Assembly: GCA_045837725.1 (NCBI GenBank)
Contig: JBEWZL010000124.1
Coordinates: 1-64,000, forward strand
Origin: Vermamoeba vermiformis
Taxonomy: Eukaryota
Length of the DNA: 64,000 bases
Direction of reading: 5' to 3'
A program made the position numbers and the translations under genes. Of this stretch, positions 1 through 64,000 are shown one piece after another; the first letter of the stretch is position 1; each line of letters opens with the position of its first letter. The notes below the pieces were generated by a model. That model saw only the letters and a list, made by a program, of their open reading frames with translations, had not been told where the DNA came from and ran no database searches.

Positions 1-162
1 TTTATGATATAATAGTGAGACCCTCCAGTTTGTATTGGCAGTCTTGTTATTTTTACCTTTTTTTATTTATTTAACGGATTTGTCTTCGGTCGCGGAGCTG
101 GACCTCTACGATTTCAGTTTTAACCATCTCCGTGCTGACATGACCAAGAGAAATGTTTGTAC

Positions 163-510
163 ACGGAGACGACCAGCGAGACATTCTTTTTTTGTAGATC
201 GTCTCCACGTGGAGACGACCTGCGAGACTTTATTTTTTTGGGATCGTCTCCACGCGGAGACGACCTGTGGGACATCGTAGTTTTTTTAGGATCGTCTCCA
301 CGTGGAGACGACCTGCGAGACTTCGTAGTTTTTTAGGATTGTCTCCGCGTGGAGACGACCTGCAAGACTTTGTTTTTTTTTAGGATTGTCTCCGCGTGGA
401 GACGACCTGTAGGACTTTGTTTTTTTAGGATCGTCTCCACGTGGAGACGACCTGCGAGACTTTGTTTTTTTATGAGATCGTCTCCACGTGGAGACGACCT
501 GCAGGACTTA
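163..510. repeat. Tandem array of 7 full + 1 half units (period 45-48 bp), each with the 20-bp palindrome TCGTCTCCACGTGGAGACGA
   Basis: Palindromes start at 199, 244, 292, 339, 386, 431 and 478, with a half copy at ~163. They are separated by similar CCTGCGAGACTT + poly-T + AGGA linkers. Confidence 0.95.
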
Positions 511-635
511 GTGTTTTTGAGCATGTCATTCGGGGTGAGACTTCTTTTTTCCCGTGGATAATTTTCCAAAGTAAAATTTTGCTTAAGTAAAAAATGATCG
601 GGGTCGAAAATTCTTTATTTTTTTGAGGGGGTGTC

Positions 636-1083
636 AGGGCTAGCCCTATATGGGCAAGCCCACTTACATATATGAATTCTGTGTTTGAGTGTAGTCCAAG
701 GACTACGGTTGATGGAGAATTCTGCACCGGTTGGACATCCATGCAAATGAATAGACATTTTGCAAGTATGCATATTCAAAATAGTTACCCGATGAAACTA
801 AGTTCCTTACCTTTAGGCTCAATCTTCATTGTAAGCCTGCCAAGGCTAATGGATGGGAAAACACTGTTTGTGATTCAAAATTGGGAAAATGAAGATTGTA
901 CAGATTTTAGCCATAATTGTATATTCAAAAATAAATAACGTTTATTCGAATCATGGGGTTTTATTCAAAAATATGACATTTTCCAGGCTTTAGGCCTATA
1001 AGCCTTAAATTAGCTAAGCCTAACTATATATATAATTTTTAGGGCTAGCCCTGTTTGGCCAAGCCCTGTAGTATATATGAATT
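636..1083. repeat. Direct repeat pair (636-678 / 1041-1083) starting with palindrome AGGGCTAGCCCT, plus an internal copy (990-1036) of the junction hairpin motif
   Basis: agggctagccct-N-gg.caagccc-N-tatatgaatt occurs twice. ttaggcctataagccttaaattagctaagcctaactatatatataat at 990-1036 closely matches 5541-5587. Confidence 0.85.
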
Positions 1084-1676
1084 TACATTATGTAAAAATG
1101 AACATACCATTACCTATGTGGTGCGTTGCAAGCTAGATTGATATCAGAACAAACAAGAAAGAGGATTCAAAAGAACATGTGGCACAAAAAGGCGCGCTGG
1201 CATCCTATTGGTCAGAAGAATCCTTGTATTTGATTGGTCTATTTTTTTGTATATATATATTCATACTTTGTATATACAATTCTGCGTGTCGTTGCCTGGC
1301 CTGCAGTTTGTTGCATAGAAGTACGAAAGCAACCGAACTAGAAACTTTGTACTTGCCAGGGATGAAGTATGTTTTATTATTCTTTTGAGCTATCAAAATA
1401 AAACTTGACATTGCAAAAATAATTTCTATGCCCAATTAGGAAAAGTCGGTTAACGAAAAGTCACGTGATCATAAACTTCGGAAAAAAAGTAGCGGATCTG
1501 GAATCAACTTTACCATTTTCGATGCAAAAATGACTCTGGTAGGTGCAGGTGAAGCCCCACACCACTGTTTTTGACCCTTCCGCTGCGCATTTTTTCCTGC
1601 CTTGACGGTGAATTCAGTATAAACATAATAAAAATTTGAATATACATTTTTTGTGGCCAATGTCCAAGCAACACTG

Positions 1677-2567
1677 ATGTCGTTTAAAAGGTTATTTGGA
1701 AGAAGAATTAGGGCAAGAAGGATTCTTAGACGAAAGCTTCCTGCTAGGAGAAAAATTCCAGAGACTATTAAATGCCTGACTGACGACGATCCGCTTGTGC
1801 AAAAACTGAAGCTAATCACCACTGAGTAAGCATTTAAAAAAACATCAAAAATATTTTCTCTTTTAACAATCAAATACCTAGCTGGATATTGCGGGATAGC
1901 AATGGAAAAGTCATCCTACGATTTTACAAAAATAAGATCCCGAAAAAATATTTAAACAACTTGGTCAAGTCGTCCAGAGCTCTCAAGGCAGCATTCAAAC
2001 CTCAAATTAAAAAATCAAAAAGCTATCACCTCGGTTATTGGAGAAGGTTTCGCCGGTTTATGTTCAGATCTGCGGACGCCAACATCAGCTGCTGGTTGCA
2101 TAATGGGATCTTCCTTCACAACAAGCTCAACCAACAGTTCTTTGGCATGATTGACACCCTATTTTCACAAGTGGATAAGAACCTGTGCAAGGAATATTGG
2201 GAGGTAAGCGAAGTGAAAATGAATATACATATTTTAATAATGTATATACAAAAATATAAAGGTAGAAACTCCTGGCCCAAGACTGGTTGGAAAATCCTTT
2301 CTGATGTGTGTCGTTAACTGGGGAACTACAGGCCCCCACTACGACCACATGGATAGACCCGATGGTCTGTGTTGCGTCGTTCCCTTTGGCAACTTTACGG
2401 GAGGTGATCTTGTCTTCAGAGACCTTGGTTACCGTGTACAATTTGAAGCTGGAGATGTAATCTTCTTCCAGTCTCAGAAGATGTTACACGAGAACTTACC
2501 AGCCTCTGAAGATAGACAATCTATTGTCTTTTGCTCTGATAGATTCTGCTTTCCCAAGGAAGAATAA
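1677..2567 (+). CDS. TET/JBP-family 2OG-Fe(II) dioxygenase (~258 aa; exons 1677-1825, 1882-2203, 2262-2567)
   Basis: The spliced frame is open. It has an Arg-rich N-terminus, HLGYW, then HYDHMD (HxD), GLCCVVPFGNFTGGDLVF, GDVIFFQSQKMLHEN (distal His) and RQSIVF (2OG-binding Arg). This is the motif pattern of fungal/algal/Naegleria-type TET/JBP enzymes. Confidence 0.85.
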
Positions 2568-2577
2568 AAACCAGATT

Positions 2578-4215
2578 AATGTATATTCATATTTATTTTT
2601 TGTATATACATTCTATTCGCATTTGCACGCTAAGCTCACAACTTGTTTCACCCAACATGCTATCAAGAGGCATTACGTCAAACATGCTAATTATTACTAA
2701 ATAATACTCACAACTTGTCAGCTTTGGTCAGTTTGATTCTCTTCTTGATCCGATCTTAATCGCAAGCATGCGATCCTGGCACAACTAGCACTTGTAAGCC
2801 TCTCTCAAGCACCTGTAGAGTGCAATATTAATAGGTATTCTCTATTATCGCAATCACTTAACTTACCACTATCCAGGGAAGTCTCCACCTGATCGGCAGC
2901 GGATGTGCACGTGTAACTGGATCGATGAAATCTCTGATACTAATGTTAGTAAAAATAAACCAAATATACTACTGCATTACTTGAATTATTTTATATAACA
3001 ATCTATCATTGTAATGCAAAAACTTGAATATTCTGAAAATAAATATTTTGTAACGGCTAGATCCCGTGTAAATTAAAATGAAATCAAAATTGGGAACTCA
3101 CAAGGTCACCAGCCTTACGACGTTATTATTATTATTATTATTATTATTTATATTACCTTTAATGAGCTGGTGCAAGCCATACAAGAGGACTGATTATTCT
3201 AGATCGGACCCGTGATCGAGCCGACACACCAAGTCTTGTTACTGAGGGCACTGGTGACCCTCTTTCTGATATCAATAGAAGCACACCTGATGTGTGCTGT
3301 AGTTGGTGAATGTTTGATGAAATACAGACACCTGGTTACTCATAAATTGTTCGGCACCACGTGCCTGCCGCAATTTTTTTGATAATTAGATTTGTGTATA
3401 TTCATTTTTATTTTTTGTATATACATTTCATCGTGGAGCCATACTGACGGCCAACTAATGCTCAATTCCATCCTGACCATACTCCTAATGAGAGACATTA
3501 GTTAATAAATACAAAGTATTATTACAGAATACTTACAAGTGGCTGGCAACAGTCAGATCAGATCTTCAACAAGATCGGCAAGAGTACGTCAGCAGCAAGC
3601 CTGGCTTTACCTGCAATTTACAGCATCTCCAAAGCACCTAGTACGTGTAACATCAATACATACTCTGTATAATTGCAATCAGTTAGCTTACCACTATCCA
3701 GGGAAGTCTCCACCTGATCGGCAGCGGATGTGCACGTGTCACTGGATCAATGAAATCTCTGATACTAATGTCAGTAAAAATAAATCAAATATACCACTGC
3801 GTTACTTGAATTATTTTGTGTAAGAATATGACACTGTTATTTAGAATTTTGAATATAAGTGAAATAAATATTTTGTAACGGCTAGATCTGAAATAATTTA
3901 AAAATTAAACTGACTACGAAGTTAACTCCTAATGCTACCAGCCAAAATTCAACAAGATATTTATACATACATATGTAAACTTACCTTCAATGCTCTGCAA
4001 AGGGCCATGTAACAGGGCTGACATATTCTCGATCGGTGTGCAGATCAAGATGGCATGCGAACTCTCATTACTGAGAGGTCTCATGACTCTACTTTACATA
4101 TCAATAATGGCACATGTGTTGTGTGCCTTAGTTGCTACATGTTTGGATTGGAACAGCTAGCATGTTACATGGAAATTGTTCGGTGGCACGTGACTTGGTT
4201 CACAACCCAAAAAGA
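2578..4215 (-). repeat. Diverged tandem duplication (~815-830 bp unit x2) with conserved minus-strand splice signals and no clean ORF
   Basis: 2860-3060 and 3685-3890 are nearly identical. 2705-2815/3530-3640 and 3155-3362/3980-4192 are alignable. Minus-strand GTAAGT/GTGAGT donors and AG acceptors sit at equivalent positions in both copies. Confidence 0.8.
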
Positions 4216-4559
4216 ATTTTTTTGATCTCATTGTTATTTCATAGCCAATATGGCAACCATCTCTACAATGCATCTTTCAACCAATGTACACTAGTTTTGT
4301 GAAGTTCTGGGAAACGGTGAGTATTACGTTTATACATTAAACAATTTTGTATATTCATTTTTACATATTTACATTTTTCGATTCCCAATTTAATATATCA
4401 ATGTTAACAATGCAGATTACTTATTATTATCTATCGTTTAATAACTTATAAACGTTTTATTAAAACCAAGAGCAGCTGTGGGAACTTCTTTGGTTGGTGG
4501 ACTGGATCACCAACATCTTTAGCTTGGTGACCAGTTATAACTGGCAGAAGTATCGCAAA

Positions 4560-5215
4560 TTCTTCAGTTGGGCGTAGTCCAAGGACTACGGGCAGTCAGG
4601 AATTCTGACATTCAGTGTTTCCTGGGAAACGCTCACTCAGGAATTCTGGACTTGAGCGTAGTCCAAGGACTACGGTCTACTGAGAATTCTGCAATCCAGG
4701 TGTTTCCTAGGAACATGTTATCCAGGAATTCTTCACTTGAGCGTAGTCCAAGGACTATGGACTATGAAATGTAAGCCCTCGACTTTTGTATATACAAAAA
4801 TACTTTATGTATATTCATTAAATTTTTTAAATTTTTTTTTTTTAAATTTTTTTTTTTTTTTTTTCGTTTCGGTTTCGTCCCTACTTTCTCCCCTTCCCAA
4901 TAACGCTTTTTTATTAACTCGATAAAGGTGTACTGCGATGCCATTGCAGTAGTGGATATTTTATCATTGTCTACAGCAGGAAAAAGTTACAAGGAAACCA
5001 AGGATCAGGAATTCTTCATTTGAGCGTAGTCCAGGGACTACGGTCAGCCACGAATTCAGACACTCTGTTTCCGTAAACGCTTGCCCATGAATTCTGGACT
5101 TGAGCGTAGTCCAAGGACTACGGTCTAGTGAGAATTCTGAAATCTAGATGTTTCCTGGAAACGAGTTAGCCAAGAATTCTCCATTTGAGCGTAGTCCAAG
5201 GACTACGGTCAGCCC
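4560..5215. repeat. Two triplets of an ~80-85 bp unit containing the hairpin CGTAGTCC-AA-GGACTACG, with a solo copy at 690-707
   Basis: Core at 4573, 4657, 4742 and at 5025, 5105, 5190, usually preceded by GAATTC...TTGAG. The triplets are separated by a poly-T tract at ~4822-4864. Confidence 0.95.
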
Positions 5216-5585
5216 AGACACCAAAGTGTAATCGGAGTGGTTTTGAATATACAAAGTTAATGAGTGTACATTCATTTTTACTATGGAAATATTCAAAATG
5301 AGTGGTTGATGATTTCACAGGTTAATTCATTCAATCATTCAGTCCAAGGAGTTCTTGCAGACAAAAAGGCTAGGATTGTCCGTGCATCTCAACTTTGTAC
5401 ATGGTTGTATCACTATGACCCCCACAGGCAGTGATGAATAATTTACTCAATTGAGCATGCACTATAAAATTTTGAATAAACAATCTGGACTTTTATATAT
5501 TTATTTTACTGTTGTATGGGTTTTGTACAAAAGTTCTGGATTAGGCTTATAACCCTTAAATTGCCTAAGCCTAAGTATATATATA

Positions 5586-6966
5586 ATCCAATATCGTCGC
5601 GAGAAGTGTCTAACGTCCTTAAAGGTGATTTTTTTGCGCTTTTCTTCAATCTTTTCCACTCTAGCAACCCTAACGTGCCCGAGCATTAAAAAAAGATGGT
5701 GAAGGCAGATCCACGATTAGTTACCTCTTCTTAGCGTGTATATCCATTATTACATAAACTATGACAGCACTGAAAGACAACAACGATGTTATGGCAGCTA
5801 TTAGTGTCGAATTAGGATTGCACCGAGATCTGCGTAACGAAATAATTACCAAGCCACAACGCATAAATGTAATCACCCATCAGGATAGCGGCTTCTTCTT
5901 CAACATTAAATGACAGTACTGAGCCCTAAAATTAAGTTAGGAGGTGAAAAAAACCGAATTAAAGTTTTCCGTGCCAGATGTGCCACCGTATTTGTAACGC
6001 CCATTGCCAAAGACAAACGCTTGCCCGCAAACCACTCGACGCACATACTGCTTTGGATAACTATTCAAAAGTTAAATTCGGAAACAATATTCAAAAAAAT
6101 AAGCGCAACGAAGCGACCTTCCGCAGATTCGGCACCAACTCTAAAAATAGTAAATCAATTATACTAATATGATTAAATTCTTAGTGACCTGACTTACCCA
6201 AATATAAATCGCCCGACAAGCATAATAATGTACGCGAGAAACGAATCTAACCCAAGCCAACGTTTTAACGAGGGACCAAGGGCACAGATGATCGATCCGG
6301 CGAGAAAAAGAGAGCCAAATATTAGGATACTCTTTCTATTACCAATTTTATCGCTTAAAAAACCGCCAGCAATTACCAAGACGATGTTTGGCAAGGCATA
6401 CAGCGAAAATAATAAGCCATATAATGATTTGCTAAGCGATAGGTCCTAATTAATGATAATAATATTAAGAGATATGAGGCACATGAATCGCAGCTACGGT
6501 TGTCATTACCTTGATCAGATCTCCTTCCAACGCCGAAACGGAATCGTAAACGAAAAGCCCTCCAAAAGCTGCATAATATCACTGATTAGTATTGCATTGC
6601 TTAATTGTACTCGAAACTAATCTCAATCGTAACATCCTCGAAATGGATTTGCCACTTACGTACCAATAAATGCAATGCATATTAAAACAATGATCTTGTA
6701 GAACGCGCCTACAGGTTGACGCGCCTTCGATGCCAAGCTTTTAGGTAGAAGTTCATCCTTTTCGAGACTCTCGTAGTCGTCGTAACCTGAAGAGCCACCC
6801 AACGGCAATATATCTGCAAGTAACTAAGTATTGATTGGTAATTACCGCCCATTATATTGGTTTGGTGATAGATACAATTGTATCCAATAAGATTCTATTC
6901 AAAGAAGTATTGGCGGATTGGAAGTATAATTATCTTACCGGTTTGATAATGGTCTTGAATTGACAT
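5586..6966 (-). pseudogene. MFS transporter (MFSD1-like), N-terminal half only, interrupted at ~5585
   Basis: Spliced exons give MSIQDHYQT...FVYDSVSALE...LFSLYALPNIVLVIAGGFLSDKIG...GRFIFGVGAES...WFAGKRLSLAMG...ITFKDVRHFSRRYWI. The second 6-TM half is not found in the window. Confidence 0.75.
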
Positions 6967-7438
6967 TAATTGTAATCGAATAAGAAACCACGAACAATCT
7001 TTTTGTGCCAGAGATAATGCCTTGCGCCGTATTTTGGCCCAGAAACGTTAATCTTAAGTTTGCTGTTCTGCGTTCCAGTTCCTTGAAAATATGCCCGATT
7101 AAGAACTCGAACGGATGGCCGAAACGTAAATTAATTCGAAAACGAATTCGCAATCGTTAGGAGCGTGTTCGAACCGAGTCAAGACAAAAACAGGAGAGAT
7201 CTAAAAAAAAGAAGTTGGTTAAAAGAAAGATCCAGAGGTCGACAATCTCGTTATACCACCAGGATTATATTATTGCTCCTAATATAACGTACTTGAATTT
7301 TGTAGAAATCACAAGTCGTAAAACTTCAATGACGCGTGATCTCGTTGTAATTCTGCATCCGATACTCGTACTGGAATTACGCTGTTTTAAAGCTGTATGC
7401 TACAAAAGTTTATAAATAGGCAATGCTACACGAGGTAC

Positions 7439-8529
7439 TTATTTGTTTAACATCATGGTAACCCAAGGTTGATAGTTGATGTGACCCGTGTTGTGTGGAT
7501 CTGCTTCGCTGAGCACCATGTTCACTTCGTCTTCAGACATCTTCTCACCCAACTCCATCAACACATAGCGCAACTCATTTGTAGAGATCATTCCTAAGTA
7601 CAAACGATTAGTAGGGCTCGAATACGAAAACAGCGCCCGAGTCAGGCACTAAAATAGGAAGTGGTAGCATACCGTTCATGTCTTTATCGAACACCGAAAA
7701 GGCTTGACGAATCTCTTCTTGATCGTCTTCTTTGACTTCGGACAACTTGTTCATTGCCGCGCAGAACTACGAATTAGCATTAGTATCGTCATTTGATCGA
7801 GACCCGCGGTAAATATTTAGTAATTACGTACTTGATCGAAGTTGAGGCGGCCTTTCTTTTCAGTGTCGAAGGTAGAGAAGACTTGTTGCATATCAGCTTG
7901 TGAGGGCTTAAGGCCAAGCGATCTGATATGCATTATTGTATTAGCAAGGCATTTCGTCTTAGTGATCCGCGAAATTACAATGTAGTTTTTGAAAGAGCGA
8001 ATAATAAAATTCTTCTAGTAGTAGGTTTTGAAACATCGAGCGTACCTCATAACTTTAGCACTCTCTTCCATGTCGAGATTTCCTGATAACAAAATGGTTT
8101 AAAACCGAAAAGAAAATTATAATAACAATAAAATATAAATCCGTTTCTTCAAATAATGTATAATTTGAACGAGCACTTGAACAAATTTTTCGAGCTGCTT
8201 TAATTTTGAAACTCGATCGGGTGAAATTATAACTGTAATGAATTATTTAATTGCAGTGCAAAATTCATATTTAATTTAATACTACATCAACGTAAATTAA
8301 GCCAGTAATTTTAAAAGAGATTGATTTTTCTATTTTGACGCGTATCTTTTTGATTTTCGACTGACTTATCTTGAAATCAGAAATAGAAATTTAAATACCA
8401 TAGATATAATAAATAGGCATAATTATATTTATAGTAATAACATTGATAGTGCTACCTACCATTACCGCTTTTATCGAACAATTGGAAGGCCTCACGCCAC
8501 TCTCCAACCAAAGGATGCTGTGCTGCCAT
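7439..8529 (-). CDS. Calmodulin-like / myosin light chain EF-hand protein
   Basis: Five exons: MAAQHPLVGEWREAFQLFDKSGNG...RSLGLKPSQADMQ...[47 protein letters not shown]...INYQPWVTMMLNK*. Confidence 0.9.
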
Positions 8530-9429
8530 ATTTGTTATTAATAATATTTCGAAATAATAATGCTCTTTGTCTCTGCTTGATAATTTAAAAAGAAAAATCT
8601 AGCGGAGTCGTTAAGATTTTATCTCGAGAGAAGAGGTCAACGAAGTAAGTTAGCAACTTAACTAATTCGTCCCTATTACATAATAAAAACCTACGCATCA
8701 CTCAAGGCAAAACGGAGCAGCACGGCACTAACGTCGCTCACATTCGGCGGCGAGATCAGCAGGTAATAATCAAATGAGGTCGATTATTATTTTACAAATA
8801 AATTGCACTTAATATTATAAATAATAATAAGTAAATTCTTGTCCTTTCTTTTTTGGATCGATCTTCCAATGTCGGTGAACAGTCCTGGAGCCAATCCAAA
8901 ATTATTACAATCCGAACGAAATATCTCCGCAGGTTGATTTGAAATTATCATATTACTTCTAAGTCCGAAACAATCCGTGAGCCTCGGTGAGCTACTCGAG
9001 ATCGTTTCAATCTACTCGTTTAGAATGCTGAGTTTGTAAACCTGAATCTCCTGCAAGAATCAGGTTCGAATACTATTTACGAAATTGACACGCATCGCGT
9101 AATTTATTTCCGAATTACATAATTTCGACCTATTGTCCCGCCGGCACACACTCCACGATGAATGTAAGACAAATACTAATTTATTCTGGTAGTACAATTT
9201 AAACGTCATCTGTAGACGGTCTATTATGATCTATGACATACGAAAACATTTGTCCATTTATGGCAAGTGTGTTACCTCCGAGGGAGATTAAAGCTTAAAT
9301 CGGTAAACTCGGTTTTGGCCAGCTATTTTTTTTCAAGCCACTAAGTGGAGCGTCACATAAGAGGTCTAATTGTTCTCAGCTTGAACCTCTTTTGATTAAT
9401 CGTAAAGGATCCGGAAGATATTTTAAAGG

Positions 9430-11952
9430 ATGACATTCTTAGCTTTGAAGACGAGAACTATCGTTTTCGTCATGGCTATCATAGTAAGTACAATAGCACT
9501 GGTATTTATTACATAGCTAATGTTACTGCCGATAATCGTAATGATATAAATTGAAACGACCGGGTGATCGGAAAAAGCAAATTATAAATAATTTATCGTT
9601 TAAAATTGATTATCAATATCAATCAACGCACCCTACCGAGTCGTGTTTTGACTAGGGCAGCAATCCAGCGGCGATTCACAGCGTGGAATTATTCAATTCG
9701 AAAGACTCCTATCGACAACTCCCGTCCACGAATTTTATTCCCGCTGGCTTTGCAGCCTTTATAATTATCGATAAAAGTACTGATCATGCTCCTTAGGCCT
9801 CAATTTTTGTCGGGCATTCATCGGCCTTGAATCTGATCATTTCAGATGGAAGTGGACTGAACGTTACAACTTTGCTATCGCCTAGAACGACAACTGGTCC
9901 TAGTAATTATAATATCACTGCCGTCCCTATTATTGCAGAGCCAGTAGATGCATGCACCGAATTCAAGAACGCTGCCGACATGTTGGGAAAGATCGTAATC
10001 GTCGAATGGGGCACATGCAGTCCTATGGTCAAAACAAGACTTGCCCAAGCCAACGGCGCATTAGTAAGTAACTGAAACCTCTTTAAGGTCCAATTTCGAT
10101 TCAATATTCCTTATTAAAGCAATAATTTTATTTACGATCCGGATCAGCACCGAAAACACCTGATTCAGTTTTTTAAAGAGATTGCCGCCTTAAAAATAAG
10201 ACTAATAGGATTATGAAACTTGACTAATCCTTATCTTTTTTGAATTCAACATTCTGATCCAAAAAAGTTCTATTTTTAAAACTGATCTTGAGTTTAAATT
10301 TATTCGATTCCTTCACTCACTAAATCCGATGACCAATACCATTTTAATTAATTAAAAATTTTATTTTTAGGCAGTTTTGGTTCGTGAACCTCTCGCAGTC
10401 GTTCCTGGTCAATACTTCAGTATGATCGACGGAACTGATCTTTCTGACATCGTGATTCCCATGCTTTACATTTCTCAACCCGTAAGTACAATTTGTAGAG
10501 ATATTGATTCAATCGCCAATCTCCCTTCTCGCAAAACGTATCAATTAAGTAATGTCAATTTTTCTTGTGGTGTACTACTTGCGTGATCCGAACAACCAAT
10601 TTATCGGTTCTAGCCCGTAGACTACCCCCTAAGTAATGCTTATATTTTTTCCTGTAGACCTCGGATGAGATCAAAAAAGCACTGGAATTGTCTGGGGTTA
10701 ACGTTGCCGTCAATATCTGGCCAGGTAAATATGAATGTCCCGTTATAGAGACAATTAAAGTTTTGCGATATTATTTGCACAGCAATCGGTCATAAAATAC
10801 TACTTGCTATTTTTAGTAATCGTGTTTCATTTGACTCACGTCTCACGTTTAAAAATAGAACCTGGACCGTGGGAGATCCAAAACGAAGGTTTCGGCGTTA
10901 TCATCTACTGGGCTCCTATTCAAGCTGGTCATTTGGCTCTCGCTATTTGGGCTTCATTCTTGCTCATTCAACACATCATTCAATATCAAAAGAAGAAAGT
11001 GTTGCCGCTCATTATTTTGCCAATCATCATCGTTTCCTCAATTGGTATGCTTATATCTATTAATTTCTATAATAATGGTGACTTACCCTTCGATCTTTAA
11101 GTTCGCATCTTCTTTTTCTTCATTACTGCTATGCTTCAATCGCGTGTGCCTGCCTTTAATTTGCCAGTCTACGCCACATTCATTCTCGCGCCGTTCTCTG
11201 AAGCCGTTTTGCAAGTCGCCTTTGCCTTGATCGCCTTCACTTGGTACGAGGCCATGACTCAAACCAAATCCGTTCCCAAGACTTTCAGCAAGATGCGTAT
11301 ACCTGCTATTATCTGCTCGGTTATTGTTGCTGGTGCTACTTCAGTCATCAACATCGTTTCTTCTGCGCTCTACTCGACGCTGATCATTGCGGTCACGGGC
11401 ATCATTGCGCTCTTGTTCTACATTGTAAGTATTGGTGCTCATTACGTAATCATTTTTAGCCGATAATAACGTACATATCTTATCAACAGGCCCTCTTTGT
11501 ATTGTACTTGGTTGCTGCTATTAAGCTCTATCGTATTTTGTTCCGTGCTGATGCTCACAGATCTACCGAACACAACGAAAAGATGCAGAACGTAAGTTTA
11601 ATTTAAAGTCATTAATTATGATATCGTTTACTTACCTCTATGATAGTTCATTCGACGTGTGATTGCCCTCTTGATCGCTATCTTTTTGAACTTGCTGGGT
11701 TCAATCTTCTTGTTGACGATGGGCTCAGATCCAGCCTTGTTCACCTGGTTCGTCTATCCCATCGGCCGTGGTGTATTTATCTTGATCTCGATGTACATTG
11801 CTACCTCGTTCTTCCAACTCTCCTACGTGCCTGCAAGCTCTAAGTCCAGATCCAAAGCCTCTGGCTCAGCCGATGGTTCTAAGAAGGGAACAACAGCCGC
11901 GGGCGACTCTACTAAGGGTGATGCCAGTGCCACCGTCTCGTTGAAGGCTTAA
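9430..11952 (+). CDS. Signal peptide + protease-associated (PA) domain + ~7-TM membrane protein
   Basis: Exon 9430-9483 joined to 9797 gives a hydrophobic leader. DAC...GKIVIVEWGTCSPMVKTRLAQANGALAVLV is a PA motif, followed by about seven hydrophobic segments and a Ser/Lys-rich tail. Confidence 0.75.
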
Positions 11953-12070
11953 TATGTGTATTTATATCGATAGAGCAGTTTTGAAAATGTACATAATAGT
12001 GCTCTATAAAAAACGACTATTGAAAACATTTAGTTTATTTAACCTAAGAGACTTTGTAGCAATTAAAGTC

Positions 12071-14970
12071 TTAGAAAGGAGTGGCCCAAGCTTAGAAAAC
12101 AGTATTAGTATGGAACTAAGGCATTGCAAAGTGATGGATCTACTTACCGACAAGAGTGAAGTGGGTAGCAGTGCTTTGAGAGACTTGGTAAGGGCTGCCG
12201 TAGACACCAATGACGATACGGCTGTCAATTGCGTCTTCGTATTCGAATTGAACCATGTGAGTAGAGCTAGCAGTCTGATCGGCAACGTCGTGTACGCTAA
12301 TAGATGGTTAAGTTTGTTTGGGCATAAATGGCGCAGCTACGTACTTCAAAGTGGGGATAGTGTCGTCAGAAGCAAAGAGCCAAATGAAACCACCATCACC
12401 GCTGGGGTTGTTCTCGCGCAAGTGAACGTAGATGGAAGAGCTGACAACGTTAAATGAGTAGTAGATCCAGTCATTGGAGCGCACTGAACCGGTCACATTT
12501 TGACCAACATTCAAGTGAGTAACACCTATGATAACACTATTAGAGCTGCCCTCTATTTAATCCGCACTATTACTTACTGCGAGTGCAATCAGCACCGGCA
12601 TAACCGCTGTCGCAGAGGCATTGGCCATTGACGCAACGACCATGATTGTTGCAGTTGCGCAAGCAAGTGCCTAGGCGCGAGTGCATTAGAGATTACATAA
12701 CATGAGTGAGACCGATAGTAACTTACTTGACTCGACAACGGTGACACGATAAGAGCAGGCAGTCCAGCCATAAACTCCAATCCAGAATGTACCTTGAAGA
12801 GGGTTGGGGATGGCAAGAGTGACGTTTTGACCGATGCGCTCGTCAGCGTAGTCGTAGTTGATGCGAGTGGGCTTGCCGTCCTTCTTGACATAGACGTCGC
12901 AGTCGTGGGTGGCGCTGTCTTGACTGATCACAACGGAGACCGTGCGAGCAGTGAAGGTTTGGAACACGTAGTAGTTCCAGGCATTGTCAGTGACAAAACC
13001 GCGCTCAGAAGTACCGAAGACCAAGGGGTCAGTCTCTGTGAAGAGTAAAAGAATGAGTTTCAATTCTGGATGAGACAAGTTTTACAAACTTACTAGTCTC
13101 GCAATAGTCGCCCAAGTAGCCAGCATTGCATTGGCAAGATTGGGTGTTGCCGCCACCGACGCAGTTGCCGTGGTTTGAGCAACGAGAAGGGCATTCAGCT
13201 GGCACGGAATACAGTCAGTCAAATGGTAACACCAATGATAACAGCACCAATCGAGCTATTAGTACTTACCGTCAGTAGTAGTGGCCTTGATGGTAAAGCT
13301 GCAAGCAGAGAAACCATAGACACCAATGTACCAGTAGCCACGATCGGCATCAGCAATGGCGACGGTAGAATCTGCAGCGAGAGTGGAGTTCAAGTAGTCC
13401 CTAAATATGAAGTGAGCTATTACTCGCAATGTGCTGATCCGTTACACGTACCAGTGGAAGAAGTCAGGAGTACCATCACGGCGGACGTACAGATCGCAGT
13501 CACCAGTGGTCGAAGTTTGGTGCATGAAAACAGTGAGCTTGTTGACCTTCTTAGCCAAGTTGAGCTGGTAGTATCTCCAATCACCAGTGGCGAGAGTGCC
13601 TTGCTTCTCTTGACCGACTTGCAAGTCTTCCTCGTCTAAACAAAACGGTTAGTTATTTGACCAAAAAAATGTATTTCCAACGGGCAAATTTAAGCGCACG
13701 TGCTATTGCATCGTGTCTAATACTTACGATGTTCGCAAGCGTCACCGAAATAACCGCTATAGCATCTGCAAGCACCGTTGAGGCAATCACCGTTGCCGTT
13801 GCAGTTTTGAGGGCAAGCACCAGTGACTACAGCTTGGAAAGTGTACGAGCATTCAGTGAAACCGAATACACCGGCCCACCAGGTACCACCGCGAGCATTG
13901 TCAACGCTCAAAGTGACGTTGGGAGCGAAAGAAATATCGCGCTTGTCGTAGTCATCGGATGTCGGTGCTTGAGCGTAACGAAGATACAAATCGCAGTCCT
14001 GGTCCTTAAGTGTTATTAATATGTTCTCGAGCATAAGATAATTTACAAATATCGGTCAAGCGGATAATAAATAAGCAAAGTACTTACACCAGTGCCGATC
14101 GTCTTCATGTGAACACTCAAAGAGTGAGTGCCTTGAGGAGGAACAGCGAAAGTGTAGAACTTCCATTGGAAGACACCAACGTTGTCGGAAATAAGTTGAC
14201 CAGAAGACACAGGAGTCATTTCTGCAAGATCAAGATTAGTACACGCACGATCGAAAAAATAAATTGTCAAGAATATCAATGCATGAAATCGCATATTTAC
14301 TGCCGCTTTTGCATTTTTGGTCTCGTTAATTGTTTTTTTCTGTTTAAAAGTTGCCGATGCGCAAGTTTTTCAAACTCACATCTTGTCCTTAAAGTAATTT
14401 GCACACAATAATTCTGTATCAAATTTAATAATATACTTACGGATAGAGCAATCATCGCCTTGCCAGCCAGTAATGCATCGGCAGACCTTGCTACCGTCGT
14501 TCAACTTGTAGCACTGACCGTGACCTGAGCAAGAGTTGGGGCATTGATCTTTACTAACGGGCGTGCCTTGGGCATTCACTATGTAATATTTGAACGTTAA
14601 TGGCGTGCAAAGAGCTGAGTTAGTATTCAAGGTGCCCGATCCAAGTAAATCAGAAAAATAAGTAAAATCTTCCAATAATTATTTGGTTACTGTTATTGCG
14701 GATTATATCGATATATATGTTGACACACAGTTATTTCAATTGCTAAGCAATTAATGTTGACGTTTTCTGCCAAGTCTGTCAGATACGAAAAATATTTCAT
14801 ATTGGTTATTGGATTACTGGTCAATAATTCACATATTTAGTTGTACAATTATTTGGGCATTATTATTTGCTCTGGGGATAAATTACAACGGTCAAAAATG
14901 AGCACTTACCGTAGACAGAAAATACTATGCAGATCAAAGCTGCAATAGCAAATGTTCGTGCTGTGATCAT
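12071..14970 (-). CDS. Secreted protein with alternating tenascin-type EGF repeats and PPC-like (prepeptidase C-terminal) domains
   Basis: Signal peptide [28 protein letters not shown]...[13 protein letters not shown] repeats; W.YY.F...DCDLYVR...P....YDY...W.IGVYG repeats; ends AWATPF*. Confidence 0.8.
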
Positions 14971-15339
14971 AATTATAGCCTTCACAACAAAAACAAAATT
15001 GAAGGACTGATGTTGCCTGATTGCGAGATCGACAAAAAAAACTACCAAAAAGTTACGAAGAGTTTTCCAAACCTCGCAAAAAAGCACTTTATTTGAAATT
15101 ACACAGAGTAGGTACATACACACATGTACCACTTCGACCTTTTGACCAAGTTCAGCTTGGACAGAGGGAGCTAATCAGCCGAAGATCGACGAACTAAGAT
15201 CCGGCTTGTATCTTTTGAATAGATGGAACTTTGCAAAACGTTCTCATATTTACCCGCTAATCCCAAAGATTATCTCGAAGCTCGAATGATACTAAAGCTA
15301 CAATAAATAGGATTTATGTACAAAATTACAAGTAGGGGC

Positions 15340-17129
15340 TTAATATTGCTTGAATATTAACGTCTTGGTCGGAAATACAATGGAGTTGCCAATGAACATT
15401 CCGACAGTAATTGACAAGGCGATCGTAATCATTTGAAAACTGAATCCAATACCTTGAACGATGTTGTCGGACAATATATTCGTCACACCACGCACACCTA
15501 TGCCGCCGGGTACCAATATAATAACGCCTGAGATGACGGCTGGGATCGACGGCTTGCCAGTAAACCTCGAGTACAAATTGCCGAACAAAACAACGGCGAA
15601 TGACGCAAGTACTGACGCTGCTTCAGCTGGGAAATAGAGGCCTGCAAAGTACGACACTAAGAATGCGAGAATGCTCGAGGCCAGCATTACAGGCCATTGC
15701 TTGTAAGATCCGCCGAGTAAAATGTTCAACGTAGCAGCTGTAAACATAGTTAATACCAGGACGCAGATTGCATCGTATTGAACTAGAGTAGCGTACCTGA
15801 TATCGGGTAGAAGTAAAAGTACCACCATACGTCAAAAGCAGGACACAGATCTACAATGTCTTCAGGGACCCACGCAGCTAATTTTGTGCCAATAACAATG
15901 CCTAGACCAAGTTCTACGGCCGTTAAGAACGCTGAAAATAATTTCGATGTGCCTGACACCATGTTACGCGTGGCTAATTCCGACACCGCAATAGTGATGC
16001 TGAAACCAGGTAATAGATACAAAATAGAGCTGAATATGATGCCTTTAGTGCACACTGGAGTAATTGAATAAGCAGCTCTAGACAGATACATCGTTGTTAG
16101 TATACATGCAGCTGTTGTGTAGCGAAACTTACCTCGCGCAAAAAGCAGCAACAACGGAGCAGACAAACTCCAAAATTCTTCCGAAACCTGTGAACTTGTC
16201 GCCCACAAAGCAGAGGCCACCGAGTATTGTCGCTATTATGAATGTGATTAACACGTCTAGCCAGCCACAGTTGAAAAATACTGGCCCAATAGCTGCTGAA
16301 CACACGGCGAAGGAGAGCAACCAGATTGCCTCTGATTATCAACTCGTTAATGCCAACTACATTATTTTGCAATAGTGCCTGGTTATTGGTGTAGGGATGA
16401 TAGCTTACTATTGACAACGGGTGGCTTCATTCGAATTTTATCGAGTTCTCTGATTGCGTCTAAATGATGGATGGATGTTAGAGTGATAGACCAAAGAATT
16501 CTCGCAAAGTAATAACTTACCCAATAAGGTAACTGCACCGCAAGCGACTTGATCACACAGCTCGTCTACTTCATCAAGTTTAGCTACATTCAAACCAGGT
16601 GCTACTCGTAGTACGTGCGTTTCGGACGCACGAGTCTCGGGGTTGCCAAATGTTATGATGATTAGCGTCGGCAACACTGCAAAATTTCCTTGAATATTAA
16701 ATCGGTGGCAGCACTGATCCATATTAAATTCCACTCGGTGAGCTGGAGCCTATGAATAGATTGATATCAGATAAACATGATCTAATGGTTATAAATAAAC
16801 ATACCCCGTATGAATGTAATGCGCGGCATAATTTTATCAGGAACGGAATGACAACATCCAAATCTTGATCCGTTAATGGCGGCGCGTGACCATTCTCCAC
16901 ATCAACTGTTTTCTTCTTCTTCTTCTTCCGTTTACAGCAATTTAATTCGGCATCTAGAAAAGTTGATAGACTTAGCGACAAGCAGACTTTTCCAACCGCG
17001 ATCCGACCAATAAACAATCGCAAACTTACAGCGTCGTTTTGATATAACTTTGCCCTTCTTTAATTGTCCAATATTTGGGTGCACTTCACTACTGCTGTCA
17101 TCGCTAGACCAATCCTGGGTCACAGACAT
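15340..17129 (-). CDS. ThrE-family threonine/serine exporter (Prm10-like)
   Basis: LCRALHSYG, RVAPGLNVAKLDEVDEL, SSILYLLPGFSITIAVSELATRNMVSGTSKL and GVIILVPGGIGV motifs; multi-TM. Confidence 0.85.
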
Positions 17130-17573
17130 GTTCTAGATCGTCGAAGAGGCGTTAATTCACCTTGATAATTTCGCATATATTATTGTAATAATTATTAAAA
17201 ATTATTATTATGTTCCCAGGCCAAACTGGGAATTTTGGTGCACCCGAATAAATTTGTTCTGATCCACATACCAAACGCGCAGGATCCATTCTGTCGATTG
17301 AATTCACTTAATATTCTATTATTTACATATAATACATGCTTGTGGCGCTCAGTGCTCGACGTAAATAAATTGACAGTTAGCAAAATTGCGAGTTTTGGTA
17401 CTTCGAGCCAAAAACGGAAAAATTGGTTCCCTTGAACAAACAGTAACTTGATGTTTATAATTAAGGTTTATATACTTCGAAAATGTACAAAAATTACAGT
17501 CAACTCGGTAGATCTTACTCTATCGACTTTGTGATGGCGTACCAAAGGGAGCTCTCTAAATAACTGATCCTAT

Positions 17574-18722
17574 TTACACCTTGAGCTTCTTTTGCTGATT
17601 TTCCCAATCTAGCTTCTCGCTTTCGTAGCGGCGTTTATCTTCTTTGGCCTTCTTTTGATAGATCTGTGTGGAGACAAACGCGATTAATTTAGATTAGCGA
17701 AGCAATTATTACTGAAATAGTGCTCACCTCCTTAGTCTTCAAATCCAAGTCAGCCCATTCGCCGTTGATCAGTTCTTTAATCGTGGTGCCGTTTGAGTGC
17801 GGGTGCTTCAACTTGAGCGCGGGAGTGCGTGCCTTGACGTAGATGGCGTAGGCATTCATCGGCTTCTTTGGCTCGGGCAATGCCTCGACCTTCTTGGCCT
17901 CCTTTTTAATTACACGCTCGTCCTTCTTAGTCTTGCCACCGCGGTTAGCATTGCTGCGGTGCTTGTCGTTTTCCTTGTCATCATCGCTATCCGAGTCAAC
18001 TTGCTTGCGAGCTTTGGACTGCGAAGAGGATTTCTCCACTGCCTTTGTAGTGGTTGCTTTGTGCTTGGAAGACAACTTCATTGAAGCCATACGGCTGGTC
18101 AACTCGTCAGCATCAGAGTCGGATTCAGCCTGTGATCTCGAGTCCTCGTCGTCTTCTGAGGCGCTATCCTCAGCCACCTCATAGTCTTCGGCGTCATCGT
18201 CCGAGTAATCCGTTTTGCTCTTTCTGGCGGCTACTTGTTTGGTAGCCTTTGGTTTTGCACTCGCAGACTTTTTAGGCTTGGACTCCTCAATAAAATCCTT
18301 TAAATGCGGCGTTAGTCTTGAACCGCAATATTACATAATAATATCAACTACTACCTGGATAGTATCGTCATCCTCATCGGATCCAGCGTCGCTTTTCTGG
18401 CAATAGAAAACATTGATTAACTTTTTGCAAATAAATAGTCTATAGCGTAGGCACCTACATAACCTCTCTCGAATAATTTTTTCTTTACGGAAAAATCGTC
18501 TGCGGCAAGTCCTCTATTGCGGGCATTAAATTCCTTTTCGTTTACTCCACGAATCTTGACTAGTGGACTAAAAGGCGATGCGGGACGAGCAGATTCAACG
18601 TCGCTCTCGCTTTCATAGGAGCTCTCGTCCTCGGATTCGGGGGCGTAGCTGTCCTCATCGTCATCTGAGAAAAATTCGTCGCTGAATTCGTCTTCGCTGA
18701 GTTGCTTGCTTCTCTTTGACAT
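17574..18722 (-). CDS. Acidic/low-complexity protein with C-terminal HMG box
   Basis: PEPKKPMNAYAIYVKARTPALKLKHP...IKELINGEWADLDLKTKE|IYQKKAKEDKRRYESEK. Confidence 0.85.
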
Positions 18723-18907
18723 TTCAAACTATGGAGTTTAGCGTCGTTTTGTGGTATTGCTAACAAAAAAATAAACTAAAGTTCAAATTGCAACGGTTAC
18801 AAAAAATTTGGCGCGGTTTTTGGCGCGGATTTTCGTATTTCCCTAGATACAAATGCCTTGTAGCCGTAATAAATAATTTATCGTTAGTATTTACATTTAA
18901 AAGGATA

Positions 18908-20973
18908 TTAATCCATATTCGTTTGTTTCGTCGTGACAAGTTCGGTGATGATAGTAACTGTACTGATGATACCAAAAGTGAGACCGGTAATGCCCACCAT
19001 GAATGGCGCAAAGTTTCTGAACGTCGTCAGGCGTTCAGACTTCAAAGTGTACTTCAGCTTAATGTACATAAAGGTCGGGAAGACGTAGGACAACAAGGTG
19101 AGCGAAGTGGACCCTAAGTGGAGATTAGTACGGGTATGCGTCACCAACGTTGAGTCATGGTCATACCTAGCAAGCTAAAAATGGTGACAATGGACGGGAA
19201 GAAAATAGCTAGAATAAAAGCAGAACTGACGACAACGGTGATAATGATGGCATTGCGACGGAAAGATAGCTTCTTGTCTGGGTCCATGTCACTCTTTCGG
19301 ATGGTGAATAACATGTTGATTGCGTGTCTGCACGGGAATGAAGACATAGGAAATGAGAAAATGATCGCTGCGGTCATAATCATTCGGATCAGGTTGATGA
19401 AAACTTGATTTTCAGGGTAGCTGTTCAAGATGTTGCCTGTTGTTAATTAGCCTCAGGTGGTGAAATAAAATTTACGATTGTAATATTACCTTCAGTCTTA
19501 GATCCAAATGTGCAATATCCAAGCTCGCCAATAATGGCGTACGCTACGAATACCATCACCATTGCAGCATGGATAGCCTGTGTGAAACATTAGTATCTAA
19601 TGCGAGTGTTCTCGTTGCCAAGTTGACTCGTACTCTATTGACTCGGTGCTTCGCCTCCTCCTTTACTTCGGAATAAGCTAACGGAAATCATTAGCTCAGG
19701 TAAACACTTCGCACTCATATCGATAGTACGTACCAGGCAACATCGTTGTGTGGCACGCGAACGCAAAAGTGAACAATGGTGTCGCGAAGAATATGTCCAT
19801 GTCCCACTTGAACGCTTGAAGGTCCCAAGTAGGAATAGTTCCATTGACTGCTTGCACGAAGAAGTATACAAAAACCATCACGGCAAAGATAAATATACCA
19901 GCAACGGAGAGAGCACTGCGTGCTTCACGTTAGAGTCATTGAAAGTATGCTGACAAGCAACTTACCTCGTGACGCGTAGATGGTCAAAATTGCGGAATAA
20001 GGCAAGCGGAAAAACAAAAACCAGAGTCATAATCAGCGTAATTAACCACCGCGAGCTGAGGACGTGATTGGCGAATCCGAACCATTCCATCACGGGCATC
20101 ATGAAGTCTCCAATGACAATCAGATATCCCGCACAACTACAAAGGGTGTTAGTTTTGACCTCACTAGAACACGGTTGACAAGCTACTTACACTCCAAAAT
20201 TTAACAAAATTGTGCAAACAGACACCTAGCAAAAAGAAGTCAGATCCGGAAACTCATTGATATGCTACGTACCATAATATATCCGGCAGTGCCGGCAAAT
20301 TCTCGCCCTAAAATCTCGTAATGTGACGCCATTTTTTCTCTGTTCCATACATTCACTAGTTCCGCACTCTTCACGAGCAAGTTTAATGTGTAATCAGCGA
20401 CCTGACCAGAATTAGCGCTCCAATGACAATAAAATAACGCACTGGGACTTACAAGGCCAAACAATACTAAAATAATAGCTCCGAGCGCATAGCCAGTAGC
20501 TTTGAAGGCGAAGGGAAGAGCGAGAAGGCCTAAACACGAAAATAATTAATACCTTATCGAAAATAGTATTTTCGAGCATAGCATCTATAAAATTATGTTA
20601 CAATTATTCCCTTTTCGCTAACACAATCGGGAAAGTCAATTATTAATTGAAAAAATTATTTAAAATTATTTGAAAATTAGACAGAGCACTAATACATATC
20701 ACATAAAATATTGTAAGAATATAATAGTTAGGGGGATTATTATTATTCATATGGTTTCATACCTGACCCGATCGCAGCATTAGACAAATTCAAACTAATA
20801 GACGGCAAGCCAGCAGTTTTTACTTGTTGATCAAATATTTCACGCACGGGATTATTGGACTTGGCATACGCATCCATGTCATAATCATCAATGGCATCGT
20901 CATCTAGGTCTTCGAGCTCTGTCTCATCAAATTGGTCGCCATTATCTACGAATTCAAACTTTTGACCACTCAT
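18908..20973 (-). CDS. Amino-acid transporter, AAAP/SLC38 family
   Basis: NLSNAAIGSG|LLALPFAF, YLIVIGDF, FAFACHTTMLP, GNILNSYP and FSFPMSSFPCR motifs; multi-TM. Confidence 0.9.
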
Positions 20974-21322
20974 CTTGTGTTCTACTATACAAATTGTGAT
21001 GAGCGAAAAATGTCGCGCGTGGAGATCAAAATAAATTTCGAATTTTCAAGTAAAACGGCTCGGAGGGCTAGTCTAGGATAAGCTTCGACGCAGTAACCTA
21101 ATAACCCTAATAAGATTTCTTATAGCCCTCAATGTAGAATGCTTTTGTTTTTCGCCGAGGAAGATAACGGAAATAGTTTAATTTTTTATCTCTGAATAAT
21201 CTCGATTGACACAACCACCGTTCAGCAGGCGGCTGCATGTTTATATTTGTATAATATGACGATGTTTCTCTGACTCATACCGCTGAATACAACCAATAGA
21301 GCAATATTAAAACACCAACTTC

Positions 21323-24300
21323 ATGGAGCAATCGAAAATTAAAGTTAAGAAAGGTAATAATTATATAATTGGATTTGTAATATTCGTACATCGTATTGTT
21401 ATTATTTTTGCTTACATTAAAGATATCAAGCGATTTTTTCTTTTTCGAGATGTAACGTTCTCATCAAGGCCACTTTATACACGTATTATTTATTTTGATT
21501 ATTAATCGGATTTTAAACAGAGGATAGAAGCGAAGAGGCCAAAAATGTTAAATCGGTGCTGATCAGAGAGGGTAATTTTGTAGGCTTACACTGCAAAAGC
21601 TTGCACGACGACTCATCTGTAAAGCGCAAATCCACAATGATATCAATATACACGGATTGCATAAAATACCACTTAAAGCACAAGAAGAAAGAAGTCGTTT
21701 CAATCCCGCTGGATTTAATCTGGTTGGTCCCCGATCCTAAAATGGATTCCAAAAAGTTCGATGACGCTAAAGAAGCTAAAAAGTCATTCGAATTGAGCGT
21801 TCCTGAAGGAAGAATGGTATTGGTAGCGAAATCGGAAGAAGAGAAGACTGAGTTCGTAAATGAAATCCAAAAGTTACTTAAAGATCACTTTGGAAAAGCT
21901 CCAGGTCAGTAGTTTTTACCTACCTAAGCAAATGAGAGCAAAATATACTGTATTTTTCTGTTTGCTTATCGCTCTGACAAATTTTAATGTAATTTCACTT
22001 CAGATGAGGTCAGATCTGTTTCGAAGTATACTTTCATACAAGGCTTCGGTTCCTACGAAGGAGAGTGGAAGAACGGAAAGGTAAGTACGCGCTGCATCAT
22101 CGGGCCATCAGTGAACTGGCAATAGGCTTCACTGGCACTGATACTGGCACGCTGACGTGATCCAAATTTAGACCAGTTAAAAATTTAAATTTTGTTTTAA
22201 ATAGATCCACGGTCGAGGCAAGTTTGTCAGTAGCGACGGCACGGTATTCGAAGGCGATTGGAACGGGTACGTATCGCACGAAGACATAAATGCTTGTGGC
22301 TTACGCATGTCCAGCGATCTGATGGCTGGCTTTGGAACCATTGTGCTGCCTGTCGATGAAAACGCCGCCTCAAGCGGCATAGCGCGAATGGAACGCATGT
22401 ATCAGGTAATACCATCATTTAATAGCAAGAACACAACTGACAGCTGATTTTAGTGCGGATGGAAGAGCAACTTGCCTTTCGGAACCGTGAAAGAATTCGG
22501 CGAGAAATATCCACTGCCTAATGAGGAAGACAACTCATTTCCTCCCGACGCTTCACTGACAGAGTCTGACATCCGGCTCTTGCTGACAGGTGCCGTTGTC
22601 AAAAATTACAAAAAAGGAGATATCATTTTAGCGCAAGGAGATGCGAACAAACGACTTTATAGGTAAGTGCTAACTGATAGTAAGGACTAAATGCCTAACG
22701 TCAAAAAACAGAATCAAGTCTGGCACGATCATTCTTCAAAAGGAAGTTGGAGGCAAGCAGACGATCATTGCGCGCATGGGCGCTGATGCTACATTCGGTG
22801 AAATGTCAGTGCTCGACAAGCAGATCATTTCTGCCACTGTGATTGCCGACAGCGATAAAGTCGAGTTGTACGTTATGGAAGTGAATGGTGTCTACGATTT
22901 GTTCAAGTCAAGGTACGTGCGATTCTCGTGCGATGTTACAATTTAAGCAGGCATTGACGCTTTATATTAGTCCTGGCTTGTCTCGTCGTTACCACAAGTT
23001 AATGTCCTTCATGTTGGCGCAACGCCTCGGTGGCCTTCACTCAGGACCCAGCCCAAAGTGGGTCGAAAAGAAGGACCAAGAGGACGAGCCACTTGATGGA
23101 ATTGCTCGCAAGACAACTCACAGCTTCTCAGTAAGTAATGCACGTATTGTATTGATGTCGTGTTGTGGTTCTGACCAGCCTAAAGGACCTGCTTGTCACG
23201 AACTTTGAAGCCGATGAGCCACAGTCACAAGAAGAGGAGTCTCCTCAAATGACTCTCACCAAGAGATGGCTTGCGGCCTGGAACAACAAGAACATTAAAG
23301 ATATCGCCATATTCTTCGCGAAGGACGTAATCTATCGTGATCCATTCATTCCTCAAGGCTGTCAAAGCAAAGCCAATCTGTTGAAGCACATCACCAAGAT
23401 GTTCAACAAGTACCCGACGTGGAAGTGGGAAATCTTAGAGTTATCTAACGTGCAAGAGAGTAGGTCTAATTGTCGTGCATAGTTTTACTGATCATCGATT
23501 AAGGTTTTTCTTTATCAGCTGGTTTTGCGCTTCGATGCAAAGTCATTATCAGTACTAACTCAGCGACTCTCAAAGAACATTCGTTGAGCTTAATTGTTGT
23601 CAACGAGTTCTTGGAGATTTTGCGGTGTGAGATCTATTTTGACACTTCGGCAATGATCGAAAAGAGTTTGTCGGTGTCAATTGAAAAAGAGAAAGATCAC
23701 GACTCTGCCGAAAAGTCTGAAATTCCAACTTTGGTGAGTGATTCGAAAGTTAATTAATCGAAGCATTCAATCTGACCCTTGTTCGTTTACAGCCATTGAC
23801 AATGATTGACTCGCCTATCAAGCAACGAAAGATTGACATCAAATATGCAGAGAAATTCGGATTACCAAAATCGGAAATACTCATCAAAGAATACACGTGC
23901 TCTCTAACTGTCGGTATCAGCCCGAAAAAGAATACTGGCACCATGTACATTAGCAGCCGGGTAAGTCACACTTCCTTCAAAAACACGTTATTAATAATGT
24001 CAGTATGTTTGCTTCTTCTCGAAAGTGTTCGGTTTGAAGACGAAAGAAGTTCTCTCGATCAAGTCACTCAAGTCTATCAAGCGCAAGGGCAAGACAATCA
24101 TGCTCAAAGTGTTCAGAAAGGATCAAAAAGAAGACGTAGATTTGGACAGCAACAAACACATTGAGGTACGTTGCAATGTGAGCTTAGTACGAGTCATATT
24201 AACGTGGCACAGTATACTTTCTCGTTCTCGGACGCGACTGAAGAGGACGTCGAAGAAGTGTACGTGCTGATCAAGCATATCTTCACGGGCATGGAACACG

Positions 24301-27255
24301 AGGCCGACGACTTGACCTCACCACGACAGATTCTCAATGTCTCGGCTAAGATTACTGTGGTAAGAACAGTACACCTTTAAATTAATGGACATCAGTATAA
24401 CAGCGCCTTCTATAATCAGAAAGAATCCTATGTACAGAAGTACGTGCGATGTTCTACTCTCGCACAAAAAATGCCCCTGTGGCGCGTGAAGCAGCTGGCT
24501 AGTGAGAGTTCAGTGCGATTGCACGGGCTTGTAGCCAACGCAGATAACACAATTCAGGATGCGTTTGGCGGTCCTGGCCGGGATGTAGCTGCACGCTCGA
24601 TATCATCTTATCCACTTGAAGCGTTCCCAAAGCCCAACGGTGAAATCGAGTTGAGTCCACTCGTGCGTCTCGGAGATCCGAACTGCGATCAATATTGCAT
24701 TGAACGGTACGTAGAGCAATGGAATGGCAATATATGTGCATTATATAATATAAAACACAGGTACGAGAGTCGTACTATTGCTGCGTTGGCAGATGGATGT
24801 AATTGGGGTGAGAAAGTTCGACGAGCCGCGCAACAAGCAAGCAGAACGTTTGTGGAATACGTGAAAAAACATCAGAACCAAGTAGTGAACCTTCAAGAAG
24901 CAGGAAAGCTATTCTTGCTGGTGCGTAATATTGGCCTGAAATATTTGCAATGTTTGGCGGAAAATATTTCCGCCGTTTTAATATTCGGGTGTAGCCTTTA
25001 ATTAACGCTATCTTTAGGCCTTTGCTAAAGCACATCATAAAATTATTGAAAGCGTGCAAGAGGAAAAGTGGTGGGAACTTGGTCAAACCACGTTACTTGG
25101 AGGCGCGTTAGTTCAAGTGCTTGATGGACCTTCGAACTGGGTATTCGTGTGTTGCTCAGTAGGCGACTGCAAGGCCTTCCATATATCCGTAAAGAATAGG
25201 TACTGTCTTATTTAACCAAATGTCGAACGCGTAAAATCTAATCTGCATTACAGAAAGTTTACGGATGTTACTACCGGTAGTAGAAGTGGCAATGCAGCCA
25301 CGGACGCGCGAGACAGTGGAGGTAGATTGGGTCCAGACGATAATGGTAATCCCATTCTAGGCAATTTGAATTTGTATTATCAGCCTGTGCAGGAGGTACG
25401 TACCCGATCGATCTGGATCGATCAGAACTTGGTTCAAATCCTAGCACGTTTTTAACTTGATATCTATATAGGGTGATATAATACTACTCGTATCTGACGG
25501 TGTTTACGACAACTTTGATCCTCAGCACATGGGTCTTACACCGCGAGATGTGGATTCACTTTTCGAGTACGACGACTGGCACTTAGTTCCTGCTAATGTT
25601 GCAGAGAGTTTGAAGACTCAGTTCATTTGTCAACACTTAGAAAAGTTGTTTAATGACTTTGCCGATGAAGAGCTGAAAGTAAGGCGAGATTTTTTCTCGA
25701 AATGGATCAGCAATCACGAGACTAAATTTAATCGCTTATAGAGCCACGATTTACTCGCGCTAGATATCGAGAAGTTCGTCAACTTGCTTACTAAGCACTG
25801 CTACGACTTTACTAAGGCATCGCGCGACTTTATGGAGACGAATCCAGGCAAGAAACAGCCAGCGGACTACAAGCTCTTCCCTGGCAAGATGGACCATACT
25901 ACTGCTGTAGCTATTAAGGTAACGTTACATCTAGATATCTATGAAACTCCGTCTACAAATCCATATTTGGAATCCTAATCGTGGATTTCCGGAGATTAAT
26001 TGTTCCTGGATTGCGGTTAAATGCGCACCTGGCGATCTAATTAAGGGGCCCTTAATGCCACTTACTTAAGAAATACATTACGAGTAATCTGATCATTATT
26101 TTGTAGGTTAAGCCAAGCGATCTGAGCTCTGTCGAACAAGAACTCGATGGCTTAATCATGAAGATGAGGCACCCGCTATCGGGAATCACCGCTCAAAAGA
26201 GAAACAAGACTGGACGAGGCTCAAATGCCGAGTCTCCGCCAGGCACACTTACCTCGCTTAACGTTGCAATGAGCAGCTCACCGACGAACCCGAGTCCTAG
26301 TAACTCACTGGTTAACACCAATATACTCCCCGCTGCCTCGAGCAGTGAAGATAGTGTTATTCCGTTTACTGGTATGAATCGGCAATACTAAGGCTAAGCA
26401 CGGAAGTGGATCTAACAAACTTTGCAGGATCGGAAGTCATTCAGTGGCTGTCAAACAATGGTCATTCGAGACTACAATGCGAGAAATTGGCGCAGTTAAT
26501 GCTCAATTTTGCATACATCTGCCCTATTACCGAACTCGACAATCACAATTCTGAAACGTTTTCCGTAGACGCGCTTTATCGATTCCAAGTACGTCATCCT
26601 TCTTTCTTGCTAGTATTATTGTTTTGCTTCGTGCTGACAGGCGTGTTATTAGGTCTTTGAACCCATTCTGAATCGACGTGATTGGGATTTGATTCTGCAA
26701 GGTTCGCGAATCATCACTTACAACAAAGGCGACAAAATCATCCAAGAAGGAAAGAACCAGCACCAACGCATTTTCCATATCATTAGCGGTACCTGTCGCA
26801 TTGAGAAGAGGAATAAGAAGTCCGGAGACAAAAGGTAAGTTGTCCGTGCCCGATTACACGAAGACGAAATTTTCTAAATTAAGCGTATTCATCAACTTGA
26901 TCCAATTCGAATTCCAGAACTTATTATTTATTAACGTATATGACTGCGCACACGAATTCAATAACATTAACTAATTACGGTTATTTCAAGTAAAAGCAAA
27001 CTCGTCTTGGGAACCATCCGTGATACCGAAACCTTCGGCGAGATAGGATTCCTTGAAGGAGGTCCAGCGAGTGCTAGCGTCATAGCTGATAGCGAGACTG
27101 TCTCCGTGTATATTATTGATGGCAACTTCATTAATATCCTTTTTGTGGTATTCCCCAGTTTGGCTGGCAGGTTCTACCATTACTTGGCCTCGGTGCTGGC
27201 GAGACGCTTACGCAAACAAGAAGCAGCGTATTTTCAGAAGTTTAATCAACAGTAG
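21323..27255 (+). CDS. Large multidomain protein: PH - MORN - cNMP-binding - SnoaL/NTF2-like - GRAM - PP2C-like - DEP - cNMP-binding
   Basis: The exons I checked join in frame. Motifs: PH (LIREG...AKSEEEKTEFVNEI); MORN (YEGEWKNGKIHGRGKF, FEGDWNG); cNMP (YKKGDIILAQGD...FGEMSVL); SnoaL (WLAAWN...FAKDVIYRDP); GRAM (KFGLPKSEILIKEYTCSL...GTMYIS); PP2C-like (ALADGCNWG, SVGDCKAF, DSGGRLGP, SDGVYDNFDP, GKMDH); DEP (FTGSEVIQWL); cNMP (FGEIGFLEG). Confidence 0.8.
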
Positions 27256-27608
27256 TTAATGTAATAAATATACCATTCAGAATTGATGGATACATTATCC
27301 AAACGGGCTTGTTGATTAATTAATTGATAGTGTTTGTCAATAGGGCCGAGTAGAAGTAAATCAATATGCTATTGACCTCGTACGAACCGAAAGCGATTTC
27401 AGATCCAACGCAGCGAATTTTTCCTAATTAGGATCTGCCCGAAACTAAAAACAGCACAACTCAATCTTTGAAGTCGAAAGAGCGGTAAAATTAGTTGCAA
27501 TTTAACCCGCTCAGATCAAAGTATCATTAGTTGTCCCGTTAAGATAGTAATTTTCAAAACGGATCGCAAAAATTATAGTTTCGATTTATCGCTTATGTAC
27601 ATCTCGGA

Positions 27609-28046
27609 TTATTCATCCAACAACTTTTTAATACTCATTTTCTCCTTACTTGAGCTTTGTTTCTCTTCCTCTTCATCGTTGTCCGCTTTGTGTTGACTGA
27701 TCGAAGTAGATTGCGGACCAGTATCAGCGCGCTGCTCGTTTGTATTGTCTTGAGAGCTTGGATTTGCTAACGACCATACAAAAGTCTCCGGATTTTTCGA
27801 AACAATTCCTCCAGTCAGCTTCTCTGTCACTTCTCGTGGGATCTTTGGCATGGATTTCTTGTAGCTCTTCCACACTATAGTATTTTCAGGCGGTACTACC
27901 GTCTTTCGTTCGTGCTTCGTCTTTCGTCTTTTATTTGCCGGTGGCTGTTGCTCTTTATTATTATTTTCAGCGTCTTCGTTGTTAGTCGCTTCCTTATCTT
28001 CATTGTCACCTTTTCGCTCGTCTGTATTTTCTAGTCTTCTTTTCAT
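27609..28046 (-). CDS. Small charged hypothetical protein, probably nuclear
   Basis: 145-aa single-exon ORF with ATG, a KRRKTK basic patch and a C-terminal KMSIKKLL motif. No family recognised. Confidence 0.55.
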   Translation of the reverse strand: MKRRLENTDERKGDNEDKEATNNEDAENNNKEQQPPANKRRKTKHERKTVVPPENTIVWKSYKKSMPKIPREVTEKLTGGIVSKNPETFVWSLANPSSQDNTNEQRADTGPQSTSISQHKADNDEEEEKQSSSKEKMSIKKLLDE

Positions 28047-29226
28047 CGTTAAGTGACCGGATCATTCAGATGATTCTTGAAAGTGGCGCGCTGAGAAGAT
28101 AAATTTTGCAGATCTGTCCCGCGTTTCTCGTCTAAATAATCCAGCTCAACAAAAAATCAAAAAAATATGGCGACAATTGCGCTTAAGGTGTGGTTATCGA
28201 TACATAAAATGAAAATAAATAACAAACTTGTGTTTCACCAAGAAACTAAACGCGTTTACTATTTTTCCTTATCTGGCAAATTTAACTAATTTAGCTCTGG
28301 GCTCTCTTCCCTATACTCTCTTTTCTACCTCGGTATTTGTTTATGCTTTATTTAATAATGTTGTGTGGTCACCAATTGCTTTTTAATTGAATGCTCCAGT
28401 TGACCTTCGGTAAATGAGTTTTCGCTAGATATTTTTAGCTTATCGATCTATTGAATAGCTTTGGTTCGAGGACTCAAATTAGAGGTATTTAGGAGGCTAA
28501 GAGAGGAGTGTCATGAATTCTTCACGGATCTACGGAATTCTACCGGCGGATATTTACTTATCGATTGCCGAAACAGGCGCGAGTTATTCCGCCGCAACAT
28601 GATCCGACGGTTCAGAGCGTAATCGTTAATATGGGATTTTGAAGACAAGCAAAAAAATAAGTTTATTTTGCGTGGGATCGCCTCCTTTAAACAGGCAAAA
28701 TAAATTGTATTTGCCTTTTGAAGAACAATAAATGAAATTTATGAGTTTAATAATACGTATCGTGTAGAATCTTACCCAGAGTTAGCATTGCATCAAGCAC
28801 CATTCAAAAGAGTATACCGAGCGTGTGAGCGGATTACCCGAAACTCGTAATTCGCGTAAACAAGGAGCTTTCGAACGTGCGCGTTAAGTAAAGTGTCCAT
28901 TTGGTCTTGTCAATCAGTGAACTAGACGTGTTGACGTTGATATTACTTTTTTTACCTTGGCGAACGCGATACAAATACTTGCGCAACCAAGTACATGATT
29001 GCCGGAATAATATGTGCTTCCACTTCGTAAATGAATTGATAATAATTTGTGCACGCAGCAAAATGTTTTTTTGGCGCTATTTTAAGCTGAATATTTTGCG
29101 ATAAAATCTTGCCCACAAAATCTTGTATAATTAGCGAGGGGCTTTTTATATTAATGTAGCAATTTTAAGAAGAGGGCATAATATATGAATTTATAAAACA
29201 ACGCCTCATATGCGCGCAAACGAATT

Positions 29227-32200
29227 ATGACATCCCCTGATCCGTTTGAATATTTTTTGATTGTCCAGTTGGACACAGATAAAGGTAATTTAAATTATTT
29301 TCGAGCATACGCACTCTCGGCTTTGCAATTTTACGCGTTAATAAATTTGTTCGATTGAAAGTTGCTTGGATTTAAACCACTAAATTGGTTACCTTAGAAA
29401 ATTGAATTAAATTCGCGCTTTGGCAAATATAGCATTGTTATATTAATTTAATAATTATTTGCTTTGTAGAACCGCCCCAGCCTGTTATTACTTTTCAATT
29501 TCCAGACAAGATCACTGAAAATGTAATAACATCAAAAATCCCGCAATTTTGCTTTCCAGAGGCAACAGAACTATTAAAATCGGAATTCGAAGATAACCAA
29601 GAGTAAGCGATAGTATAATTTATTCAATTGAATTGTGATCGCCGAATAACAAATCTACAGAAAAATTGTTGAGACTTTCTCGTTTGTAATTACAGCTGTA
29701 GATGGTAGTAAGCGGTAAGTTAATTAATGCAAGTATTTTACTTTAAAAGCGGATCTAATGTAATAATTATTTAGGTACGCGTACTGCCGGCGGTATTTTT
29801 TCAAAAGCAAGTCGATAAAACCCGAGTGTTTATGCCTTGTCAGCACATGGTAATGTCTACTATAATCTGAACTATATTACACCGCCATTGGTTTTCATTC
29901 TAACGTGCAAACAGTTCATCATTCAGCTTGTTCTCGCAAATTCTCGATATTGTTGAATTGAAGCGCGATTCTGAAGGCAACAAATCAGTGTTCAGACTGC
30001 TCAATGCCATTCTCGCGCAGCCCTTCCCGCACCCTGGCGACACCATCACGGTGAAGACGTTCTCGCTCGATGCTGAGAAGAACGACGGCCAAATTAAGTC
30101 AGAAATTTATCGTCTTACACGATCTGACAACGATTACGAGTACTTGGAATACGTGAGTAACAATAGGACATGATTTCTAACGTTGAGAATGGCACTAAAT
30201 GTGAGTGATTTGTGACAGGTGACATTCGACCCTTTGTTTCACACGCTGAGTCTCGAGCAAATTTTGTATATATTTGAATGTGTCTTGCTCGAGAAGAAGC
30301 TGATCGTGTGCGCGAAGCATTTGGACACTTTGACAGCGTGCGTCAATGCAATTTCAGCCCTGGTCTATCCGTTCTATTGGCAGGTACGCACTCCCCGATT
30401 AAAAATCTCCGAATATCATTTAACGTTAATTATTAGTGCGTATTTGTACCGCTACTGCCCGAGTCGTTGATTAATTTTGTGTGCGCGCCAATGCCATTTT
30501 TAGTTGGTATTTTGAAGTCATCACTACCACAAGTCGATAAACAGTCCATGGAAGCAGTAAGTCTAAGCAGAGTGGTTGCATAATGGTATTAATTATCGTA
30601 GGACGTTCTCTTGATTGACCTCGACGAGGCGAAATTTTTGCGACAACCTCCTGAAGAGCAGCTGGGTTATATTCCGCCCTATCTTCGCGCGTCACTCGAG
30701 AAGAATTTGGCTAAAGTTATCAAGAGCGGCAGACGTAAGTCGTTGATCCGTAATATGAAACTTGTTGACCTCGGCATTATAGGAGGCATGGAGTTCAATA
30801 TCCTCGTTGCACACTCGTTCTTGAGGTTTTTTTCTGAGATCTTCGGAGATTATCCGAAATATTTCAAGAATAGAGACAGCGACAATCCTGACGCACCCCC
30901 TGCAACGCCGCGACTGAAGTTTAATTTGAAAAAGTTCATTCGAAGCAAAACATCAGAAGTTAAAAGAGTAAGTTCTTAGATCTGTTATTAGACGATCTTA
31001 TCACGCGCATGTCAGGCGAATACTAACGTTTGCAATAGTTTTTGGATCAATTTAAGACGATGCAAATGTGGGAAGTGTTCATTCATGAACGAGAAGAAAT
31101 GGCTGAACGAGATAACTTGGGCTATTGTGCTTTGTTACGAACCAGTGAGGCTGAACTCAAGAAGAAAATTCAAGTCGCGTAAGTGCTTTCTAAAACACTC
31201 ATATGACAGCAATCTGATGGTGATTCAGTGGCCGTTGTACGAAGTGCGGTAAGCGGATGGTGGACAAAAAAGGCGAGTACGTGTGTCCTCGATGCGATCT
31301 GGGCATCGAGAAAAAGAACGTGGCCAGCACCATTCGTAAGAAGTTGAATCAGTTCTTCCAGATTGAAGAGAAAGAAAAGGATAAGGACAAGTCAGAAACG
31401 CGAGAGCGACGCGACACGGTCACTTCAAACTCATCTGTAAATAATAACAATCAATTAACACCGCCCACTACAAGTGACGACAAGTCAGTGAGCAGTGTCG
31501 AAGAAGAGAGCGTGTCCTCGCCGCGACGAAGTTCTGACCCTCAACCGAGCTCTAATGCCACCAACGCTTCATTGACTACCTCAAAGAAGAGACACTTGCC
31601 ACCGCTTCCAATTCCCAAGAAGGAGAAAGACAAGGACAAGTCGTCCAAAGAGAAGGCAAAGACAGATAGAGACGAAGGTACGAGCACTGGCACGGGCAAG
31701 CCACCAGTACCGCCAAAACGAAGGTCGATGGTCCTCAACGCCCAAAAAATTCGTAATCTGTTCACGCCACGCACCAAAGACAAGAGCACGTCACCACCAC
31801 AACTGGATCTATCGAAGTTAGACACCTCTGATGATGAGGAAAGCACGAGTGGATCTGCACGTCGAAGTTTTAGCGGTAGTGATGATCCTGAGAGGTAAGT
31901 CTCGCTAGTGCAAGGCCAAATAATGCAATAGTCTCATAGTTGTTTTTTAGTTCATCGCATTACAGCATGAGCAGCAACGTGCCATCAAAGGCAGTCAAGT
32001 TACTGGGCAGCGGGAGGTATGCACATGAAAGATTTATTTGAACTCATGACTGACACTTTTCTCAGTAGCAGGAGTAAAGCTCCAACGAGCCAGTCGAGCA
32101 CATCCATGGCCGTCAACTTGAACTACTCGGGCACGAAGTTGTTGTCCTCGCGACCTTCACCAAAGTGGCGCGAACAACTGGCCTTGCTGTACAACAACTC

Positions 32201-33849
32201 AACGTACTCGGACGTAGTTTTGCAATCCACTGATCGTGTTGAGTTCCGCACGTACAGACCGTTGATTATTGCAAGATTCCCAAAGCTGGGCGCGTTCTTT
32301 AAACCCCGTGACGGCAAGTTCCTTGGCAAGGTTCACGTGCCTATTCCATTGCACTCGAGCATCATCGAATCGTTGTTGACATACCTCGTCAAAGACCGAT
32401 TCTTGTTTGACAAATTGCAAGAAGAGCATTTCTTCGAGCTGTTAGAATTCATCGACACAGATCTGCCCACGTACCGCAAGTGCTGCTTTGTGGCCATCAA
32501 GAGGAAGATGTCACCGAGGACGTTCATCAACTTCCTAGATATTTGTCATTTGAAACGAGAAGCGCACACGAAGACACCGCGAGAATTCCCGGCCGTAAAT
32601 CACGTGACTGCTATTTACAACATGTGCAAGCTGTACTTCGCCAAGAACCAAACACTGATCCTGGAGAAGGTAGCAGGCAACGTGCTGACTTCAAAGTTGC
32701 CAATCGAATTTGTGCTCGAGAGTTTGAAGCTACAGAGCGATGAGTTGGAGATGGACCGGCTCGAGAGACAGTTTGAAGGTGCCGACAAACAGCTCGATGA
32801 CACGCTACGCGAGAGCATGAAGACCTTGCTGACTACCGGAGAGAACTTCGATTTTGTGATCAACTTCAGCACTGGCCAAAAGGTGAACACCCACAGCGGC
32901 ATCCTTTCAGTGCGCAGTGGTGTGTTCCAAAACATGTTCCACGGTGGCTCTAATGGTCCGCTGGTCGTGAAGCACGAGATGAACATCAGCGAGTCGATCA
33001 GCTCGCACGAGGCGTTCCAACATTTCTTACACTTCTTGTACACGGACTCATTTGACACGAGTGCACTCAAATTGGACTTGACGTCGGAGAACTCGCAGCG
33101 CTTGATCAGTGAGATTGGGCACTTGAGCACGTACTTTGATGTGGACAAAGTGACCTTCCAACAAGCGTTGTTGGGTGTCGTCGTGTCGCATGTGACTGCA
33201 ACCAACATCTTCGATCTGTTGAGCATCAAAGCGCCGACCGTAACACCTGCACTATTACCTGCCATGCGCGTGTCACGGTCAGATCTGACAGGCGTTATTG
33301 AAGTTGCAACATCATCTAGTCCTGAGCTGCCTCGTCAAGAAGTACCTGGCCTGACAGTCACTCGCTCTGAAGAGACTATGCAAGACGACATTCAAGAAGG
33401 TAAGGTCAAGACCTAGGTCTCGCTGGAAAACTAACTTCTTTGTAGGCGTACGACCCACGAGCAAATCAGTCTGTGAGCCATCAGCACCCTCTTGGCTATC
33501 CTCAGAAAGCAGCGACAATGTCAAAAGCGAGAACACGAGTGCAAATTCGACACCGCGCAACAGCGTGACAATTCCGATCTCGGTTGTCAAAGTGTCAAGT
33601 ACGGGCAGTCAAAATGTCATTCGCCTTCCCTCACAGCCCTCGAAGTTCCCCGCGAGCCGCTTAGTGTTCGGCCGAGAAATGATTATCAATGCTGCTTGGA
33701 CTTTTGCTCGCGAGCACCTTCAAGAGATCACGGAGGGCAAGCAGATCAACACCGCATCCAATGACAGCTTATTGCAGCTGCTGAAGTTTGCAGTTGAAGA
33801 AAATGCCAAACTCAAACAAAAGCTCCTCGATAATGACGTGGAGTACTAA
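29227..33849 (+). CDS. DENN-domain (Rab GEF) protein with Cys knuckle, disordered linker and two BTB-like domains
   Basis: uDENN FEYFLIV, IPQFCFP, FSFVITAVDGSKRYAYCRR; DENN LLEKKLIV, YPFYWQ, APMPFLVGI; dDENN QFKTMQMWEVFIHER; CTKC..CPRC; BTB YSDVVL and FDFVINF...THSGILSVRSGVFQNMF...FLHFLYTD. The linking exons at 31951-32016 are in frame. Confidence 0.8.
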
Positions 33850-33976
33850 CCTTATTTATTCTGTTTTAATATATCGCCTTTTTGTGTTCAAATAAAATGT
33901 AACATTTAAACTTGTTCAGTTTCGAATATTTATTTAACGAAGATGACCACACCGTTTTCGAAAACAGAAAAAATAC

Positions 33977-36900
33977 ATGGATAAAATTGTAGAGACAGCC
34001 TTACGGTCTGTGCTAAAAGTAAGGGATCTTGTTTTTTAGTAGAATTTGGCCCATTTAAATTCGGAGTACTATTTTTTTTGCGCATTAAACTGATTATTCC
34101 ATGGTACCCTTTTATTACTGCCGAAGGATATAGTTTTTTGAATTTTTGGAGGGAAGATCTGATTTTATTGTTAGAAATATTTTGGCTTCACGAGCTTTCG
34201 TGAGCACCAAGAAGATATAATTCGAGCGTGCTTGGAAGGAGAAGATCAATTTGTTTGCATGCCCACAGCTTCAGGAAAATCTTTGTGTTACCAGATGCCG
34301 CCACTCGTAACAGATAAAGTTGGCATCGTAATCTCGCCTTTAATTAGGTACAATGTCCAATAATTACTATGTTTTTGCGTATTACTAACGAATCAATGCA
34401 GTCTGATGAATGACCAAGTTATGAAAATGACTCAGTAAGCTTGCACGAGCATGCAGAATTAATTTTAACGTAGAAATTTGAAAATAGATCGAATATTAAA
34501 GCCACATTTTTGGGTTCTGGTCAACAAGACAACTCTGCATTCTCGGATGCCATGAAAGGCAACTATTCAATTGGTACGCCATCCTAATTCATATCATGAT
34601 GCTAATTTATCGTATGGTAGTATATATCACACCTGAAAAGCTGAAGAGTTGCATTGGCGAGTTGAGAAATTTGCACAAAACAAAAGGCATTCAATTATTC
34701 GCCGTTGACGAGTCTCATTGCGTCTCTGAATGGTAATTAACAACGTTATATGCTAGCATAAATTAATGTGTCGTTAATAGGGGTCATGAATTCCGAACGG
34801 ATTTTGCCAAACTCGATGTTATTCGCCAGAACTTTCCGGATGTACCTTTGATGGCGCTGACAGCCACTGCAACCTCAAAAGTTCAAGCGGATATTATATC
34901 CAAATTAAGGCTAAGAAATCCGAAGATAACCAAAGCATCCTACAACAGGTAATCAGGGTATTTTCGAGAGTCTGGATCTTGCTCACTCTGTTATCATTAG
35001 GCCCAATTTATTCTACGAAGTGAAGTTGAAGAAGAGCATCGAAGAAGATTTATCGTTTTTAGTAACCGAAACTCATTCAACAATTATTTATTGCCCAACC
35101 ATTCAAGAGACGGAGGACGTGGCGCAGTTTCTAAAAGCACGTGGCGCCAAGGCAGCGTTTTATCACGGCAAAATGGACCATGTGTTTCGCAATCAAATTC
35201 ACACGCAATTTGCAACGGACGAGCTCAACATCATCGTGGCAACGATTGCATTTGGCATGGGCGTGGACAAGCCTGATGTGCGCAATGTAATTCATTATGG
35301 TCCTTCCAAAAGTATCGAATCTTATTACCAAGAGTCTGGGCGTGCTGGACGTGACAGCTTGTCAGCTAAATGCGTCATGTTTTACGTACCACAAGGTCAG
35401 GAACACAATTCTTCACGCCAAAAGTACGAGCATTAACAACCTGAGCAGATTTTACCAAAGCGGATGTGAGGTTCAACATGAGCCCTGATAAAGTGGTGCG
35501 GGCGGAGAATAAGGACAAGTTACAAGCAATGAAAGATTATGCGACGAACACGATTGCGTGCAGGAGGAAAATGATCTTGGAGTACTTTGAAGAGCAGTAC
35601 GATCCGTTCAACTGCGGCAATTGTGACAATTGTATGGCCATTTTGAACAACAGCAATCACTCCATGCAAGATTTTACCGAGGTAATGGATCGAGGACACG
35701 CGACTTTGAACAGCATTTGATGGCTAACTTATTATTTAGGATGTGTTACTGCTGTTGAAATCGATTAAAGCCACGGGCGAGAGATACGGCTTGACGGTGC
35801 CTATTCAACTTCTGCTTGGCAAGAAGGATAACAGATTGATTTCGACTGACGGTAAGAATGACAAGGCTATCCAACAGCACGCTAACACCTAGGCACAGAG
35901 ATCACTGGAGTGTCAGGCAAAGGCAAGATAAGGTCAGAAAAGTGGTGGAAAGAGCTCGCCATGGTGATTAAGAACTACAAGTTGATCGAAGAAACGAGTT
36001 CGCAGTTCTACGTGACTTATCGATTGAGTCCTAAAGGCGCACTAATCGTGTCTAATCCTGCTGTCTATTCACCGATAATGTTACCCGCTACAAAAGTAAT
36101 GACCGCGGAAGAGCTCGCTGCTGAAAAGAAAGCCCGTCTAGAGTACGTTTATGACACGTGTCAATGCAGTGGTACTAATCAAGACTTATTTAGGGAGTTG
36201 CGTAATCCTCAACACAAGTTCAAAAAGATGGACGAAGAGACGGTCATGCTGTTCGGTGAGCTGTTCAAACTGCGCAAAGAACAAGCTCAGCAGCGAAAGA
36301 TTGCACCGTACATGATCTTCAGCGAGGCTGTGCTCGGTCTACTGTCGAAGCACAGACCAGCTGATGACACGCACTTCAGTCTCATCGAAGGCATTGACGA
36401 GCAGAAAGCGAAGGACTACGGACCAATATTCACGAGGGCAATTGCTGACTTTTGTCTAGCGCACAAGCTCGAAACCAATGTATTCGACAACAGCACACTG
36501 GACAAGAGGTAACAAATAGAAAACGATTGAAAGAAGGTACTAATCGGGACTTTATAGTGAGCATAGAAAAGCATTATTACCACCAGCACAGCTGAAGAAA
36601 TCAACGAGTAAGATGCGCGGGCAAGGTGCAGTCATGAACCCGAGCGTCAGAAGGTCAAATCAAATTGTCAGCGAGGAACTTAGTGATGACGATGACGATG
36701 CCATAGCCGATGCCATGATGAATGAAATTGATGAGCCAGTGAAGAGTACTAGTGCCAGGCAAGAGACAAAGGCCAAAGATGAAATGGAGGTCACACAAGG
36801 GCCCGGCGATTACGACGTTGTGCAGTTAGACAACAACGAAGAAGCGACACAGAAACGAGGCATGAAGCGGAAACTACCGTCTTGGTCACAGCCACGTGCT

Positions 36901-37266
36901 TACGGAGGCCTTCCGCTGACCAGCTCGTACAAGAAGACGACTCCATCAGCCGATACGCAGGACGCTAACAAGAGCAGCGCTAATACTAGCAATGCGGTGT
37001 CTTCGTCGCAAGTGCTGTTCTCGTTGCCGCAACCCTCAGCGAGTTCTGGTCGAGTGATGTTGACACGAGGAAATTACGAGCCTGAAGATGCTATTGACAT
37101 CGATGAGCCGCCGAACAAGAGAGCGAGAGTGGATCCGATGCAGACTGGCGATGAGAGCGGTGATGTGCTGATTAGAACTTCAGTGCTCGGTCAGTACATG
37201 TTCAACTCCAAAGAGATGTCGCCCTTAGAGTTGTTCACTTACTTCGAGGCACAGCGACAATTGTAG
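33977..37266 (+). CDS. recQ: RecQ-family DNA helicase with Zn/RQC and HRDC domains
   Basis: MPTASGKSLCYQ, VDESHCVSEWGHEFR, ALTATA, ATIAFGMGVDKPDVR, YYQESGRAGRD, CRR...CGNCDNC, HRDC-like APYMIFSE. Confidence 0.92.
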
Positions 37267-37391
37267 CTTCACTTGAACCAGGGAACCTTGAACCACTGTA
37301 AATAATATTGCGAAAAAATTCTTGTGCGTTCGTGTAAATTATCATCAATAGCACATAGACTCATTAACTAAATTCAGTTAATTGCGTAACT

Positions 37392-38646
37392 ATGGAGACT
37401 GGAGCAAAGAAAATTCAGGCAGTCATCCACAGTCGGATGGATTCAGTGTTGCAACAAAGAAAGTAAGAACGCGTGGGTTAGCCTTGAAAACAATTTTTTA
37501 TAATAATATACTAACTGTATTTAATTTTTGTCTACAAATAGAGAGCAGGAGAAGCTGATGAGTATTTTAAATATTGTTGCAAAAGTGACATCCGAAAATA
37601 CAGCGCAGACTTTCGTTCAAACAGAGGCAGATAAATATCAAACAGATGATATGAACAAAGAATTTATAAAAAATAATATAGATTTCGACTTACAACTCCT
37701 GTTTGACGAACCAGTCGAGATTTGGATCGACGTTCTTAAAGGTTACTCCTCCTTGACGATCAACTGCCCTATACTTTATATTTACCCCGTGATATTTTAG
37801 GTCTCACAACATCCAAGGCTAAATGGAAATTTTTATTTGTCCTTGAACCAGATCCGATTCTCGGCATTCAATCTCAGTAAGTCTAGTTGTCAATATTAAA
37901 TTTCATTAATACCTCGTGCAGAGCTATTGAAATGGCACATAATTTCAATGCTGTATTTACTTGGAATCCCGTAGTGCTATCTAAATGTTCAAATGCAGTT
38001 TTGTTCGAGCACGCAGGAACCTGGATCTTGCCCTCGATGCGTGAGGCAGTAAGCGACATTTCAAAGAAACAACTTAATATAAGCTTTGTAAGTACCTTCT
38101 CAACCACGAAGACGGAGATCAAATACTGAAATTTAGCTATAGGTCTGTGGTAACAAGGCTCAAACTGACGGTCACAAATTGCGCTTGAAGATCTGGAACA
38201 AACAAATGTCCATCACAACACCCTCATTATTCTACGTGAGTGGACAAGCAGGTAGTGGACTCAATAGACCACGTGACAACCCGTTCTTGCCTGCTGCACT
38301 TGATGGCAAGCGAGTGTTGTTCGAACAGTCCATGTTCCATTTGACGATCGAAAACACCAAGCTAGAGAATTATTTCTCGGAAAAACTCGTCGACGCATTG
38401 ATTAGCAAGACGGTGCCGGTCTATTGGGGCTGTCCAAACATCGACGAGTGGTTCGATCCACGCGGATTCATTTTCATCAACGACAACATCGACGAAATTA
38501 TTAGCACACTTAATAACTTAACTGCAGAGGATTATATGAGTAGATTACCGTTCATTGAAGAAAATTACAAGCGAGCAGAACAGTACTTGGACTTGCAGAG
38601 TAGAATGACGCTGGCGATTGACAAACAAATCAACGCCGGCAAATAA
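37392..38646 (+). CDS. GT10 (alpha-1,3-fucosyltransferase)-like glycosyltransferase
   Basis: SMFHLTIENTKLENYFSEKLVDALISKTVPVYWGCPNI matches the GT10 donor-binding motif. No N-terminal TM anchor is seen. Confidence 0.75.
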
Positions 38647-38795
38647 ACTCGACCTGTTCATAAATAACGATTCAAATTACTGTACTTATACTTTTTGACT
38701 AATGTTTGGCCTAAACGTAACGAAATCTTTGGCCTTAAAAACAAACGGGAAAAGTACCTTATTTTCGATATTTTAATAAGTATTCAATGTTGGTC

Positions 38796-40071
38796 TTAAA
38801 TAAAGTGTATTTTCTTATGACCATATCCGAGCTTCACTTTGTTGTCCTCGTACAAATCTCGCAACGCGTCCATGTAGACCTTGTGCCAGTGTTCCACCTC
38901 AGTCGGTGACGGGTTTTCTATTTTTGGCAAATCAATAGGCTTGCCAATCAGCGTGCACAGCCATCGACGGTGTGGCATGAAGCCAATACTGTACATAAAT
39001 ATGCCGCGACCATTCACCATGGGCAGCGTAAAGCCCAACGTCTGTCGGTACAAAAAAAGTTAATTAACAATAAATGTTTTAATCTTAATTGCCTAATTTA
39101 GGTATATTAGCAAGTATTATGTACCTTTTTGACCGTTTCTTGGAAAGTTCGGAGTTTGCTGCCCTTGGGATTATCAACTTGCTTGTAAAGTTCGTTCTCG
39201 CCGAAAGCAAACACGGGCACGAGCGCTGCACCGGCTATCAGTGCTAATCGGACAAATCCGTATCTAAAAAAGGAAATAATCAATAATTATTTTTCCTCCA
39301 TAGATAAAAATGTCGATCGTGATCCGCAACGAGAATAAAAATTTCTTTGGAGCGCACCAAGGCCTTATGTATTTCATTATATATAATAATATAATAATAT
39401 TACCTTTTTTTAATAACAATATCGCGATTTCCAGGTCTAGCGTGCAAACTTTCTTCTGCGCCACCAACGACGAGCAAAACTGACATTTTATGTTGAAGAG
39501 CACCGAGAATTGATTTCTTATCGCTGCCAATGCACCCCATGGCATATAAGTAGTCTCTAAAGAATGGAATGCTGAAGTTGCTTTCCAATGTTACTACGCG
39601 CAGATCTACACCAGGAAACATCGCGTTGAATCCACCGGAAGAGTACGTCATAAAGTTCGCCCAAACACTCATGCCAATAATACCTTATATATATTAATAT
39701 TATGCTAATATTGGAGATTTAAACGTACCGTGAGGGTGGATGCACAACATGTGAGGTTTTTTCGGATCAAGATCCGCAGTTTTAACCAATTGAGTCGGAA
39801 AATATTCGCGGAATTTTAATAAGTGCGGCATTGATCGGACTCGCACGGACATTCGCTTGGCTCTGCGATGAACTGGCACTCGTACATCGAGATAAAAGAT
39901 CCACGTTAAGTAGACTAAATATGGCACCCATAATAACGGATTAATGATGCAAACTATATTCAACGCTATTAATAGGAATGGTGTGAGCACTGTGATGAAG
40001 GTGCTGATGGTCTGGATTCGCCTTTCGAGCGGGATGTTGAACGGATTTGCTACCGAAGTAATTCTAACCAT
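38796..40071 (-). CDS. DGAT2: Diacylglycerol/monoacylglycerol acyltransferase, DGAT2 family
   Basis: EYFP, HPHG, VVGGAEESL, KRYGFVRLAL..GAALVPVFAFGENELY and GRG motifs. Confidence 0.92.
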
Positions 40072-40546
40072 CTATACTGCTGGAAATATTAATACAATGA
40101 TTATTCATATTTTATTTCAATTTTCTGGCTTTTCTAAAATTAATTTCCAAAATGTTTTTCAAGCCGAAAAAAACGCCTTAGTCGCAACTGGCTTCTACTT
40201 ACTCTATATACAATAAAAAATATATTAATATTTTTTTCAGTCTATTTATAATACAATGCCGCTTCGCTGTGGCCTTCAGTTTTTGATAAATTTAGAAAAG
40301 TGGCCTAAAATTTTGGAACCGGAGAAAATCCCGGCTTTCAGTGAAAACACTCGACTTCAAATAGTGCTCAGCTCGGTATTTCCATTTATAGTAATAATGG
40401 AGATAGAACGCGATGCACGTAGAATTCAATTCAAATTTGCGTCGTATACTCCAATCCAGCCTTTTTAGATCTGCCCGGCTTATTGAAGATTCAGTGATAC
40501 ATATAGTACAATCGAATACTTATATATTTAAATATTAATTGACATA

Positions 40547-43500
40547 TTACAATGAGGTGCTTTGTTGTTGTTTCCAATCGACCATCAGCTCCGTCAATTG
40601 AATAATTTTCTTGGCTTGTTTCAATGCAGCCAATTCCTCAGTGCATTTCTATTTAAATATAGCGTTAATATATATGACGCTTAATTATGCTACTATTTGG
40701 CGAACGTACCTTTCTCTTTTGACCAACTTCGTCGGATTCGAACAACAATTCGTCGTACAACTCTTCCTTGTACAAATTGCTGACTAACTCACGCTGCATG
40801 TTGTCTTTTGAAGAATTGACGAGTGTCAACATAATTGCCTAATTGGGAAATAACCGTGGATTAGAACGTCTCTTGGACCTTAAAAAATTATTGCAAAGTT
40901 ACCTTGACGGTGTGATCCTGCACGCTCTTTTTTACAATATCAAAGTACGAGCTCAACAATTGCTCTAAATAACTAACATTAGCAAGTGAATAAGACACTA
41001 GGGATCAAAGTACAATACATACTGATGAGTTTGATCTGTTGCATTTCACGTTCAGAGATTTCTTCGGTGACTTTAATCGCGCTGCCAAAGTCGCGTTGTT
41101 CGTCTTTTTTGACTTCAATCGGCTTGCTTTCAGGCTTGGGCTTGGTGCCGAACAAAAAGCCGAAAATGCCTGAACCACCGCTGCCGTCACTGTTGCTGTC
41201 CTTGATCATGCGCTCGAGCTCCACATCACGTGTTTCTTCTACGAATAATAGACGTTATTACCAAAAATGGAAAGGTTACGGCGAAAAAAAGGTTAGGACC
41301 GAGATGCAGATCGCGTTGTAAGTGCCGAATATTCGGAAGAACATATGATATTACGTTACTATAGGATATATTCCTTACCTTGACGAGGCTTCAAGAGACC
41401 CAAGCCAACAAAGTCCGGGTGATTGGTGTTGATGTACGTGAGTTCCAGCGCGATCAACTGTTCAATCAGCGCGTTGGATTGTTTCACGAGCTTCTTCATC
41501 ATGTAATTGGCGGTCTCTAAGATCTTCAAGCGGAGTTTAGGATATCTTTGCAAGTCTTTAGCCTCCAACTGTTGCACGATGCGCATCAACTCGCTGTGAA
41601 TAACTTCGGCGCATTGGTGAGCTGGATCGCGCAACATTTCAATTTGTCGCTTGGCCAACAACTCAAAGGCCGCGTCGGGCACGAACAGCGATGCCTTAGG
41701 ACCAGCGGCATTGCGCAGAGCAGTGCGAATGTCACTCAGTGTCAAGTTGGTGGTCGCTGAGATCTTGTTCAAATTTTGCACAAAACTCTCGTGGAAGATG
41801 TAACGAATACGAGCACCGCCGTTACTGTCAATAGAATATTAGCAACGACTAGTGCGGAGGGAAATTTCCGACTTACAGTTCCTTGGTCTCGATCTCATTG
41901 GGCAAGCCTTCAATGGCTGCTTTGAACTCCTGCGCGAATCGATTGATGATTTGCAACAACAACCAGCCCTTGGCTGCCGGTGTGTTGGCCAGATAAGCTT
42001 GAGTGTCTTCACCGAGTGTTGCGAGCTCAGCTTTCTTGGCAGCAATCAAATCACGCACTTGATTACGCAAGCCCGGCAAGGTCTTGCGGATGTGGTCCGT
42101 CAAGAGCTATAAGCCGTGGAAATAAGTTGATGGACGAAATAAACGAATAAAAACGTTCGGTACGTACCTCGTTGCATCTGTGAGCCAAGTACATGGTGCC
42201 AACTTTTTGACCCAAGATTTGGTACTGAGGATGACGCGCGAAGAAATCTCGCTCGTCTTGAAGAGCCTCCGTGATTGGTTTGCGATTGAGAATGTCTCTT
42301 TGACTTCTGTAAAACAACGCGTGTCAGTACGACATCACAAAAGCGGTGTTGGACACGCACCTGTTTACAACACCAATCCATCCGTGCTTCAACGGGATGT
42401 GCATTCCAGTCAGTACGTTCATGGCGTCGGTGCCTTTGTCCATCAAATCAAGCTTGGTCAACACACCGAGTGTTCTGTTGCCCTCGGGATCCACTTCACG
42501 AGCCATCTTTAGCGCATCGCTCGTGGCCAAATCTTTCGTCAAACAAGATTAGACATCTGTATGGTTAATGAAGGCTCTTAGCGTACCTTGATTGGCAGAT
42601 TGCACGGCCAAAATAATTGCGTTGGGCTTAGAAATAAATTCGCGAATGAGTTCACGGATGCGTTCCTCGATGTCACTAGGCTGATCACCAACTGGAATCT
42701 TAATGCCACATAATACTATTAGATAACCTAGATAAAGCAATACAACGGAAATACTTACACGTGCAATGCCCGGCGTGTCAACAAGTGTCAAGTTGATGAC
42801 GTGTGGCGAGTAAACTTTGAGCAAGATTGGTTGCTTGCTAATGCCTTTGTTTTTACCAGCAATTCTGCAATGAAATATTAGCACGAGGTACAATAGACGG
42901 CTAGTAAGAAGAAGAGCGTTCACTCCTACCTTTCAGTCTCGTTCTCAATTTCTTTCTTAATGTCCTCAAAATTGTGGTACTTGTGACCATGTTTGTGCAA
43001 AAACTCTCCGTATTCTGACGTCATAAAGATTAGACAAGACCCACGCATGTAAGCAAATGGGTGCCATGTTCCCGGGCTTACCTTCGTTGGAGTCATTTCG
43101 GTTCAACTGTAGAATCAAAGGTCGACGTGTTACAATGTCAGTACCACGTGGCAAGAAATCTCGACCAACGAGATTTTCTAGTACTGAACTTTTACCGCTG
43201 CTCTGACTGGGTTTGGGCAAGGTCAGCATCAGTTAGGTGACTATATCTAGCCACAATATTTAACGTACCCTCCAACAACGACGATCTGAGGCAGATCAAG
43301 CTCGGTTCCGACCATTGCAAAAATTTCTTGCAATTTATTCACTGTTGGAATGAGCTGTAAAACGAAAATCAGAATTTCGATTACGTGGCACAATAAACAT
43401 GGATGAGTTCGCTTACTTCATTACCAATGGGCTTAACGTTTGATTTCACGTCCGCATTTACGATCACTGAGGCGTGGAATAAACGCACCGTAGGAGCTCG

Positions 43501-43551
43501 AAGATCCGCCTGAAAATATTCAGTGAAAATTAGAATAATGCCTTTCAACAT
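40547..43551 (-). CDS. Dynamin-related GTPase (Drp1/Vps1/DymB-like); start codon uncertain
   Basis: [65 protein letters not shown], middle domain and GED ([13 protein letters not shown]). Confidence 0.92.
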
Positions 43552-44294
43552 AGCATTTCGCAGATTATGAATAAAGTGAATTAAAATAACTATTTTACGT
43601 TTTAATAAAGAGATCTGTTATTAATAAAATCAAGCTGTCAATTTGCAAAAATTAATTCTCGCGTGCCAAGCTGTTGCGAACATATAATACCCACAAAAAT
43701 TAATATCCTAGAGATAGACGTAATTTTAAAATTATTAAATCGCTTACTGCTGAATTTACAACGGTTTTTTTGCGTTGTTGCAACAAATTGATTGATCTCG
43801 AGCTGAAAGCTGATAAGCTTCGTGAGGTCGTTTGATAACTCCTTGACAAAGGAGCATTTGTGAATAGATCGGCCTTGCTCGCTTTAGAGCAGATATCTAA
43901 ATAAAGTAAGTCAGATTCGCAGTCAGAAAACAAACCAGGAGCTGCTTACTATTAACCGCTCGAAGGCCAGCTCTCACTGCATACATGTTGTTGTATAACA
44001 ATTGAATTGCAACAATAAAGCAATAGTCTGTTTTGATTTTTTTCTGTGAGTTCAGTAATCAAACCACACGGAATTCAAGGCGCTTTCGCGAACAGTCTCA
44101 ACTGTAGTTCTATCTTTAAGGAGCAAATGGATTAGCTGTGTTAAGGCTTGACCTTTGTAGTACGAGCTCAAATACCACAAGAGGACTAGATAATGAGCTA
44201 AAGACGTGACTTCGTGTAAAAAGACCGGTTTGCTTGATGATAAAATAACATGTTTAACAAACTCTCTACATAGGTCATTACTTAGCTATCGCAT

Positions 44295-46535
44295 TTATAT
44301 GTTTTTCCTCGTCAACAACTTGGCAAGTACTCGCAGCGCTCCGTTGCGGAAGGTTCTGGTTATGAATCCGGATTTGAGAAACCATGCTGATCCCTGTGGC
44401 GAGTACAATATCAAAATTGTGCTTGGGAAGTGTTCGTTCTACAATCTTGTGTACTTACGGCTTCGCTTCCCAGTAAGAATGGCTTCGAGCGCTTGTTGAT
44501 CTCGATCTCAGAGTCGGAGAGAAATGATTCAATCAGCTTGTTTCTTTGATTAATTCGGGATAGATCTTTGTAGTCCGGCGATTGTGGGTCAAATTCCGCC
44601 ACTTTCGCACGTAGTTCCTTAGCAAGCAAGTGGGCATGTTTTACCGCTAGATTCGCACCTGAAAAGGTTTAGAGGATTTAATCGTGGTCCTAAATATCTG
44701 TATAGCGTACCTTGACCTAAAAACGGTAGGCAGTGGTTAGATGCATCGCCTATTAGCGTTACTCGGCCTCCAAGAGTATTGCTAATCGAAGATCAGCACG
44801 CGTACTAATACAATTAGAAATTATTGCAAAGAACGTACACCACACGCATAGTACTCAAATCTAGATGCATTAGCTCTTTTGAATATACTCTTTGTGGCGT
44901 TGATATATTCTCAGCAGGTGTATGCTCGATAATTGAGCGAACTGTTGAGTGATTGATTGTCAGCTGTCGCAATAGATACGCTTTCAGTTGTTCTTTGTCG
45001 TTTATCGTCTTTTGAAGGTCTTTCTCTTGCACAGGCAAGTGAACGAGCCAATTGAGTTCGTTGTCGATGAGTGTAGCCAACATCGAGTCTCCCTGACCGA
45101 GTTGAATGAACGAAACTGTTTATACCGGTGTCAAATACGCTGATACGAGAATATATTGCAAAAGAATGGACTTACAGTAATCTTTTAGCCGAGGACTTGC
45201 TTTTACACTGCCACAAAACTTAGTCTATATTGATAAATTGTTTCGGATGGCAACACAAAACTTACCTTTCAAGCCCGCTCGCATCCAACACGCCGTTAAT
45301 AGCGACTACATTTAAGAATTTCTTCTTTTCGTGTTTGATTTGCCTCCGTACATCGGATCTGGAGATTAAAACGGAGATTAACAATAAACGAATGTTGGTA
45401 TACTGGCCGCATGCAGCCCTGAAATATTCGTTGGTTGAACAAAGCGAGCATGATTTATATTAAGTAGCTATTAAACCACCGCTCCGCGTTGATTTGGTTG
45501 GCAGGTGCCAAAGGCTACTTACTGTGCTCCATCCGCTCCGATCAATATGTCAAACGTGTGCTCCACAGTATTTTCATCTTTGCCGTTATTTGTCTTTGCA
45601 AACACGCGCACCTGAACATCACTTTCGTCCTTCTCTGCAGCATTGTCTTTCGTCAAGAGGATCGGATCTGATCCGGTTTTATTCAGATATTCTTCGTAAT
45701 GATGGAAATCTGTTCCCCAAGCGATTTTAATCCTAAAATCGAGTATAAACCAGTTAAATTGTTATTTACTTTACGATGCTATATATGTGCGATGCTCGAG
45801 TAAAGTAAGGAAGATGAAGAATTCCGCAATTCGTTGACAAATTCGCTCAGAATTAGACTCACATCGGCACGTATATAATGTTGATAATATAAATTATAGT
45901 GTTTACCCTAAACTTTCGCAGCATTCAACAAGTGCTTGGTGCAGTTGATCTTTTGACACGCGATACAAGGTAACGCAATCTTCTTTTTTTGGGTCAGGAA
46001 TAAACTCCAGTTCTTTGTCTGTTCCCAATACAATTCAATGTTAAACCAGTACTGTCGCATAATGATTTGCAACATATTCCGTACCGCCGTCATATAACGG
46101 AATTCTAGTCGCTGGACGGGAGTGTTTCAGATCCAGCTTGCTGACAATGCTCTCGTTGAAATCCTTCAACTGATCAACGGCTATAATACGTTAATATATA
46201 GTCCAAAGACGTAAGAGTACTTACTTGAGTCCATTAGTGTCAAGTTGTAGCCCCATTTCCTTCCGTCCTCTAGGGACACGTAAATACTCTAAAATGGTTG
46301 TATATATTTTATTACATACTATTACTTTGCTCTAACACCGATACATCGACTCCTAAGTTCTTGAGGGCAATGGCAGCTGCGATCCAAAAAAAAATTGTTT
46401 TAAAAATTATCCAAAATTATTCCAATGGCATTTTTGCATACTAGATAGTCCACTAATACCAGCGCCAATAATTCCGACTTTTGGAAGCTCAATATTATGA
46501 GTTGATATTGTTTTCCTCTGCTCTTGATCTGCCAT
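44295..46535 (-). CDS. FAD-dependent monooxygenase (UbiH/salicylate hydroxylase-like)
   Basis: VGIIGAGISGL (GxGxxG), LIGADGA (DG motif) and RVTLIGDASNHCLPFLGQGANLA (GD motif). Confidence 0.85.
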
Positions 46536-46866
46536 TCTTCCTCTAATTCGCTCTGATTGTTACAAATACTATTGTGCTATAACTGTGCACTACTATTCCC
46601 ACTGTGGTCACGGGAGAAAAGGGCTGTGCGGGACTGCAAACTAAAGTTTCCTGTCTGAACTCATTTTGCCGAGAACGTCACTTTCAAGAAAAGCCATTGT
46701 TTCATAGATCTTTTGCAATACAATGTCTAAAAATAACGTTCTTTGAATCGCGAAAATCGGTTTTGAACTTGACCAATGGTTGCTGTTTTATTTTCGTTTG
46801 AAAAAAAAATGCGCACTTAACAGCCACTTTATGACTATATCATTTACACTAATGACAGAATAATAA

Positions 46867-49404
46867 ATGGATGTTGAACGAAGGATAATGGTGATTGGCC
46901 CTGCCGGTGCAGGTAAAACGATCTGGCCCTTGGGCCCTTCTTCGCGCAAATGCTTACTATAAATTACAGGAAAATCTACTTTCCTTATCCAATATTTGTA
47001 CAATCACTTTGTAGAAGAATATGACCCAACTATCGGTAAGAAAGTTTAGATCGATTTCAATTTCGTTCTCGGCTCCTTTGTTAATTTATGCAAATTTATA
47101 ATTCTCACTGCATATTAATTAGTATGAATATTGCTAATTTTATCAAAATATTTAGAGGATTCTTACCGCAAGCGGGTCAACGCAGATGGAGTGGTTAGTT
47201 TCCGCAGGTCACTCTTTCCGACACTAACTAATCTTTGACTTGATAGATTCTTCTACTTGATATATTTGACACTGCAGGTAATAGAAAACAAATTTGACAG
47301 CAATTGTGGATTGATCCAAAATTGATTCCAAATTACGATGCAGGTTTTCTTGATGAAGCTAGTCCCGCTGACCCGTAAGTTCTAGAAATGAGTCTGCCAT
47401 TAATAACTAAATGATATCATATTAGAATGACAGCATATGTGTACGCAGGGGTAAGCGATTGGATCCGCAAGTTTTTTTTGTTTACTAACCGCACATAGCA
47501 CCTCACAACAGCGCGCATGTTAATTATAGTCTACGATATAACAAAGAGATCTAGCTTTGAGCGTGTCACAGACTATTGGTACAAAGCTAAAGAGCAGCTT
47601 GACGAGTCTAACGCAACGCATCCGGTCGTGTTGCTCATTGGAAACAAATTGGTACTTTTATCGCAATTATAATATACCAATGATTATACTATATTAATAC
47701 ATTATTCAGGATTTGAAAGAACAGCGAGCAGTGAAGACAGAGGAAGGTGAACAATTGGCCAGAGAACTCGGCATGATGTTCGGCGAGCTGTCGTGTACGT
47801 GATTCATATTATACCTCATCGTAACAATATCTTATACATTAATATAGCTAAAACAAGAGAAAATATGGACGAGGTAAGGATTCCAATTGCCTTTTTGAAC
47901 TGGATCTAACGAGTCGTAGCTGATGCAAAGAGCAGTAAGAGAAATAGCATTGACAATCGATTACGCTCGTGCAAGTAAGTATTGCGCGGCTTCGACCTAG
48001 CATAGTAGCTCACTCATCTCCTGCAGGTGAGTTCAAGCCGACCATCAAAGTGACACCTTCACACCAAGCTGGCCGCATGTCATCGCTGCTGAAATCTCCG
48101 ATATTCTCGGATGCAGTAGTCACTCTCAACGAGCACAAGTGGAACGTACACAAGTTCATGTAAGTGAGATATGATCGTAGTGTAAGTATTCAGAACTGAC
48201 GAGTGAACAACGATTGAAACAGATTGTCAGCACGAAGTCCAGTGTTGTTGGAGATGTTCAAAGATCCATCGATCAATCACGCCACTATCAAAGGTGACAA
48301 TATCAGTCCTGAAGCAGTGTCAGCGCTCCTTCATTACATGTACACAGCACTCGTTGACTTCTCACCCAAAATTGCATCGCAAGTCGCAGCTTTGAGTGCT
48401 GAATACAAAGTAGAAATGATTGGTGATATTGCTGCTGATATTGCCAAAAAAGGTAAAATGCTGCCTTCAACTTGGATGGCCAATTGACACCCGCTTGTCA
48501 GGCTCGTACTACCCGACTTCGGAGTCCCTTAATACACGTACAAATAAGCTCAGTGCAGATTTGCTTCGCTTTTCAAATATTGCACAGCAAGACGGTCATC
48601 CTGCCTTTGATGTCGCACTGAAAGTCGATCATCAGAAACCAATATTGACGTCACGTGCGCTACTTGCACTCAACTCAAAATACTTTATGGACCTCTTCGA
48701 GAAGGTAAATAGCTCCTAATACTCCTATCAATTGCTAACTACTACTAACTCGCTAAGTAGCACCAAGAAATGGAAGTCGAAATTGACCTTCCTCATTTGG
48801 ATCGCGCCGCCATGTCACGAATAGTCGATTGGATTTGCGGCAATCAGCTCGCACAAATAAATGCAGCTAGTACCGATGCAGAGTTGATGAAAATGTAAGG
48901 AATCGAGTCGAGTATTTCCTTTTATGGTATTTACTAACTTCATTCTTTCAGTGCGGCAACATTCGATTTGCCAAAGTCGTTCATTGAAGCAATAGAGTAT
49001 AATATCTCTGTTTTCACTGTAAGCGATAACACTCTATCCACGGCCTCTCTAACGTAGCCTATTTTAGCTCAACTTTGAGCTGCAGACCAACCAGTGGCTA
49101 GCACTGCTGAATCAAAGCGTTGGAGAACAGATCAAAAAGCTCGCTGAGTGGCAAGCTGCCGTCAAGTATAATCATATTAGCAAACAAGCGTACGTTTAAT
49201 TTTACTCGTCAATTATACCCCTATAAGTACTTATGTGCTTTAGTGACCTTTGGAAGAAAATCAATTCCAAGTCGCGGAAAAGCATCAAAGAAATGGCCGT
49301 TCAAATTGGTACTTTAGTCGACGAGAAAAAGAAGAAAGGTGATTATACATCTAAATCGCACGATAATTTAAACTAACGCACTTTTAGATTGTGGCATTTT
49401 GTAG
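46867..49404 (+). CDS. Ras-like GTPase - BTB - BTB - CAAX fusion, copy 1
   Basis: GPAGAGKS, EEYDPTIEDSYRK, LDIFDTAG, GNKLDL; BTB FSDAVVTL...VHKFILSARSPVL...LLHYMYT; second BTB FDVALKV; ends KKKKDCGIL*. Confidence 0.85.
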
Positions 49405-49729
49405 GGTTCTTCGACGGGTGAAGTACTTCGGACAGCTCAAAGAATTGTACAGGCTAAATAAAGGCTGTTAAACTGTCGCTTCTCTTAATGCGAAATCTCG
49501 GTGTTTTCAAGTCTGTTTATTTGAAACGAAAAATGGACCAATCATTTTGATTTGCGCGAAATCAGGATGACGCAAGGAGAAAAAATGCTTTTGTGAACAG
49601 AAAATAATAAGAACAGCACCTAATATAATTTGCGCTCATCTGGCAGGCACTAGTATGTCGTAAATAGGACAGCACAAAGCAATCCTTGATCCGGTCAATT
49701 ATTAATTGGAGTACGAGGGAGAAATTTAA

Positions 49730-52271
49730 ATGGACGACGATATAATACCGCAAATAAAGTTTAATAATGAACGAAAGTTAATGGTCATTGGCGCTGCAGG
49801 CTCAGGTATTTTCGATCCCGATCTGTCAAAATCAAATCAAATAATTTTAAATAATTATCTGTAGGAAAATCATCGTTCACAATTCAATTTGCGCGCCATT
49901 ATTTTGCGAAAGAACACGATGCAACCGTTGGTAAGAAAATTAAGCCAATAATTAATTGTAAAAAGCGACAAACAAAAGCAATTCGCTTAATTAATAAGAT
50001 GAACGCGTTAAATTAAAATATTTAACAACCAGAATGGGTTCATAAATCGCGAGCAACTGCGGATGGGATAGTAAGTTCCTTTAAGATCTCTACCTAATTT
50101 AGAAAGCTAACTTAACGACCTCAGTTCATGGTACTTGATATTTTGGATACCGCAGGTAATGCTAAGCAATTAAAATTATCGTCTAAGAACCGTTCTGACT
50201 CAACCCTTAATTTTGATTTGAAGATCTACAAGAAAGCGAAACGTAAGTTCACCTCCCTATTATTACTAATGAACTGAATAACTAAAAATAAATTTTAGGA
50301 AATTGGCAGCCCAACGCTCAGATGTAAGCCATGGTACCTTTTTCATTGCAATTTAGTAGCTAGTCTAACCGTTTGTAGTTCGTCAACAAACTGCACATGC
50401 TGATTGTAGTCTACGACATTACGAATCGATCCAGCTTTGAGCGTGTCACAGACTACTGGTACAAAGCCAAAGACACGATTGACAAAACCGATGTAAAACC
50501 TGTCACGTTGCTCATCGGTAACAAATTGGTACTTTAATAGCAATTAAATATATACAATGATGATATCAATCCATTATTAGGATTTGAAAGAACAGCGAGC
50601 AGTGAAGACCGAAGAAGGTGAACAATTGGCCAGAGAACTCGGCATGATGTTCGGCGAGGTGTCGTGTACGTGATTCTTATTTATCCTTACCGTAACATAC
50701 TCTTATACATTACTACAGCAAAAACAAGAGAAAATATGGACGAGGTAAGGATATAATTTTATCCTCGTGGTAGTTCAGGATCTAACGGAAAATTGTAGTT
50801 TATGGAAAAAGCTATGATCGAAATAGCATTTGAAAACCCTCGCGCACGTGAGTATTTTAGTTTACCATTTCGGTTAACTCATAAAACGGTTTACAGGTGA
50901 GCTAAGGCCGACCATCAAAGCGACACCTTCGCATCTGTCTGATCGCATGTCATCGCTGCTGAAATCTCCGATATTCTCCGATGCAGTCATAAATCTCAAC
51001 GAGCACAAGTGGAACGTACACAAGTTCATGTAAGTGAGGTACGATCATAGCTTAATGATTCAGAACTGACGATTGAACAGATTGTCAGCACGAAGTCCAG
51101 TGTTGTTGGAGATGTTCAAAGATCCATCGATCAATCACGCCACTATCAAAGGTGACAATATCAGTCCTGAAGCAGTGTCAGCGCTCCTTCATTACATGTA
51201 CACAGCACTCGTTGACTTCTCACCCAAAATCGCATCTCAAGTTGCAGCTTTGAGTGCCGAATACAAAGTAGAAAATATCGGCGAGATTGCTGCCGATATT
51301 GCTAACAAAGGTATGATATATCGCGGCAACTTGAATCAACTTCATATGGCTGATCCAAGCAGGCTCATATACTCCCACTTCAGAGTCCTTAACAGAGCGC
51401 ACAACGATACTAGGCAGAGACCTGCTCAACTTTTCAAAACTGGGCTATCAAAGCACTCATCCTGCTTTTGACGTCGCGTTGAAAGTCGGTGAAAAGCCTG
51501 TACTGACTTCACGCGCCCTACTTGCGCTCAACTCCAAGTACTTCGCTGACCTCTTTAAGAAGGTAAACAATAGTGATTGGATGTATATGAGTAACTTATA
51601 CTTCGTATAGAACCACGATGCAGAAGTGCAACTTGATCTATTTCCTAATTTGGAACGTTGGGCAATATTGCGAATAGTTGCTTGGATTTACAGCAACGAC
51701 TTGTATACCAGCACACTAGGCGGCGACTTTAGCCTCATACAGTAGCAAGTCTTACTACATCCATATTTCCTTTTATGGAAATTACTAACTTTCATGCTCT
51801 GGCGCAGTGCGGCAACACTCGGCATGCCAAAACCATTCATTGAAGCAATTGAGCTCAACATGTCAACATTTATTGTGAGATCTCAGCTTTGAAACTTTAG
51901 TTCGCGTCGTTCTAATACCTTTTAATAATATAGCTCAACTACACGTTAGTACCCGATCAATGGCTAGCACTGCTGAATCAGAGTGTCGCAGAACAGATTA
52001 AAAAGCTCACTGAGTGGCAAGCTGCCGTTCAATACGATGTCGTCAGCCAGCAAACGTAAGTCACGTGGTGTTTATCGTTCATGAACGCTAACGATCCGAA
52101 GCGACCTTTGGAAGAAAATCAACTCTGGGTCTCGCAAGAATATTCAAACCCTTGCTGCTCAAATGGGAACATTAGTGGAGGATAAAAGTAGCAAGAGAGG
52201 TGAGTTATTGTGTCCTTAATGTAACGGAATTCGAGTTAATTGAAAAAACCTTAGGTTGCAGCATTTCGTAG
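49730..52271 (+). CDS. Ras-like GTPase - BTB - BTB - CAAX fusion, copy 2
   Basis: Closely similar exon structure to copy 1. GAAGSGKS, KEHDATVE, LDILDTAD, GNKLDL; BTB1 exon near-identical to copy 1; ends SSKRGCSIS*. Confidence 0.85.
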
Positions 52272-52810
52272 ATGCGTAAACGTTGCCGTGGTGCCCTGGA
52301 CCTTTTGTTTGAAATTATGTAATGTTTACTTACAGTTGTAGTATAATTAATAAAACCCTCCAACAAACAAAATTTCGCTTGATCCAACGACGGAACAGTG
52401 ACCAAAAAAACTGACGTCATTCAAACGAATCTTATTATTAGCAACACCATTCTTCTGTTGCAAGACGTATTTATTTGTAAATATTAATATCAATAATACG
52501 ATTGCATACTGAGGAAGATCAGCTAAGAATGAGTAAGCAATCTTTTCGCGAAAGATCCGAATTAATTCTTTTTGCGCGTAGATAAATTTGCTAACATTAT
52601 ATTTCATAATTATAGCGTCACTACGGATAAATTGGACATGTATATTTATGTTTGCTATTTTATTTTCAAGTGCATTTTGCGCAGCAAGCAAAAAGGTAAG
52701 AATAACGTCAATATTCATAAAATAACGCATATTTATTATTCTATAATTTATAAAATTATTTTGCGCTTTGTAACGGCTGTTCAAGTTAGCATTTTAATTT
52801 TTGCAATTTT

Positions 52811-53598
52811 AGTCGTCTTACGTCACCAAACAAGTAATTATTAGCGACATTATCAATGGGTATACCATTCAAGTGACTGATACAGAGGTAATAATATTAA
52901 AATTCAATTTTAAGTCTTGATTACGTCACGAGATCTGATCGAGTCAAAATTTCGTCATAGACACAAGACGAAGACACAGTAGTATTAGATGGAATAGTAC
53001 TCACTATTAACCCCGATGATGCATATATTTGGATGTCTACGAACTTTATTGAACAAGAAGCCGAGTTGCGAATTCTTGTAAGATCCGATCCAGAATAAGA
53101 AATATTCTATTGGCTCTAACCTAACGTTATTTATATAGCCCAATAGTGTCAAGAGATTATTTATCGAAGGATTAGATATCAGACAAATTCTTATTGATAA
53201 CGGGATCGCATCTGTCAAACAAACCAATTCGAAGCAGCAAAAGAAAGGTTAGATCCGCTCGACGATATTATTTTGGCCTAAAATACTTATGACTTATTAT
53301 TTATATAGATATTGGACTGCCCGAGAAAGGCGTTTTTAGCGCAGATCTGATCGGCTTTTTGTTCGCGGCGTCGATCCTGTACGGATTTTTCAAATTTCAA
53401 CGCAGACCCGAGCAACAGCCCGCAGCAGGTCCGAATTACTTGCAAAGCTTGAACTCCGAGCACGGCATCGCTAAGCAAAAGATCAAATGGTTGTTGGCGT
53501 ACGTGGGCATTGGCGTGGCGAGTTTTGTGGCGTGTGTGGCCTACACTTTTTATCAACTTTATCAAAATAAGATTGTAAAGACTCGTGTAGCAGCGTGA
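52811..53598 (+). CDS. Hypothetical membrane protein with degenerate staphylococcal-nuclease-like OB fold; 5' exons unresolved
   Basis: Spliced VIISDIINGYTIQV...VVLDGI...LFIEGLDIRQILIDNGIASV resembles the SNase pattern, followed by two hydrophobic segments. Further small exons probably lie at 52400-52700. Confidence 0.45.
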
Positions 53599-53830
53599 TG
53601 ATTGTGACTAATAGACCTAAATAAGAAAACTTAAACTAGCTTTGTTGAAAGTTAACGGACATGAGAAAATCTGTCTGAAGTCCCTTTACTTTCGGGTTTT
53701 AAAGCATGTATGAGCTAACATCATTGGTATCGCTCAAACTTTGTTCAGATCTGTTTGTTTTGATTTTTTTTTAAATCGATGATGACAAGTGACACACATA
53801 ATTCACCTTCTTAATTTGAATCAAGCATAA

Positions 53831-56486
<2,656 letters not shown>

Positions 56487-56944
56487 TCTGAGCTACATCC
56501 GCCAACGAAATTTGCAGTGAACGGTGAATAGCTTTACTACGACTATACTTACTCTTTCTATTGTACATAGTGCTCGTTAATGAATACGTTCGCCTAGCGA
56601 GGTGAAATAAAAGATTTGCAACGTTAAGAGCGGCTTTGGATCCAAATCTGACCAGCATCGCGCGATAAAATGGAATTCGATCTATCTTGGGCCAGGTATA
56701 TTCTTGATATCTCCTCCGTATAACTACTTCATTATATTTGCTTTTTGAACCTGGCACCTTATTTTCGGACAATATTTTTTGGATCTTGGCGAAAATTCGT
56801 TTTTTTGTATGATTGACACCTGAAAAATAGCTAGAAAAGGCTTTGTGCCAGAACGCAGTTCTTTCATGAACAACAGTTACGAGCACCACAAAAGCGAGTA
56901 ACTCCACCAAAGAATACTAATCACTTTTGTTGGATTTGGACCAG

Positions 56945-59900
56945 ATGGCGCTTTGCTCAGTTTGCTGCTCGGAAATCTTCAGAGACGATTCCTTTCATCA
57001 AAAAGGATTCAGATGCATTAATTGCACTGACAAGACATTTGTTTTGTGCTATGACTGCGAGAGAAAACATCAGGAGTTTCATCCGATCACCCACGCTTTC
57101 GCCATCTGCAACAAAGAACAATTAGAGTTGCCTGAATTATCGCAGCTAGGCAAAGGTACGTTACATACATGACTATAATAATCATTAATAACTGTAATGT
57201 TCGCCTCGGACAATTTAATTTGAAGTTAACCTTTTTAATTCGTTCAAAAAAATCTGCACAAATGCAAAGCTAAATATGGTTATATATCTTCATCGTATAT
57301 GTCATATAACATCGCTTATCGCTATTTATTTACTAACGTGATCGTTTTGTAAATTAGAATTCGGAGCGAGTTTGTCTCCGATCCACCCGGCAAAGTGTGT
57401 TTCATGCACGAGCAACGACGATAAGATGATTGTTGGTATTAGATACCACTGCGTACAATGCTCCGCTTCTTATTGCACCCTGGACTATAACAAGATAGTC
57501 TCGGAGCACGATCCGAATCATGTCTTTTTGCGACTCCGTTCAATCTTTGCTATTATTAACGACTGGGACTTTACTACCGTCACGGATGTAAGTTGAGTTC
57601 ATGGAGTTCTCGCTTAATTAATTTCCTAAAAAGGAAATATCAATACATTTAATTTGGCGTTCTCATTAATTATTATCAACTGGCAATGTCTAATATGAGT
57701 ACATTAGGACGAATTGTGGTACGAACCCCTCACTCAAAAGGACTCAACAAACGTCAAGTCGGATCTCGGAATCATTCGCGCCGAGTCACGCGCCTCGATT
57801 AGTGTATCACAAAAATCGATCCGATCTTCTCAAGGTAAATAAGGTCCACGACATTCAAACGTCGGACGATTATTAATCATATTATATCAGGTTCACTGCG
57901 CGAATACGGAGCTGAAAGCCTCAAGTCTGATTCGCGCGAGAGCATCCAGATCTCGGACACTAGCTACGGCGATCAAACTGCTTCAGATGCCTTATTTGGC
58001 GATGACGAGCCTGCACATGACCTCCTTGCCGTTCACGAGACAGGTTATGCCGAAGAAATGCCGACAATTATTGAACCACAAGCAGCCAAAGACAGCCCGA
58101 TCGCGCGAAAAATTCAAATGTTTGAAGAACTCACTAAGAAACCGACTGTTGAAGTGAAGGGTCCTTTTGGCCGTCAAACTACTAAGCCAGTTAATATTGA
58201 AGTCGTAGTTAAGCCTGCCACTACGCCCAAGAGTTCGGATGTGCCCGTCCTCGACAGCAGCGACAGCGAATCTGGCGACAACGAGCAGAATACTGCTACC
58301 TGCTACGTCGATGACCTCGGCAATGAAATTTCATCCGAAAAAGCATCGCCTAGAGCTGTCTCTACTTATTTGAACTCGATAATGGAAGAGTTGAGCGCCG
58401 TCAACGAATTCGAAGAAAAAAAGAATTCTTTCTTCCCTAATATGGCAGGTATCTCGCTCAGAAACGAGATTGAAAATATTGTTGGGTTCTACATGACCGG
58501 CGTGAGCGACGAAAGTTCAACTCTGTTCAAGGACAAAACTTCCTTAAAAGGAAAAGAAGATCCAGCCGTCTCGGAGGTCTCCGAAAAAGAATTCCAATGC
58601 CAAGATCTGTGGGAGTCATACGACCAGTACTTGGCCGCTAAATCTCCCGAGGCGAGATTCAAAGCCCTGGTAGATTTCAGAGCCAATTTGCAACTCTTCT
58701 TCGCCAAGTCCGAAAAGTACGCAAAGACCATTGTCGATGAGATCCATTTGCCTTATTCGGAAAAAAGCATTCAACCAATCGACGCTGGCGGTGTCGCTGG
58801 TGGTTTAAAATACGTGCACGACGGAATTTTCTTCAAATTTGCCGTTGATCTCTACGACATTTTTGGCGGTGACAGAAACGCTGCAAAGACTGCTGGTAAG
58901 TCGAAAATAAATCTGCAAATGTAGGTTGCCGGCCACTATCTAACAGTGCTATTTTAGGCTGGGAACTCAAAGGTCTGCAAGTCTATTTTGCCTCGCAAGT
59001 CGAGGGTCTGCGCGTGCCCTTCATGTTTTTGTTCGATTACCGCGGCTTCAGAATGACTGTCATGCCGCAACTTCCGATCAATTCCAACACGCTCAAGTAC
59101 GGCAGCATGGACGGCGGCATGACCATCGCGAAAGAGGACAAAGAGCTCAATAAGAAGATGAAACAAGCTGCCTTAAAAGGAAATCTCAAGGGTCACTTCG
59201 TCGGCCAAAGTACCGCGGGCAAGATCTACGGCCCTGGTGACATTGAAGGACACGCGGGCAAAGACGGACATTACTACGTTGTGGATACCGCACGTGTCTT
59301 GCCACCTCTCCCGCCCAAAACCAAGTTCACTGCTTTCTTCATCCCGCACGGTAAGTCTATTGCCTTTTTTGGAAAGTGAAAAATGAAGTCGAGAAATATT
59401 GTTGACTTTGATGTTTGAGTCAATTTTTCATTGGTGTGCTTTTGATATGATGACTAAATATGGTATAATCTAGACACAGACGTCGATGGCACTAAAGAAT
59501 GGGAACGATTGGCGCCGATGAAGCCCATGAAGCTCGAGCTGCGCGATTGGAAGTCACGTGTCAAACAAACCTTGCTCAAGCCATACAAATTGTCCGACGA
59601 AGAGTACATCGATACCGAATTGGTCGAAGAATTCTTCACTTTCGGCAGCATCTTCGCTGTTCCCAAAGAGGCAAGTCGATAAATTTTTGCAAAGATTAGT
59701 CCTTTCAGTGAAAACTAACACGTGACTCTTGCAGATGCAAAAAGAGCCCGTCTTGAATAGAATTGCATCAGTTTCGTGCCAACGACCCATATATGGTAAT
59801 GCCATCATGGTGCACACTCCCGGACTCAAGGGCAAGGTGCTCTACAACTTGATGCGACCCGAACTTTTGCGTCAAAGTCCCACGCCTTTGAGCAGCGACG

Positions 59901-60831
59901 CTTTCACCATGTTCCAAGTGCGTACACTTGACCACATTTCCTTATTTGGCTGTCGTCTAACAGTCTACGGTAGATTCAAGGAATTGAAAAGGAAAATGAC
60001 GAAAAAGACATTCGAGCGCTGTACCAAAAGTTGAAGAAAGAAATTATTCCGCAGTTCTGCTACAAATTGAAGAGCGGAGAAATTACCGTGAGAAACGGCG
60101 AACAATTGTGCCGCGCTATGCACGAACACGGAATTAATCTCCGATTTTTGGGCAAGATCCGCAAACACTTTTTTGACGTAAGTCACTCAATGACACGTTG
60201 ACACGTGTTACCGACTTTTTTTGACTAACATTCCTTTAAAATTTCAGCAAAGACATCATCCGTTGTTCAAGATTATTGGTTTGGAAATTTGCAGCCGCAC
60301 GACCAAGGGTTTTTTGAAAGGAATTCTGCGAAGAATTAAGCCCTCACAATTGGACAAGAACTGCATCAACACGATCATCTCGTACTTCAATCTCAACTTG
60401 AGCAACGGTGTCGCGTGCAATTTGTACTGGAAATGGGTCTTGAAACCTCTTTTGGTGTTCAAATTTGGCAATTGTTTGACTCCCGAAGAACACGACAGCC
60501 ATTGCGATGCCAGATCTACCTTTTTTGGATACGACAAGTTGGCATTCTTTGCCAAACTGCAACAACAAGTCGGTGTCAAATTCAGCGACAAGACAGTTGC
60601 GAGATTCACTGAAGATCCGACCCGATTTGAAACTAAATGGCCGCTGACTATTAACGACTTTGAAGCAGTCAATGGCAGAACAAAACAATTTTTCACTGAA
60701 TTCATCGATCGAGAATTGGATGCGCTCAGCACAGAGTTGCGTGACAGCATGATGGCGTAAGAAACCATTCACTCTACATTTTTGAACAGTTTTGTTTGAC
60801 CTTGGGGTCATGTTGTAGATTTGTACATTAG
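56945..60831 (+). CDS. Two ZZ-type zinc fingers + Clu domain protein
   Basis: CSVC...GFRCINC...LCYDC...H...H and HPAKCVSC...IVGIRYHCVQC; Clu motifs GIFFKFA, AGWELKG, DYRGFR, GPGDIEGHAGKDGHYYVVDTARVLPP, LMRPEL, MHEHGINLRFLG. Confidence 0.82.
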
Positions 60832-61160
60832 TAAATACGCTTTTCCTTTATTCCTCCTTCCCTTCGTGGGTAAGCCCATGAGAGATAGATGTAAGATGCC
60901 GTGTTCACCCTTTGAAACACTTTCACATGATATGGGCAAGAAAAACAGAAAGACTTCAAGTTACCAATGAAAGCGCGCCTCTATCCCAAAAAAGAACAGT
61001 TCATAGGCAGCAGACAGTGTGCAATAGTAGACCAATGGTCGGGTATCAACAACACGCCATGCCGGCGGTCATCTATTTTTGTCCGATTTACGATTGAAGC
61101 TACACCAGCTCTGAATTGAAGTAACTAAATACTTTAATTAACAATAAAACTTCTCTTTGC

Positions 61161-63988
61161 TTAGAAGTTAGGAACAAAATTGTAAAGTTGAACGGTGGTC
61201 GGGCTCAACAAGAACGGGCTGCCGTAGACGCCAATGAACAAGTCACCCCAGAAGGAGAGGTAAGAGCTCGAGTCCTTAAGACGGTGAATGCCCTAGATGC
61301 ACCCAACATTAGCAATATGCACACTAGGTCCCGGCTACTATCAAGTACTTACAGTGTTGGTCTTGATGTCGTGGAAGGTGTAGATGCGCAAGTCAGGGTA
61401 GAAGCCGTAATCAGCGAACAACCACACGGCACCCGTGGTATCGCTCTCCTTCAACACCACGTTGAAGGCTGTAGCGGCGCGGTGCATTGGCAACTTGAAG
61501 TACTTCCACTCACCAGGGTTAACGTCGACGTTGATGACTTGGTTGGACACCAACTCGGTGACGGCTAAGAAAATAATAAGGGAGGTTAGATCGACATCCA
61601 CGTTCCAGATGCAACACTTACCGATATTGCAAGAATCGCCAGCCCAGCCAGCCTGGCAGCGACACAAGCCACTAGCTTCGATGCATTCGCCGTGAACACA
61701 GCGTTGAGGGCAAGAAGCTAAAAAGACCATTAGATCCGATCTATCGCTCCGAGCTTGGAATATAATATATAATAATATATGATACTTACAGTCGACGGTG
61801 ACGGTCAAGTTGTAAGTGCACTCTCTGAAGCCGTAGACACCAATCTTCCAGTGCTTGTGACCGGGATCCGGGATGATCAAAGTGACTGAGTTGTTCAAGC
61901 TCAAATCTCTGTACGAGTAGTCGAAGCGAGTGGGGTTAGTGTCGTTGCGCACGTACAAGTCGCAATCGCCGCTGCCGTGCTCGAGTCGCACAACGACTGA
62001 ATCGACGGACTCGGTGTAGAAGCTGTAATAGTTCCACTCGTAGTTGTCGACGTAGCCACTGACCTTCTCAGCAAGGAACAAGTCACGGGTCACTAGGCAT
62101 CAATAGTTAGTCCCGAGCACATCACTGACATAGCATAGTCATATTGATATATGAACTACTAGGCACGTACTTTGTTCGCAGTTTTGACCTCTGTAGCTAG
62201 CATCGCATGCACAGTTGCTGCCAAAGATGCAACGGCCGTGAAGCGAGCACTTGGCCTCGCACTTTTGTTGAACAGCGCTGTTCAAGACCCAAGAGAAGCG
62301 CGAGTCTCTGAAGGCGTAGAAACCAAAGTAGATCCATTGGTTGGCTACATCCACAATCTTCAAATCGAAGTTGTGCTTGATGCCAGTCTCGGCGTAGTCA
62401 AAGTTAACGCGAGAGGGAACGCTTCCTTTCTATTTATAGCAATAAGACCGTTAGTATGAAATTAATAACAAGCGAAAGTTCTTTGGAAGATCGAGCAAGA
62501 ATTTCATAAATTATTAAAAAACCCTCTTATATACCTTAACATAGATATCAACATCACTGTCGTTGGTCTCAGTAACGTTCCAGATGAGCTCGTTGGTAGT
62601 AGGGCGGATCTTGAAGTACAACCAGCCGTACTTGGGGATCGAAACATCAGTAGCGGTATGAGGAGCAGTGATAGTGTTGACGGCTTTAAAACATTGTTAA
62701 ACCACTTGCATGAAGTATGATATATCTCGTAGGACTTACTAACAGTGCAGTTAGCGCCTTCCCAAGGAGCATTGCAAACACATCTGCCAGCAACGCAATT
62801 TCCGTGGCCATTGCAGTTATCAGGGCAACCGTCTATTGGTGGTTAGTATGTTATAGGTGCCTAGTATAACGTATATTCAAAGAAAATATGTTTGTAGTTG
62901 ATAGACTAAGCTAAATTTCTTGAGTTAATTAGCCCGTGTAACGGTAACTTTTCAGATGGGATCTAAAATCTGGCTTGTAGCTCTTATTTTATGCATATTT
63001 GACTTATTATTATTTAATATGGCAATACTTTCATTTAATGATGCTATAAATAAGCTAATTGAAACTTACTGCTTGCGGCATCAGAGTGGAAGTTGATGGT
63101 GAAGTAAGTGTTCTTGAAACCGAAAATACCAATGTAGTACAAGTTGGTGTTGCTATTGATACAATATATAAGCAAAAAATCAAATAAATTATTTGCTTGC
63201 GAACCGCAGTTCAGAAATTTAGCTCGATCGACGAAAGTTTGAGAGATTTGCTTTGACTCGGAGTCGTAGCACTTACGCTTCAGCGGGAATAACAAGCGAG
63301 AAGCTCTTCTTAATGGTAATATCTCTCCAATCAAATTCGCTCAAAGTGGGCAATTGGTTGCGACGAACATACAAATCCGCATCACCTTTAAAAAAAATTT
63401 TCAGATCAGCCACTATAATCATTTGCTTCGCTTCTAAAACGATCTCAAATATTTTTGATCGACTTAATATATCAGTCAATATAATAATTACCATCGTTGG
63501 TTTCGTTCACGATAATGGTGACTGGATGGTTGAGGGAAGCTGGGGGCTTGTTAATAGCATAATAGAGCCATGTGCTGGCTTCAACATATTGACCGGTAAG
63601 TACACTGCCAAGAGTGACGTTCTGCAAAGCTGTAATAAGAGTTGTTAGGTCAATACTAGATTCGATCAGAAAATATTTTTGACAAGTATCTGAAATTATT
63701 ATTAAACGTGCATAATATTATTACTTGGCACAAATATCATAGTGCACGAAGAAATAATAATTATTAATAATTTCTGAGCTGTTATTTGATTCTGTAATTG
63801 TGCAAATCTGAATGTGGCTGTTGCTGCTTATGCTTACGAATAGAGCAATCGAGGCCGACTCTATTAGCAACACATGTGCATGAACCAGTTTGTTGATTGC
63901 AAGTGCCCATATTGGAGCAATTGTTCGGACAATCTCTGGCCAAAGCCAATCCGATAATAACGAGCACCACTAATACTTTTGCGAGCAT
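61161..63988 (-). CDS. Second secreted EGF/PPC-like repeat protein (paralog of 12071-14970)
   Basis: Signal peptide MLAKVLVVLVIIGLALA; CPNNCSNMGTC repeats; [16 protein letters not shown]...FDY...W.IGVYG repeats; ends IGVYGSPF...VPNF*. Confidence 0.8.
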
Positions 63989-64000
63989 GATTCTAAGCAA

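Follow-up and report, generated by a model that had tools for sequence, protein, structure and literature searches.

The question raised by this locus is whether a repeat block that breaks off inside a coding exon and carries a gene for a TET/JBP dioxygenase belongs to a mobile element, with this gene as cargo, or to the host's own chromosome. The window, i.e. the whole stretch of 64,000 nucleotides (64 kb) that was analysed, opens with the block (1-5587), whose border with host DNA lies at 5587/5588 and whose left end is outside the window. The host, called a protist in the preliminary description, can be recognised from the DNA only as a eukaryote with short GT-AG introns. A CpG-poor repeat block that cuts a transporter gene and carries an intact TET-type gene resembles one end of a mobile element. 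The reading to which we give an even chance takes 1-5587 as the right-hand terminus of a longer composite insertion, mobile or repetitive in nature, which lies in a coding exon of an MFSD1-like gene and bears TET as cargo (Table 1).

Table 1. Features of the block and of the adjoining host gene
Feature	Position	Strand	Remarks
Array 1	165-518		47-nt unit x 7.6; upstream of the TET gene
Head motif, copy 1	636-678	+	family D12; 81% identical to the copy at 1041-1083
Short dispersed-repeat unit	674-1037	+	~15-35 copies; holds the seventh palindrome unit of array-2 type (674-726) and a 10-mer site (918)
10-mer TGTATATWCA, near-palindromic	918-5253		13 sites (18 strand matches)
Tail motif, copy 1	990-1036	+	family D11; 89% identical to 5541-5587; ends in TATATATATAAT
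Head motif, copy 2	1041-1083	+	4 nt past tail copy 1; left border of the long unit
TET/JBP dioxygenase gene (predicted)	1677-2567	+	3 exons, 258 aa
Duplicated unit A	2613-3385		core 2863-3069
Duplicated unit B	3428-4225		core 3688-3894
Array 2a	4558-4764		85-nt unit x 2.4; downstream of the TET gene
Array 2b	5009-5214		80-nt unit x 2.5; 87% identical to 2a over 134 nt (family D10)
Tail motif, copy 2	5541-5587	+	right border of the block
MFSD1-like transporter gene, 5' half (about TM1-6 and central loop)	5588-6823	-	coding exon cut at 5588

Junction with the host gene and base composition

In composition the block stands apart from its surroundings, and as an insertion or breakpoint it interrupts a host coding exon. 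Indeed, the minus-strand ORF stops mid-exon at 5588, in agreement with the preliminary description, which had placed the end of the block exactly at the break of the MFSD1-like gene: (i) the exon 6194-6445 matches MFS_1 (E=1e-9), (ii) residues 45-301 of a 482-aa MFS relative (P0153) align to positions 6796 down to 5567, and (iii) the MFS homology stops after the Trp codon 5588-5590, exactly where the tail motif ends. A tblastn search of all 64 kb gave no match (E<=0.01) to the part corresponding to residues ~302-482 of this relative; the missing half of the gene lies beyond the window. The insertion exceeds 5.6 kb in length; since its left end is outside the window, no target-site duplication is readable, and termini, target site and full content are not definable. 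The terminal hairpin proposed earlier for 5400-5585 was not recovered, the folding z of -0.8 to -1.5 being no better than for shuffled sequence.

A sharp CpG-depletion boundary coincides with the junction. The observed/expected (o/e) CpG ratio is 0.54-0.78 in ten successive 500-nt intervals of the block (501-5500) and 1.09-1.59 in seven successive 500-nt intervals from 5501 on. It is 0.76 for the whole block, versus 1.03-1.38 in 106 equal-sized intervals elsewhere in the 64 kb, and 0.61 for the TET coding sequence, versus 0.94-1.46 in 11 host ORF segments. TpG/CpA is elevated in the block. The arrays had been described as CpG-rich, which holds for array 1 (1.42 over 1-500) and not for the array 2 region (0.61-0.77). 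The block could be cytosine-methylated, now or formerly, and the flanking genes not.

The same border bears on an assembly chimera, in which two loci would be fused at the repeated tail motif and the apparent neighbourhood of TET block and MFS gene would be an artefact. This explanation, which we consider very improbable, is consistent with a doubling of depth in the bin 5401-5700 (868 vs ~430), with two variant contigs (depths 428 and 335) over 5493-5514, with the fact that none of the contig pieces listed is shown bridging 5587 and, weakly, with a protein look-up in which the junction-spanning ORF had no match. However, the CpG ratio changes exactly at the junction, no X1 loose end occurs at 5587/5588 among the contig alignments listed (there are 49 further ones), and the depth-428 contig over 5493, together with a depth of about 400-430 at 5701-5863, is consistent with a single-copy contig that would cross the junction. 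Above all, the tail motif itself interrupts the MFS exon, so that an insertion exists there whatever body is attached to it.

The TET/JBP dioxygenase gene

The TET/JBP gene of the block is apparently intact, and its earlier description as an intact, spliced gene agrees with the present analysis, the splicing being predicted. The three exons (1677-1825, 1882-2203 and 2262-2567, stop codon included) have GT-AG borders throughout and an open frame, and are separated by introns of 56 and 58 nt. Exon 3 matches Pfam Tet_JBP (E=1.4e-6), covering only profile positions 82-160 of 164 and scoring 28.1 bits, below the whole-protein cut-off of 34.9. The predicted spliced protein can be aligned over its full length with relatives of 257-259 aa, without gaps at either exon junction. 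Its nearest sequence relatives are environmental proteins (50-78% identity), and a profile of 32 relatives and two TET exons matches two solved structures, those of the Naegleria Tet-like dioxygenase (E=4e-12) and of CcTet (E=8e-10).

The protein has the HxD motif, the distal His and the Arg, and its N-terminus is strongly basic; by family and catalytic residues, its sequence is that of an NgTet1-like small TET/JBP dioxygenase. It shares with NgTet1 (PDB 4lt5, 5cg8) and Coprinopsis CcTet (7vpn) profile matches over 222 and 128 positions, respectively, a small single-domain architecture, an HxD...H iron site and a conserved Arg; its relationship to these two is distant, and its substrate could be 5mC, T or another base. 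An X1 contig covers 1569-2884 with three substitutions and lacks one base of intron 1, at 1843; both exon-2 differences are non-synonymous (H129R, W156R), at positions variable among relatives, and count against the cargo reading.

Such a gene could also be a resident host gene located in methylated chromatin that is rich in repeats and resembles heterochromatin or a subtelomere, rather than cargo of a discrete element, the MFS gene having been truncated by deletion, rearrangement or insertion of an unrelated small repeat. We consider this unlikely, while treating it as a serious alternative. Its short GT-AG introns are of host type, its GC3 (0.48) is inside the host range (0.42-0.68), and stand-alone small host TET genes exist, e.g. 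that of the best match with a solved structure, the Naegleria Tet-like dioxygenase. On the other hand, the cut in the host exon marks the end of the CpG-depleted domain and likewise of the 10-mer and tail motifs and, according to the accessible parts of three reports (PMC12730594; bioRxiv 10.64898/2026.10.09.758095; 10.64898/2026.06.19.733378), TET genes lie mostly on mobile elements in the lineages studied.

Repeats, end motifs and copy number

The visible block falls into three sections: an array of palindromes with a 47-nt period (165-518), followed by a short unit at 636-1036 and a 4.5-kb unit at 1041-5587. The two adjacent units are both bounded by a ~45-nt head on the left and a tail on the right, and that the TET unit shares these motifs with a multicopy neighbour argues against a resident host gene. 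Head copy 1 contains two short palindromes (GGGCTAGCCC / GGGCAAGCCC) followed by a TA-rich stretch; the heads fold with z=-2.3 (copy 1) and z=-2.9 (copy 2), and the tails fold no better than shuffles. Just two head copies (0 expected) and two tail copies (0.09 expected) occur in the window. Head and tail resemble each other in direct orientation (score 22 vs 12.1 +/- 2.3 for shuffles), and there are no terminal inverted repeats. Given their direct similarity and lack of inverted repeats, such ends suggest a mechanism of the single-strand (HUH/rolling-circle type) or recombinase kind rather than DDE cut-and-paste.

Depth was read from the organism's own contigs, which come from two independent studies (X1 and X3). 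Summed contig depth, which is not equal to copy number, reaches 7400-9240 in the X1 bins 601-1200, with 15004 at position 788, versus ~430 on host DNA (~17-35x), and 40-82 over 601-1200 in X3 versus ~2-4 on host DNA (15-30x). The TET-bearing body (1201-5400) has an X1 depth of 350-900, similar to the host flank (414-584), and no second copy of it at at least 90% identity is evident in the X1 contigs. This single-copy depth favours a resident host gene; the preliminary description had itself named a single-copy block as evidence against its reading, and half of that picture is what was found. The mosaic of repeats with variable neighbours points the same way: contigs diverge from the window into differing sequences at 674, 1032, 1036, 1037, 1082 and 5588, a pattern that equally fits the repeat family of the cargo reading, and an X3 contig agrees with the window up to 5588 and continues into unrelated sequence. 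Other copies of the 674-1037 repeat have loose ends at 674, where a different conserved sequence precedes them and the head motif is absent; the short element thus does not form a clean family of head, body and tail, which, like the folding of the tails, counts against the composite-insertion reading.

The two different palindrome arrays reported on either side of the TET gene were confirmed, the downstream one in two pieces; the preliminary description had taken the palindromes as putative binding or substrate sites. The array 1 unit consists of a 20-nt palindrome with a CACGTG core, then CCTGCGAGAC and a T-run; a single unit folds with z=-4.3 versus shuffles, the copies show seven C>T/G>A differences at the eight CpG-site columns, and the X1 depth is 1250-3095 vs ~430 on host DNA. 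The array 2a unit has the palindrome CGTAGTCCAAGGACTACG between GAATTC sites and a second palindrome of type GTTTCCNGGAAAC (folding z=-3.1).

Units A and B, previously described as a duplicated, spliced, non-coding-looking unit, are indeed duplicated (68% identity overall, ~95% in the core) and non-coding, coding-type conservation between them being absent in six of six frames. The spliced character was not substantiated: unit A has splice-like signals (TACTAAC..AG, GTAAGT) on the minus strand around a 73-nt piece (2867-2939), and no RNA reads lie over the units. No Pfam family was found in unit A, and a match of unit B to DUF6532 (E=0.09) was taken as noise.

Mobility genes and comparison with known elements

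No transposase, integrase, recombinase, Rep, helicase-Rep or capsid family, and no KDZ, DDE, tyrosine-recombinase or Rep-Hel gene as a sign of mobility, was found either in the 10 block ORFs and the three TET exons or among the 29 scanned ORFs of the 37 in the window (>=125 aa); this too is in line with a resident host gene. The earlier reading as a cargo-carrying element thus holds in part: the cut exon, the CpG shift, the apparently intact TET gene and the end motifs in common with a ~15-35-copy repeat neighbour speak for it, and the single-copy TET body, the scanned ORFs and the ends without inverted repeats against it.

TET/JBP genes as mobile-element cargo, invoked in the preliminary description, are well documented in the accessible parts of two reports: 11 DNA-transposon lineages carry them in fungi (PMC12730594) and, in Chlamydomonas, a Helitron, a large DNA transposon and a giant endogenous virus do so (bioRxiv 10.64898/2026.10.09.758095). 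The combination is no new principle: TET has been published as a gene of transposons and Helitrons, of giant endogenous viruses and of Polinton-like viruses. Like TET-carrying transposons, the block has a small TET/JBP gene within repetitive, silencing-prone DNA inserted in host sequence, and by analogy the gene may have the same proposed role, 5mC removal from the element. It differs from them in showing no transposase or Rep-Hel gene, inverted repeats or target-site duplication, in a TET unit at single-copy depth, in ends that are ~45-nt motifs alike in direct orientation, and in a host identified as neither fungus nor green alga.

The block also resembles Replitrons, and this is a resemblance only. 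As far as the accessible text describes them, these are HUH-Rep transposons with short direct terminal repeats, whose non-autonomous partners share ~50-nt ends (Craig 2023, PMC10288648). The block likewise has direct-repeat-like ends without inverted repeats, palindromic sequence near the ends, and a short multicopy unit with only ~45-nt ends in common with the longer unit. However, no Rep gene was seen in it, and its direct similarity extends over whole 45-nt motifs, unlike the 6-nt terminal repeat of Replitrons.

The 10-mer TGTATATWCA is specific to the block, with no site in the other 58 kb (0.30 expected). Eight of its sites form four pairs, 21 nt start to start (2220/2241, 2580/2601, 3395/3416 and 4787/4808; families D5 and D9), located in TET intron 2, which is largely one such pair, 12 nt past the TET stop codon, in the space between units A and B, and in intron-like stretches. 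Integrated virus-like elements typically have a short motif of their own at gene borders, and the block could be the terminal part of such an element (Polinton-like virus, Polinton/Maverick or giant endogenous virus). Its genes for capsid, ATPase, polymerase and integrase would then lie further left, outside the window, with the 10-mer as promoter or terminator motif and the arrays as part of the terminal repeat. We regard this as improbable. The 10-mer at gene borders and the insertion length are compatible with it. In the accessible parts of the reports, TET-like genes occur in about half of one group of Polinton-like viruses and in 29% of another (bioRxiv 10.64898/2026.06.19.733378), and the giant endogenous virus has an intron-bearing TET, implicated in keeping it unmethylated (bioRxiv 10.64898/2026.10.09.758095); the TET gene of the block, intron-bearing too, could similarly be an anti-silencing gene of an integrated element. 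In contrast to these viruses, the visible 5.6 kb has no viral hallmark gene and is mostly non-coding repeat, whereas viral genomes are compact, and 2.9 million viral contigs (IMG/VR) hold no close relative of the TET exon.

If 1-5587 is the right end of a composite insertion, repetitive, probably mobile DNA would have landed in the MFSD1-like exon, its long unit carrying the putative dioxygenase as cargo. The enzyme might oxidise 5-methylcytosine and thereby counter silencing of the element, as proposed for TET-bearing transposons and endogenous viruses, and mobilisation could occur in trans or through genes left of the window. The 10-mer pairs, at their 21-nt spacing, are putative sites for a dimeric DNA-binding protein.

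Boundary and composition of the block

The window is eukaryotic DNA with a G+C content of about 40% and short GT-AG introns. Positions 1-5587 (the block) are set apart from the other 58 kb by their CpG content, by a motif of their own and by their repeat families, all members of which are confined to the block according to a repeat comparison within the window. From 501 to 5500, each of the ten 500-nt windows has an observed/expected CpG ratio (CpG o/e) of 0.54-0.78, compared with 1.09-1.59 in the seven 500-nt windows from 5501 to 9000; for the whole block it is 0.76, versus 1.03 to 1.38 in 106 windows of equal size elsewhere. TpG/CpA is also elevated within the block. CpG depletion together with an excess of TpG/CpA is the classical footprint of cytosine methylation, and a footprint of this type is absent from the flanking genes. 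The preliminary description had placed CpG-rich palindrome arrays on either side of a TET/JBP gene: both arrays are present (see table), but CpG richness applies only to the first 500 nt (array 1, CpG o/e 1.42), the rest of the block being CpG-depleted.

The same description had the block ending where an MFSD1-like gene breaks, and this was confirmed. This MFS gene runs leftwards on the minus strand from about 6823 (MFS_1, E=1e-9), and residues 45-301 of a 482-aa relative (P0153) map from 6796 to 5567. The MFS-matching peptide stops at a Trp codon (5588-5590), and beyond it the frame runs on through the tail motif of the block; the right edge of the block thus coincides with a cut in a coding exon. 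For the remaining half of the transporter, tblastn (E<=0.01) gave no match anywhere in the window, so that only the part of the 12-helix MFS fold matching the P0153 residues is present. Neither the stretch left of 636 nor 1-165 holds any MFS remainder, so the inserted DNA extends past the left edge of the window. An ORF spanning the junction (5504-5686, minus strand) had no match in a word-index protein search. Since the exon break, the end of the tail motif, the CpG shift and the limit of a block-specific 10-mer all meet at one base, the best reading of the block is an insertion of foreign or repeat DNA.

Features of the block and depth of matching contigs (X1, organism A; X3, water metagenome from another study; depth is summed over contigs and is not a copy number)
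Feature	Position	Description	X1 depth	X3 depth
TET/JBP gene exons	1677-1825, 1882-2203, 2262-2567	plus strand; open 258-aa frame		
Array 1	165-518	47-nt unit x 7.6; 20-nt palindrome round CACGTG per unit		
Array 2	4558-4764, 5009-5214; seventh unit 674-726	18-nt palindrome between GAATTC sites, plus a second palindrome		
Units A / B	2613-3385 / 3428-4225	68% identical; core of ~200 nt ~95% identical		
Head motif, ~45 nt	636-678, 1041-1083	81% alike; only two copies in window		
Tail motif, ~47 nt	990-1036, 5541-5587	89% alike; only two copies in window		
Left part of block	1-600		1250-3095	
Short unit and surroundings	601-1200		7400-9240; 15004 at 788	40 in bin 601-900; 82 at 788
TET unit	1201-5400		350-900	
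Host DNA	5701-9000		397-584	about 2-4

The TET/JBP dioxygenase gene

As far as can be judged from sequence, the dioxygenase gene is intact, as first described, with an open frame, a Tet_JBP match and filled catalytic columns. Scanned alone, exon 3 matches the Pfam family Tet_JBP (PF12851) with E=1.4e-6 and 28.1 bits over profile positions 82-160 of 164; the cut-off of 34.9 bits is meant for whole proteins, and just the final half of the domain falls in this exon. A HMMER search against 1.84 billion representatives returned 581 relatives at E<=1e-3, 40 of them at E<=1e-10. The closest is an 84-aa fragment (78% identity), and about 16 more clusters stand at 49-61%. Tet_JBP clusters occur in 25 of 30 atlas feature matches, and Tet_JBP was the best match in nine of the ten close relatives scanned (above the curated cut-off in three; no match in the tenth). 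Among ten long relatives of the TET exon, eight have Tet_JBP, one has PHD fingers and none has a transposase domain. No longer proteins resembling exon 3 were found by a word-index protein search, and viral contigs searched with this exon gave no relative.

The gene model is supported by relatives that span the exon junctions without gaps, P0018 at both junctions and P0007 at exon 2/3. Alignments of the spliced protein to full-length relatives of 257-286 aa (P0051, P0037, P0052, P0088 and P0018) begin at residues 1-22 and end at 247-256. Furthermore, a 34-row family profile matches solved structures, namely (i) the Naegleria Tet-like dioxygenase NgTet1 (E=4e-12, 222 positions), (ii) Coprinopsis CcTet (8e-10) and (iii) a third JBP1/TET oxygenase entry (8jkk). 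The near-invariant alignment columns H182, D184, H232 and R241 are all filled in the window protein (H-Y-D, the His of LHEN and the Arg of DRQS), which is predicted to possess the iron-binding HxD...H and the 2-oxoglutarate-binding Arg. Encoded in DNA that bears a CpG-depletion footprint, such a TET enzyme would be expected to counter silencing by oxidising 5mC.

An X1 contig that covers the whole TET gene differs from the window by three substitutions and by the loss of one base at 1843 (intron 1); the exon-2 substitutions, both checked, are non-synonymous and fall at positions variable among relatives. Two RNA runs (X10 and X12), only 90-95% alike to the window, have reads in only 5-6 of 30 bins, mainly on an EF-hand gene (7201-8100) plus 8401-8700, and none on the TET gene.

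Unit borders, copy number and dispersal

From the positions of the head and tail motifs, the block reads head-unit-tail, 4 nt, head-unit-tail, the first unit being short (636-1036) and the second a 4.5-kb unit bearing the TET gene. No inverted repeats were detected at the ends of 636-1037 and 1032-5587 (scores of 12-15 versus shuffle means of 13-15). Head and tail compared in direct orientation score 22, versus 12.1 +/- 2.3 in shuffles. The folds of the head are modestly good (z=-2.3 and -2.9) and those of the tail no better than shuffles (z=-1.5 and +1.4). The terminal hairpin initially proposed at 5400-5585 was not substantiated, as its fold is no better than shuffles (z=-0.8 to -1.5).

The depth excess at the short unit places it in a family of roughly 15-35 copies, and the TET unit looks single-copy at an identity of at least 90%. 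Contigs diverge from the window at 674, 1032, 1036, 1037 and 1082 and, in X3, at 5543 and 5588, into differing sequences; these varied flanks fit dispersed copies and not one tandem array. Elsewhere, the 674-1037 repeat is preceded by a different conserved sequence without the head motif, which makes the repeat family a mosaic. As the end motifs of the TET unit are shared with this multicopy neighbour, mobility of the block is plausible.

The stretch 5493-5514, close to the right end of the block, is covered by two variant contigs of X1, with depths of 428 and 335. Neither is identical to the window, and they could reflect either a second copy of the right end or two haplotypes. No further copies of the block were found in the public collections searched (metagenomes, viral contigs, bacterial and archaeal genomes): the 26 loci obtained from bacterial and archaeal genomes with the tail core are all chance matches of 20-21 nt, and one further match of 29 nt (L013) falls in a TTA repeat at 3121-3149.

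Palindrome arrays, duplicated units and the 10-mer

For single array units, the fold is stronger than in shuffles (z=-3.1 to -4.3). The copies of array 1 show seven C>T/G>A changes at eight CpG-site columns, a pattern that is suggestive, though the numbers are small. A reading of array 2 as a protein repeat was rejected, as units spaced at 84, 85, 80 and 85 nt cannot keep one frame and there are stop codons. A metagenome scan with the 18-nt palindrome of array 2 gave nine loci, with likeness nowhere beyond 21-28 nt. In six unrelated metagenome contigs (L001 444-560, L003, L004, L005, L006 and L009; G+C 0.48-0.57), this palindrome lies inside a longer GGGACTACGGGTAGTCC-type hairpin within a common repeat of ~90 nt, which has no likeness to the window beyond 24-28 nt.

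Units A and B had been presented as a duplicated, spliced and non-coding-looking unit. The duplication and the non-coding character stand, no frame on either strand showing a synonymous excess or staying open; as to splicing, only splice-like signals are present, on the minus strand. Two Pfam matches of block ORFs, DUF6532 (E=0.09) and RlmN_N (E=0.16), were taken as noise; the matching frame is interrupted in unit A, and units A and B have no conserved frame in common. Rfam and tRNA scans of the window returned nothing.

The near-palindromic 10-mer TGTATATWCA has 13 sites, all between 918 and 5253, for 0.30 expected in the window; in four pairs the two starts lie exactly 21 nt apart, and one of these pairs makes up most of a TET intron. 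TET intron 2 (2204-2261) and two later stretches that resemble introns (4771-4820 and 5228-5320) each open with GTAAKC, with a 10-mer pair 16 nt later. Within intron 2, 2204-2250 shows 70% identity to 5228-5274. This made an introner origin of the pair attractive, a reading that was considered and then dropped; an intron-borne module could have been copied within the block.

The hexamer CACGTG occurs 27 times in the window (11.2 +/- 3.4 expected), with 9 sites in 1-5585 versus 18 in the other 58 kb. The sites of the block lie in array 1, at 1462, in the cores of units A and B and at the unit ends 3358 and 4187.

Comparison with known mobile elements

No transposase, integrase, recombinase, Rep or capsid families were detected in ten ORFs of the block, in the three TET exons, or in 29 of the 37 window ORFs of at least 125 aa, the other eight being six minus-strand frames, most of which overlap scanned ORFs, and two plus-strand frames. 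In this same set, which concerns the window only, there is no KDZ transposase with CxC cysteine clusters. Terminal inverted repeats and a target-site duplication, which mark KDZ and other DDE transposons, would be read at the ends of the whole insertion, whose true left end lies beyond the window; the two visible units have no inverted repeats. Helitrons are marked by a Rep-helicase gene, a 5'-TC, a 3'-CTRR with a 3' hairpin and insertion between A and T. The visible part of the block contains no Rep or helicase gene, and its right end (...TATATATAAT, then CC) does not match 3'-CTRR and has a tail without significant fold. Capsid, packaging ATPase, polymerase and integrase genes, as in Polinton-like or giant endogenous viruses, are missing from the scanned window ORFs. 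The direct head-tail similarity and the lack of inverted repeats recall Replitrons, which have short direct terminal repeats and no inverted repeats (PMC10288648), but the HUH Rep gene of Replitrons is not visible here, and this likeness would amount to resemblance, not membership.

The preliminary description was largely right in its observations. From its cargo-carrying element, the exon-cutting insertion with a TET gene is retained, but the scanned ORFs hold no mobility genes and the TET unit looks single-copy. The mobile-element interpretation is plausible but unproven, and the principle of TET as cargo is already known. Indeed, (i) the TET enzymes of fungal transposons are proposed to oxidise 5mC and relieve silencing (PMC12730594), (ii) in Chlamydomonas, a Helitron or a large DNA transposon carries 10 of 11 host TET genes, and an anti-silencing role finds support in deletion data on a giant endogenous virus of this alga (bioRxiv 10.64898/2026.10.09.758095), and (iii) TET-like genes are frequent in some Polinton-like viruses (bioRxiv 10.64898/2026.06.19.733378). 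Our literature search found no description of a TET-carrying element in an amoeba-like protist, nor of this combination of motifs.

If the block is mobile, TET as cargo, so far documented in fungi, Chlamydomonas, a giant endogenous virus and Polinton-like viruses, would extend to another eukaryotic lineage and to an element type without inverted repeats. A far more specific proposal, which we consider improbable, is that the block is the end of a eukaryotic mobile element from a family that is undescribed and lacks inverted repeats, with directly oriented borders of ~45 nt (hairpin plus TA), moved in trans by an HUH-type single-strand enzyme or a recombinase; TET would have been captured in a non-fungal, non-algal microbe, and expression of the demethylase would be linked to methylation state through the 10-mer operator pairs and the palindrome arrays with their CpG sites. 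Without mobility, the locus would simply be an island of methylated repeats that holds a TET gene of the host beside a broken transporter gene, and would be of modest interest. The locus is a compact test case, with a sharply bounded CpG-depleted domain carrying a demethylase gene beside CpG-rich host genes, and it allows a direct test of whether TET serves mobile DNA as a means of escaping silencing by methylation.

Genes of the flanking DNA

The rest of the window contains ordinary genes coding for an EF-hand protein, ThrE-like, PH, GRAM, dynamin, BTB and CLU proteins, a RecQ-type helicase with HRDC, a fucosyltransferase and an EGF/PPC protein. The helicase gene (34930-36512; Helicase_C, E=1e-22; HRDC, E=7e-16) belongs to this ordinary host content and does not code for a Helitron-type Rep-helicase. 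A tandem duplication (47485-49329 / 50365-52187; spacing about 2.86-2.88 kb; 72-95% identity by segment) covers the BTB-domain gene, the BTB match lying in ORF 51070-51471. In the EF-hand gene (7400-8100, minus strand), two introns were confirmed by RNA (7592-7672, 79 nt; 7763-7832, 68 nt). The reads come from runs under the same species label that are only 90-95% identical to the window, which indicates that this label spans clearly diverged lineages.
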